A stretch of 12,583 nt of DNA, from IMG/VR virus record IMGVR_UViG_2562617113_000016, one strand, 5' to 3'. Numbering within the stretch: the first letter of the stretch is position 1; each line of letters opens with the position of its first letter. Source of the stretch: a virus. Its lineage: Duplodnaviria > Heunggongvirae > Uroviricota > Caudoviricetes. The notes beneath the pieces are model-generated. The model was given only the letters and a program-made list of their open reading frames with translations. It searched no databases and was not told the DNA's origin. This document shows positions 1-12,583 of the stretch, one piece after another. The translations under genes were made by a program, and so were the position numbers.

Positions 1-1371
1 TCAGGCTGTCGCAGGGTCGTCACATTTTGGCAGCCAGTCGCCGTAGCTTTCCTCTTTCAGCGTCAGGTTGGTCTGTATCCCCTGTTTGGTATGGCGCTTC
101 TCGTAATTCAGTCCGTATTCCTTCAGCATCACCGGCAGCCCCAGCCCGAACATTTTCAGACTGAGTACATTCCGGTAGCCGTTTGCCTCCATGTAGGCCA
201 GATAGGCGTGATAGAGGTATTTACGGTAATTACGCGGGATGATACTGGCGTTCCCCATATACATGCCGCTGGTCTGCGGCAGGGTTTCCAGATAGCCGAT
301 AAAATCAAACGTCGGGTCGGCATCCCGTTTGATGTTCAGTGCCTCGTCTGAGTTCTGCTGGGACTGAAGCAGTGACCGGGCGAGCATCGGGTCGCTGAAC
401 TTCTGCATCAGGTGACGCACGATGACCGCCAGCTCGCGGGTGATTTTGTCCTTAAGCTGCGGGTCGCGCTCCTGCGGGGCTATCTGTTCCGGGAAGTGAA
501 TAATCACCCGCCGGCGTGACACGCCGCCGCTGCGGTCGGTGAAGCGCATCGGGTTATTGTTCACGGCCAGAATCACCGCCGGGATATGCGTGGAGTACGC
601 ATCCCGGTATTTCGGGTCCACGGACACCGCATCGCCGCCGGTGATGGCCTTGAGTCCGGCACCGTCGCCGCTCCATTTTTCCTGGTCCGGCAGGCGTATC
701 AGTGAGAAGCCAGTTAACGCGGCACGTTCACGCGGGGATTCCAGCGTCTCAATGGTGGCCGACGTGGCGTTATCCTCCCCGGCCAGCAGGGTGGCTATTT
801 CGGCCATGATACTTTTGCCGCTGCCGCCGGGACCGGTCACCTCCAGAAAGAGCTGCCAGTCGTAGCGGTTTGCCAGCACCATAAACAGTGCGGCCAGAAT
901 CACGTCGCGTTTTTCCGCACGGCCACCGGCGGCACGGTCAAGCCAGCGCCAGAACGCGGGGGCGTGGGTCTCCAGCGTTTCACCGTCCACCGGCGGGGTG
1001 AAATCCACATCGCACAGGGTGCGCATCCAGTGTAACGGACTGTGCGGGTGGAACGTGCCGTTCTGCGTGTCGAGCACGCCGTTACGAAAGCCAATCAGGC
1101 GGCGGGAGGGGGCTTCCTGCTGTGGAATAATCAGCTTCAGGGTGTCCACCACGGAGGCCACCTTCCCGGAGGAGAACGGCGCGCGCAGACGCTGAAACAG
1201 CCCGGCCACATCCCGGGCAAAGTCCTGTGGCGGCAGCACCTTCCAGACACCATTTTCATAGCGGGACAGAAGCTGGCCGTTGGCATCGACCGCGAGCGCC
1301 TCACCGTAATGCTCATAGATACGCATGGCCTTTTCGCTGGTACTCATGGCGGAAAACTCTGCTTCGCTCAT
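1..1371 (-). CDS. alpha: P4-type alpha protein, C-terminal helicase/origin-binding portion (ORF downstream of the frameshift)
   Basis: 456-aa ORF; translation matches the C-terminal two thirds of P4 alpha as I recall it, including a P-loop-like GPGGSGKS. Stop codon at 1-3. Open frame continues upstream of the ATG to about 1536. Confidence 0.85.
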   Translation of the reverse strand: MSEAEFSAMSTSEKAMRIYEHYGEALAVDANGQLLSRYENGVWKVLPPQDFARDVAGLFQRLRAPFSSGKVASVVDTLKLIIPQQEAPSRRLIGFRNGVLDTQNGTFHPHSPLHWMRTLCDVDFTPPVDGETLETHAPAFWRWLDRAAGGRAEKRDVILAALFMVLANRYDWQLFLEVTGPGGSGKSIMAEIATLLAGEDNATSATIETLESPRERAALTGFSLIRLPDQEKWSGDGAGLKAITGGDAVSVDPKYRDAYSTHIPAVILAVNNNPMRFTDRSGGVSRRRVIIHFPEQIAPQERDPQLKDKITRELAVIVRHLMQKFSDPMLARSLLQSQQNSDEALNIKRDADPTFDFIGYLETLPQTSGMYMGNASIIPRNYRKYLYHAYLAYMEANGYRNVLSLKMFGLGLPVMLKEYGLNYEKRHTKQGIQTNLTLKEESYGDWLPKCDDPATA

Positions 1372-2333
1372 GGTGTCGAACGGGCTTTCAGCCGGTGGCC
1401 GGATGGCATCGTAAATGGCCTTACGGGTGGCCTCCCCGCCGTACTGCGTGAAGGCATCATTCCAGTCACCGAAGACCGGCGGCAGGGCAACAACGCCCTC
1501 ACACGCATCTGCGGCTGCGGCAGCTTTTTCTGGCCGTCACCGCTGAGGTCACGGTCTGCGGCAAGGACAATCTGACAGGCCGGATGCTTCTGCCGGGCAA
1601 GGCTGGCCAGAGAAAGGAGGTTCACGGAAGAAAGCGCCACCATCACCGTTTCACCGGTCAGGTGATGCACGGTAAGTGCGGTCGCGTATCCCTCCGCTAT
1701 CCACAGACGTTTTCCGGCCTGATTCTGTCCTTCAAGGGTGTGACAGGTGCCCCTGACCTGTCCGCCTTTCAGGGTGCGCTTACGGCCGTCAGCACTGATT
1801 AACTGAAGGTTAACCAGTTCGCCGCTGTCGTCATACAGTGGCACCACAAGGTCACCGGCACGCCAGCTCACGCCACCGGCTCTGTGTGTGCCGGTCAGCA
1901 TCCGGCATTCCCGGCCGGGAAAGCCCTTGCGGGTCAGGTAGGCGTTACCGGTTCCGGGACGGGTTTTCGCCATCAGGGTTTGTGCCAGTGCGGCGGCGTT
2001 CTTCCGGGCAGCGTCTGTTTCAGCAACGGCGGCAGCCGTCACTGCCGGGTCAGCCGGTGGCAGGCTGCCGGTCACGGCAGCCACCTTTGCGGCCGCGTCG
2101 GACGGGGAAACACCAAACACCTTTTCAACCAGTTTCAGGCCGTCACCGGCACCACACTGATTGCAGTACCAGGTGCCGCGCCCCTCCCTGTCATCAAAAC
2201 GGAAGCGGTCACTCCCGCCACAGACCGGACAGGGCTGATGACGGTTTTTCAGCACCTGAATCCCCAGCGCCGGGAGAATACGCGGCCAGTGGCCGAGTGC
2301 ATGGCTGACGGTGGCGGTTACGTTCATTTTCAT
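1368..2333 (-). CDS. alpha: P4-type alpha protein, N-terminal primase portion (zinc-binding CxxC...CxxC plus primase core); last ~51 codons are out of frame
   Basis: 321-aa ORF starting MKMNVTATVSHALGHW with CPVCGG...CNQCG zinc motif. Good RBS (AGGAG) about 9 nt upstream of the ATG at 2331-2333. The tail after GDGQKK looks like frameshifted read-through ending at TGA overlapping the ATG of the downstream ORF. Confidence 0.85.
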   Translation of the reverse strand: MKMNVTATVSHALGHWPRILPALGIQVLKNRHQPCPVCGGSDRFRFDDREGRGTWYCNQCGAGDGLKLVEKVFGVSPSDAAAKVAAVTGSLPPADPAVTAAAVAETDAARKNAAALAQTLMAKTRPGTGNAYLTRKGFPGRECRMLTGTHRAGGVSWRAGDLVVPLYDDSGELVNLQLISADGRKRTLKGGQVRGTCHTLEGQNQAGKRLWIAEGYATALTVHHLTGETVMVALSSVNLLSLASLARQKHPACQIVLAADRDLSGDGQKKLPQPQMRVRALLPCRRSSVTGMMPSRSTAGRPPVRPFTMPSGHRLKARSTP

Positions 2334-2347
2334 GGTGTTGTTCTCCT

Positions 2348-2668
2348 TCAGTGCAGTACCGGCGCTTTTATGTGACGGGCACAGAGTTCATCCATCACAA
2401 CCAGCCCGAGAAAGGACAGCGACGGCGCGGCCTTCAGGGGGCCGGATTCCATTAAATCTTCCAGCAGGGCACAGGCTATCTGACGCCCTTTTTCCTCACC
2501 GTGCTGGCGCAGATAAAAGCCTTCCAGCTCAGCGGCGATGGCCGCCTCCAGTGACTCAAGGGTGAGATGCGGGTAGCGGTGCTGACGTTCGCACACGGTC
2601 AGCCAGGCACAGGCGACAGCGCGACGGTAAAGGGCAGCGCGTAAGACGGGCGGTAAGGGTGTTTTCAT
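2348..2668 (-). CDS. hypothetical protein, P4 left-operon orf106-like
   Basis: 106-aa ORF directly upstream of alpha; GGAGG RBS 7 nt upstream of the ATG at 2666-2668; same strand and tight spacing as the alpha operon. Confidence 0.6.
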
Positions 2669-2803
2669 TTGCTTTCCTCCCTGTGACAGATGACTGCATT
2701 CCGTGCCGGTTGCATTAACTGATAAGGCATATCTGCGTCTCCTGAAGACGTGCGTATCCCTGCGCGAATACGCACATTTAATTTTTCGGGTGTCGTTTTT
2801 TAA

Positions 2804-3259
2804 TTACAGATAATTGCGGTAACTGTTATCCGGGGTGGTTTCCGGGTCAGGCTCCGTGCGGGGAATTTCCCGCCATTCCCGCGCTACCGGTGCTGCCCGG
2901 CTGACCGGAACAGTGTCCTGCGGGTAAATATCCAGATATTTCTCCCGCCATTTCTGTAATTCCGGGTCTCCGGCCATTTCTTTCAGTACCGCATGCCGGT
3001 TTACGGGGCTGCGTTTAAACAGGTCAGGACGGTCACAGGTAAATTCCCGCAGAAAACGCCCCAGCGGGATGTCTGTGGTGCGCCCGTCGGCGAGGATACG
3101 CACAAGGATACTGAATTTACGGCGGTACGGATTCCAGACAATGTCCGGGCAGCGGTACGGCATTTCCCACGGAATACCGTCTTCCAGAATGCCGACCACG
3201 GCCACATCGGGAAAACCGGCAGAACGGTAAATCTCACCGGGCTGGGGAAAATCAAACAT
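2804..3259 (-). CDS. hypothetical protein, P4 left-operon orf151-like
   Basis: 151-aa ORF; start overlaps the stop of the upstream ORF by 8 nt (translational coupling). Confidence 0.6.
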   Translation of the reverse strand: MFDFPQPGEIYRSAGFPDVAVVGILEDGIPWEMPYRCPDIVWNPYRRKFSILVRILADGRTTDIPLGRFLREFTCDRPDLFKRSPVNRHAVLKEMAGDPELQKWREKYLDIYPQDTVPVSRAAPVAREWREIPRTEPDPETTPDNSYRNYL

Positions 3260-3539
3260 GCGTCCTGTCTCCCCGGTCTTTCTGCTGGGCGAGAAAATCG
3301 CGGCACAGGCCTTTGGCTTTCAGCTCATTCAGCACAAAATCAATATCTTCATTCAGGTAGCTGAAAATATGCGGAATGTAGAGCTGATGCAGGCCGGAGA
3401 GTTCACGGTGAATCAAATCACCCCCAACAAACTGGGATACGGCGCTGGCGCGGTTGAGCTTATGGTAAGCCTCAATGCTGAGGTGTTCACGGGCGTCATG
3501 ACGCGCTGAGACGGTCTGAGGGGCTTTTTTATTACGCAT
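3252..3539 (-). CDS. small 95-aa protein, candidate P4 epsilon-like (helper derepression) protein
   Basis: Internal ATG at 3537-3539 of the longer track ORF 3252..3779, preceded by a strong SD (GGAGGTG, about 5 nt spacing). The upstream 80 codons of the track ORF look non-protein-like. Size and position match epsilon in P4; identity by recall only. Confidence 0.45.
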
Positions 3540-3729
3540 GAGACACCTCCACCACCGGCAGACGGGCAGCAAGGGAGAGCACATAGTCACGGACAAGGGA
3601 ACGGCGGGCGCTGCGTTCATCACCGGCGACGGTGCGAAGCATACAGATACGGGGATGACGGTCTGCGCGACGGACAGCCGCAAACACAAAGACAAATTCA
3701 GGGTGTGAGGGGGTAAGGGTCGTAGCCAT
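3532..3729 (-). CDS. small 65-aa protein, first gene after the immunity leader (kil-like position)
   Basis: ATG at 3727-3729 with strong SD GGAGGT and 6-nt spacer; lies in the frame of track ORF 3532..4167, whose N-terminal region I interpret as leader. Alternative starts at 3906 or 3936 have poor RBS. Confidence 0.4.
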
Positions 3730-3739
3730 AAGGCAACCT

Positions 3740-4046
3740 CCGATAACAGCGTAAATGACGCTATCGCCGGAGTTCTCACGCTCGATGGCGATAGCCCAGA
3801 CGGGGGTGAGAATACCGGCGTTATCGGAAACCGGCCAGCCCGGAGGCTGCCCCGCCTGAGCTACCATTGACTCAGTGGCATAACATGCGATTGCGAACAG
3901 GATCATACCTGCACGGCAAACCACACGCCACACCATAATCTGGTGCTCTGTGGCGTTGATTGCGACACAAAAAAAGACGCATGGCGCGTCATATGTCGCC
4001 GATAACATACTCGGGTTCTCACGCCCGGCTGCCGATTTTGCGGCAG
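3740..4046 (-). ncRNA. candidate P4-type immunity leader (cI-RNA-like region with seqA/seqB/seqC-like complementary elements)
   Basis: Direct repeats GCGTGAGAAC (4015-4024 and 3772-3781, minus strand) and GTTATCGG (3999-4006 and 3740-3747), with a segment between them (3804-3827) complementary to both. The downstream copy overlaps the SD of the 65-aa ORF. Hairpin plus T7 run at 3969-3990. Confidence 0.35.
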
Positions 4047-4083
4047 CGGAAAAACTATATCCGCAAATGCCGGAAAAAGGCAA
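4047..4083 (-). promoter_or_regulatory. candidate sigma70 promoter (PLE-like) for the left operon
   Basis: Minus strand TTGCCT (4078-4083), 18-bp spacer, TATAGT (4054-4059), immediately downstream of the vis-like gene. Confidence 0.4.
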
Positions 4084-4118
4084 GCCAGAAAAAGGGAGTT
4101 TTTGCAGAGCGGGCATCA

Positions 4119-4385
4119 TCATGCGTCGTACCCCCGTTTGCGTCCGGCAATGCGTCCGGCCATCCATGCGGTGACTTCAGAGTGCAGCCAGGCCACATTT
4201 TTACCGCCAAGACTCACCTGCGGCGGAAATTCCCCCTTACGGATGAGTTCATAGATGGTCGAGCGTGACAGGCCGCACAGGTGCATCACTTCCGGCAGAC
4301 GTAAAAAACGCTCCTGCGTGATGTCCGGCAGCGGCATCAGTGGCGTCACAGGGGCGGGAGACGGGGAAGAAAAAACAGCTTGCAT
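4119..4385 (-). CDS. AlpA/Vis-family HTH DNA-binding protein (P4 orf88/vis-like regulator or excisionase)
   Basis: 88-aa ORF with the AlpA-family signature RLPEV...[17 protein letters not shown]...W..SEV; GAGGT RBS about 8 nt upstream of the ATG. Confidence 0.75.
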
Positions 4386-4439
4386 CGGGCTACCTCGTTA
4401 ATGTCCATACAGCACCGGATAAGTCCGTCCGGCTTCGGG

Positions 4440-4505
4440 TAGCGCTTTATTTTGTGAATATTTTTGGCAGACGCAACAGGGGGGATTTGTTCCGGCAGCC
4501 TTACA
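4440..4505 (-). promoter_or_regulatory. candidate Delta/Ogr-activated late promoter (PLL-like) driving the vis-like gene
   Basis: TGT-N12-ACA dyad at 4488-4505 (TGTtccggcagccttACA); a start about 55 bp downstream on the minus strand would fall near 4441. Confidence 0.45.
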
Positions 4506-4530
4506 ATGACTGTGTGTTTTTTGTTCATTC

Positions 4531-4560
4531 CCACTTAAAGTCATTTAAAGCCACTTAAAG
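4531..4560. repeat. three tandem 10-bp repeats (C/T)CA(C/T)TTAAAG
   Basis: CCACTTAAAG TCATTTAAAG CCACTTAAAG, helically phased, between the PLL-like dyad and the iteron cluster. Confidence 0.6.
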
Positions 4561-4664
4561 CAATTCGTAATTTTTATAGTGAAATACAAATCGTTTCTTC
4601 TTATTCATTCACAGCGAATTAATAAAAACAAACAGTAGTAAACAGCACAAAAAGTCCATGAGCG

Positions 4665-4768
4665 GGTGAACAGTGGTGAACAGACGGTGAACAGTCATTA
4701 CTGCGATTGTTCACCCTTTAACTTACTGTATTACTTATCTTTTTTTTATGGTGAACAGAGGTGAACAG
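4665..4768. repeat. iteron cluster of P4 type I (TGTTCACC / GGTGAACA) alpha-binding repeats; candidate ori
   Basis: GGTGAACAG at 4665-4673, 4675-4683, 4686-4694, 4750-4758 and 4760-4768, plus an inverted copy TGTTCACC at 4708-4715; 10-11 bp spacing; flanked by A-rich tracts. Confidence 0.6.
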
Positions 4769-4849
4769 TAAAATATAAAAAAAAACAAACAGTAAGCCGG
4801 TTTTTCCTGCGACCTTTTCCTGGCTTGCCGGTCTGAGGATGAGTCTCCT

Positions 4850-4915
4850 GTGTCAGGACTGGCACATCTGCAATGCGTCGTGTTGTTGTCCGGTGTACGT
4901 CACAATTTTCTTAAT
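4850..4915 (+). promoter_or_regulatory. candidate Delta/Ogr-activated late promoter (Psid-like)
   Basis: TGT-N12-ACA dyad at 4850-4867 (TGTgtcaggactggcACA), about 55 bp upstream of a plausible start near 4913; sid ATG at 4939. Confidence 0.5.
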
Positions 4916-4938
4916 CTGAAGTGACGAGGAGCCGGAAA

Positions 4939-5673
4939 ATGTCTGACAACACCATCCCTGAATATCTGCAACCCGCACTGGCACAACTGGAAAAGGCCAG
5001 AGCCGCCCATCTTGAGAACGCCCGACTGATGGATGAGACCGTCAAGGCCATTGAACGGGCAGAGCAGGAAAAAAATGCGCTGGCGCAGGCCGACGGAAAT
5101 GACGCTGATGACTGGCGCACAGCCTTTCGTGCAGCCGGTGGTGTCCTGAGCGACGAGCTGAAACAGCGCCACATTGAGCGCGTGGCACGCCGGGAGCTGG
5201 TACAGGAATATGACAATCTGGCCGTGGTGCTGAATTTTGAACGTGAACGCCTGAAAGGGGCGTGTGACAGCACGGCCACCGCCTACCGGAAGGCACATCA
5301 TCACCTGCTGAGTCTGTATGCAGAGCATGAGCTGGAACACGCCCTGAATGAAACCTGTGAGGCGCTTGTCCGGGCAATGCATCTGAGCATTCTGGTACAG
5401 GAAAATCCGCTCGCCAACACCACCGGCCATCAGGGCTACGTCGCACCGGAAAAGGCTGTCATGCAGCAGGTGAAATCATCGCTGGAACAGAAAATAAAAC
5501 AGATGCAAATCAGCCTCACCGGTGAGCCGGTTCTCCGGCTGACCGGACTGTCAGCGGCAACACTCCCGCACATGGATTATGAGGTGGCAGGCACACCGGC
5601 ACAGCGCAAGGTGTGGCAGGACAAAATAGACCAGCAGGGAGCAGAGCTTAAGGCCAGAGGACTGCTGTCATGA
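4939..5673 (+). CDS. sid: Sid, capsid size determination (external scaffold) protein
   Basis: 244 aa from ATG 4939 (MSDNTIPEYLQ...) with GAGGAG RBS. The track ORF starts at an upstream GTG (4921). Size and gene order sid-delta-psu match P4. Confidence 0.85.
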   Translation: MSDNTIPEYLQPALAQLEKARAAHLENARLMDETVKAIERAEQEKNALAQADGNDADDWRTAFRAAGGVLSDELKQRHIERVARRELVQEYDNLAVVLNFERERLKGACDSTATAYRKAHHHLLSLYAEHELEHALNETCEALVRAMHLSILVQENPLANTTGHQGYVAPEKAVMQQVKSSLEQKIKQMQISLTGEPVLRLTGLSAATLPHMDYEVAGTPAQRKVWQDKIDQQGAELKARGLLS

Positions 5674-6170
5674 TTTACTGCCCGTCGTGTGGACATGTTG
5701 CTCACACCCGTCGCGCACATTTCATGGACGATGGCACCAAGATAATGATTGCACAGTGCCGGAATATTTATTGCTCTGCGACATTTGAAGCGAGTGAAAG
5801 CTTTTTCTCTGACAGTAAAGATTCAGGAATGGAATACATTTCAGGCAAACAGAGATACCGCGATTCACTGACGTCAGCCTCCGGCAGTATGAAACGCCCG
5901 AAAAGAATGCTTGTTACCGGATATTGTTGTCGGAGATGTAAAGGCCTTGCACTGTCAAGAACATCGCGGCGTCTGTCTCAGGAAGTCACCGAGCGTTTTT
6001 ATGTGTGCACGGATCCGGGCTGTGGTCTGGTGTTTAAAACGCTTCAGACCATCAACCGTTTCATTGTCCGCCCGGTCACGCCGGACGAACTGGCAGAAAG
6101 CCTGCATGAAAAACAGGAACTGCCGCCAGTACGCTTAAAAACACAATCATATTCGCTGCGTCTGGAATGA
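5670..6170 (+). CDS. delta: Delta, Ogr-family zinc-finger late transcription activator (tandem Ogr-like domains)
   Basis: 166 aa; two Cys4 clusters (CPSCG...C..IYC and CCRRC...C.DPGC); ATGA overlap with the sid stop. Confidence 0.85.
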   Translation: MIYCPSCGHVAHTRRAHFMDDGTKIMIAQCRNIYCSATFEASESFFSDSKDSGMEYISGKQRYRDSLTSASGSMKRPKRMLVTGYCCRRCKGLALSRTSRRLSQEVTERFYVCTDPGCGLVFKTLQTINRFIVRPVTPDELAESLHEKQELPPVRLKTQSYSLRLE

Positions 6171-6243
6171 GGGCTGCCGGTTAACACCGGCCGTCGCCGC
6201 ACACCGTATTTTTATTCTTCAGCATGATGAGAAAGAGATAACG

Positions 6244-6816
6244 ATGGAAAGCACAGCCTTACAGCAGGCCTTTGACACCTGTCAGAATAACAAAGCAGCA
6301 TGGCTGCAACGCAAAAATGAGCTGGCAGCGGCCGAACAGGAATATCTGCGGCTTCTGTCAGGAGAAGGCAGAAACGTCAGTCGCCTGGACGAATTACGCA
6401 ATATTATCGAAGTCAGAAAATGGCAGGTGAATCAGGCCGCTGGTCGTTATATTCGTTCGCATGAAGTCGTTCAGCACATCAGCATCCGCGACCGGCTGAA
6501 TGATTTTATGCAGCAGCACGGCACAGCACTGGCGGCGGCACTGGCACCGGAGCTGATGGGCTACAGTGAGCTGACGGCCATTGCCCGAAACTGTGCCATA
6601 CAGCGTGCCACAGATGCCCTGCGTGAAGCCCTTCTGTCCTGGCTTGCGAAGGGTGAAAAAATTAATTATTCCGTACAGGATAGCGACATTTTAACGGCCA
6701 TCGGATTCAGGCCTGACGCGGCTTCGGTGGATGACAGCCGTGAAAAATTCACCCCTGCGCAGAACATGATTTTTTCGCGTAAAAGTGCGCAACTGGCATC
6801 ACGTCAGTCTGTGTAA
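6244..6816 (+). CDS. psu: Psu, polarity suppression / capsid decoration protein
   Basis: 190-aa ORF following delta; size and position as in P4. Confidence 0.85.
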   Translation: MESTALQQAFDTCQNNKAAWLQRKNELAAAEQEYLRLLSGEGRNVSRLDELRNIIEVRKWQVNQAAGRYIRSHEVVQHISIRDRLNDFMQQHGTALAAALAPELMGYSELTAIARNCAIQRATDALREALLSWLAKGEKINYSVQDSDILTAIGFRPDAASVDDSREKFTPAQNMIFSRKSAQLASRQSV

Positions 6817-6851
6817 AATTCCCCGAAAATCCGCCCGTTTTTACTGAAAAA

Positions 6852-6880
6852 AGCCATGCATCGATAAGGTGCATGGCTTT
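6852..6880 (+). terminator. candidate intrinsic terminator after psu
   Basis: 9-bp stem AGCCATGCA / TGCATGGCT with 9-nt loop, followed by TTTGCATGCGTTT. Confidence 0.45.
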
Positions 6881-6980
6881 GCATGCGTTTCCCTGCCTCA
6901 TTTTCTGCAAACCGCGCCATTCCCGGCGCGGTCTGAGCGTGTCAGTGCAACTGCATTAAAACCGCCCCGCAAAGCGGGCG

Positions 6981-6999
6981 GGCGAGGCGGGGAAAGCAC
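6981..6999. other. cos: P2/P4 cos site (19-nt cohesive-end sequence)
   Basis: GGCGAGGCGGGGAAAGCAC matches the P2/P4 cohesive-end sequence as I recall it; sits in a GC-rich dyad context just downstream of psu, as in P4. Confidence 0.75.
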
Positions 7000-7170
7000 T
7001 GCGCGCTTACTTAGATGCGTGAATTTATTTATATCACTGAAGTATATCCCTAAGCTCATTTCTCAAAGGGCCTATGGTTGCACAAGGTTGTACCATGGCA
7101 TTCAAAACTTTTTAAACCAAGAATGACAATTTCATTATTAGGCCGGAATAGTTACTAATTTTAGTATAGG

Positions 7171-7199
7171 TTGCGATTGTTTAACGCATTTTTTATTAT
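7171..7199 (+). promoter_or_regulatory. candidate sigma70 promoter for the first cargo gene
   Basis: TTGCGA (7171-7176), 17-bp spacer, TATTAT (7194-7199) in AT-rich DNA upstream of the 434-aa ORF; several alternative hexamers exist nearby. Confidence 0.3.
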
Positions 7200-7241
7200 G
7201 ATGCAGATTTTATTATTACTAATGGGGTGCAAAAAACACGT

Positions 7242-8531
7242 ATGAAAAAAAATGTTGGTAACCGCAATAAAAATTCTGATGTGCTTATTCTTAAAGGTAT
7301 GTTGAACAATTTAAAAGATGGTTTAAATAATTTTGAATTATTGCTTAAATTGCAGTTTAAAATATTGGTGTGCGTGATGAGATGTGAGCGGAAAATTAAG
7401 TTTCTTAAAAAGAATAATGCTCATTTAAGGTCGGTGTTAAAAAAATCAAGACTTCCAAAAGAAAAATCTCTGGCAGTAAAAGAAAAAATTAAATACAATT
7501 CTGAAGTAATTACTGCTGAAAAATTCAAGATATATACGTATAAAATGTTTGGCGATGCTGTTGCATTTTTATACATCGATAAATATACAATTAAACAGTT
7601 ATACTACAATGTACATAATTACAATGTTAAAGAAACGTCGGGGGATTTGAGCGGTAAGTCTGGATTGCGAGAGGAATGGGAATGCGTAAAACTTGCATGT
7701 GATAATAAAGTTCCAGCTCTGTTGCATGATATTACAATGAGTATAAGGCATGGAGATGTATCACTTTTAGGTAAAGATGAGCCATTTATTATTGAGATGA
7801 AATCAAGCTCAAATACAAATAAGAGAGTTGAGCGGCAAAAATCTAACCTTGAAAAATTAGGAAGTTTCATAGCAAAAGACGAAGCTGAAAATTTTCGAGG
7901 GATTCCATTGTTAATCAGGAAAAATTTGTTAACTGAAGAGGAATCATATTCTCAGGTTTTAAATGAGTGTCTTAATGATTGTCGCAGCAAAGGAATGGCT
8001 TTGGTTGAAGCTGAAAAAGGATTTTATATCTGCGCAGTTAGAGAAGGGAATATGGCTTCTATGCTAGAAAATATAGATTTTGATGAAAAAAAAGAAGTTT
8101 TTCCTGTATTTCTCAATCAATATAAAAATAATGGGGAATGGCTACCATTAACACCATTTACACTATTAATTAACGATCCTTACGATCTCCATGATTTTAT
8201 CGAAGGGGAATTAACAATAGCTTGTTTTTTAATGCTCGATGAATACAAAAAAATTGCTATAGAACTAGGCTATGAATTAGTTTTTGTTTCAAATGATGAA
8301 TATAGTATCTTGTTAAAAAGAATTGGTGAAGATATTATATTTGGTGTTTCCTGGCAAATGTTGTTAAGAGTTCCATTAGAGATGATGTCCATGTCATGGT
8401 TGATAAAAGAAAGTATTAATATATATAGTAACTCCCTAGAAAATAGCACCCATAATGATGAATTAAATCAGGGGCAGGGAAATACTAAAAATTCATTATT
8501 CGAAAAATACAAGAATTTATTTTCTTACTAA
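7242..8531 (+). CDS. cargo protein A, unknown function, putative PD-(D/E)xK-fold nuclease
   Basis: 1.3-kb ORF in AT-rich DNA, where random ORFs of this length are improbable. First ATG at 7242; track start is GTG at 7227. Motif ...PALLHD(168)...FIIE(190)MK(192) fits the hhhD...hhhExK pattern. No strong RBS seen. Confidence 0.8.
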   Translation: MKKNVGNRNKNSDVLILKGMLNNLKDGLNNFELLLKLQFKILVCVMRCERKIKFLKKNNAHLRSVLKKSRLPKEKSLAVKEKIKYNSEVITAEKFKIYTYKMFGDAVAFLYIDKYTIKQLYYNVHNYNVKETSGDLSGKSGLREEWECVKLACDNKVPALLHDITMSIRHGDVSLLGKDEPFIIEMKSSSNTNKRVERQKSNLEKLGSFIAKDEAENFRGIPLLIRKNLLTEEESYSQVLNECLNDCRSKGMALVEAEKGFYICAVREGNMASMLENIDFDEKKEVFPVFLNQYKNNGEWLPLTPFTLLINDPYDLHDFIEGELTIACFLMLDEYKKIAIELGYELVFVSNDEYSILLKRIGEDIIFGVSWQMLLRVPLEMMSMSWLIKESINIYSNSLENSTHNDELNQGQGNTKNSLFEKYKNLFSY

Positions 8532-8563
8532 TTAAGCATTGTAATTATATTTGATTTTTTCTA

Positions 8564-8597
8564 CAGGCTTGGACGGAATCATATAGCTCCAAGCCTG
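8564..8597. terminator. hairpin between the convergent cargo genes (candidate terminator, mainly for gene A)
   Basis: Perfect 10-bp stem CAGGCTTGGA / TCCAAGCCTG with 14-nt loop; followed by TGTTGTGTC on the plus strand; a T-run precedes it. Confidence 0.5.
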
Positions 8598-8632
8598 TTG
8601 TGTCGGTATCAAAAAGAAAGTGATATTATTGT

Positions 8633-10006
8633 TTATCTAATATATTTTGTTACTTCCATATTATCTTCATCGTCAAAAGAGTACTCAACCATCATACGAC
8701 TATTTTTACCTGACTTAATATCTTGAAGCCAAGCTGAGGCAACCCTAGGGTCTAAATGCTGTTTTCTACTCAGCTCATTATTTTTTAGCCTATCAAGCCT
8801 TATTGCTCTTTGAAGAGTTTTATCGATGTAGTCTTCCAAATCAATGGACAACCTCCTTTTTGGATATAAATATTGGTATTCATCACACAATAGTACTCCT
8901 GGTAATTTAATTTCGCGTAGGTCGAAAGAATACCAACTATAGTTTTTAGACTCATTAGCTAATTCCGAAACTAGATGAGCCCCATTTTGTTGTAAGAGAG
9001 ATATTTTGTGATCGATGCTAATGTCAGATATTTCTCTTAAAGACTCAAAATGCATGTTTTCGTAGATAGTATTTAATAAAATACTCTCCATGTAAGAGTA
9101 AAAATCAGTACCATCGATGATAATATTAGTTTCATTGTAGACTGCAAGAGACATAAGATATATGAAGAAAACTGCGGGAGTACTATTACCTCTGTTTATA
9201 TCAAGTCTAAGGGAGTTGACATAATCAGGCGGAGAGTTTGAGAAAATTTCTCTTATTAACCAGTCTGGAATAGTGGTTCTTGTTAGAATGTCAGCGTTCA
9301 AACTTGAACGACATAAAAAAATACACATCTTTAATTTTAATTTTATTGAAAATGATGGGAATAAATGATCGATGAAAGATAAAATACATGTATACTCTGC
9401 TAAGTCTGTTTGTTGCAACTTTTCTTTTATTTCATTTTCAAGCATTTTTAATTTAAAAAAATCATTCCTTTTTTCTAATATTTCCCAATGAAATAATTGC
9501 TCCTGAGCGTACGCATGCCCCTCTAAAATAGCTAGCATGCTTAAAGGAATGTTTAGGATTTCTTGATAATTATTAACATACCCAAAGAAATGGACTCTGA
9601 TATACACACCCATATCGTCATCATATTGTAATGATGCTTTAATATTTTTATAATTTAATTTATTAGTGCTGTTGTTTTTGAAGTGATAATGTAAAGTAAT
9701 TTCAGTATCATCAACTAATAAATTATCAAAAGCCTCCTTTGTTTCATATTTAAAATAGTTATATAGCCGACATGAATAATTTAACCCCCAGTGAGTTGTA
9801 GAACAATCAAGTAAATGGATTGTTTCATGGAGATATGTTTTATAAAATTCAATTTCGCTATCATCAAAATCATATATGCTTTTACTGTCTATGATATTTT
9901 GTGCTTGCGGTAAACTTATATTTAATTCATCGTTTGAAATCTCAATTAAATGTGATGAAAAATCATAAGAACCCAATGTTTTGCTGTTAAATATACATCC
10001 GCTCAT
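8633..10006 (-). CDS. cargo protein B, unknown function, putative zincin-like metallopeptidase (HEXXH)
   Basis: 457-aa ORF in AT-rich DNA. HETIH at residues 60-64 (DNA 9815-9829) in the context YKTYLHETIHLLD. Start ATG overlaps the integrase stop (ATGA) with AGGGGA RBS 6 nt upstream. Confidence 0.8.
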   Translation of the reverse strand: MSGCIFNSKTLGSYDFSSHLIEISNDELNISLPQAQNIIDSKSIYDFDDSEIEFYKTYLHETIHLLDCSTTHWGLNYSCRLYNYFKYETKEAFDNLLVDDTEITLHYHFKNNSTNKLNYKNIKASLQYDDDMGVYIRVHFFGYVNNYQEILNIPLSMLAILEGHAYAQEQLFHWEILEKRNDFFKLKMLENEIKEKLQQTDLAEYTCILSFIDHLFPSFSIKLKLKMCIFLCRSSLNADILTRTTIPDWLIREIFSNSPPDYVNSLRLDINRGNSTPAVFFIYLMSLAVYNETNIIIDGTDFYSYMESILLNTIYENMHFESLREISDISIDHKISLLQQNGAHLVSELANESKNYSWYSFDLREIKLPGVLLCDEYQYLYPKRRLSIDLEDYIDKTLQRAIRLDRLKNNELSRKQHLDPRVASAWLQDIKSGKNSRMMVEYSFDDEDNMEVTKYIR

Positions 10007-10278
10007 AGCAAATCCCCTAAAAGATAATCAGAGTACCATTGAATCATCGTTTTCCTTTGAGAAAAATATTGTGCGTGATTATAGGTTCCTCGGATATTGT
10101 TCTTATCAACATGTGCTAATTGCATTTCAATCCAGGTACTATCAAATCCCTGTTCATGTAGGATTGTTGACATTGTATGTCTAAAACCGTGACCTGTAGC
10201 ACGTCCTTTGTAACCAAGTAACTCAATCACTTGTGAAACACTTTCTTTTGAAATTGGTTTGCTACGTAACCGGCTCAT
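10003..10278 (-). pseudogene. int: tyrosine recombinase (P4-type integrase), C-terminal remnant only
   Basis: 91-aa ORF with catalytic-domain signature GHGFRHT...LAHVDKNNIRGTYNHA (R-H-R-Y region). The upstream in-frame codon is a stop and no integrase-like sequence is found further upstream; IS DNA begins there. Confidence 0.8.
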
Positions 10279-10318
10279 TTAAACCGTCTGGTCTGTTTCC
10301 TCCGGCTCTACAAAAATA

Positions 10319-10996
10319 ATGTCCATCATTTTTAATGGACACTATCGTATGAAACACCGGACCTGGATCACTGAAGCTTTACGTCTTCACTTTGAAGAAC
10401 ATTTACCCCGGGTTGTGGCCGGGCGTCGCCTGGGTGTACCAAAATCAACAGTTTGTAGTATGTTCGTGCGCTTTCGGAGAGCTGGCCTTTCGTGGCCTTT
10501 GCCCGCAGGCATGTCGGAGCAGGAACTTGATGCCTGCCTTTACGGACAATTTTCCACGGTACCAGTCGTACGTCCTGAAAGCACCGTTATATCCGAAGCC
10601 CCCGTGGTAAAAAAACGTCCCCGGCGGCCCAACTTCCCTTATGAGTTTAAAATCGCCTTAGTGGAGCAGTCACTGCAGCCCGGAGCCTGTGTGGCGCAGA
10701 TCGCCCGGGAAAACGGAATCAACGATAACCTGCTCTTCAACTGGCGCCATCAATACCGGAAAGGTGGCCTGCTGCCTTCCGGAAAAAATATGCCGGCACT
10801 GCTTCCCGTGACGTTAACGCCGGAGCCGGATAATAAAATCCCGGCCCCCGCACAGGAACCAGAGCAGATAAATACACCGTCCGACAGTCTGTGTTGTGAG
10901 CTGGTTCTGCCGGCCGGAACTCTCAGGCTTAAAGGTAAACTGACGCCGGCGTTATTACAGACACTTATCCGCGAAATAAAAGGGAGCAGCCACTGA
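10319..10996 (+). CDS. tnpA: IS66-family TnpA (orf1) accessory protein with HTH; N-terminal extent uncertain
   Basis: 225-aa ORF. C-terminal part (KRPRRPNFPYEFKIALVEQSLQPGACVAQIARENGINDNLLFNWRHQYRKG) is a transposase HTH typical of IS66 orf1. N-terminal about 90 aa carries a second HTH (LRLHFEEHLPRVVAGRRLGVPKSTV...AGLSWPLP) that resembles IS21-family IstA N-termini from memory. Confidence 0.65.
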   Translation: MSIIFNGHYRMKHRTWITEALRLHFEEHLPRVVAGRRLGVPKSTVCSMFVRFRRAGLSWPLPAGMSEQELDACLYGQFSTVPVVRPESTVISEAPVVKKRPRRPNFPYEFKIALVEQSLQPGACVAQIARENGINDNLLFNWRHQYRKGGLLPSGKNMPALLPVTLTPEPDNKIPAPAQEPEQINTPSDSLCCELVLPAGTLRLKGKLTPALLQTLIREIKGSSH

Positions 10997-11343
10997 TGAT
11001 ATCTCTCCCTGCAGGTTCGCGTATCTGGCTGGTTGCAGGTATCACCGATATGCGAAATGGCTTTAACGGCCTGGCATCAAAAGTTCAGAACGTCCTGAAG
11101 GATGACCCGTTCTCCGGACACCTGTTCATCTTCCGCGGACGCCGGGGTGACCAGATAAAAGTGTTGTGGGCTGACAGTGACGGACTGTGCCTCTTCACCA
11201 AACGCCTGGAGCGGGGCCGCTTCGTCTGGCCAGTCACCCGTGACGGCAAGGTGCACCTTACTCCGGCTCAGTTATCCATGCTTCTTGAAGGTATCAACTG
11301 GAAGCACCCGAAACGAACGGAACGCGCTGGAATCCGCATATAA
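10996..11343 (+). CDS. tnpB: IS66-family TnpB (orf2)
   Basis: 115-aa ORF with ATGA overlap to tnpA; sequence (..GLCLFTKRLERGRFVWP..) matches IS66 Orf2-like proteins as recalled. Confidence 0.85.
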   Translation: MISLPAGSRIWLVAGITDMRNGFNGLASKVQNVLKDDPFSGHLFIFRGRRGDQIKVLWADSDGLCLFTKRLERGRFVWPVTRDGKVHLTPAQLSMLLEGINWKHPKRTERAGIRI

Positions 11344-11362
11344 CCCGTTGTAAAGTGAGGAT

Positions 11363-12583
11363 ATGGACACCTCACTTGCTCATGAGAACGCCCGCCTGCG
11401 GGCACTGTTGCAGACGCAACAGGACACCATCCGCCAGATGGCTGAATACAACCGCCTGCTCTCACAGCGGGTGGCGGCTTATGCTTCCGAAATCAACCGG
11501 CTGAAGGCGCTGGTTGCGAAACTGCAACGTATGCAGTTCGGTAAAAGCTCAGAAAAACTTCGTGCAAAAACCGAACGGCAGATACAGGAAGCACAGGAGC
11601 GAATCAGCGCACTTCAGGAAGAAATGGCGGAAACGCTGGGTGAGCAATATGACCCGGTACTGCCATCCGCCCTGCGCCAGTCTTCAGCCCGTAAACCGTT
11701 ACCGGCCTCACTTCCCCGTGAAACCCGGGTTATCCGGCCGGAAGAGGAATGCTGTCCTGCCTGTGGTGGTGAACTCAGTTCTCTGGGATGTGATGTGTCA
11801 GAGCAACTGGAGCTTATCAGCAGCGCCTTTAAGGTTATCGAAACACAACGTCCGAAACAGGCCTGTTGCCGGTGCGACCATATCGTGCAGGCACCAGTAC
11901 CTTCAAAACCCATTGCACGCAGTTATGCCGGAGCGGGGCTTCTGGCCCATGTTGTCACCGGGAAATATGCAGACCATCTGCCGTTATACCGCCAGTCAGA
12001 AATATACCGTCGTCAGGGAGTGGAGCTGAGCCGTGCCACACTGGGGCGCTGGACAGGTGCTGTTGCTGAACTGCTGGAGCCGCTGTATGACGTCCTGCGC
12101 CAGTATGTGCTGATGCCCGGTAAAGTCCATGCTGATGATATCCCCGTCCCGGTCCAGGAGCCGGGCAGCGGTAAAACCCGGACAGCCCGGCTGTGGGTCT
12201 ACGTCCGTGATGACCGTAACGCCGGTTCACAGATGCCCCCGGCGGTCTGGTTCGCGTACAGTCCGGACCGGAAAGGTATCCATCCACAAAATCACCTGGC
12301 CGGTTACAGCGGTGTGCTTCAGGCCGATGCTTACGGTGGTTACCGGGCGTTATACGAATCCGGCAGAATAACGGAAGCCGCGTGTATGGCTCATGCCCGG
12401 AGAAAAATCCACGATGTGCATGCAAGAGCGCCCACCTACATCACCACGGAAGCCCTGCAGCGTATCGGTGAACTGTATGCCATCGAGGCAGAGGTCCGGG
12501 GCTGTTCAGCAGAACAGCGTCTGGCGGCAAGAAAAGCCAGAGCCGCGCCACTGATGCAGTCACTGTATGACTGGATACAGCAA
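11363..12583 (+). CDS. tnpC: IS66-family transposase TnpC (orf3), 5' partial, runs off the window
   Basis: Translated by hand from ATG 11363: [29 protein letters not shown]..., with leucine-zipper-like N-terminus and CPACGG...CCRCDH zinc motif typical of IS66 transposases. Open to the window end, so absent from the ORF track. Confidence 0.85.

Follow-up and report, generated by a model that had tools for sequence, protein, structure and literature searches.

A one-base contraction in a homopolymer run splits the P4-type alpha gene of Escherichia coli O157:H43 strain T22 and is most likely a sequencing miscall

The alpha (primase-helicase) gene of a P4-like prophage is recorded, in the DNA analysed here, as two overlapping open reading frames (ORFs) instead of one. 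This raises the question of whether the gene is naturally split, is read through by recoding, has been inactivated by mutation, or is intact in the bacterium and was misread during sequencing. The window (the whole stretch of 12,583 nucleotides that we analysed) is 100% identical to AHZD02000013.1:112668-125250, a draft contig of assembly GCA_000247665.4 of E. coli O157:H43 strain T22, and the contig ends 2 bases beyond it. In the window, a P4-like satellite prophage occupies the selC site of T22. On the minus strand of its alpha region, an ORF of 321 aa (2333..1368) and an ORF of 456 aa (1371..1) lie in different frames and overlap (Table 1). The primase frame stops with the TGA at 1368-1370, the helicase frame is open from 1536 downwards, with TGA stops preceding it at 1537-1539 and 1549-1551, and the two frames are open together over 1368-1536. 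Both ORFs and their shared open stretch had been called from the sequence in an earlier inspection, and all of its coordinates match the ORF and stop positions. The plus strand at the frameshift site reads CAGC TTTTT CTGGCC, where T5 (A5 in the gene sense) occupies 1525-1529. The primase frame runs through ...GDGQKK and then into an out-of-frame tail; the alternative (helicase) frame reads ...KAAAAADACEGVVALPP... Addition of one A to the A5 run gives a single 777-aa protein, which is identical to WP_029365073.1.

Table 1. Features of the window that bear on the split alpha gene
Feature	Position	Strand	Remarks
alpha (primase-helicase) gene, P4-like prophage	1..2333	-	assembled length 2333 nt versus 2334 nt; one base off the A38 CDS (WP_029365073.1)
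Upstream ORF, 321 aa	1368..2333	-	alpha residues 1-270: Zn ribbon and first two thirds of Toprim
Toprim-encoding DNA	1438..1706	-	alpha residues 210-299, interrupted by the frameshift at residue 270/271
A5 run (T5 on plus), frameshift site	1525..1529	-	codons CAG AAA AAG in the upstream frame
Tail of upstream ORF	1523..1371	-	51 out-of-frame residues, then TGA 1370..1368
ATGA overlap	1368..1371	-	stop (TGA) of the upstream ORF shares bases with the start (ATG, Met322 of alpha) of the downstream ORF; ...GACACCATGAGC...
Downstream ORF, 456 aa from first ATG	1..1371	-	alpha residues 322-777; frame open from 1536
A9 run on plus (T9 in alpha sense)	4777..4785	.	P4 ori-like region; 8 in A38, T43, 23CRST007 and SC475
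P4-type integrase gene, 3' remnant	10003..10266	-	similarity to the intact A38 element ends at 10266
IS66-family element	10267..12583	+	adjoins the truncated integrase; tnpC runs off the window
IS66-family genes	tnpA 10319-10996; tnpB 10996-11343; tnpC past window end	+	part of element 10267..12583

The two ORFs together correspond to a well-known gene. Window positions 1-6980 match P4 positions 4636-11624 with 97.9% identity, and this stretch contains, in order, the alpha stop codon, ORF106, ORF151, epsilon, the ori region, sid, delta and psu. After repair of the frame the protein is 99.5% identical over residues 1-773 to phage P4 gpalpha (NP_042036.1, 777 aa), an origin-binding primase-helicase, confirming the name of P4-type alpha that the gene had been given in the original prediction. 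The order of the domains is also that of P4 gpalpha (Zn ribbon, DnaG-type Toprim, D5_N, SF3 helicase and C-terminal Pox_D5/winged-helix), as are the neighbours (ORF106/DUF5375, ORF151, epsilon, sid, delta and psu). By this homology the two overlapping ORFs both derive from alpha and do not overlap by chance. The P4 record annotates an 'alpha gene product (AA 1-777)' and has six A residues at the frameshift site, as do nearly all homologues. Unlike in P4 alpha, A6 at nt 805-810 of the gene is recorded in T22 as A5, resulting in the 321-aa and 456-aa ORFs.

Much closer relatives of the T22 gene place the lesion precisely. In a megablast search the alpha region was present in 1,154 of 5,426 complete E. 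coli genomes, and the best matches, A38, T43, 23CRST007 and 23CRST012, aligned 2,401 bases to the 2,400-base query. Alignment of the alpha of the window with that of E. coli A38 revealed a single difference, one more A in the A38 run; the product of the A38 gene (WP_029365073.1) has 777 aa and reads ...GDGQKKAAAAADACEG... In four genomes alpha matches that of T22 in every other base but has A6. The original prediction, which had put a missing A at this run and had expected a repaired protein of about 776 aa, close to the 777 aa of P4 alpha, thus placed the lesion correctly (A38 has exactly one extra A there, and P4 has A6), and 777 aa is the length of both the A38 protein and the P4 record. 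Its description as a -1 frameshift suits the frame of the downstream part, but the lesion itself is a 1-nt deletion in the DNA.

Domain searches showed what the missing base does to the protein. In the intact protein, Pfam profiles matched Zn_Ribbon_Prim (residues 30-66), Toprim_3 (210-299), D5_N (336-467), DUF5906 in the P-loop region (500-608) and Pox_D5 (670-768). The 321-aa ORF retains the Zn ribbon (PF08273, residues 30-66, E = 7e-19) and an incomplete Toprim_3 domain, matched at residues 210-271 over profile positions 2-60 of 95, as compared with residues 210-299 and profile positions 2-93 of 95 in the repaired protein. The 456-aa ORF contains D5_N, the SF3 helicase P-loop GPGGSGKS and the C-terminal Pox_D5 domain, with PF08706, PF19263 and PF03288 all matched. 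Alpha residues 271-321 are missing from both ORF products. A single polypeptide of about 777 aa with all the activities is therefore absent as assembled and is restored by one added A; the repaired protein scored 107.1 bits against TIGR01613 ('phage/plasmid primase, P4 family'), slightly below the cut-off of 108.7.

Could primase and helicase be natural, separate and co-translated subunits in this element? The ATGA overlap is a layout typical of translationally coupled genes, and gene callers do report two genes here. The break, however, falls within Toprim (profile positions 2-60 of 95 are kept), where there is no linker, the upstream ORF ends with 51 out-of-frame residues, residues 271-321 belong to neither product, and the nearest relatives are fused and identical but for one base. 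Since the break is off a domain boundary, a natural two-subunit arrangement is not supported, and on the strength of the domain mapping we rejected a naturally split primase and helicase as exceedingly improbable. The ATGA overlap is a by-product of the frameshift and is not conserved as a junction. Homologues that naturally consist of two ORFs, which the original prediction had named, together with reads supporting the run length, as what would overturn it, did not emerge: the two-ORF form is rare, being carried by 4 complete genomes among about 1,150 and by 1 metagenome contig among 79, and the gene is fused in over 98% of homologues. The split is thus no new kind of gene arrangement; alpha is a textbook gene.

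A real A5 allele might nevertheless be read through by recoding, either by a ribosomal -1 shift on CAG_AAA_AAG (an A_AA.G tetramer) or by RNA polymerase slippage on the A run. The cell would then make a low level of the wild-type 777-aa protein beside a truncated primase fragment, and alpha would be tuned or phase-variable. The zero frame of the A5 allele does read AAA_AAG, and a -1 shift there gives ...GQKKAAAAAD..., as in the wild type. A run of five A residues, however, is too short for efficient transcriptional slippage. The zero-frame A_AA.G is shared with programmed -1 sites of E. coli (dnaX and the IS1/IS3 families; A_AAA_AAG or A_AAG), but unlike those sites the one in T22 has no conserved heptamer or proven stimulator, and the two-frame layout is rare and not the norm. 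The T22 site falls short of an X_XXZ_ZZN heptamer (G_AAA_AAG overall) and offers only the tetramer A_AA.G. This tetramer is the most shift-prone one in E. coli and reaches 5.6% with a strong downstream pseudoknot (PMC4066793), but tetramers without a stimulator gave 0.147% against a background of 0.112% (Sharma et al., PMC4066793). The 85 nt downstream of the site fold with -38.4 kcal/mol (z = -1.98, with 5 of 200 shuffles as good), which is a marginal signal for a G+C-rich coding sequence. Furthermore, the fused A6 form is found in 78 of the 79 metagenome contigs, in 5 of 5 species-representative contigs, in P4 and in all but 4 of the approximately 1,150 complete genomes. Programmed frameshifting was rejected because the two-frame layout is not conserved and the downstream structure is marginal; we consider recoding of either kind very improbable, and a real A5 allele would be at most slightly leaky through a -1 shift.

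The two explanations put forward in the original prediction, an error in the homopolymer or a real inactivation of the gene, are thus the realistic ones, and the make-up of the assembly and the pattern of differences from related genomes favour error. Errors in homopolymer length are a common fault of the flow-based platforms 454 and Ion Torrent. The A6 tract at nt 805-810 is the sole homopolymer of six or more bases in intact alpha and also the longest, and is therefore the likeliest error site in the gene. T22 was assembled with CLC Genomics Workbench from SOLiD, Ion Torrent PGM and 454 Titanium data, comprising about 7 million SOLiD mate pairs (50 + 50 bp), 233,333 PGM reads and 73,764 454 Titanium reads, with SOLiD accounting for about 140x (PMC3668004). 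We propose that A5 in T22 is probably a homopolymer-length miscall of sequencing or assembly. Flow-chemistry reads (454 Titanium or Ion Torrent PGM) would have undercalled the length of the A6 run, and the undercall would have entered the T22 consensus, so that A5 was recorded and the 777-aa alpha was split into 321 and 456 aa; strain T22 itself would keep an intact alpha gene. That the miscall sits at this particular A run is what we infer from the lesion, its one-base repair, the platforms used and the pattern of differences described below.

We compared T22, using a 21-kb contig stretch, with A38. Over 18,901 aligned bases there were no substitutions and three one-base indels, all of them in homopolymers: T9 in T22 against T8 in A38 (4777-4785), A5 against A6 (in alpha) and T6 against T7, the last being 25 bases past the alpha stop and outside the window. 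At all three sites T22 is the outlier, while A38, T43, 23CRST007 and SC475 agree with one another. The A38 stretch has 50 runs of six or more bases, of which T22 is discordant at 3; with alpha set aside, T22 disagrees at 2 of the remaining 49, corresponding to a local error rate of a few per cent for runs of this length. In mutation-accumulation studies of E. coli, about ten substitutions arise for each indel (approximate figure), which makes three indels and no substitution very unlikely as real mutations. Three length changes with no substitution are the signature of technical error. The run at 4777-4785 varies in length among genomes, and is therefore not decisive alone.

The gene count of T22 points in the same direction. 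The genome report gives 5,587 genes on a 4,959,535-bp chromosome (PMC3668004). This density of 1.13 per kb, against about 0.977 annotated features per kb in A38, T43 and 23CRST007, is about 15% over that of the related genomes, or about 740 extra calls, in a comparison of annotation pipelines of different years. Such an excess of calls is expected if artefactual frameshifts split many genes, and from its size about every seventh gene would be hit. The case resembles known homopolymer errors of flow sequencing in its one-base change, in the position of this change in the longest run of the gene, in the assembly being partly 454/Ion Torrent, and in the two further private length changes nearby without substitutions. 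It differs from a pure flow-sequencing case in that high-depth SOLiD data also entered the T22 assembly; SOLiD reads, which have no homopolymer bias, might have outvoted the errors of the flow reads. Also against a miscall, T43 and 23CRST007 have private homopolymer differences of their own at long runs, and given these T22 is not uniquely noisy in this region. A literature search found no resequenced or complete T22 genome.

Alternatively, the deletion could be genuine, with replication slippage having shortened A6 to A5 in T22 and turned alpha into a pseudogene, which we regard as unlikely though far from negligible. The upstream product would then consist of the Zn ribbon, the first two thirds of Toprim with EGYATA and DRD still included, and 51 nonsense residues; residues 322-777, a helicase/origin-binding fragment, would appear at most through a restart of translation at the ATGA. 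Replication of the P4 type requires a functional primase, and the element would have become a fixed island. As the sole run of six or more bases in alpha, A6 is also the likeliest site of replication slippage in the gene. P4-like variants without alpha are frequent, as reported by Moura de Sousa and Rocha (PMC8628076). The integrase gene of the T22 element is in fact interrupted, at window position 10266/10267, by the IS66-family element, and because of this interruption selection on alpha may be relaxed and its loss cheap. The three private homopolymer changes without a substitution over 18.9 kb of near-identical genomes, the error-prone flow chemistries in the assembly and the inflated gene count all speak against a real deletion. 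A search for a lineage mate with the int::IS66 junction of T22 gave none; no complete genome spans this junction. Contigs that share the 75-aa integrase remnant were tried as lineage mates and rejected, since they carry other integrase variants on different elements.

To see how far the A5 allele extends beyond T22, we searched with 40-mers that seed solely on A5 alleles; this replaced a 101-base census, which had yielded just the absence of an exact match. A5 with the flanks of T22 was in no complete RefSeq E. coli genome in the 40-mer search, for which a positive control with the GDAR2-2 flank worked. This rarity, together with the A6 of the four genomes whose alpha otherwise matches, counts in favour of a miscall. 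A5 with a GCC flank, in contrast, was found in four complete genomes: GDAR2-2 (NZ_CP074407.1), UID2309220026 (NZ_CM142666.1), 11PC (NZ_CM137005.1) and E3 (NZ_CM130010.1). All four are annotated as 'frameshifted' by PGAP, the annotation pipeline of NCBI, and these alpha pseudogenes have lost one A from the A6 run exactly as in T22, giving a gene of 2333 nt; their existence favours a genuine deletion. They differ from T22 in the codon after the run (GCC, as opposed to GCT in T22), and the three full-length ones differ from it by about 34 nt; E3 is partial, with 19 differences over 1,673 nt. Among 79 metagenome contigs matched in a pattern scan, 78 had A6 and 1 had A5, and the same scan of a species-representative genome collection found A6 in 5 of 5 matched contigs. 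The A5 metagenome contig (L036) has a name in SPAdes style, and its alpha is the only frame-disrupted one among the 57 full-length copies in the scanned contigs, which also speaks for a real deletion.

In total, A5 occurs on at least eight distinct alpha backgrounds including that of T22, mutually differing by 3-47 nt, and contraction or miscalling at A6 is therefore recurrent. Not all of these backgrounds carry equal weight. Two contigs, L004 and L006, have 5-6 one-base indels each in 7.7 kb relative to DETEC-P793, their nearest complete genome, nearly all of them homopolymer deletions; as noisy assemblies, they were not counted as separate evidence that A5 is real. Logan contig L008, of the same lineage, differs from DETEC-P793 by one substitution and A5 in 4.5 kb, and is free of the other homopolymer deletions of its lineage's noisy assemblies. 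This suggests, from the contig sequences, that the A5 allele may be real in the L008 lineage. With A5 present on other backgrounds, L008 and L036 among them, the contraction probably occurs in nature. Its frequency there is only about 0.3-1.3%, however, which argues against a real deletion as the source of A5 in T22.

A sequencing miscall is therefore the most probable source of the split in alpha; failing that, the split is a pseudogene mutation of an ordinary kind that has arisen repeatedly. Recurrence on at least eight backgrounds could also be taken to mean that the A6 tract, contracted independently on each of them, is a mutational off-switch of P4-like satellites, a proposal that we find highly doubtful. 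If it were true, the primase would be truncated in Toprim, with the helicase/origin-binding fragment coupled to it through the ATGA, and reversion from A5 to A6, or leakage by -1 slippage on A_AAG, would be possible. Satellites would in this way toggle their competence to replicate, or would time and again be fixed by their hosts as cargo islands. If the deletion in T22 is real, alpha has become a pseudogene in an ordinary way, through a change at the site where slippage is likeliest.

The main value of the observation is in quality control. Taken at face value, the split mis-annotates the alpha of T22 as two genes or the element as a dead satellite, and the element would be wrongly counted among the P4-like variants that lack alpha. 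Since the same contraction appears in unrelated elements, surveys of satellite decay should handle this site carefully and check its read support. An exact look-up found the 321-aa product, identical to that of T22, in four other contigs.

The ATGA stop/start overlap at window 1368-1371, which involves Met322 of alpha (the P4-type primase-helicase gene), is an accidental product of the frameshift in this gene. It nevertheless resembles the arrangement of a translationally coupled gene pair, and gene callers may be misled into reporting two bona fide genes.

Homopolymer runs also vary elsewhere. In the P4 ori-like region, where iterons of the TGTTCACC type adjoin long A/T runs (see table), otherwise identical elements differ in the length of these runs, which is 8, 9 or 10 unless G interrupts them; the length of 9 is private to T22, the strain analysed here. 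This variation may reflect noise in the assemblies, or the origin may be truly hypervariable. L004 and L006, contigs of other strains that carry the contracted (A5) allele of alpha, come from near-identical assemblies with 4.66-Mb contigs (GCA_974490235.1 and GCA_974490285.1, respectively). When their loci (5300-12600) were compared with each other and with DETEC-P793, the nearest complete genome, the differences were almost solely one-base homopolymer deletions, which truncate psu in one of the two and ogr/delta in the other.

Features of the ori-like region, cargo, integrase end and L007 flank
Feature	Sequence	Position	Strand	Remark
A8 run (T8 on plus)	window	4740-4747	-	P4 ori-like region
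Long A/T run	window	4777-4785		P4 ori-like region
ORF, 434 aa	window	7227-8531	+	convergent with 457-aa ORF
ORF, 457 aa	window	8633-10006	-	convergent with 434-aa ORF
P4-type integrase remnant and IS66-family element	window	10003-12583		tnpA, tnpB, tnpC
L007 flank genes	Logan contig ERR11528718	7659-11495		TPR chaperone, IpaB/SipB-like, SseC-like, tip-complex protein

In L007, another A5-carrying strain, type III secretion translocator genes lie past yicS on the chromosomal flank in place of nepI-yicN, and its selC-side neighbourhood therefore differs from that of T22. In T22, the IS66-family element interrupts the P4-type int at 10266/10267, leaving the last ~88 codons on the remnant side, a junction absent from complete E. 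coli genomes. Since AHZD02000013.1 terminates within this element, the 5′ part of int may be on another contig.

The interval between psu/cos and int is the variable cargo position of the satellite; here, the 434-aa and 457-aa ORFs take the place of P4 gop/beta/cII. Neither had a Pfam, NCBIfam or PADLOC match (E <= 0.01), and the 434-aa ORF matched only PHROG 14906, a family of unknown function (E = 2e-135). The pair, annotated 'hypothetical protein' in A38, T43 and SC475 (E. coli genomes with a near-identical element), is possibly uncharacterised defence cargo. In the P4-like element of L004 and L006, genes for an OLD-family ATPase and a UvrD-like helicase adjoin int, which, judging by domain content, would constitute a Gabija-like pair.

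Follow-up and report, generated by a model that had tools for sequence, protein, structure and literature searches.

The immunity of the satellite phage P4 (GenBank NC_001609, X51522 and X02534) is exerted by an antisense RNA, and its mechanism has been published (PMC4825925, PMC10111431, PMC3632133). In P4-like prophages the IsrK-like element corresponds to seqA and the C4-like RNA corresponds to the CI RNA (PMC3632133; PMC4825925). In the account given in PMC10111431, which cites Forti et al. 1999, the promoter PLE is internal to the gene eta and Kil is the truncated product of PLE transcripts; only transcripts from a late promoter upstream yield full-length eta, in translational coupling with alpA, and translation of eta prevents termination. 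A heteroimmune P4-like element, the retronphage phiR73, has an immunity specificity other than that of P4, set by the sequences of its CI RNA and of the targets, the change being due to matched substitutions according to a citation of Sabbattini et al. 1996 (Virology 216:389) in PMC7567579. It integrates at selC, as titles cited in PMC6174562 and PMC8628076 indicate. In the case of the Salmonella prophage Gifsy-1, the small RNA IsrK is reported to activate the translation of orf45-anrP in trans (PMC4825925).

We analysed a stretch of viral DNA of 12,583 nucleotides, referred to here as the window, in which an earlier note made from the letters alone had pointed to a P4-style RNA-immunity architecture. 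In our estimate the probability is about 0.88 that this feature serves a P4-like satellite prophage as its immunity region, in which, by homology with P4, an antisense CI RNA would act as the switch. The coordinates of its elements are collected in Table 1.

Table 1. Features of the immunity region and its flanks (positions in the window; promoter and folds as predicted)
Feature	Position	Strand	Basis or detail
alpA/vis homologue (P4 orf88)	4119-4385	-	Pfam Phage_AlpA 74.2 bits; P4 orf88 at homologous position
eta, 196 aa	3532-4122	-	RefSeq CDS 'host cell division inhibitor Icd-like protein'
PLE promoter TTGCCT-18-TATAGT	4083-4054	-	inside eta; same hexamers at homologous P4 position
c4-a1b1	4060-4008	-	Rfam RF03163 50.8 bits (gathering score 46.7)
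seqA leader RNA, isrK-like	4047-3970	-	Rfam RF01394 71.2 bits (gathering score 50)
5' hairpin GCTGCCG-CAAAAT-CGGCAGC	4047-4028	-	perfect 7-bp stem
CGGG..CCCG hairpin displaying module b1 GTGAGAA (4022-4016)	4027-4012	-	fold
seqA target (first target)	GCGTGAGAAC 4024-4015; module a1 GTTATCGG 4006-3999	-	sequence
Intrinsic terminator t1	3990-3969	-	stem GACGCG/TGCGTC 3990-3976; T7 3975-3969
CI RNA (C4 antisense RNA)	3871-3784	-	Rfam RF01695 76.2 bits, full model length (gathering score 45)
seqB	3827-3806	-	loop module a' CCGATAAC 3827-3820; bulge module b' TTCTCAC 3812-3806
seqC (second target)	3779-3740	-	module b2 GTGAGAA 3779-3773; module a2 GTTATCGG 3747-3740
kil, 65 aa	3532-3729	-	Icd-like domain NCBIfam NF033153, 76.1 bits, residues 12-59
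epsilon (helper derepression protein)	3252-3539	-	Pfam Derepression 170 bits; P4 epsilon at homologous position

Relationship to the P4 immunity region

A BLAST search of phage records aligned the minus strand of the window at 3500-4400 with P4 (NC_001609, 8136-9045) over the full 901 nt, with 93.6% identity. In a pairwise alignment of the leader the mean column identity was 95%, and the PLE hexamers, the 5' hairpin, the terminator and the CI stems were the same in the window and in P4. The whole window was also scanned with Rfam covariance models; three families exceeded their curated gathering scores, all of them in this stretch and on the minus strand, with E-values from 1e-10 to 1e-14. The same families are found in P4's own region, with 74.9 bits for C4, against 76.2 bits in the window, and 60.8 bits for isrK. 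In addition, the P4 record of 1984 (X02534) already marks the same TATAGT as 'consensus -10 sequence' and a 76-nt dyad at the position of the CI stem.

The surrounding genes form the P4 set: alpA/orf88, eta/kil, epsilon, orf151, orf106/DUF5375, the alpha primase, sid, delta, psu and an integrase remnant. Because the Rfam matches, the identity with P4, the old annotation, the gene context and the literature agree, we identify the locus with the P4 immunity region; judged from sequence, it is an orthologue of that region, beyond mere P4 likeness. The seqA/seqB/seqC arrangement proposed in the earlier note is supported by the P4 alignment, the three Rfam matches and the gene set.

The E. coli prophage in which the locus sits is P4-like and in decay. 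Homology to related prophages stops at 10266, where an IS66-family element starts, and the insertion of this element has cut the integrase to its last ~88 codons; the alpha primase appears to be frameshifted, by a deletion of 1 nt near 1524 in comparison with the closest relative. Since the element looks defective in these two respects, the switch may control nothing useful here. The closest relatives of the window adjoin setC/yicL, which we take to be the selC neighbourhood.

At least 123 of 5426 complete E. coli genomes, that of ATCC 8739 among them, carry an identical copy of the CI RNA, and 878 carry related ones. In the RefSeq record that was checked, the stretch is annotated only as the 196-aa 'Icd-like' CDS, and in the five records listed nothing but an Icd-like CDS is named at the place of the CI RNA, so the CI RNA, seqA and PLE are not annotated in the records checked.

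RNA elements and nested reading frames

Relatives were collected by an exact-pattern scan for the invariant CI stem, which gave 74 IMG/VR contigs, the main basis of the analysis, and only 7 contigs from a one-genome-per-species set; the covariation alignment comprised 42 distinct leaders.

The sigma70-like promoter described in the earlier note is present, its hexamers match those of P4 exactly, and it is the sole sigma-70-like site in 3400-4900. This predicted promoter would be the constitutive PLE that heads the left operon downstream of vis/alpA. We infer a start of the leader RNA near 4047 from the position of the -10 hexamer and from the start of the Rfam model. The hairpin at 4028-4047 and the first target element at 3999-4024, both pointed out before, were found at exactly these positions, and the hairpins of the seqA leader were 99.7-100% paired in the 42 leaders.

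A predicted intrinsic terminator lies between PLE/seqA and cI. The position that the earlier note had given for it and the run of seven T residues were correct, but the stem has six pairs, including one G-U, and not five. The terminator helix was 99.2% paired in the 42 leaders, with two pairs changed on both sides. The name t1 and the CI-dependent role of the P4 terminator reportedly go back to a study of Briani and co-workers in 2000, which is cited in PMC4825925. When the leader was inspected by eye for an antiterminator alternative to t1, only a weak 4-bp option was seen.

The CI RNA has a closing stem of 16 bp (3865-3850 paired with 3805-3790) that encloses two hairpins. Its predicted fold has an energy of -47.2 kcal/mol (z = -5.58 vs shuffles), and all three stems were 100% paired in the 42 leaders, three pairs of the closing stem being changed on both sides. 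Both modules of seqB are unpaired in this predicted fold. For the complete 333-nt leader a fold of -158.5 kcal/mol was predicted, with z = -6.85 vs shuffles, so that the folding proposed in the earlier note as a check came out well below the shuffled background for the leader as well as for the CI RNA. In the minimum-energy fold predicted for the unprocessed leader, seqA is paired with seqB in cis and the CI closing stem is absent, and formation of the CI RNA must for this reason depend on co-transcriptional folding or on processing. In P4, processing of the leader by RNase P and PNPase yields a stable RNA about 69 nt long.

It had been claimed that the segment 3804-3827 is complementary to the first target. 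This was borne out by the two seqB modules: seqB is complementary to seqA at 15 of 15 positions, and equally so to seqC. Across the 42 leaders the 15 seqA:seqB pairs were formed in 98.7% of the alignment cells, compared with 41-52% in slid controls, and 11 of the 15 showed changes on both sides. Similarly, the 15 seqB:seqC pairs were formed in 99.5% of the cells (36-49% in slid controls), with both-sided changes at 10 of the 15. The alleles were fully matched at all three sites in 38 of the 42 leaders, and the three-way covariation of these pairings across relatives is very strong. Predicted duplex energies ranged from -22 to -27 kcal/mol for cognate combinations and from -3 to -15 kcal/mol for most non-cognate ones, reaching about -20 kcal/mol where one module was shared. 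Two copies of the composite pattern GTGAGAAC-N(5-30)-GTTATCGG are present in the window, compared with 0.00 expected from 200 shuffles. It is clear from this pattern, from the z-score of the leader fold and from the Rfam matches that the listed elements exceed chance.

The second target copy, placed by the earlier note at 3740-3781 over the Shine-Dalgarno sequence of the 65-aa open reading frame, is also there: module a2 (GTTATCGG, 3747-3740) overlaps the kil Shine-Dalgarno sequence GGAGG (3741-3737), which stands 7 nt upstream of the ATG at 3729. The kil gene has 65 codons in most related loci and, because of its NF033153 Icd-like domain, is regarded as a homologue of the gene that comes first after c4 in P1.

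The kil frame is itself nested in eta. The eta frame runs through PLE, seqA, t1, the CI RNA and seqC and ends together with kil, in the same frame, and its ATG overlaps the TGA stop of alpA/vis (ATGA at 4122-4119). Pfam Phage_ASH matches residues 22-143 of Eta and the NCBIfam Icd-like model matches residues 143-190, so that the Phage_ASH ('Ash') match covers the part of the protein encoded over the RNA elements. No stop codon interrupts the frame within these elements in about 75 of 85 related loci, the P4 reference (199 aa) being one of them, and relatives differ in length by multiples of three, as the window and P4 do by 9 nt. With the 65-aa kil nested in frame within an eta that spans the leader, the region is both coding and non-coding. 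The label 'left-operon leader' used in the earlier note is thus appropriate as far as the RNA elements are concerned, but the region is not a pure leader, since the eta frame spans all of it. The ATGA overlap, the conserved open frame and the indels in multiples of three are consistent with the picture of nested eta and kil in PMC10111431. That the 196-aa Icd-like CDS is an annotation artefact was considered and rejected, because eta is described as a real gene (PMC10111431) and the frame is conserved.

Recognition alleles of the pairing modules

The window and P4 have in common the 65-aa kil, the nested eta, the promoter, the 5' hairpin, the terminator, the CI stems and the flanking genes. 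The window carries a 9-nt in-frame deletion in the spacer between t1 and cI, and its Eta has 196 aa, compared with 199 aa in P4. Within the functional elements the differences are concentrated in the a module and are matched at three sites. In seqA and in seqC, P4 has TTCACAGG where the window has GTTATCGG, and in seqB it has CCTGTGAA where the window has CCGATAAC, whereas the b module (GTGAGAA/UUCUCAC) is common to both. The recognition sequences of the window are therefore not those of P4 sensu stricto.

Cross-type pairing between the a modules of P4 and the window is possible at only 4 of 8 positions, and the predicted a-module energies are -11.5 and -15.3 kcal/mol for the window's own pairings, compared with -2.8 and -4.1 kcal/mol for the cross-type ones. 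The complete duplex of the window CI RNA was predicted at -22.4 kcal/mol with its own seqA and at -24.5 kcal/mol with its own seqC; on the P4 targets the values were -13.7 and -13.3 kcal/mol, nearly all of it contributed by the shared b module. Because one module is shared, the window type (GTGAGAA + GTTATCGG) may be partly cross-immune to P4, and then neither fully homoimmune nor fully heteroimmune.

Among the 42 leaders we found five alleles of the 7-nt b module and nine of the 8-nt a module, in 15 combinations. P4-like satellites might use a two-module, combinatorial RNA 'immunity code' whose alleles are written three times (seqA, seqB and seqC) over the eta frame, a reading for and against which we see the odds as evenly balanced. 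Along the DNA the modules interleave in the order b-a ... a'-b' b-...-a, and to reshuffle them would take several short conversion tracts or else six substitutions in concert; this suggests strong diversifying selection among competing satellites. Two pairs of satellites residing in the same genome were present in the sample, and their immunity types were different in one pair and the same in the other.

This modular, population-level picture of alleles was not found described in the searchable literature. In a large survey of P4-like elements (PMC8628076) the word 'RNA' is absent from the main text, and the sole occurrence of 'immunity' is in the title of a reference on another matter. That specificity changes by matched replacement is a known principle, since it has been published for phiR73 and also for P1/P7.

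The system itself is already known, and curated Rfam models detect it. As stated, the finding is textbook antisense-RNA immunity re-identified in one of many P4-like prophages of E. coli, and it matters little. What is mildly new is only that the three-site alleles show a modular diversity layered on a coding frame. Here, matched allele replacement offers a clean natural data set on how RNA-RNA specificity diversifies under an overlapping coding constraint, and allele typing may help to predict which satellites exclude each other.

Regulatory reading and related systems

By homology with P4, the constitutive PLE inside eta would give rise to a leader RNA from near 4047 that carries, in this order, seqA (b1, a1), t1, the CI precursor (within 3871-3784) and seqC over the kil ribosome-binding site. 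The precursor would be processed to a stable, tRNA-like CI RNA, whose loop (CCGATAAC) and bulge (UUCUCAC) could bind seqA and seqC of newly made PLE transcripts, whether these come from the prophage itself or from a superinfecting element of its own type. Pairing at seqA would increase termination at t1, by which CI would autoregulate its synthesis. Pairing at seqC would hide the Shine-Dalgarno sequence of kil, presumably the first gene translated from PLE transcripts, and would leave it untranslated. In the P4 scheme, transcription that is not accompanied by translation would end after the seqC block, at the non-canonical t4 and at the Rho-dependent timm, and would not reach epsilon, orf151, orf106 or the alpha primase; with this early stop the replication and helper-derepression genes would stay off. 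The only hint of t4 or timm in the sequence of the window is a stretch in kil with more C than G (C/G 1.3-1.7 over 3747-3548), which is compatible with Rho loading and proves nothing. Transcripts from the upstream late promoter would escape the block, because eta would be translated through the whole region in coupling with alpA.

The short RNA of 4047-3970 could itself be a regulator, following the logic of IsrK in Salmonella Gifsy-1: it would act in trans on the read-through transcript and open a downstream ribosome-binding site, or titrate CI, and would then be an activator or an anti-antisense RNA, more than a target. The Rfam isrK model indeed matches it end to end, terminator included (71.2 bits), the RNA bears both modules complementary to CI, and in PMC4825925 the seqA RNA is called a structural homologue of IsrK and the downstream STnc1160 is suggested to be CI-like. 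We nevertheless consider this unlikely, since in P4, with 94% identity, it is the CI RNA that acts in trans and seqA is the target (PMC4825925, PMC10111431, PMC3632133), and since seqC, with its overlap of the kil Shine-Dalgarno sequence, covaries with CI, as repression by CI predicts. The two roles of the short RNA are in any case compatible with each other.

An attenuator working purely in cis, with seqA pairing to seqB within one transcript and no diffusible RNA, would fit the minimum-energy fold of the 333-nt leader, in which both seqA modules pair with seqB. It seems very improbable, because it leaves unexplained the equally tight covariation of the third copy, seqC, as well as the tRNA-like fold of the CI segment, with stems that are 100% paired and a match to a family of processed, trans-acting RNAs; moreover, P4 immunity acts in trans on a superinfecting phage (PMC4825925). 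It is scarcely credible that the Eta protein of the Pfam 'Ash' family alone accounts for the conservation and that the RNA features are incidental. A single open frame does span the region in most relatives, with indels in multiples of three, and Phage_ASH matches residues 22-143, but a coding constraint cannot give matched reverse-complement changes at three separate sites, every such change also alters the amino-acid sequence of Eta, and the Rfam structure models score far above threshold. The reading that we retain is that of a P4-type region in which the CI RNA would be the trans-acting antisense regulator.

This P4-type region can be compared with three other described systems. Like P4, phiR73 belongs to the same group of satellites, but it is a retronphage, whereas no retron was seen in the window, where two cargo ORFs had no family match in Pfam, NCBIfam or PADLOC. 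No phiR73 record was among the phage-collection matches of the window.

The immI region of phages P1 and P7 has the same RNA family (RF01695) and the same target family (RF03163) as the window. In both, an RNA processed from the same transcript pairs, or in the window would pair, with an upstream and a downstream target, the downstream one overlapping the ribosome-binding site of an Icd-like gene (NF033153 in the case of the window's kil); the window thus combines a C4 RNA, an a1b1 target and an Icd-like first gene downstream. In P1 and P7, specificity is also changed by matched substitutions. The downstream genes differ: in immI the antirepressor gene ant follows icd, whereas the window has epsilon and the replication genes, and no Ant-type protein was found among the genes downstream of kil (epsilon, orf151, orf106, alpha). 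Epsilon is a protein unlike Ant, and it derepresses the P2 helper. The output differs as well: for P4 it is described as termination of transcription and not only as a block of translation. Similarity to P1 or P7 at the DNA level was not found in the phage search.

IsrK, an Hfq-binding sRNA, and STnc1160 of Gifsy-1 resemble the window in having the same leader RNA structure with a terminator and, downstream, an RNA that is processed or in the window would be, and the 77-nt IsrK sequence and structure, terminator included, was recognised in the window above the gathering score of its model (Table 1). The difference lies in the role: IsrK is a reported activator in trans, whereas the homologous element of the window would, by orthology with P4, be a target of the CI RNA.

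Recognition modules and immunity types of the leader

We aligned 42 distinct related leaders (alignment A2; loci L005-L084) and examined the columns corresponding to seqA and seqC, the targets up- and downstream of CI RNA, and to seqB, its complementary recognition surface (columns 109-115, 125-132, 314-321, 329-335, 362-368 and 395-402). In P4-like CI RNAs, the recognition sequence was found to consist of two independently assorting modules of 7 nt and 8 nt, with the alleles of each matched across seqA, seqB and seqC. Five alleles of the 7-nt module (GTGAGAA, GTGGAAA, GTAGGAA, TTCGCAG and TTTGCAG) and nine of the 8-nt module were seen, and the 42 leaders carried 15 combinations of the two. 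Since the modules interleave along the DNA, their reshuffling requires several short exchanges. Mosaic or degenerate leaders were also present in the alignment (see the table); in L035 and L045 only 4-5 of 8 positions matched between seqB and seqC. Recombination may have produced the loci concerned, and their autoregulation or immunity may be impaired.

The exact enterobacterial CI stem was also present in contigs labelled as non-enterobacterial, namely L004 and L008 (MAG 'Clostridiales bacterium' / 'bacterium') and L010 (Cupriavidus basilensis), and L008 carried the window's own immunity type. L010 was the more divergent of these; the module search found no exact seqA match in it, and its score against the Rfam family isrK, 50.3 bits, was just over the threshold. 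All three contigs are probably mis-binned or contaminant.

Predicted folds and the overlapping eta frame

When the seqC region was folded alone (window 3738-3772, minus strand), a hairpin CUCCGGCGAUAGCG...CGCUGUUAUCGGAG was predicted (-25.3 kcal/mol, z = -2.8), in which the Shine-Dalgarno sequence of kil is already sequestered, and therefore translation of kil may be limited even without CI RNA. When the whole leader was folded unprocessed (window 3715-4047, minus strand), seqA and seqB were paired in cis in the minimum-energy structure and the CI closing stem was absent. This prediction implies that co-transcriptional folding, termination at the intrinsic terminator t1 or processing would decide which structure is formed.

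The eta frame (window 3532-4122, minus strand) crosses the promoter, two RNA hairpins, the intrinsic terminator and a tRNA-like RNA, so that every change of immunity type also changes the Eta protein in three short segments; the residues at seqA, for example, vary with immunity type as R-E-N, R-G-N or R-R-N. The part of Eta overlapped by the RNA elements is exactly the span of the Pfam 'Ash protein family' (PF10554).

Flanking genes, insertion elements and cargo

Features of the window and of mosaic or degenerate leaders in related loci
Feature	Location	Strand	Remarks
Alpha primase	window 1-2333	-	1-nt deletion at ~1524 relative to otherwise identical L001 copy
Large ORF, 434 aa	window 7227-8531	+	between psu and int
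Large ORF, 457 aa	window 8633-10006	-	between psu and int
P4-type integrase remnant	window 10003-10278	-	C-terminal ~88 codons only
HTH_Tnp_1 ORF of IS66-family element	window 10319-10996
TnpB_IS66 ORF of IS66-family element	window 10996-11343
Mosaic/degenerate leader	L036:8591-8945		seqA type differs from own seqB and seqC
Mosaic/degenerate leader	L079:3702-4056		seqA type differs from own seqB and seqC
Mosaic/degenerate leader	L035:6914-7268		seqB of GTCATAGG type; poor seqC match
Mosaic/degenerate leader	L045:6824-7178		seqB of GTCATAGG type; poor seqC match

The 777-aa alpha primase-helicase is split into ORFs 1368-2333 and 1-1371 by the deletion, which reflects either a genuine frameshift or a mistake in the assembly. 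The window lacks an insertion that is present in the closest complete genomes, which come from Ecuador: there, the IS21-family element ISEc12 lies between alpA and sid, within the P4 ori/late-promoter region (L001:10352-12654, in the RefSeq record of the closest relative copy).

Homology of the window to related prophages ends at 10266, and an IS66-family element follows in the remaining stretch (10267-12583). The junction between this element and the integrase remnant was found in no genome of the collection of complete E. coli genomes.

The 434-aa and 457-aa ORFs gave no match in Pfam, NCBIfam or PADLOC scans. They may represent an uncharacterised cargo or defence pair; the psu-int interval in which they lie is a variable 'hotspot' of P4-like satellites (PMC9122126).

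Follow-up and report, generated by a model that had tools for sequence, protein, structure and literature searches.

Do the two long genes that follow the cos site of this P4-like satellite form one system, or are they two separate modules stacked in the same place? The question arose in a window of 12,583 nucleotides, which is the whole stretch of DNA that was analysed. A sequence-only reading had described positions 7000 to 10280 as an AT-rich cargo island that carries a candidate undescribed, possibly defensive, two-gene system. The two genes are called A and B here.

The cargo island and its boundaries

The window contains the following features around the island:
6244-6816: Psu (Pfam, E 2e-88)
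6983-7001, no strand: P2/P4 cos core GGCGAGGCGGGGAAAGCAC, read from the sequence; left boundary of the island
7002-7241, plus strand: AT-rich leader of gene A, with sigma-70-like hexamer pairs at 7123-7152 and 7171-7199
7242-8531, plus strand: gene A, 429 aa from the ATG (RefSeq start), or 434 aa from a GTG at 7227
8563-8598, no strand: 11-bp inverted repeat ACAGGCTTGGA / TCCAAGCCTGT between the convergent stop codons
8633-10006, minus strand: gene B, 457 aa; its ATG overlaps the int stop codon by 4 nt
10003-10266, minus strand: C-terminal remnant of the P4 tyrosine integrase (PF00589, E 2e-10), P4 core sequence
10267-12583, plus strand: IS66-family element (Pfam HTH_Tnp_1, TnpB_IS66 and DDE_Tnp_IS66)
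10319-10996, plus strand: IS66 orfA
10996-11343, plus strand: IS66 TnpB (TnpB_IS66, E 5e-40)
from about 11363 past the window end, plus strand: IS66 DDE transposase (DDE_Tnp_IS66, E 2e-75)

Directly 3' of the cos core, the GC content falls from about 0.55 to about 0.30. It stays at 0.27-0.35 over positions 7001-10000, compared with 0.51-0.64 in the P4 core on the left and 0.54-0.61 in the IS on the right. Positions 6900-6980 in the flank match the terminal part of the phage P4 genome at 100% identity, and besides Psu, the Delta protein of the satellite was identified by Pfam. The GC profile and the position of the cos core bear out that AT-rich DNA abuts cos, and the two long convergent ORFs (7227-8531 on the plus strand with 434 aa from the GTG, and 8633-10006 on the minus strand with 457 aa) were found as described. 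The right boundary had to be moved. The AT-rich island itself stands, but it is the int stop codon (10003-10006), and not the IS, that marks the end of the cargo, since 10003-10266 is the int remnant.

The flanks of the island were matched in 3012 genomes, only 10 of which have this cargo. In other E. coli genomes, the same flanks enclose an AAA ATPase or a P-loop NTPase, so that the predicted psu/cos-int variable position was recovered, with varying content. In NZ_CP027462, the intact locus adjoins tRNA-Sec. We conclude that the island makes up the variable cargo of a P4-like satellite, which has integrated at tRNA-Sec (selC), and that it occupies the psu/cos-int hotspot, a site where anti-phage genes are the usual content. 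No hidden RNA or repeats were found in the island.

On the right side, the match to intact loci stops at position 10266. The intact int gene encodes 391 aa in two reference loci (L001 and L021), whereas in the window the IS66 element interrupts it at about 10267 and the 5' part of int is gone. Among the ORFs of the element, the Pfam family HTH_Tnp_1 was matched as well. The IS66 insertion also takes away any int promoter that drives B. The satellite is decaying in the window, with int cut by IS66 and a 1-nt deletion in alpha. The 4-nt overlap of B with int is also present in intact copies. The sigma-70-like pairs in the leader of A are consensus matches and are not enriched (23 versus 17.4 +/- 3.9 in shuffled sequence).

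The 101-nt spacer between A and B has a minimum free energy of -22.6 kcal/mol (z = -1.8), and its inverted repeat is kept in Pluralibacter. The repeat may be a bidirectional terminator; it was missed by the terminator scan because it has no T-run.

The pair occurs in 10 complete E. coli genomes, and copies were also found in Klebsiella and Salmonella. In a diverged P4 lineage (L021), A is 74% and B 73% identical to the window and the convergent layout is unchanged. The pair was already catalogued in 2022 with 48 occurrences, unannotated and not cloned (row 32, Table S1; Rousset et al. 2022, PMC9122126). Therefore, the claim that the system is undescribed holds for annotation and testing in that catalogue, but not for the record of the pair as such. 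The locus was not cloned by Moura de Sousa et al. 2026 either (PMC13586616), and six 15-20-mers from A and B were absent among the sequences synthesised in that study. Neither protein was found in deposited phage genomes, and searches of the literature by accession and topic gave no characterisation of either family.

Genes A and B encode putative enzymes

The positions in the two genes that matter here are:
7662-7838, plus strand: putative nuclease core of A, residues 141-199
7755-7757, 7794-7796 and 7800-7802, plus strand: catalytic-type codons D172, E185 and K187 of A
9815-9829, minus strand: codons of the HExxH motif of B (H60-E61-T-I-H64)
9500-9526, minus strand: codons of L161-E-G-H-A-Y-A-Q-E169 of B, which hold a candidate third metal ligand

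Both genes are under strong purifying selection. Compared with a 74%-identical copy, at dS > 1, gene A has a dN/dS of 0.12 and gene B one of 0.08. Homologs of full length, with identities of 15-90%, are present in many genera, and their motifs are invariant.

The A family counts 36 or more clusters at 90% identity, in which no Pfam domain was recognised, and 35 sequences were aligned, with identities down to about 27%. A matches phrog_14906 (E 2e-135), which is uncharacterised. The residues E145, R169, D172, E185, K187, R195, R198 and Q199 are invariant in the 35 sequences. D172, E185 and K187 together with E145 make up a D...(D/E)xK motif, and the nuclease-like motif noticed earlier is thus kept throughout the family. 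The Asp that had been proposed as catalytic, D168 in the 434-aa numbering (D163 here), had to be given up since it varies between D, E and G among the relatives. The invariant Asp is D172 (D177 in the 434-aa numbering, where E185 and K187 become E190 and K192).

In an AF2 model of A (pLDDT 71.8, pTM 0.75), an N-terminal helical hairpin spans roughly residues 13-111; a PD-(D/E)xK-like core follows, and the C-terminal part forms an alpha/beta domain that is conserved. The core consists of a helix at 141-154, a strand at 159-163, a strand at 182-186 that includes E185, and a helix at 192-212. The motif region may follow the alpha-beta-(beta)-beta-alpha-beta order, with the strand at D172 left unassigned in a segment (163-181) of pLDDT < 50. 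No match was obtained with Pfam or PADLOC at E <= 1. A Pfam scan of the 35 family members at E <= 10 gave faint noise only, including a faint hint of Hjc, and no significant profile or fold match was found to any known PD-(D/E)xK member. P4 cII was considered as a relative of the core and rejected (hhalign probability 0.4%). From the conserved residues, we infer that A is a putative nuclease of the PD-(D/E)xK-like type.

B is soluble and mostly helical and has no transmembrane segment. Its family comprises at least 188 clusters at 50% identity, and 118 sequences were aligned. H60, H64, D67 and E162 are invariant in this alignment, and conservation reaches at least 90% at E61, A165 and E169; the HExxH motif is present in 112 of 113 full-length relatives. 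The metallopeptidase-like motif pointed out in the window is therefore a property of the whole family. The structure model of B is poor overall (pLDDT 49.7). Its best-predicted parts are the HExxH helix and the helix at 161-169, the latter being the most confident (pLDDT 80-87), with D67 and E162 as candidate third ligands. Pfam, including Peptidase_U49, gave no match to B or to 108 relatives at E <= 1. PADLOC gave none to B at the same threshold and only scattered single matches to the 108 relatives (E >= 0.006), and B matched no curated peptidase family and no solved structure. The motif pattern suggests that B is a putative metallopeptidase of the zincin type. Some members of the family reside at sites that are not clearly mobile or defence-related, one in Shewanella and another adjoining polA.

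For both proteins, NCBIfam showed nothing meaningful. The PDB was searched with sequence profiles (full-length, core-only and with deep alignments) and by fold, and neither search returned a match. The defence HMM set was PADLOC-DB v2.0.0, scanned against A, B and the 108 relatives of B. Taken together, the PADLOC, Pfam and NCBIfam results uphold the view that neither protein belongs to a named defence family.

One system or two modules

The sequence-only reading had treated A and B as a single two-gene system. This was not confirmed, since the genes are convergent, each family occurs alone elsewhere, and each gene is lost where the other is intact. When all loci were searched by tblastn with both families, A and B were together only in the enterobacterial P4 lineage. 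The comparison covered about 12 inspected lineages. In 0 of the 10 independent lineages outside this P4 lineage did both families occur within +/-7-8 kb; 6 had A alone and 4 had B alone. Likewise, A and B did not behave as an operon: they converge on a 101-nt spacer with a hairpin, and B shares 4 nt with the end of int.

In a Citrobacter P2-like prophage, A is the sole cargo between gpA and the portal gene, and it is listed as a single-gene system of E. coli P2 hotspots with 16 occurrences (Table S5, row 138). In row 37 of the P4 hotspot list, an A homolog (33% identity, E 2e-40) is paired with a 72-aa protein. In metagenomic genomes, A is found by itself, in islands that also encode integrases, transposases and toxin-antitoxin modules, and in a Serratia P2 prophage it adjoins an ApeA-type HEPN protein, again in a locus that lacks B. 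This 456-aa neighbour was considered as a cryptic analogue of B and rejected. It has no similarity to B and no HExxH motif, and it resembles ApeA-type HEPN proteins.

In Vibrio parahaemolyticus, B makes up a single-gene integron cassette that is flanked by attC-like repeats. It adjoins tnsABC-tniQ in Idiomarina and TniQ-Csy2-Csy3 in Photobacterium, and it lies inside a Psychrobacter prophage. A was absent from all four loci, and further solo B loci, the Psychrobacter one included, were seen in addition to the comparison of the 10 lineages. A hidden partner of B was looked for in the proteins of about 250 aa that are encoded upstream of it in Photobacterium and Idiomarina; they are unrelated to each other.

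Pluralibacter has an intact A and no intact B (24 contigs). A 64-aa 3' remnant of B is present there and shows that B was deleted, and Pluralibacter was therefore rejected as a case of natural A-only cargo. In Klebsiella, B is intact and A is frameshifted in a homopolymer run, which could be an assembly error. A toxin-antitoxin pair of A and B, in which neither would be tolerated intact on its own, is not supported by the A without B in Pluralibacter and the B with frameshifted (possibly misassembled) A in Klebsiella.

We conclude, with a probability of roughly 0.5, that the island holds two stacked, independent single-gene candidate defence modules in a satellite hotspot, A of the nuclease type and B of the metallopeptidase type. 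The defence role of both is drawn from their genomic context. The pair has been kept with a constant layout through about 26% protein divergence in the L021 lineage, an observation that counts against two modules, and a cooperating pair would look alike. The B-family loci in Shewanella and beside polA also weigh against this reading.

One cooperative two-gene defence system appears unlikely to us. B might, for example, be a protease that senses the infection and activates the A nuclease, perhaps by cutting the N-terminal hairpin of A. The pair does recur as a unit in the E. coli, Klebsiella and Salmonella genomes and in the 48 catalogued occurrences, and the convergent layout is retained in the lineage with 74% and 73% identity. 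This retention is notable because P4 hotspot cargo reportedly turns over fast (PMC13586616). However, the P4 core genes of L021 are themselves 42-88% identical to the window, so that vertical inheritance of the complete element accounts for the identity of about 74% in A and B. The convergent genes also have separate upstream regions, and B is translationally coupled to int and not to A. The absence of joint occurrence in the 10 outside lineages, the single-gene P2 hotspot entry of A, the single-gene integron cassette of B and the intact genes beside lost partners in Pluralibacter and Klebsiella all argue against cooperation.

Similarly improbable is a function of A and B as mobile-element cargo outside defence, with addiction or toxin modules, anti-defence or inter-element competition factors and effectors on the helper phage P2 as possibilities. 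A homologs are found among ParE/Phd, PIN and RES toxin-antitoxin genes, and the Vibrio cassette of B lies among ParE/Phd and acetyltransferase cassettes. Defence HMMs match neither protein, and part of the hotspot loci do not protect: more than half of those in Rousset 2022 (PMC9122126), and, in the 2026 study, 2 of 8 unannotated loci and 3 of 11 putative systems (PMC13586616). Yet no antitoxin-like partner is conserved beside A or B. Both are large proteins (430-457 aa) with enzyme-like invariant sites, as is typical for single-protein defence effectors, and their locations are enriched in defence genes (P4 psu-int, P2 gpA-portal, integron cassettes, Tn7/CAST cargo and prophage accessory positions). 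When 8 unannotated P4 hotspot loci were picked at random in the 2026 NAR study, 6 of them gave phage protection (PMC13586616). Functionless remnants or chance ORFs in AT-rich DNA are very improbable. The decay of the satellite itself, seen in int and alpha, and the loss of the int transcription unit upstream of B would fit such remnants, but both ORFs are intact in the window. At the family level, the dN/dS values of 0.08-0.12 (dS > 1) and the full-length homologs with invariant motifs across many genera effectively refute decay.

For the two independent modules, the following mechanism may be envisaged. A would be a cytoplasmic protein of about 430 aa with a predicted metal-dependent nuclease centre of the PD-(D/E)xK type (E145, D172, E185-x-K187), and its long N-terminal helical hairpin probably serves oligomerisation or sensing. 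It would be kept inactive until infection and then cleave phage DNA, or host DNA as a form of abortive infection. B is soluble, largely helical and about 450 aa long. With its zincin-type residues (H60-E61-x-x-H64, D67 and E162), it would act as a metallopeptidase and, like Lit, cut a phage or host protein upon infection, although no relatedness to Lit was detected. We propose only tentatively, at less than even odds, that each protein founds a new family of anti-phage effectors that work as single proteins, B a widespread abortive-infection metalloprotease type and A a coiled-coil-gated PD-(D/E)xK nuclease. B would then have a fold that is absent from Pfam and the PDB, and its genes would move among satellites, prophages, integron cassettes and CRISPR-associated Tn7 transposons, and A would be a nuclease family common to P2 phages and their P4 satellites. 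The more novel variant would be that B proteolytically licenses A where both are stacked.

Comparison with known systems

The locus shares its flanks, integration site and AT-rich variable cargo with the described P4 psu/cos-int hotspot (PMC9122126, PMC13586616). A and B are not among the systems named in the P4 studies, PARIS, Crouga, Bandua, Aernus, Toga, Reve and Hailong; the last six are set apart by their described domains (NERD and kinase, DUF4365 and MtlR, and others). If either gene protects, it would represent a new single-gene defence family that is not recognised by current annotation tools, comprising 36 or more clusters at 90% identity for A or 188 or more at 50% for B.

Single-protein defence nucleases of the PD-(D/E)xK type include SduA of Shedu and the NERD and DUF4365 nucleases of Bandua and Aernus. 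A would resemble these effectors in that a single large cytoplasmic protein combines the invariant E...D...ExK pattern with flanking non-catalytic domains, and it is likewise carried singly in phage, satellite and island hotspots. It differs from the Shedu, Bandua and Aernus nucleases in that neither Pfam NERD, DUF4263 or DUF4365 nor any PADLOC model matched at E <= 1.

Lit (Peptidase_U49) is an HExxH protease encoded by e14 that cuts EF-Tu on T4 infection. B may be compared with it as a single-gene, prophage- or satellite-borne soluble HExxH protein with a plausible abortive-infection logic, but it is about 450 aa long and mostly helical, and Peptidase_U49 matched neither B nor its 108 relatives (E <= 1). 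Integron cassettes are known to encode phage defence. B was absent from the defence tests of integron cassettes and Tn7 elements within the searchable literature, and its family is like the defence genes borne by integrons, Tn7 and CAST elements, with a Vibrio cassette and cargo beside tnsABC-tniQ and TniQ-Cascade. If it is defensive, the B family would link satellite hotspots, prophages, integron cassettes and Tn7/CAST elements, platforms that are usually studied apart.

The satellite and its cargo island

The window is a P4-like satellite that carries the following features.

Features of the window (coordinates, strand, description)
1-2333, minus, ORF of the alpha primase-helicase, here as two ORFs (1368-2333 and 1-1371)
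(no coordinates), minus, small early genes
4921-5673, plus, sid ORF
5670-6170, plus, delta (Pfam Ogr_Delta)
6244-6816, plus, psu (Pfam Psu, E 2e-88)
6983-7001, P2/P4 cos core of 19 nt, GGCGAGGCGGGGAAAGCAC
7227/7242-8531, plus, A, ORF in the AT-rich island
8563-8598, 11-bp inverted repeat with a 14-nt loop, inside the A-B spacer
8633-10006, minus, B, ORF in the AT-rich island
10003-10006, overlap of the B ATG with the int stop
10003-10266, remnant of the tyrosine integrase int, final ~87 codons (PF00589, E 2e-10)
~10267 (insertion) to 12583, IS66-family element (Pfam HTH orfA, TnpB_IS66, DDE_Tnp_IS66)

Immediately 5' of the cos core, the sequence matched the end of the P4 reference genome with 100% identity. 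The GC fraction, 0.51-0.64 up to the cos core, was 0.27-0.35 from 7002 to about 10000. The sequence-only reading had described an AT-rich island after cos with two long convergent ORFs, and both the GC drop and the ORFs were confirmed. Its interval of 7000-10280 contains the cargo, but the final 260 bp are int remnant. Gene A, proposed as 434 aa, is a true ORF, but the annotated start at ATG 7242 gives 429 aa.

The site is the psu/cos-int hotspot of Rousset et al. 2022 (PMC9122126), so the island is real hotspot cargo, as had been proposed. Matches to the flanks were found in 3012 of the 5426 complete E. coli genomes, only 10 of which had the A+B cargo; in others, an AAA ATPase or a P-loop NTPase lies between the same flanks. 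The intact element of NZ_CP027462 adjoins tRNA-Sec.

A and B are real genes under selection. In L021, a diverged version of the complete element taken from a public sequencing run, the layout is unchanged, with 74% identity for A and 73% for B. The codon-level comparison with this copy gave dN/dS values of 0.12 for A, 0.08 for B and 0.27 for psu, at dS > 1. No membrane-spanning hydrophobic stretch of adequate length was found in A or B, and no Rfam family or meaningful tandem repeat in the cargo island.

A and B are separated by 101 nt. The inverted repeat between their convergent stop codons is also kept in Pluralibacter; it was not called by the terminator scan because it is without a T-run. 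Its role may be that of a bidirectional terminator, or it may mark where two cargo modules meet. In every copy the start codon of B overlaps the int stop by 4 nt (ATGA), at 12104-12107 and 8001-8004 in the comparison loci with intact int (L001 and L021, respectively). The overlap suggests co-transcription of B with int and translational coupling between the two, which is unusual for cargo of a hotspot.

The satellite in the window is decaying: int is cut by the IS66-family element and alpha carries a 1-nt deletion; A and B are both intact. The IS66-family element sits within int, its DDE transposase runs past the window end, and the insertion also takes away any upstream transcription serving B. 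It is absent from all 10 complete E. coli genomes with the A+B cargo, as every match stops at 10266. The alpha deletion, judged against the intact 777-aa gene in NZ_CP027462, lies near 1525 in a T/A homopolymer run and is either a true inactivating mutation or a homopolymer sequencing error.

Conserved residues of A and B

Searches of Pfam, PADLOC and NCBIfam gave no match to A, which matched one PHROG of unknown function (phrog_14906, E 2e-135). A profile search with A returned 36 clusters, whose members span 370-430 aa and lack any Pfam domain. In an alignment of 35 sequences with identity down to ~27%, 27 columns were invariant, including E145, R169, D172, P181, E185, K187, R195, R198 and Q199. 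By sequence, these residues read as the classical E...D...(D/E)xK arrangement. The AF2 model of A (pLDDT 71.8, pTM 0.75) has three parts: a long helical hairpin at ~13-111, a middle part with helix 141-154, strands 159-163 and 182-186 and helix 192-212, and a well-predicted alpha/beta domain at 230-400. The stretch 163-181 that bears D172 was predicted poorly. We consider it quite likely that A is a nuclease. It would be an infection-triggered PD-(D/E)xK nuclease, and its hairpin and C-terminal domain may serve oligomerisation, sensing and auto-inhibition; some control would be needed because an adjacent immunity partner is not conserved.

No match to B was obtained in Pfam, PADLOC, NCBIfam or PHROGs. 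A word-indexed search with B found only 6 clusters, and an exhaustive HMMER search found 188 at E <= 0.001, the majority 430-470 aa long. HExxH was present in 112 of 113 full-length relatives. Among 118 sequences (15-34% identity) the columns H60, H64, D67, G74 and E162 were invariant, and E61, W73, E169, E204 and Y205 were conserved at >= 90%. This conservation reads naturally as a zincin-like metal site, with the fold and the protease activity putative. The odds that B is a peptidase are slightly better than even; it would be of the zincin type and, by analogy to Lit, would target a protein of the phage or the host. The candidate motifs of A and B are invariant across each family. The earlier spotting of catalytic-looking motifs was correct, except that D168 (D163 in the 429-aa form) is not the invariant aspartate of A, which is D172.

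Two modular families

Members of the A and B families served as queries against every fetched locus. A was found without B as the sole gene between gpA and the portal gene of a Citrobacter P2-like prophage, in a Serratia P2-like prophage, followed there by an unrelated 456-aa protein, and in four metagenomic genomes, in islands with integrases, transposases and toxin-antitoxin genes. In PMC9122126, row 138 of the P2 hotspot table (Table S5; 16 occurrences) is a single-gene system with an A-family protein, and P4 row 37 pairs an A homolog (33% identity, E 2e-40) with a 72-aa protein that is not B. B was found without A in Vibrio parahaemolyticus (L002), where it is a single-gene integron cassette flanked by attC-like repeats in an array of 24, next to tnsABC-tniQ in Idiomarina (L006), next to TniQ-Csy2-Csy3 of a CRISPR-associated Tn7-like element in Photobacterium (L019), within a Psychrobacter prophage, and in Shewanella, where a mobile context was not obvious. 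In two loci lacking A, an unannotated protein is encoded upstream of B; the two proteins are unrelated to one another, so B has no hidden partner. These results show that the A and B families are modular and mutually independent.

The sequence-only reading had taken the genes as one two-gene system. The sole argument for such coupling is the co-inheritance of A and B in L021, but the element as a whole has diverged vertically, which accounts for it: the L021 core genes are 42-88% identical to those of the window. Moreover, A and B are lost reciprocally. In Pluralibacter, A is intact (91% identity, many contigs) and all that is left of B is a 64-aa 3' remnant joined to int sequence; in a Klebsiella record, B is intact at 97% and A is frameshifted near residue 288 in a homopolymer run, possibly by an assembly error. 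The reciprocal loss argues against a dependence of the toxin-antitoxin type. Coupling is probably wrong, and the independence of A and B is likely; our preferred reading is a stack of two independent modules in a single hotspot.

Several neighbourhoods were recorded besides. The 456-aa protein adjoining A in the gpA-portal hotspot of the Serratia fonticola prophage (L007, 9771-11141) matches ApeA_NTD1 and HEPN_Apea weakly, in the correct order, and contains an RxxxxH motif. It looks like an ApeA-type HEPN protein, probably a separate single-gene module stacked beside A. The B-family gene lies immediately upstream of TniQ-Csy2-Csy3, a module that marks a type I-F3 CRISPR-associated Tn7-like transposon, in Photobacterium ganghwense (L019, 8001-13833) and immediately upstream of tnsA-tnsB-tnsC-tniQ in Idiomarina, at the same element end in both. 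The Vibrio array (L002, 1-17347; repeats of ~120 nt) also holds a protein kinase, a MazG-like protein, several GNAT acetyltransferases, two ParE/Phd pairs and a reverse transcriptase (RVT_1, 499 aa); a defence function is possible for several of these cassettes. On the P. aeruginosa megaplasmid pNY8709-IMP (L026, 6932-8302), a very distant B-like protein (~20% identity, E 1e-4) has a DNA methyltransferase, a UvrD-like helicase, integrases and an IS in its surroundings, possibly a further defence-island context. The 5.37-Mb Klebsiella pneumoniae record CP125156.1 (L025) appears to be a chromosome under a wrong label: it is filed in the plasmid collection as 'plasmid unnamed2', and chromosomal genes (yicI) adjoin its P4 locus.

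Possible defence role and the published catalogue

Judging from the cargo sites that A and B occupy, and from how often untested hotspot loci have proved protective in published work, both may serve anti-phage defence; that at least one of them does is probable. For the whole reading, with independent stacked modules, A a nuclease, B a peptidase and a role in defence, we estimate a probability of about 0.5.

The exact A+B pair is listed in Table S1 of Rousset et al. 2022 (PMC9122126), where WP_001406847 and WP_000742539 appear as 'hypothetical + hypothetical'; in the ranked summary it occupies row 32 (48 occurrences, no domain, no comment). The locus is therefore catalogued but uncharacterised; 'undescribed' applies to what it does and not to whether it exists in the record. 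Among the cloned-system protein sequences of that study, no signature peptide of A or B occurred, so the pair was not tested there. A-family members occur in P4 hotspots (rows 32 and 37) and in P2 hotspots (row 138, single gene; Tables S1/S5). According to PMC13586616, exchange of defence genes between P2 and P4 hardly ever takes place; the P2 and P4 copies of A are only ~30-50% identical and so reflect old family sharing rather than recent exchange.

Specialists would be little surprised by the locus, because a quarter of P4 elements hold such unannotated cargo. Bench testing of the locus is reasonable, and some interest attaches to the spread of the B family over mobile platforms. By domain description, no named system of the 2026 follow-up (PMC13586616) fits A or B, and six 15-20-mers of A and B had no match in its synthesised sequences. 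In that study, eight randomly chosen unannotated P4 loci were tested and six protected against phages, and independent stacked modules are explicitly raised as a possibility for multi-gene loci.

Follow-up and report, generated by a model that had tools for sequence, protein, structure and literature searches.

A putative PD-(D/E)xK nuclease resembling archaeal Hjc, carried as cargo by a P4-like satellite

Background

Satellites related to P4 carry a variable slot between the genes psu and int. What does the cargo in one such slot do? The stretch of DNA considered here, called the window below, is 12,583 nucleotides long and belongs to a tailed-phage-like virus record (IMGVR_UViG_2562617113_000016). 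In its slot lies gene A (7242-8531, plus strand), which encodes a protein of 429 amino acids that RefSeq lists as WP_000742539.1, a 'hypothetical protein'. A preliminary description, made from the letters of the window, had read a PD-(D/E)xK-like catalytic motif in this protein.

The P4 psu-int and P2 gpA-portal slots are established hotspots of anti-phage defence (PMC9122126; also PMC13586616). When eight unknown P4 cargo loci were chosen at random, six of them protected against phages (PMC13586616), and this rate serves as a prior for A as a defence locus.

A search by accession found WP_000742539.1 in none of the papers covered, and the constructs synthesised for PMC13586616 contain none of four 20-mers taken from gene A. 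That paper names Crouga, Bandua, Aernus, Toga, Reve and Hailong; these were also compared with A and its neighbour B, and none fits.

The satellite and its cargo

The window shows the gene order of a P4-like satellite: a primase gene (alpha), sid, delta, psu, a cos-like site and a block of low GC content. The alpha gene (1-2333, minus strand) consists of two ORFs, at 1-1371 and 1368-2333. Relative to the intact element in NZ_CP027462.1, it is split in two by a 1-nt deletion at around 1524. The gene psu (6244-6816, plus strand, placed by the annotation of an identical locus) forms the left border of the hotspot. Between psu and the cargo lies GGCGAGGCGGGGAAAGCAC at 6981-6999, which we take to be the 19-nt cohesive-end (cos) sequence of P2 and P4. 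GC content drops directly after it.

The cargo block that follows is 3 kb long and has a GC content of 27-35%, against 52-64% for the backbone, which marks A as foreign cargo. Its two genes, A and B (8633-10006, minus strand), are convergent, and both sequences are 100% identical to the copies in NZ_CP027462.1, where the element is intact. On the right the hotspot is bordered by what is left of the 3' end of the P4 integrase gene int (10003-10278, minus strand), which is cut at around 10267. An IS66-type element interrupts int there (10267-12583). It comprises tnpA (10319-10996), tnpB (10996-11343) and then a longer ORF region, and leaves an int remnant of 91 amino acids. The match to intact P4-like elements stops at 10266, and this copy of the satellite is probably immobile.

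Some smaller features accompany the two cargo genes. A sigma-70-like promoter match, TTGCGA-17-TATTAT, lies at 7171-7199 on the plus strand, 43 nt before the ATG at 7242; it comes from a consensus scan only. Between the convergent ends of A and B there is an inverted repeat (8563-8598) with perfect 11-bp stems and a 14-nt loop. This is possibly a terminator common to both genes; a terminator scan made no call at this repeat.

Base composition varies elsewhere too. Between the gene for an AlpA-like regulator and sid, GC content dips to 0.38 (4401-4800), with a backbone there of 54-58%. Inside this dip, at 4745 and 4777, are two 1-nt indels relative to NZ_CP027462.1 that compensate each other. 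In addition, GC skew on the coding strand is strongly positive in gene A (0.25-0.31, 7201-8400) but not in gene B.

Gene B encodes a protein of 457 amino acids (WP_001406847.1, also 'hypothetical' in RefSeq) and overlaps int by 4 nt, the B start lying on the int stop. Two of its motifs, an HExxH (H60, E61, H64) and E162-G-H-A-Y-A-Q-E169, are invariant in five homologs at 34-73% identity. Going by their letters, these motifs look like the signature of a zincin-like metallopeptidase. Searches with B gave no match in Pfam, PADLOC or the PDB, and a profile search of the PDB was also empty.

The start of gene A and its motif

The preliminary description had started gene A at the GTG at 7227, which makes a protein of 434 amino acids. 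The start in RefSeq (WP_000742539.1) and in all close homologs is the ATG at 7242. Judged by these N-termini, the ATG is more likely to be the start than the GTG, and the length is corrected accordingly. With this start A has 429 amino acids, and its motif residues become D163, D172, E185 and K187.

The motif itself, VPALLHD-ITMSIRHGD-VSLLGKDEPFIIEMK, is where it had been said to be, at 7728-7802 in the translation of the window. Counted from the GTG, its residues are D168 (7728-7730), D177 (7755-7757), E190 (7794-7796) and K192 (7800-7802).

Such a pattern is easily found. A comparable regular expression matched 627 of 20,000 composition-matched shuffles, or about 3%. The bare PD-(D/E)xK pattern alone is thus weak evidence, and since it is this common in shuffles, the case that the motif goes beyond chance is carried by conservation.

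Family size and conservation

The family turned out to be large. A first homolog search returned 12 clusters only. Searching 1.84 billion representatives with a profile returned 989, of which 426 had an E-value of at most 1e-30, and nearly all of the 989 are proteins of about 400 amino acids that match from end to end. A third search, using the alignment, added two proteins only.

Conservation was measured on 141 full-length homologs with a mean pairwise identity of about 30%. Seven of the 429 positions are invariant among them: D105, G141, E145, D172, E185, K187 and Q199. A further seven are kept in at least 98%: D163, T165, R169, G171, R195, R226 and R376. Conservation of the motif residues among homologs had been named beforehand as a test of the nuclease reading; D172, E185 and K187 are present in 141 of 141.

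The motif residues (all on the plus strand) can now be told apart. The preliminary description had offered two aspartates as the catalytic one. Its second candidate, D177, now D172 (7755-7757), is invariant and is the most likely of the two. The first, D168, now D163 (7728-7730), is kept in 99% of homologs. In the pair once numbered E190-x-K192, which is E185-M-K187 here (7794-7802), both the glutamate and the lysine are invariant.

Two more residues are predicted to complete the catalytic site, E145 (7674-7676) upstream and Q199 (7836-7838) downstream. Both are invariant, and R195 and R198, which flank Q199, are each kept in at least 90%. An order of E...D...ExK...Q is an extended catalytic signature in many PD-(D/E)xK enzymes.

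Existing libraries say little about this family. Searches with the single sequence of A gave nothing useful in Pfam, PADLOC, NCBIfam or the PDB, and there is no Pfam, NCBIfam or PADLOC v2 model for the family. PHROG 14906 does match A over its full length (E = 4e-135, residues 4-428 on a profile of 429 positions). By this sequence match it is the A family, as clustered from phage or prophage proteins. PHROG 14906 carries no annotation, so no functional information is gained from it. The A family appears to be undescribed in the libraries searched here.

Predicted structure

A first AlphaFold run, based on 12 homologs, had a pLDDT below 50 at residues 116-141 and 163-181, which is the motif region. 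It was replaced by an AlphaFold (AF2) model built from 141 sequences, with a pLDDT of 94.1 and a pTM of 0.92. In this model protein A would consist of three modules: a helical hairpin at the N-terminus, a core like that of Hjc and, at the C-terminus, a further domain.

The hairpin (residues 13-111, 7278-7574) is antiparallel and is modelled as helices at 13-26, 31-68 and 73-111, with a pLDDT of about 98. At its end stands G104-D105 (the 'FGD' at 7551-7556), where D105 is one of the invariant residues. The N-terminus had been called basic, which the numbers bear out: residues 1-111 have a net charge of +17 in A, and the mean across the family is +9.5, against +3 for whole proteins. It is a conjecture that this part binds nucleic acid; the charge is compatible with that, and equally with oligomerisation.

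The predicted core spans residues 141-226 (7662-7919) and runs alpha1, beta1, beta2, beta3, alpha2, beta4. Helix alpha1 (141-154) holds E145. Strand beta1 (159-161) is followed by D163 at its end. D172 opens beta2 (173-177), and beta3 (179-184) leads into E185-x-K187. Helix alpha2 (194-212) carries R195, R198 and Q199, and strands at 214-218 and 221-225 come after it. The order of the restriction-endonuclease core, alpha-beta-beta-beta-alpha-beta, is compatible with this model in the order and positions of the elements, which is what the comparison covered.

The C-terminal alpha/beta domain (residues 237-405, 7950-8456) is also taken from the AF2 model. Its conserved residues are E258, G260, P305, F319, R376, E380 and S383. 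No relatives of this domain were found in Pfam or the PDB, and it is a candidate for a sensor or regulatory module. The idea that it is a second, degenerate nuclease domain was dropped, as hhalign gave a probability of at most 2% for an alignment to the core.

Fold searches with the whole protein returned coiled-coil noise only, swamped by the helical hairpin.

Relationship to Hjc

Profiles were also made of the core by itself. Searched against the PDB, a core profile of 141 positions had a single match, ST1444 (2eo0), at E = 1.3. This entry was confirmed to be an Hjc resolvase. A tighter core profile of 95 positions, made from 136 sequences, had seven matches, and four of them are Hjc: 1hh1, the best at E = 0.086, and 4tkk, 2eo0 and 4tkd.

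The profile alignment covers the whole core. G141 and E145 fall on the N-terminal G-S-x-x-E of Hjc, with E145 on its glutamate; D172 falls on the aspartate of 'PD', and E185 and K187 fall on 'E-x-K'. A direct hhalign comparison of the core with two Hjc fragments gave a probability of 90.8% (E = 1.2e-6, 77 columns). As controls, the probability never rose above 25.5% when the columns of the Hjc side were shuffled 200 times, and the reversed sequence gave 0.1%.

A census of Pfam points the same way. The 136 cores were scanned singly at a lax threshold, and all matches were below gathering scores. The commonest were Hjc (10), PDDEXK_9 (7) and Card1_endonuc (3, best 1.5e-4), followed by PDDEXK_10 and TnsA_N with two each, and MmcB, SmaI, NOV_C and RE_EcoO109I with one each. 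As an internal control, the C-terminal domain was put through this census too and returned zero nuclease families, PD-(D/E)xK ones included. The core from the window scores 12.5 bits against Hjc (PF01870), where the cut-off is 21.1; the lowest E-value among family members is 0.0079. Full-length A has zero Pfam matches.

With Pfam scores below threshold and a profile that looks like Hjc, the core would be Hjc-like, yet outside the Hjc family. Taken together, the invariant residues, the order of the elements, the profile match to Hjc and a set of weak Pfam matches led by PD-(D/E)xK families support the PD-(D/E)xK reading of the preliminary description. By sequence and model, A is a putative nuclease whose core is closest to archaeal Hjc.

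Genomic contexts

Of 5,426 complete E. coli genomes, 10 have the arrangement psu-A-B-int, at 99.5-100% identity. The flanking P4 sequences are far more common, and occur with other cargo, such as GapS4, in about 3,000 of the 5,426. A variant of A at 74% identity also sits in a P4 psu-int slot (L010/L011).

The other hotspot is used as well. In Serratia and Citrobacter, homologs of A are housed in the P2 gpA-portal slot, alone in the case of Citrobacter. In the Serratia P2-like prophage, an unannotated protein of 456 amino acids (L001 9771-11141) follows the A homolog in this hotspot. It shows no relation to B, and no Pfam domain is recorded for it. A homolog in Stenotrophomonas (L029) has a P2-type portal gene 3.4 kb away. 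In Pantoea, a homolog at 36% identity (L021 8001-9032) lies outside psu-int and faces the 3' end of a P4-like alpha gene in convergent orientation.

Some carriers have decayed. In Pluralibacter (L012, L007-L009), A is intact in a P4 remnant where int is truncated and B is a trace of 64 amino acids. A P2 remnant (L093), with fragments of capsid and terminase genes, holds an intact A homolog. That A stays intact in decayed elements suggests selection on A independent of its carrier.

Members of the family also occur at 78 loci in Proteobacteria, Acidobacteriota, Chloroflexota, Planctomycetota, Bacteroidota and others. Most members of the family are outside P2 or P4. A conserved neighbour was sought in these 78 loci and none was found; genes nearby include Gabija, Shedu, integrases, ArdC and YoeB. 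A tblastn search found A in none of 50,697 deposited phage genomes; among plasmids it matches three plasmid-labelled records only.

This is a large family with a patchy distribution. Given such varied contexts without a common neighbour, A behaves like a single gene that is self-sufficient and moves horizontally. B was considered as a conserved partner and rejected, as the neighbour in Serratia is unrelated, none is common to the 78 loci, and four contexts have A without B.

Interpretation

On balance, the explanation favoured here is that A is a stand-alone, single-gene anti-phage defence nuclease of the P4 psu-int hotspot. Invariant catalytic residues, a place in hotspot cargo and a large family that is named in none of the libraries searched together make A a credible candidate for a phage-defence nuclease. 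The conserved signature, the order of the elements, the profile likeness to Hjc, mobility as a single gene, residence in hotspots and survival in decayed carriers are observed; we infer its activity and its role in defence, as well as its trigger and substrate, and consider this credible.

The mechanism might be as follows. E145, D172, E185 and K187, plus Q199, would make up the catalytic set of the core. Infection may be sensed by the non-catalytic domains, or these may form oligomers or attach to nucleic acid. Metal-dependent cleavage of DNA by the core would follow, and could be directed at phage DNA, at branched intermediates of replication or, in the manner of abortive infection, at all DNA. 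It is the resemblance to Hjc that suggests branched DNA as a possible substrate, by analogy.

A more far-reaching version is offered tentatively, and is rather unlikely to hold in full. A would found a single-protein anti-phage family in which the C-terminal domain and the basic hairpin sense infection and license an Hjc-like, structure-specific nuclease. This nuclease would act on branched intermediates of phage replication or recombination, and not on sequence or modification. Immunity would thus have taken over a resolvase fold, and P2, P4 and other mobile elements would have carried it across many bacterial phyla.

A sub-case of the favoured explanation differs in trigger and substrate: A could be a solitary modification-dependent restriction endonuclease, similar to Type IV, whose C-terminal domain reads modified phage DNA so that the core cuts it, without abortive infection. 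A PD-(D/E)xK core with no methyltransferase or other conserved partner would suit such an enzyme, as would the additional domain without detectable relatives, and hotspots are reported to carry restriction enzymes (PMC9122126). It is still an unlikely sub-case: A has no similarity to modified-base readers or Type IV families in Pfam, NCBIfam or PADLOC, and the relative that it comes closest to is no restriction enzyme but a structure-specific resolvase. Similarly improbable is a system of two genes, in which the HExxH protein B controls or activates the nuclease A, or in which the two act like a toxin and antitoxin. A does adjoin B in every complete E. coli genome that has either (10 of 5,426), and in the second P4 lineage the two have diverged to a similar degree (74% identity for A, 73% for B). 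But the genes are convergent and not in an operon, and B overlaps int by its 4 nt. A occurs without B in Citrobacter, in the P2 remnant and in the 78 diverse loci, and its partner in Serratia is the unrelated 456-aa protein. In Pluralibacter B has decayed next to an intact A. Conversely, an integron-like cassette array of Vibrio parahaemolyticus holds a homolog of B alone, without A. B is probably an independent module.

Could A serve the mobile element rather than its host? It might be a nuclease that resolves junctions or aids recombination in replication, packaging or integration, or else a counter-defence factor; the likeness to Hjc and the presence of the gene within P2 and P4 elements would fit this. 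It is a very unlikely reading in view of the numbers, as A is found in only 10 of 5,426 E. coli genomes, against the roughly 3,000 with flanking P4 sequences, and so is not a core function. It also lies in the variable cargo slot, whose GC content sets it apart from the backbone, remains intact where the element has decayed, and has most of its relatives outside P2 and P4. There is equally little to be expected from the idea that the motif is a relic, catalytically dead or never a nuclease, in a protein that only binds nucleic acid or has some other activity. The Pfam matches at family level, all below threshold, and the coiled-coil matches of the whole-protein structural searches would agree with it. 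When a PD-(D/E)xK domain is inactivated, its acidic residues and its lysine are typically lost. In this family D172, E185 and K187 are kept in all 141 homologs at about 30% identity, which makes a relic highly improbable.

If the favoured explanation is true, a family of around 1,000 clusters without Pfam, NCBIfam or PADLOC models could be assigned a catalytic activity and, as a likely function, phage defence. The single-gene nuclease defences would be joined by a new architecture, made of a hairpin, an Hjc-like core and a domain without detectable relatives, and one still unannotated type of cargo in the P2 and P4 hotspots would be explained. Current ideas would not be overturned, since nucleases are expected in defence hotspots; a nuclease effector in such a place is of a familiar kind. 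The hypothesis is also cheap to test, as the invariant residues provide ready loss-of-function mutants.

Comparison with known systems

Among P4 cargo, Bandua and Aernus come near to A. Bandua combines a NERD nuclease with a kinase, and Aernus a DUF4365 PDDEXK protein with AbiGii (Moura de Sousa et al. 2026, PMC13586616). Like A, they come from the P4 psu-int hotspot, involve PD-(D/E)xK proteins and were unknown to defence databases (PMC13586616). For the Aernus protein 5A, the top Foldseek matches are Holliday-junction-resolving enzymes (PMC13586616). These systems differ from A in having Pfam domains (NERD; DUF4365 and AbiGii), where A has none.

Shedu SduA (DUF4263) is similar in its plan. 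Both proteins combine PD-(D/E)xK with non-catalytic domains in one gene, are found in defence islands or hotspots, and come with no methyltransferase. In A the core is central, whereas in Shedu it is C-terminal, and the flanking domains are unrelated. A has no match to SduA_C/DUF4263 (PF14082) in Pfam and none to SduA in PADLOC.

Hjc (PF01870; 1hh1, 4tkk, 2eo0) is the closest comparison for the core. The order of the elements is the same and four catalytic positions align. Common to both are a G-x-x-x-E in helix 1, an aspartate that opens strand 2, an E-x-K in strand 3 and then a serine. Hjc is a one-domain dimer from archaea and their viruses. With chain lengths of about 140 amino acids, it stands against the 429 amino acids and three modules of A, which is bacterial or satellite-borne. 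Beyond what it shares with Hjc, A has a 100-residue helical hairpin, a 170-residue C-terminal domain, and conserved D105, D163, R169 and Q199.

Follow-up and report, generated by a model that had tools for sequence, protein, structure and literature searches.

Gluzincin metallopeptidases of clan MA(E), and the M13 family (neprilysin/PepO) in particular, are among the closest known systems to the protein described in this work. The zinc of neprilysin is held by His583, His587 and Glu646, the last of which is the third ligand and lies on a later helix; Glu584 is the base, and two aspartates, Asp590 and Asp650, take part in Asp-His-Zn triads (PMC2259306, PMC7822871). A second point of comparison is Lit (Peptidase_U49), the HEXXH zinc protease of prophage e14 that acts in gol-lit exclusion, in which T4 is excluded by cleavage of EF-Tu when the Gol peptide is present (PMC3014915). 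Lit, a latent zinc protease that works by abortive infection and is encoded by one gene of a defective mobile element, provides the functional model used below. HExxH peptidases of the ImmA/IrrE (M78) and CapP types also occur on mobile elements or in immune operons. In P4 satellites, the interval between psu and int is a defence hotspot and antiviral reservoir (PMC9122126), and six of eight randomly chosen P4 loci without known function gave phage protection (bioRxiv 10.64898/2026.02.27.708500).

The 12,583-nt stretch of DNA analysed here (the window; IMG/VR record IMGVR_UViG_2562617113_000016) is a P4-like phage satellite. Its gene products include Psu (Pfam E 2e-88), an Ogr/Delta protein and an alpha primase-helicase, and it carries the P4 immunity RNAs (C4, isrK and c4-a1b1), whose matches in Rfam confirm that the element is P4-like. 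Over positions 1-10266 it shares 99.92% identity with the satellite at tRNA-Sec of E. coli 07-4299. The psu-int insert is AT-rich, with a GC content of 0.305 versus 0.557 in the backbone, and holds two convergent genes, here called A and B. A promoter and terminator scan of this AT-rich cargo did no better than shuffled sequence. The main features of the element are as follows.

3784-3871, 3970-4047 and 4008-4060, minus strand: P4 immunity (CI RNA) region, consisting of the C4 antisense RNA, isrK and the c4 a1b1 target, identified with Rfam above the gathering score.
7227-8531, plus strand: gene A, 434 aa.
8563-8573 and 8588-8598: perfect 11-bp inverted repeat (ACAGGCTTGGA / TCCAAGCCTGT) with a 14-nt loop, within the 101-bp gap between the convergent genes A and B.
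8633-10006, minus strand: gene B, 457 aa, from the open reading frame and its translation.
10003-10018, minus strand: junction of int and B, read from the sequence; the ATG that starts B (10004-10006) and the stop codon of int (10003-10005) overlap in the tetranucleotide ATGA, with a Shine-Dalgarno sequence, AGGGGA, at 10013-10018.
About 10267-12583, running off the window: IS66-family element inserted in int, with orfA carrying HTH_Tnp_1 (10319-10996), TnpB_IS66 (10996-11343) and then a transposase region.

The copy of the satellite in the window looks immobilised and decaying. Relative to the intact satellite of E. coli 07-4299, alpha has a 1-nt deletion near position 1525, and the frameshifted gene is read as two minus-strand open reading frames (1-1371 and 1368-2333). 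What is left of int in the window is its C-terminal 91 codons (10003-10278), cut by the IS66-family element, an insertion that also takes away the int promoter and the 5' part upstream of B. Since alpha is frameshifted and int is cut, the expression of B from this copy is uncertain. The int gene is intact in another locus carrying B (L001), and the ATGA overlap with its Shine-Dalgarno sequence suggests that in an intact element B would be co-transcribed and translationally coupled with int. As the start of B overlaps the int stop behind a good Shine-Dalgarno sequence, B would belong to the int transcription unit and not to that of A. The inverted repeat in the gap between A and B is likely a transcript-end hairpin that parts the two units, or possibly a stabiliser; no T-run follows it on either strand. 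A and B themselves have stayed 100% intact in a satellite copy whose alpha and int genes are both broken.

The product of gene B is WP_001406847.1 (RefSeq, E. coli), annotated as hypothetical; among 5426 complete E. coli genomes, 10 encode it at 100% identity. The first-pass annotation had drawn attention to an HETIH motif in this protein. The motif occupies residues 60-64, within YKTYLHETIHLLD, and is encoded at 9815-9829 on the minus strand, exactly where that annotation had placed it; it is the sole HExxH of the protein. From composition, 0.03 such motifs are expected in B by chance, and 2.7% of 100,000 shuffles contained one, so the motif alone is weak and it is conservation that lifts it above chance.

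Relatives of B were collected in several searches. A word-indexed search returned five, all hypothetical, and an exhaustive profile search gave 184 representatives of the family (50%-identity clusters), nearly all of about 430-480 aa; a further profile word-index search and a scan of genome contigs yielded few loci. Those members with taxonomic names belong to the Gamma- and Betaproteobacteria, and all are annotated as hypothetical. The 121 full-length homologues were aligned, with a mean pairwise identity of 21%. At this divergence 14 of the 457 columns are at least 90% conserved, namely H60, E61, H64, D67, T71, W73, G74, P154, E162, A165, E169, E204, Y205 and L236, and the nine most conserved columns include H60, E61, H64, D67, E162 and E169. 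The conserved elements of B, all on the minus strand, are listed below, together with the predicted helix that holds the motif.

9797..9862: predicted helix 49-70, candidate "active-site helix" containing the motif (AlphaFold2, pLDDT 96-98 in this part).
9806..9829: HExxHxxD signature (H60 E61 T I H64 L L D67); H60, H64 and D67 are each present in 120 of 121 sequences, and E61 in 119.
9500..9523: E162-G-H-A165-Y-A-Q-E169, candidate "glutamate helix"; E162 in 121, A165 in 116 and E169 in 120 of 121.
9392..9397: nearly invariant pair E204-Y205; Y205 in 120 and E204 in 110 of 121.

The family can be summarised by the signature HE-x-T-H-[FYLW]-[LIV]-D-x-[TS]-[TS]-T-x-W-G ... P-x-S-M-L-[SA]-x-L-E-[AG]-x-A-x-x-x-E, and the HExxH motif is essentially invariant across the 121 homologues. 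The segment EGHAYAQE (residues 162-169) had been offered earlier as a source of further metal ligands. It does contain key residues, the two invariant glutamates E162 and E169, which are candidate ligands. Its histidine was rejected as the third ligand, as position 164 is H, S or N across the family.

We next consider how these residues are arranged in a predicted structure. An AlphaFold run on 6 sequences gave a model too poor for use (pLDDT 58), and an AlphaFold2 model built on the 121-sequence alignment (mec58989babec) reached a pLDDT of 93.2 and a pTM of 0.92. In the latter, the HExxH motif lies in a long α-helix, residues 49-70, as the zincin interpretation put forward in the first-pass annotation calls for. 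An N-terminal hairpin (residues 12-23) stands before this helix. E162 and E169 are found at the start of a second long helix, residues 157-179, and between the two conserved helices the model places two further helices and a three-stranded meander (119-154); residues 183-457 are almost wholly helical. H60, H64, D67 and T71 (i, i+4, i+7, i+11) share one helix face, as do E162, A165 and E169 (i, i+3, i+7), with the small A165 placed where the two helices would pack. H60, H64 and E162/E169 may converge on one site, and E162 and E169 are the natural candidates for the third metal ligand.

This arrangement resembles that of the gluzincins in several respects. The spacing of H60, E61, H64 and D67 in B is identical to that of H583, E584, H587 and D590 in neprilysin, and E162-x-x-A165 is reminiscent of E-x-x-A in the M13 motif GENIAD. 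The model has HExxHxxD in one long helix and ExxAxxxE in a second, which would correspond to the layout of gluzincins. B differs from M13 in that its second acid is found at +7 rather than +4, and its spacer is 98 residues long compared with 59. A 98-residue spacer between HExxH and the glutamate, with the main beta-sheet inserted there, is atypical of gluzincins in general.

None of these similarities extends to a known family. B had no match above noise in Pfam, NCBIfam or PADLOC and a noise-level match alone in PHROGs, and no match in Pfam, NCBIfam or PADLOC was shared among 110 of its relatives. When the sequences of the PDB were searched with three B profiles (from 6 sequences, from 121 sequences and from the trimmed catalytic region 46-182), no match was found, and Foldseek comparison of the model with the PDB and BFVD gave no match at E<=0.001. 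B shares the local motif context of SprT/Wss1 and M48 (HtpX, LoiP), that is, hydrophobic residues before the HE and after the H. Alignment of the B family profile by hhalign with E. coli SprT, HtpX and LoiP covered just 14-17 columns around HExxH at a probability of 0.5-1.1%; for SprT (YggI) the values were 14 columns and 0.95%. The Peptidase_U49 profile of Lit had no match at E<=1 in B or the 110 relatives, and the M78/DUF955 profile likewise matched neither B nor any of them. Membership of ImmA/IrrE, SprT/Wss1, M48, Lit/U49 or another named family is therefore not supported by the profile searches. The zincin-like reading of B stands, then, as far as its conserved active-site signature is concerned, but not as membership of a known family or fold. 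No family, fold or defence database that was searched matches B above noise. On the searches described here, B is a member of a family undescribed in every library searched.

Taken together, our preferred reading is that B is a cytoplasmic, stand-alone zinc metallohydrolase of a new family, most likely a gluzincin-type peptidase, that acts as a Lit-like abortive-infection effector; we put the probability of this reading at roughly 0.5. Its parts differ in strength. B is probably a metal-dependent hydrolase, and whether it is a peptidase specifically is close to an even call. We infer metal binding, peptidase activity, a role in defence and a trigger for B as follows. H60 and H64 on helix 49-70, together with E162 or E169 on helix 157-179, would bind the metal. 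E61 would act as the general base that activates water, D67 would orient H64 in the manner of neprilysin Asp590, and Y205 may stabilise the transition state. The N-terminal ~215 residues would form the catalytic module, with the all-helical C-terminal half (~216-457) giving specificity for a target or trigger. Latent B would, on infection, cleave an essential host or phage protein so that the infection is aborted, as with Lit of prophage e14. The likeness to Lit is one of function, as the sizes of the two proteins differ and their folds probably differ too.

HExxH is also used by non-peptidase metalloenzymes. B could accordingly be a metal-dependent enzyme, still carried as mobile-element cargo, whose HExxH does not serve peptide bonds and which instead hydrolyses nucleotides or small molecules, or is an Fe/2OG-type oxygenase. 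We consider this unlikely. The conserved set is the classical peptidase constellation of two histidines, a glutamate after the first of them, an aspartate three residues past the second and an acidic ExxA helix. A zinc-protease motif pattern was matched by about half of the family members (68 of 121), and no NCBIfam model of an HExxH hydroxylase or hydrolase scored above noise for the B family.

The genomic contexts of the family bear on the remaining parts of the peptidase-effector reading. B is found in P4 satellites of E. coli, Salmonella and Klebsiella. In V. parahaemolyticus, a B homologue is a single gene between attC-type repeats within the long cassette array of a chromosomal integron. 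Other cassettes of this array (L002/L003) encode a 316-aa protein kinase, a MazG-like protein, several GNAT acetyltransferases and ParE/Phd pairs, and the array also holds a 499-aa reverse transcriptase (RVT_1) and a DUF8370/DUF8371 protein. Several homologues are associated with Tn7-like elements: one is beside tnsABC-tniQ in Idiomarina, one is downstream of tnsD in Pseudoalteromonas, and one lies in Tn7-like cargo by Vsr, a C5 DNA methylase (Dcm) and a GHKL ATPase (L014). In Photobacterium ganghwense (L011, 6001-12456) the homologue is the last cargo gene of a type I-F3 CAST, directly upstream of tniQ-cas8/5-cas7-cas6. Further homologues are located near a Prim-Pol/D5 element in Massilia, next to a resolvase and on a P. 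aeruginosa megaplasmid; one context, after polA, was uninformative. Among 9 sampled contexts neither a partner gene nor an adjacent HTH repressor was conserved. The lone integron cassette and the lack of a conserved neighbour in these contexts indicate that B is a stand-alone unit.

We propose an anti-phage role for B because of its recurrent placement in cargo sites rich in defence genes and because six of the eight P4 hotspot loci without known function mentioned above protect. The V. parahaemolyticus cassette array, for one, looks defence-rich. On this basis an anti-phage role has about an even chance of being correct, abortive infection is plausible from genomic context, and B is a credible candidate anti-phage protease of a new, single-gene kind. 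The hotspot loci Crouga, Bandua, Aernus, Toga, Reve and Hailong, for which defence has been demonstrated (bioRxiv 10.64898/2026.02.27.708500), occupy the same P4 psu-int niche as B and likewise lack recognition by DefenseFinder and PADLOC; they include no protein like B or A and have Pfam domains such as NERD, kinase, KAP and SMC-like. B was not found among the P4 loci tested in that study, and two 20-mers taken from B, one of which was looked for on either strand, were absent from the synthesised constructs of those loci. The PADLOC-DB 2.0 defence models gave zero matches for B and A, and scattered single-member noise for the 110 relatives of B. A tblastn search of GenBank phages with A and B returned no match, no mention of the RefSeq accessions was found in the literature, and a preprint on integron defence contains no peptidase cassette.

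Alternatively, B could be cargo with a role outside defence, such as anti-defence, competition between elements, a toxin or an effector aimed at the host. Non-defence genes are also found in hotspots, integron cassettes and Tn7 cargo, and B is missing from the PADLOC candidate sets. We give this explanation a small chance of being correct, as B recurs in four kinds of defence-rich cargo sites, P4 hotspot loci without known function have a high success rate, and B has no signal peptide or secretion context as read from its sequence.

The position of B next to A raises a different question, as the first-pass annotation had suggested that a metallopeptidase beside a nuclease-like protein would fit a two-gene abortive-infection module. 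A has the invariant residues D177...E190-x-K192, a PD-(D/E)xK-like pattern, in 11 homologues, and matches phrog_14906, a family without known function; retention of this pattern is consistent with a nuclease-like partner. The two genes lie side by side in each of the 10 E. coli genomes and also in a diverged satellite, where they have drifted equally (A 74% and B 73% identity). The two genes are, however, convergent with a hairpin in between, and each occurs without the other. A is missing beside every distant B homologue examined, including those in Tn7-like and CAST elements and the single-gene cassette of Vibrio, and a 50%-identity homologue of A is found by itself in the P2 hotspot of a P2-like prophage, with gpA on one side and the portal gene on the other. 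Each gene has also been found broken beside an intact copy of the other: A is frameshifted and B intact in Klebsiella, and B is a 64-aa remnant with A intact in Pluralibacter. Their separate occurrence, along with the lack of a conserved partner of B in the 9 contexts, largely refutes the two-gene module, which we now regard as improbable. The best read is that A and B are two independent single-gene units stacked in one hotspot, with A probably a nuclease-type unit, to judge from its conserved residues. The A family is found in both P2 and P4 hotspots (loci L020, 6001-7290; L018, 6001-7290; L025, 6479-7779), and occurrence of one gene family in both is rare according to a 2026 preprint.

The idea that B is an ImmA/IrrE/CapP-type regulatory protease, which would activate the element or an immune operon by cleaving a repressor, draws on the abundance of regulatory HExxH peptidases on mobile elements and on the translational coupling of B to int, but we reject it as very improbable, since B and its relatives lack a family match, no partner gene or HTH repressor is conserved beside them in any context, B has ~450 aa and a large extra domain compared with ~150-250 aa for ImmA, and one homologue is a lone integron cassette.

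The reading of B as a stand-alone, Lit-like peptidase effector can be extended, tentatively and with a good deal of doubt, to the family as a whole. B might found a new metallopeptidase family in which a zincin-type active site is set in a fold without a recognisable solved relative. It might form a single-gene abortive-infection system that moves among P4 satellites, chromosomal integrons and Tn7/CRISPR-associated transposons, and whose large helical domain senses a phage component and unleashes proteolysis of a host or phage protein that is essential.

As the B family is undescribed in every library searched, it is a worthwhile and cheap experimental target, and its independence of any partner would make B easy to dissect. 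The independence of A and B bears on the cloning and testing of such loci. Should B prove to be an active peptidase and protect against phage, it would represent a protease family and a single-gene defence system that are both new, and it would be among very few metalloprotease-based abortive-infection effectors since Lit. Its presence in integrons, CAST/Tn7 cargo and P4 satellites would then be a clean case of a single immune gene that moves among mobile platforms of very different kinds.

Follow-up and report, generated by a model that had tools for sequence, protein, structure and literature searches.

Organization of the locus

The DNA analysed here, referred to as the window, is a stretch of 12,583 bp that is recognizable from its sequence as a P4-like satellite prophage integrated at tRNA-Sec (selC). 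Window positions 1–6980 are 97.9% identical in nucleotide sequence to P4 (NC_001609), and psu, delta, sid, alpA/vis, the epsilon/ash region, the alpha primase gene and int follow one another in P4 order, with alpha frameshifted and int split in this copy. A cos site of the P2/P4 type is located 3' of psu. In intact loci and in a near-identical assembly, L008 (GCA_001953095.1), tRNA-Sec lies 160 bp past int, which is outside the window itself. The selC context together with an intact int was found in ten complete genomes.

Between cos and the 3' end of int is a variable, low-GC cassette. Homology to the backbones of P4 and six other P4-like elements breaks at 7005–7007 and returns at 10018–10034, so that the cassette comprises gene A, gene B, the Shine-Dalgarno (SD) sequence and start codon of gene B, and the last int codons with the int stop. 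The genes found at this position, between cos/psu and int, differ among otherwise similar satellites. The psu-int hotspot of P4-like satellites was defined by Rousset et al. 2022 (PMC9122126), whose Table S1B gives exactly proteins A and B as system 32 (48 occurrences) and enters neither a domain nor a test for it; the A and B accessions and the gene B sequence are found only in the Table S1 file and are absent from the tested systems (Table S2). The same cos-proximal defence hotspot is also treated by de Sousa/Rocha 2026 (PMC13586616), in which a text search returned no match for the A/B system. Gene B is cargo of this known hotspot.

Table 1 Features of the window discussed in the text.
Feature	Position	Strand	Basis or remark
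sid	4921–5673	+	P4 backbone
delta	5670–6170	+	Pfam Ogr_Delta, 6.9e-22
psu	6244–6816	+	Pfam Psu, 2e-88; conserved left neighbour of the hotspot
P2/P4-type cos cohesive-end sequence, GGCGAGGCGGGGAAAGCAC	6981–6999	+	Sequence match; the linear P4 record stops at window position 6980
Variable hotspot cassette, ~30% GC	7007–10020		Between cos and int 3' end; GC profile and backbone homology
Gene A, 429 aa	7242–8531	+	Convergent with gene B; matches phrog_14906 (unknown function)
Perfect 11-bp inverted repeat, 14-nt loop	8563–8598		Between convergent genes A and B; −20.2 kcal/mol, z = −3.67
Gene B, 457 aa	8633–10006	−	Hotspot cargo; unannotated family; candidate single-gene anti-phage protein
ATGA overlap: int stop TGA (10005–10003), gene B start ATG (10006–10004)	10003–10006	−	ORF list and sequence; TG common to both codons
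int 3' remnant, P4-type tyrosine integrase, last 86 codons and stop	10003–10265	−	Pfam Phage_integrase, 2.1e-10; comparison with intact 391-aa int
SD-like AGGGGA	10013–10018	−	6 nt 5' of gene B ATG, within the last int codons
TATAAT, perfect −10-like, from int Thr-Tyr-Asn codons	10078–10083	−	Candidate; 72 nt upstream of gene B start
Target-site duplication copy, TTTGCTAC on + strand, GTAGCAAA in int sense	10258–10265		Both copies flank the IS in L008
ISCro1-like IS66-family element, first 2,318 of 2,699 bp	10266–12583	+	Pfam; 100% identity across 2,318 bp with an ISCro1-family copy annotated in L002
IS-supplied ATG	10276–10278	−	Opens chimeric 91-aa ORF 10278–10003 (MSRL plus int tail)
tnpA	10319–10996	+	Pfam HTH_Tnp_1, 8.6e-15
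tnpB	10996–11343	+	Pfam TnpB_IS66 (IS66 Orf2), 4.7e-40
tnpC	~11363 to beyond window end	+	DDE_Tnp_IS66 domains seen in L008

The junction between int and gene B

On the minus strand the junction reads ...TTTTAGGGGATTTGCTATGAGCGG..., and the int stop and gene B start overlap exactly as a preliminary description of this DNA had proposed; the SD-like sequence that it placed within the 3' end of int is likewise present. Pairing of this SD with the 3' end of 16S rRNA yields a duplex of −6.4 kcal/mol, which is among the best 6.5% when all 446 ATGs of the window, both strands included, are compared. Folding revealed no significant structure hiding the SD at the gene B start (z = −0.39). The SD is unsequestered, so translational coupling between int and gene B need not be obligatory, and translation of gene B would begin at its own SD, whether ribosomes load afresh or re-initiate once int translation has terminated. 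No in-frame alternative start occurs 5' of the gene B ATG, and residues M1-S2 are invariant in the four closest homologues, at identities down to 34%; the start codon is thus well supported.

The layout, with overlapping stop and start codons on one strand and the SD inside int, is that of a coupled gene pair. ATGA is the commonest overlap class between co-directional bacterial genes. The junction itself is routine: it marks the normal boundary of a "defence hotspot" already known from P4-like satellite prophages. A single 4-nt overlap is, on its own, not beyond chance, because the int frame just continues into AT-rich cargo DNA up to the first stop. The C-terminal tails of the integrases diverge past the motif WYSDxL(Y), and the last 5–10 int codons, together with the stop, are part of the variable cassette. 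The right edge of the cassette is situated 15–31 nt inside the int frame, with cargo DNA providing the last int codons, the int stop, and the ribosome-binding site and start of gene B, which is why stop and start overlap as ATGA. The junction is a clean example of a P4-like satellite cassette that ends inside the integrase reading frame.

The ATGA is unchanged in a second lineage (L013) in which gene B has 73% protein identity and 75% DNA identity to the window copy; the length of the int tail is also kept there, and the SD is AGGGAG. In another element (L021), an unrelated cargo gene forms an identical ATGA junction with int. Spacings between int and unrelated cargo genes are −4 (L021), −11 (L022), +12 (L023) and +19 bp (L002).

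An IS66-family element splits the integrase gene

Sequence identity to ten intact E. coli loci ends between positions 10265 and 10266 and is followed by an IS66-type end, GTAACCGGCTC..., in agreement with the IS66-family boundary previously placed at about 10265–10280. The genes tnpA, tnpB and tnpC follow in the order typical of the family. The window includes the near IS end and one copy of the target-site duplication only, and the far junction was seen only in L008. That assembly, located through an exact gene B protein match only, differs from the window over 12,583 bases by two single-base gaps (homopolymer-run lengths) and nothing else. Its IS ends read GTAAGCGACTC... and GTAACCGGCTC..., terminal inverted repeats with the GTAA start of IS66 elements, and the 8-bp GTAGCAAA is duplicated. 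The L008 locus thus contains a simple 2,699-bp IS insertion, beyond which int codons 1–304 and the upstream region are intact. The preliminary description had the IS removing the 5' part of int; in the near-identical L008 the gene is instead split. For a simple insertion, the far IS end, beyond the window, would read ...CGAGTCGCTTAC and stand next to TTTGCTAC.

The int remnant retains HGFRH and the catalytic-Tyr region GTYNHAQY. With the ORF split after codon 304, the catalytic set of tyrosine recombinases (R...K...H-x-x-R...H/W...Y) is no longer in one polypeptide. The chimeric IS/int ORF opened by the IS-supplied ATG has a sole upstream GGAGG 20 nt away, too distant for an SD role, and exact look-up of its 91-aa protein returned no record.

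Proteins A and B and their relatives

Residues H60-E61-x-x-H64, D67, W73, G74, G133, E162 and Y205 are invariant in the gene B family. Five of these, H60, E61, H64, D67 and E162, are invariant across 59 sequences with 17–73% identity to B, giving the HExxH motif and downstream third ligand of zincins. Searches of gene B against Pfam (E up to 10), PADLOC, NCBIfam and PHROGs found nothing meaningful; Pfam searches of the 59 family members gave scattered single hits only. Neither a profile search of the PDB nor a Foldseek comparison of the gene B model with the PDB produced a match. The AF2 model has a pLDDT of 91.5 with the 59-sequence alignment; an alignment of five sequences gave 49.7 and was unusable.

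A locus search with a five-sequence gene B profile returned three loci. Homologues of gene B occur as an attC-flanked single cassette in a V. parahaemolyticus superintegron, in Tn7-like and CAST neighbourhoods in Idiomarina and Photobacterium, and in a Shewanella islet. Within P4-like satellites, int and gene B are joined in every B-carrying element examined (more than ten near-identical loci and one lineage ~25% diverged in DNA), whereas the distant homologues (31–35% identity) stand alone with no integrase upstream. These homologues realize in part a situation that would speak against an int-B operon, namely gene B apart from int with its own promoter, although a separate promoter within P4-like elements does not follow from them. 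What does follow is that gene B is an autonomous accessory module; it is neither an accessory nor a partner of the integrase. Its location and mobility make an anti-phage function most likely. With a confident structural model, an invariant HExxH and occurrence in three kinds of mobile element, gene B is a tractable candidate for a new single-gene defence family.

In protein A, residues D163, D172 and E185-x-K187 are invariant in 11 homologues, a pattern like that of PD-(D/E)xK nucleases; Pfam gave no match. The inverted repeat between the convergent genes has no clean U-tract on either strand. Genes A and B also occur separately. Several proteins were considered as further relatives and rejected: the 456-aa neighbour of the Serratia A homologue has no similarity to B, the 241-aa gene upstream of B in Tn7-like loci is not a relative of A, and the L021 cargo gene with the ATGA junction is unrelated to B.

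Expression of gene B

The arrangement previously described as an int-B operon, with gene B distal, is found as far as its anatomy is concerned: gene B is directly downstream of int in the same direction, overlaps it and has its own SD. Operon-type expression of gene B, a cargo gene, would be a further step. Scans found no sigma-70 site of at least 9/12 on the gene B strand from the gene B start to 10500, none upstream of gene B in the last 800 bp of intact int at the scan threshold, and no intrinsic terminator near the junction at the scan threshold. With no consensus sigma-70 site between the IS and gene B, it is reasonable to suppose that gene B is expressed as part of an operon and that the IS is polar on it.

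In the intact element there is no space for a gene B promoter between int and gene B, as is often the case for cargo genes at the int 3' end, and gene B is most likely the distal gene of the int transcript. In this copy the ISCro1-like element has entered int at codon 304 with an 8-bp duplication. The integrase gene is thereby split and inactivated, and 2.7 kb of IS DNA in antisense orientation now parts gene B from the region upstream of int, the presumed promoter site. An IS inside a gene upstream of another gene is a classic setting for Rho-dependent polarity. The truncated int ORF stops 9 codons into the IS, so that ~2.9 kb of any read-through RNA would go untranslated and be exposed to termination by Rho. 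Given this separation and the untranslated read-through, gene B probably has little or no expression here, barring a weak promoter within the 263-bp int remnant. Read-through from the IS into gene B, suggested earlier as a source of expression, is unlikely, given that all three tnp genes lie on the plus strand and face away from gene B. Gene B is probably transcribed with int and hence probably silenced by polarity in this copy. Taken as a whole, the reading in which gene B is an autonomous accessory gene, carried as cargo of a P4-like satellite on the int transcript and cut off from it by the IS, has an estimated probability of about 0.6.

Regulation of int bears on this reading. Repression of the P4 promoter Pint by Int and Vis has been reported (PMC7286903). 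In a lysogen, a defence gene with Pint as its sole promoter would thus be expressed only poorly, and this speaks for a further promoter. The gene that follows int is 55–66 bp away in P4 and in the HAD-hydrolase system and may have its own promoter; operon expression is thus not universal at the int 3' site.

Alternative explanations

The overlap could be a passive by-product of cassette exchange without a translational role, gene B being initiated solely from its own SD, and we give this account only slightly less than even odds. Both the ATGA and the SD are in cargo DNA, the SD is fairly strong and unsequestered, gaps of +12 to +66 bp serve other cargo genes, and the int tails of various cassettes end 0–11 codons past the conserved WYSDxL(Y), which is what a frame continuing through AT-rich DNA to the nearest stop would give. 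However, the same tail length and ATGA have been maintained across ~25% DNA divergence, and ATGA arose again with an unrelated cargo gene; this persistence and recurrence are compatible with mild selection for coupling. A passive overlap concerns translation only and can coexist with co-transcription of gene B with int. Transcription is the subject of a second account, which we consider rather unlikely, in which the gene B promoter is inside the conserved int 3' end, for example at the TATAAT of the catalytic-Tyr codons, such that the IS 180 bp upstream leaves gene B expression unchanged and the overlap with int is irrelevant to transcription. Apart from this TATAAT, no candidate for a cryptic promoter remains upstream of gene B. 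It is accompanied by a −35-like TTGATA, although at a 20-nt spacing outside the usual 16–18 nt, and the hexamer at 17 nt matches at only 3/6 positions. All six int alleles examined share TAYAAT, but the conserved T-Y-N residues force this hexamer, so its conservation says little. Systems co-directional with int were cloned starting exactly at this int motif, and the hydrolase+3TM system was active "from the native promoter" (Rousset et al., PMC9122126); since that system comes with an intergenic region of 55 bp, its activity is no proof of a promoter within int. PARIS-1, for which the clone began at the same point, lacked activity when Ptet was absent (PMC9122126). The auto-repression of Pint (PMC7286903) does favour an internal promoter, as a constitutive defence gene would need one other than Pint.

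A different partner for gene B is proposed by the account in which A and B are two parts of one convergently transcribed defence system and the link between B and int is secondary. The pair has the same arrangement in two lineages ~25% diverged in DNA and counts as one "system" in Table S1B of Rousset et al. (PMC9122126), and a nuclease-like D...ExK in A with a protease-like HExxH in B would make a plausible sensor/effector pair. The distribution of the genes makes this account improbable, however. A homologues with 50–52% identity are found without B in P2 gpA-portal hotspots, one alone and one beside the unrelated 456-aa protein, and the integron cassette, Tn7-like and Shewanella homologues of B are without A. 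A Pluralibacter remnant has an intact A and only residues 394–457 of B, and in L005 A is frameshifted and B intact. That the IS junction is an assembly artefact, or that the 5' part of int was truly deleted in the source genome, is very improbable. The window does end within the IS, hiding the far junction, and the exact IS/int junction has no match in a one-genome-per-species set or among complete E. coli RefSeq genomes, but in the independent assembly L008 the near junction and the IS are identical to those of the window, and the far junction shows a clean 8-bp duplication. The reading with gene B as cargo on the int transcript, cut off by the IS, is preferred over these alternatives.

Wider reading and significance

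More speculatively, and with a low probability in our estimate, promoterless defence cassettes could dock at the int 3' end and rely on it for expression. Many hotspot genes (spacings to int of −11, −4, +12 and +19 bp) would then owe their expression solely to the distal part of the int transcript, such that an IS in int switches its neighbour off. The anti-Rho protein Psu of the satellite, produced once a helper phage activates it, could relieve polarity, which would make gene B helper-inducible, and B may found a new single-gene family of zincin-like anti-phage proteins across satellites, integron cassettes and Tn7-like transposons. If cargo truly depends on int transcription, cloning of hotspots "with native promoter" may overlook how they are really controlled, and the IS insertions into int that are frequent in decaying satellites would put host defences out of action unnoticed.

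Comparison with known systems

Compared with ordinary 4-nt ATGA overlaps in operons, the int-gene B junction is alike in its single strand and in the position of the SD within the upstream gene. It differs in that int and gene B are functionally unrelated, that the overlap coincides with a recombination boundary and that the downstream partner of int varies among related elements, and coupling here is putative. The inserted element resembles ISCro1 in its tnpA/tnpB/tnpC organization, GTAA... ends, 8-bp target duplication and length of 2,699 bp. Unlike in classic polar IS insertions, the genes of this IS run antisense to the operon that it interrupts, and polarity on gene B would be a predicted effect. 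Gene B was also compared with zincin metallopeptidases (DPP III/M49) and, by analogy, with the Lit protease of prophage e14; with no Pfam, NCBIfam, PADLOC or PDB sequence match, its protease activity is putative.

Integron cassettes are similar in being promoterless single-gene modules that adjoin a tyrosine-recombinase gene. The likeness is one of resemblance only: the P4 hotspot has no attC or attI, cassette exchange by int is not evidenced, and the cargo of the P4 hotspot is downstream of and co-directional with int, not divergent from it as integron cassettes are. The closest counterpart is the P4 psu-int hotspot, with which the locus shares its position between cos/psu and int and its low-GC, exchangeable cargo; genes A and B are without a recognized defence domain. 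P4 itself has a matching layout, in which psu, cos and gop-beta are followed by the convergent cII and int, with cII 66 bp from int where gene B overlaps int by 4 nt.

Identity of the element

Pfam matches, the P2/P4 cos sequence, 97.9% identity between window 1-6980 and phage satellite P4 (NC_001609), and intact loci at tRNA-Sec indicate that the window is a P4-like satellite prophage at selC. In 10 complete E. coli genomes the element is present with int intact (391 aa) and adjoining tRNA-Sec; exact-protein look-up gave further loci of this kind.

The alpha primase-helicase gene (window 1-2333, minus strand) is frameshifted by an indel at ~1525-1530, where the window has a T5 run and the closely related locus L008 (GCA_001953095.1) a T6 run. 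Up to residue 270 the product matches the intact 777-aa alpha, after which the shift gives ORFs 1368-2333 and 1-1371, and indels relative to the window are needed in 8 of the 8 related loci compared. The frameshift could be a homopolymer sequencing error; otherwise it is a second inactivating lesion of a decaying satellite. Another single-base homopolymer difference from L008 (A9 vs A8) falls at ~4777, outside coding sequence, in the low-GC intergenic stretch that separates the leftward from the rightward P4 operons.

Features of the window and spacing between int and the first cargo gene in related elements
Element	Feature	Position	Strand	Basis or spacing
Window	Delta	5670-6170		Pfam
Window	Psu	6244-6816		Pfam
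Window	P2/P4 cos sequence GGCGAGGCGGGGAAAGCAC	6981-6999		
Window	Tyrosine integrase, C-terminal catalytic part	10003-10278		Pfam
Window	int-frame ORF stop TGA	10005-10003	-	ORF reading
Window	Gene B start ATG	10006-10004	-	457-aa ORF
Window	AGGGGA (SD)	10018-10013	-	6 nt 5' of B ATG
Window	Perfect TATAAT, in int Thr-Tyr-Asn codons around catalytic tyrosine	10083-10078	-	Relaxed scan
Window	IS66 TnpA + TnpB	10319-11343		Pfam
Window and L013	Cargo B next to int			4-nt overlap
L021	474-aa hypothetical protein, unrelated to B	4966-4969 (int junction)		4-nt overlap with int
L022	HEPN protein	4949-4959 (int junction)		11-nt overlap with int
L023	SIR2 protein	4976-4989 (int junction)		12-bp gap to int
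L002	Helicase	18143-18163 (int junction)		19-bp gap to int
L031	HAD hydrolase			55-bp gap to int
P4	cII			66-bp gap to int

The int-B junction

Over 9900-10400 the minus strand reads ...GATTATCTTTTAGGGGATTTGCTATGAGCGGATGT..., and the ATGA shared by the int stop and the B start, claimed in the preliminary description, is confirmed at the four bases 10003-10006. Overlaps of this 4-nt stop/start type are the commonest overlap class of bacterial operons. Placement of the B start codon is secure, because ORF reading found no in-frame start further upstream and Met1-Ser2 is unchanged in the 4 closest homologues, down to 34% identity. The AGGGGA has a predicted duplex energy with the 16S rRNA 3' end of -6.4 kcal/mol, a value reached by only 6.5% of the window's 446 ATG triplets (both strands). 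Folding of 100 nt around the junction gives a stability no greater than that of shuffled sequence (z = -0.39), and there is thus no sign of an SD kept masked pending translation of int.

A cassette edge inside int

Between cos and int the GC content falls to about 30%, and homology to the backbones of P4 and six other P4-like elements ends at 7005-7007 and resumes at 10018-10034. This variable region is the psu-int hotspot, which Rousset et al. 2022 (PMC9122126) described as a site of anti-phage systems. Exactly WP_000742539, which is gene A (7242-8531, plus strand), and WP_001406847, which is gene B, make up system 32 in Table S1 of that study, with 48 occurrences and no domains; both accessions and the B sequence are confined to the Table S1 file and absent from the table of tested systems (PMC9122126).

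Conserved int sequence stops 15-31 nt short of the int stop, and the last int codons, the int stop and the SD and start of B are thus exchangeable cargo. In six elements the int tails are alike through ...WYSDxL(Y) and then diverge (YLLGDLL*, NNALGSLL*, FLYPGDL*, RLYPKFNMEGSYAL*, KLY* and KLYPN*). This change of the int C-terminal tail with each cassette, together with the tight fit of the first cargo gene to the int stop, places the recombination boundary of the cassette within the int ORF. Four other selC P4-like satellites (L021, L022, L023 and L002) have unrelated first cargo genes, and the cargo of a further locus, L029, is oriented the opposite way. The int-B overlap is thus one end of a spectrum of spacings, and it could be passive in origin, with the int frame reading into AT-rich cargo to the first stop. 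In L013, a diverged lineage with the same cargo pair (73% identity in B, 74% in A and 75% DNA identity across the whole cassette), the tail length, the ATGA and an SD-like AGGGAG are all kept; the overlap is stable despite this divergence.

The IS66 insertion in int

Identity to the intact loci stops at 10266. L008, whose sole differences from the window are two single-base gaps (homopolymer-run lengths) in 12,583 bases, extends past the window, and its alignment to an intact locus reveals a 2,699-bp insertion with ends GTAAGCGACTC... and ...GAGCCGGTTAC and a flanking 8-bp duplication, GTAGCAAA. Over 2,318 bp the IS shows 100% identity to an element of E. coli O103 whose annotation is ISCro1-family IS66. 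On its far side in L008, int codons 1-304 are intact, the ORF closing 9 codons into the IS (...RSKVSDSSEPY*), and the int upstream region is intact as well. The statement in the preliminary description that the IS had removed the 5' part of int was therefore wrong: these flanks indicate that int has been split, and so inactivated, and has not lost its 5' part to a deletion. An in-frame ATG from the IS end (10278-10276) opens a chimeric ORF of 91 aa, which has no GGAGG closer than 20 nt; exact look-up of the chimeric protein found no record.

This O103 copy of the ISCro1-like element lies at a different site, in a related satellite (L002 8772-11470, E. coli O103 RM8385), with the DUF5375 gene and ORF151 on either side; in other strains that satellite is disrupted by an IS21 element (L007 15539-17841). 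P4-like satellites at selC are repeated IS targets.

Expression of B

The 4-nt overlap leaves no promoter space between int and B. A consensus scan from the B start to 10500 found no sigma-70-like site of at least 9/12 on the B strand, and the sole plus-strand site within int in the intact locus is upstream of the IS insertion point. Economy favours a reading of B as the distal gene of the int transcript. In the strain with the IS, ~2.9 kb of untranslated antisense IS and remnant would lie in the path of any RNA coming from the int upstream region, and long untranslated stretches of this sort are a classic setting for Rho-dependent polarity. Judged from this layout, B is probably weakly expressed or silent there. 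Read-through from tnpA, tnpB and tnpC is unlikely to feed B, since all three are on the plus strand and directed away from it. Thus, of the int-B operon with a polar IS envisaged earlier, the operon-like layout and the likely polarity are supported, whereas supply of B from the IS is not.

Two points count against transcription of B from the int promoter. Repression of P4 Pint by Int and Vis has been reported (Piazzolla 2006, cited in PMC7286903), and it would be odd for a defence gene to have such a promoter as its only one. In addition, the clones that Rousset et al. made of int-codirectional hotspot systems begin exactly at the GTYNHAQY codons (PMC9122126), and these carry the TATAAT motif. 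That TATAAT is the one notable element in our relaxed scan; a -35-like TTGATA lies 20 nt upstream, and the hexamer at 17 nt matches at only 3/6 positions. TAYAAT is present in 6/6 int alleles checked, although this conservation says little, because the Thr-Tyr-Asn amino acids are themselves conserved.

Genes A and B as cargo

Searches of Pfam (up to E = 10), PADLOC, NCBIfam and PHROGs gave no hit for B, and no PDB sequence matched it. B is rare, with 6 clusters in the 90% database, and a profile search yielded 188 representatives at 50% identity, nearly all of 430-470 aa. Residues H60, E61, H64, D67, W73, G74, G133, E162 and Y205 are invariant in 59 of these, a pattern of HExxH and downstream Glu that B appears to share with gluzincins. 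The AlphaFold2 model from the 59-sequence alignment is confident (pLDDT 91.5, pTM 0.91).

Distant B homologues (31-35% identity) were surveyed for context. In a V. parahaemolyticus superintegron (L014 7831-9467), a 35%-identical homologue forms a single cassette with attC-type repeats (TAACAAA...GTTA); the array is a chromosomal integron full of acetyltransferase and ParE/Phd cassettes, with a reverse-transcriptase gene nearby. Tn7-like contexts were read in L018 6441-9462, L019 and L034 4001-8787. In Idiomarina, where a Tn7-like element is inserted in comM, the homologue and an unannotated 241-aa gene separate the truncated comM from tnsA; on a metagenome contig it also adjoins tnsA of such an element; and in Photobacterium tniQ and a Csy2-like cas gene follow closely downstream of it, which suggests a CRISPR-associated transposon. 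A Shewanella homologue is in a small islet. None of these loci has an integrase upstream or an A homologue. B is cargo and not a partner of the integrase.

A matches phrog_14906 (PHROGs function entry: unknown) and has invariant D163, D172 and E185-x-K187. Homologues at 50-52% identity, unaccompanied by B, occupy a second known hotspot, the one between gpA and portal in P2-like prophages (L026 5001-8141; L027 5001-6290). One is alone and the other is followed by an unrelated 456-aa protein, and the family thus moves between helper-phage and satellite hotspots. In Pluralibacter gergoviae (L024/L025 6390-6928), A is intact and 91% identical, and only B residues 394-457 (the last 64) are left. 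The locus is a degraded P4-like remnant with a psu fragment and the int N-terminal part only; a deletion apparently took out the 3' half of int and most of B. Conversely, A is frameshifted and B intact in the comparison locus L005. In view of these cases and of the distant B homologues that lack A, A and B are most likely two independent single-gene modules. From the contexts in which they travel, both are plausibly candidate anti-phage genes.

Comparison with known systems

The architecture is that of P4, in which psu and cos are followed by rightward gop and beta, facing leftward cII and int. In the 101-bp gap between convergent A and B, a perfect 11-bp inverted repeat with a 14-nt loop (8563-8598; -20.2 kcal/mol, z = -3.67; no clean U-tract on either strand) sits where P4 has its annotated cII terminator. 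The whole anatomy is of known kinds, namely a P4-like satellite, the psu-int hotspot, an IS66/ISCro1 insertion with the canonical duplication, and a 4-nt overlap; the A-B cargo pair is already catalogued. What is new, at a modest level, is the cassette boundary within the int frame, the recurrence of tight int-cargo junctions with unrelated cargo, and the placing of B in an uncharacterised HExxH family common to satellites, integron cassettes and Tn7-like elements.

Follow-up and report, generated by a model that had tools for sequence, protein, structure and literature searches.

Satellite backbone and attachment sites

The window is the whole 12,583-nucleotide stretch of DNA that was analysed. 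Positions 1-6980 showed 97.9% DNA identity to positions 4636-11624 of phage P4 (NC_001609), and this P4-matching part covers alpha, orf106, orf151, epsilon, the cI region, vis, sid, delta, psu and the right cos end. An exact match to cos, the 19-nt cohesive-end sequence of P2/P4, lies on the plus strand at 6981-6999, while any match occurred in only 1 of 200 shuffles. Its flanks agree with a cos of the P2/P4 type, as positions 6901-6980 reproduced the last 80 bp of P4 with 100% identity and positions 6981-7006 matched 25 of 26 nucleotides of P4 bases 1-26. The first-pass annotation had described cos and sid-delta-psu as intact, and this was borne out by the mismatch-free cos 19-mer and by intact sid, delta and psu genes with proteins 98-99% identical to those of P4.

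All seven components of the P4-like core (int, psu, delta, sid, alpA, epsilon and alpha; list taken from PMC8628076) were present, the integrase in split form. The six core proteins other than the integrase were 98-99% identical to P4. The alpha gene carried an apparent 1-bp homopolymer frameshift, in the T run at 1525-1529, that occurred in the window only. Beyond the window, the tRNA-Sec gene (selC) adjoins the 5' end of the integrase gene, and a 25-bp att core is directly repeated at both ends of the element, the pattern of integration into a tRNA 3' end with a duplicated core. The vis/alpA excisionase-like gene, attL, attR and selC are all still there. The element measures 14,362 bp with the IS described below and 11,655 bp without it.

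Hotspot genes next to the integrase

The psu-int hotspot holds two AT-rich cargo genes. One of them encodes 457 aa on the minus strand (8633-10006). It follows the interrupted integrase gene immediately downstream, in the same orientation, and its ATG overlaps the integrase stop codon in an ATGA at 10003-10006. Searches of the cargo protein sequences against PADLOC, Pfam, NCBIfam and PDB gave no match, and the 434-aa cargo protein showed a single match, to PHROG 14906 (unknown function). A promoter consensus scan of 6800-10450 returned 23 sites against 17.0 ± 3.9 expected. None of these sites fell within 10006-10450 on the minus strand, so the scan gave no support for an outward promoter at the end of the IS.

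An IS66-family element, ISCro1

The left 2,318 of the 2,699 bp of ISCro1 (IS66 family) occupy 10266-12583 on the plus strand. They begin with the tnpA-proximal terminal inverted repeat, GTAACCGGCTCATTTAAACCGTCTGG (10266-10291), which is preceded at 10258-10265 by the left copy of the 8-bp target-site duplication, TTTGCTAC, defined by comparing the interrupted allele of a second assembly (L006, GCA_001953095.1) with an uninterrupted relative (L001). Three genes follow in a row on the plus strand: tnpA, encoding a 225-aa IS66 accessory protein (10319-10996; NCBIfam IS66_access_TnpA, E 1.1e-88; Pfam HTH_Tnp_1); tnpB, encoding a 115-aa IS66 Orf2-like accessory protein (10996-11343; PF05717, E 4.7e-40); and tnpC, encoding the IS66 DDE transposase with its leucine-zipper and zinc-finger domains (11363-12583; LZ_Tnp_IS66, zf-IS66 and DDE_Tnp_IS66, E 2e-75; NCBIfam transpos_IS66, E 8e-101). 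The Pfam and NCBIfam matches exceeded curated cut-offs, and the tnpA-tnpB-tnpC arrangement is that of IS66-family elements. The window ends within tnpC and holds codons 1-407 of 523, and the gene is whole (523 aa) in L006.

The two inverted-repeat ends, GTAACCGGCTCATTTAAACCG... and GTAAGCGACTCGTCAGAACCG..., the right one read from L006 only because it falls outside the window, both start with 5'-GTAA and agree imperfectly, at 18 of 26 positions. Nucleotide identity was 99.5-99.9% to RefSeq copies annotated "IS66-like element ISCro1 family transposase", and such copies were found in 2,395 of 5,426 complete E. coli genomes. Complete copies in L006, L011, L013 and L014 were 2,699 bp each, and the three copies other than that of L006, all in unrelated contexts, had 8-bp duplications that differ. 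Comparison of these four copies, together with that of the interrupted and intact alleles, fixed the left boundary at 10266. The start points of megablast matches (query 850-859) were misleading as a guide to this boundary, as the listed matches were those with the furthest chance extensions into T/G-rich flanks.

In window coordinates, the projected end of tnpC is 12934 (351 bp past the window) and that of the IS is 12964 (381 bp past it), followed by the second copy of the target duplication at 12965-12972. The earlier estimates of a tnpC end about 340 bp beyond the window and an IS of roughly 2.7 kb were therefore accurate.

The integrase gene is split

Between the cargo gene and the IS lies the 3' remnant of a P4-family tyrosine recombinase gene (10003-10265, minus strand), comprising codons R305-L391 and the stop codon and carrying H330, R333, H356 and Y366. 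With four codons (MSRL) supplied by the IS terminal repeat, and an in-frame TAA just upstream, this remnant forms a chimeric 91-aa ORF (10003-10278, minus strand). The 91-aa ORF matched the Pfam profile Phage_integrase at its C-terminal end (positions 101-170 of 172; E 2.1e-10), and the remnant was 36% identical to P4 Int residues 321-405. GC content was 0.36 in the remnant and 0.555 in the IS part. The first-pass annotation, which placed the end of integrase-like sequence where GC-rich IS DNA begins, was correct on the change in composition, but the IS starts at 10266 and not at the ATG of the ORF.

The comparison with L006 showed that the gene is split and not deleted. The window matched L006 with 0 mismatches and 2 homopolymer indels, and L006 differed from the uninterrupted L001 solely in having 2,699 bp more and a second copy of GTAGCAAA, which L001 has a single time and L006 on either side of the IS. 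The insertion point lies after codon 307 of the 391-codon gene. Codons 1-307 survive beyond the IS, outside the window, and the window keeps 87 integrase codons (305-391), 3 of which are repeated by the target-site duplication. The N-terminal fragment was identical to the intact L001 integrase over 307 aa, as were the last 87 aa of the C-terminal fragment. An IS66-family element does interrupt the gene, as the first-pass annotation had it, but "truncated" is not the right term for a gene of which both parts persist, and the statement that only the C-terminal 91 codons remain does not hold. Extending the sequence recovered everything it had proposed to look for, namely the right end of the IS, the duplication TTTGCTAC, the 5' part of the integrase gene and the selC site, and brought to light no intact integrase ORF in the interrupted allele.

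The intact 391-aa allele has the domain architecture of the P4 family (PF13356, arm-DNA-binding, DUF4102; PF22022; PF00589) and showed 38% identity to P4 Int over its full length (E 1e-95), which, with the Phage_integrase match of the remnant, agrees with the earlier assignment to P4-type tyrosine recombinases. Its motifs (TGVR241, H330GFR333, H356 and Y366) align with those of P4 Int. In the interrupted allele the catalytic Arg241 is on the N-terminal fragment and His330, Arg333, His356 and Tyr366 are on the C-terminal fragment. The full R...HxxR...H...Y set is thus complete on one polypeptide in the uninterrupted relatives, whereas no single polypeptide of the interrupted allele carries it. 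Because these residues lie on opposite sides of the IS, neither integrase piece is predicted to catalyse recombination.

Distribution of the interrupted allele

In relatives whose flanking DNA is identical, the 391-aa integrase gene is uninterrupted, and among complete E. coli genomes with the same cargo the integrase was uninterrupted in 10 of 10. The intact protein was found in at least 1,000 contigs. The interrupted allele, recognized by its chimeric 315-aa N-terminal fragment, occurred in no more than 2 contigs, both under the name E. coli O157:H43 T22.

Discussion

These results are very probably explained by a single transposition of ISCro1 into the integrase gene of a selC-integrated P4 satellite, which would leave the element without a working integrase and probably stranded. 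The insertion follows codon 307 of 391 and generated the 8-bp target duplication, parting the arm-binding and core-binding domains and Arg241 from His330, Arg333, His356 and the nucleophile Tyr366. In the P4 family the integrase carries out excision as well as integration, and P4 additionally requires Vis in order to excise (PMC7286903). The satellite would then look complete yet lack the one enzyme that recombines its att sites, and we infer that it no longer excises or reintegrates on its own. The suggestion in the first-pass annotation that the satellite is fixed in place is a sound inference from the divided active site.

It is unlikely, though conceivable, that the satellite is still mobile, either through the action in trans of a further selC-specific integrase of the P4 family in the same cell or through loss of the IS in a subpopulation. 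attL, attR, selC, vis/alpA, cos and the late genes have all stayed intact, E. coli very commonly carries P4-like elements and P4-family integrases (PMC8628076; integrase cluster sizes), and IS loss could in principle restore the integrase gene because all three IS genes are intact in L006. However, a tyrosine integrase acts specifically on its own att and arm sites, and nothing here shows precise loss of the IS. Even if excised, the 14,362-bp element may be too long for a P4-size head, given the general capacity of the P4 capsid; the element keeps this length of 14.36 kb for as long as it carries the IS.

We consider it very unlikely that the insertion locks the hotspot module of two AT-rich genes in place as a fixed island in which the ORF with the IS-supplied ATG, translationally coupled through the ATGA, keeps the 457-aa gene expressed even though the integrase promoter is lost.

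It is hardly credible that the IS-integrase junction arose as a misjoin induced by repeats in a draft assembly of short reads. The presumed source assembly is a SOLiD, Ion Torrent and 454 draft of 64 contigs (PMC3668004), and the two homopolymer indels relative to L006 lie in the window. However, L006 itself is a second assembly, with a 3.9-Mb contig, in which the complete IS sits between both integrase halves with exact 2,699-bp ISCro1 ends and a perfect 8-bp target duplication, which a misjoin would not create. Just as implausible is a functional stand-alone 91-aa protein, or reassembly of the two halves into an active enzyme: an in-frame ATG happens to come from the IS end, but the ORF lacks Arg241 and any DNA-binding domain, the DNA of its integrase-derived part is the same, base for base, as the 3' end of full-length genes, the consensus scan placed no promoter-like site upstream of it, and an exact look-up of its product in 153 billion gene positions found it nowhere on record as a gene. 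To judge from its sequence, the 91-aa ORF is an accidental product of the insertion, and not the conserved stand-alone protein that the first-pass annotation had allowed for.

A single transposition of ISCro1 into the integrase gene, the reading that we prefer, is ordinary, lineage-specific decay of an already understood kind, and its significance beyond annotation is small. One IS hit may be enough to immobilise a satellite that still has cos, sid-delta-psu and both att sites and looks complete, and satellite-finding pipelines that use an integrase keyword or HMM would still score such an element as complete or nearly so. At this locus a near-P4 element in selC carries an integrase-null allele of natural origin, for which isogenic intact relatives exist. 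Comparing the null allele with these relatives could show whether the hotspot cargo is still expressed and protective once its satellite is stranded, a question posed for defective elements in a 2026 NAR paper on P2 and P4 defence hotspots (PMC13586616).

Compared with P4, which carries a gop-beta-cII-int module, the element has two AT-rich genes and a different integrase instead; P4 Int targets a tRNA-Leu gene, whereas the 391-aa integrase here targets selC. It resembles the P4-like "Type B" sets, which lack one core component, and the defective or domesticated prophages of PMC8628076 in having one core gene inactivated, with six core genes intact here. The frequent pseudogene in that study was alpA, inactivated by frameshifts, whereas here the integrase was inactivated by an IS in a single lineage. 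ISCro1, which was first named in Citrobacter rodentium and occurs widely on plasmids as well as chromosomes of E. coli, has the same length, gene order, GTAA repeats and 8-bp duplication as the copy described here. The element itself is identical in kind to known ISCro1, and this lineage is set apart only by the insertion site, at codons 305-307 of the satellite integrase gene.

Insertion of ISCro1 into the integrase gene

Loci were gathered by exact look-up of the 457-aa psu-int hotspot protein, which gave ten loci with 10-kb flanks. One of these, L006 (GCA_001953095.1, a 3.9-Mb contig), spanned the whole window with 0 mismatches and two 1-bp homopolymer indels, and its sequence ran on beyond the window end. 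In the remaining nine loci the same satellite had its integrase gene uninterrupted, encoding a 391-aa protein with arm-binding, central and catalytic domains. Compared with the uninterrupted relative L001, L006 had an extra 2,699 bp and a duplicated GTAGCAAA, and differed in nothing else. The IS right end, its target duplication, the 5' part of the integrase gene and the tRNA site, which the first-pass annotation had expected beyond the window, were all found in L006, the tRNA gene being selC.

The IS-derived part of the window was GC-rich and belonged to the IS66 family, as the first-pass annotation had proposed. From the right of the integrase-like ORF to the window end, tnpA, tnpB and tnpC matched above curated thresholds, and the IS sequence was 99.5-99.9% identical to copies whose annotation reads 'IS66-like element ISCro1 family transposase'. 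Such copies were present in 2,395 of 5,426 complete E. coli genomes, on both chromosomes and plasmids. In window orientation, ISCro1 starts at 10266 with GTAACCGGCTC and its projected end is 12964, where the far inverted repeat closes with GAGTCGCTTAC; the two ends agree at 18 of 26 positions. Positions 10258-10265 are the first copy of the target duplication TTTGCTAC, and the second copy would follow 12964. Three further ISCro1 copies in unrelated contexts were each exactly 2,699 bp, and each had its own 8-bp duplication. This length matched the earlier figure of about 2.7 kb, and the projected tnpC end (12934) showed that the estimate of about 340 bp missing past the window was accurate. An assembly artefact at the IS-integrase junction was ruled out by the second assembly, which contained the complete IS with exact ends and target duplication.

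The 91-aa integrase-like ORF (10003-10278, minus strand) aligned with the final 70 positions of the Pfam Phage_integrase profile (E 2.1e-10), and its integrase-derived sequence stopped at 10265. This part corresponded to R305-L391 of the 391-aa integrase; the four codons preceding it (MSRL) come from the terminal repeat of the IS, and a TAA stands in frame directly upstream of them. A stand-alone 91-aa protein was excluded by this composition and by the lack of any gene record in an exact look-up. The upstream piece, outside the window, consisted of M1-K307 plus 8 IS-encoded residues and adjoined tRNA-Sec (selC), placing the insertion after codon 307 of 391. Because both pieces are present on either side of the IS, the gene reads as interrupted and not as truncated by deletion. 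Disruption by the IS was therefore correctly called at first, but the view that only the C-terminal 91 codons remain required correction.

When the integrase was aligned with P4 Int (38% identity, E 1e-95), the conserved Arg of TGVR241 fell on the upstream piece and H330-x-x-R333, H356 and Y366 on the downstream piece, so that neither piece has a complete tyrosine-recombinase active site. Domain searches of the window gave no further recombinase. Judged from its sequence, the interrupted element can make no integrase. Members of the P4 integrase family carry out integration as well as excision, and Vis is a further requirement for excision of P4 (PMC7286903). As the enzyme catalyses both steps and none can be made, the element should neither excise nor re-integrate unless integrase is supplied in trans. 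Such supply is possible, as is loss of the IS. The element retains vis/alpA, both att sites, cos and the late genes; as noted in the first pass, cos and sid-delta-psu are still present, cos without mismatch and the late genes in the P4-like stretch. Overall, the reading of a satellite probably fixed in place was supported, with corrected coordinates.

The exact intact integrase occurred on at least 1,000 contigs and the chimeric 315-aa N-terminal product on 2, its sole name being 'integrase [Escherichia coli O157:H43 str. T22]'. The hotspot cargo was present in ten complete E. coli genomes. Each of them matched 6800-10257 from end to end and had an integrase gene annotated at the locus, and none had the IS there. 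On this evidence the insertion is recent and confined to a single lineage. Independent damage was seen in two other copies of the same satellite: an IS21-family element (istA, istB) between sid and alpA (L005, 15539-17841), and a split hotspot gene with a shortened Phage_ASH gene (L003, 11476-12725 and 16237-16434). This satellite thus decays repeatedly, through IS insertions and frameshifts at different sites.

Hotspot genes

In this satellite, the defence hotspot that Rousset et al. (PMC9122126) described between psu and int contains two convergent AT-rich genes of unknown function (both GC 0.31), encoding proteins of 434 aa (7227-8531, plus strand) and 457 aa (8633-10006, minus strand). Neither protein had matches in Pfam, PADLOC, NCBIfam or PDB sequence searches; the sole match of the 434-aa protein was PHROG 14906 (unknown function). 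By eye, a HETIH (HExxH-like) motif is visible at residue 60 of the 457-aa protein and a D...EMK stretch around residues 177-192 of the 434-aa protein. About 900 contigs encode the 457-aa protein in exactly this form, and relatives of it occur in Klebsiella and Salmonella. The pair is a candidate uncharacterised defence pair.

The 457-aa gene and the integrase gene lie on the same strand and share the ATGA at 10003-10006, in which the start of the former overlaps the stop of the latter; this arrangement suggests that the two genes are co-transcribed and translationally coupled in intact elements. Speculatively, the IS may therefore alter cargo expression by separating the 457-aa gene from the integrase promoter. 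The IS genes are oriented opposite to the 457-aa gene, and a promoter scan found no outward promoter-like site from the IS. In the afa locus, ISCro1 insertion reduced downstream transcription (PMC8764528).

Comparison with phage P4

Sequence comparison with phage P4 (NC_001609) identified the window as a P4 satellite prophage. Bases 1-6980 showed 97.9% DNA identity to P4 4636-11624, spanning the alpha stop codon, orf106, orf151, epsilon, the cI region, vis, sid, delta, psu and the right cohesive end. The 19-nt P2/P4 cos sequence follows directly (6981-6999), after which the similarity ends. The counterpart of the P4 cI (immunity) ORF (3535-3939) had only 84% protein identity, while all other shared genes had 98-100%; this divergence may reflect a different immunity type.

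In the alpha gene (1-2333, minus strand), a run of 5 T at 1525-1529, against 6 in L006, leaves two ORFs, of 321 and 456 aa, in place of the 777-aa primase-helicase; alpha is intact in the ten relatives and in P4. The presumed source draft was made from Ion Torrent and 454 reads (PMC3668004), so a homopolymer error is the probable cause of the frameshift. The 321-aa product is nevertheless recorded, in exactly this form, on 3 contigs; if real, the frameshift would make the satellite replication-defective too. The second homopolymer difference (9 A at 4777-4785, 8 in L006) lies between vis/alpA and sid, in AT-rich intergenic DNA that is the counterpart of the P4 ori region.

The satellite occupies selC (L006 5866-5960, outside the window), a classical LEE site, in an assembly sharing the chimeric integrase fragment of T22. 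By contrast, the T22 genome announcement describes every known integration site of LEE and of Stx phages as intact (PMC3668004).

The ISCro1 insertion is an ordinary event: both the IS and this kind of element are very common, and known biology already accounts for it. The 25-bp att core GACTCCTGTGATCTTCCGCCAAAAT lies at the selC 3' end and again 296 bp past the stop codon of alpha. From att to att the element measures 14,362 bp when the IS is included, a lengthening of 23%, and given the capacity of the P4 head it may be too long for a P4-size head; in intact relatives this distance is 11,655 bp, compared with 11,624 bp for phage P4.
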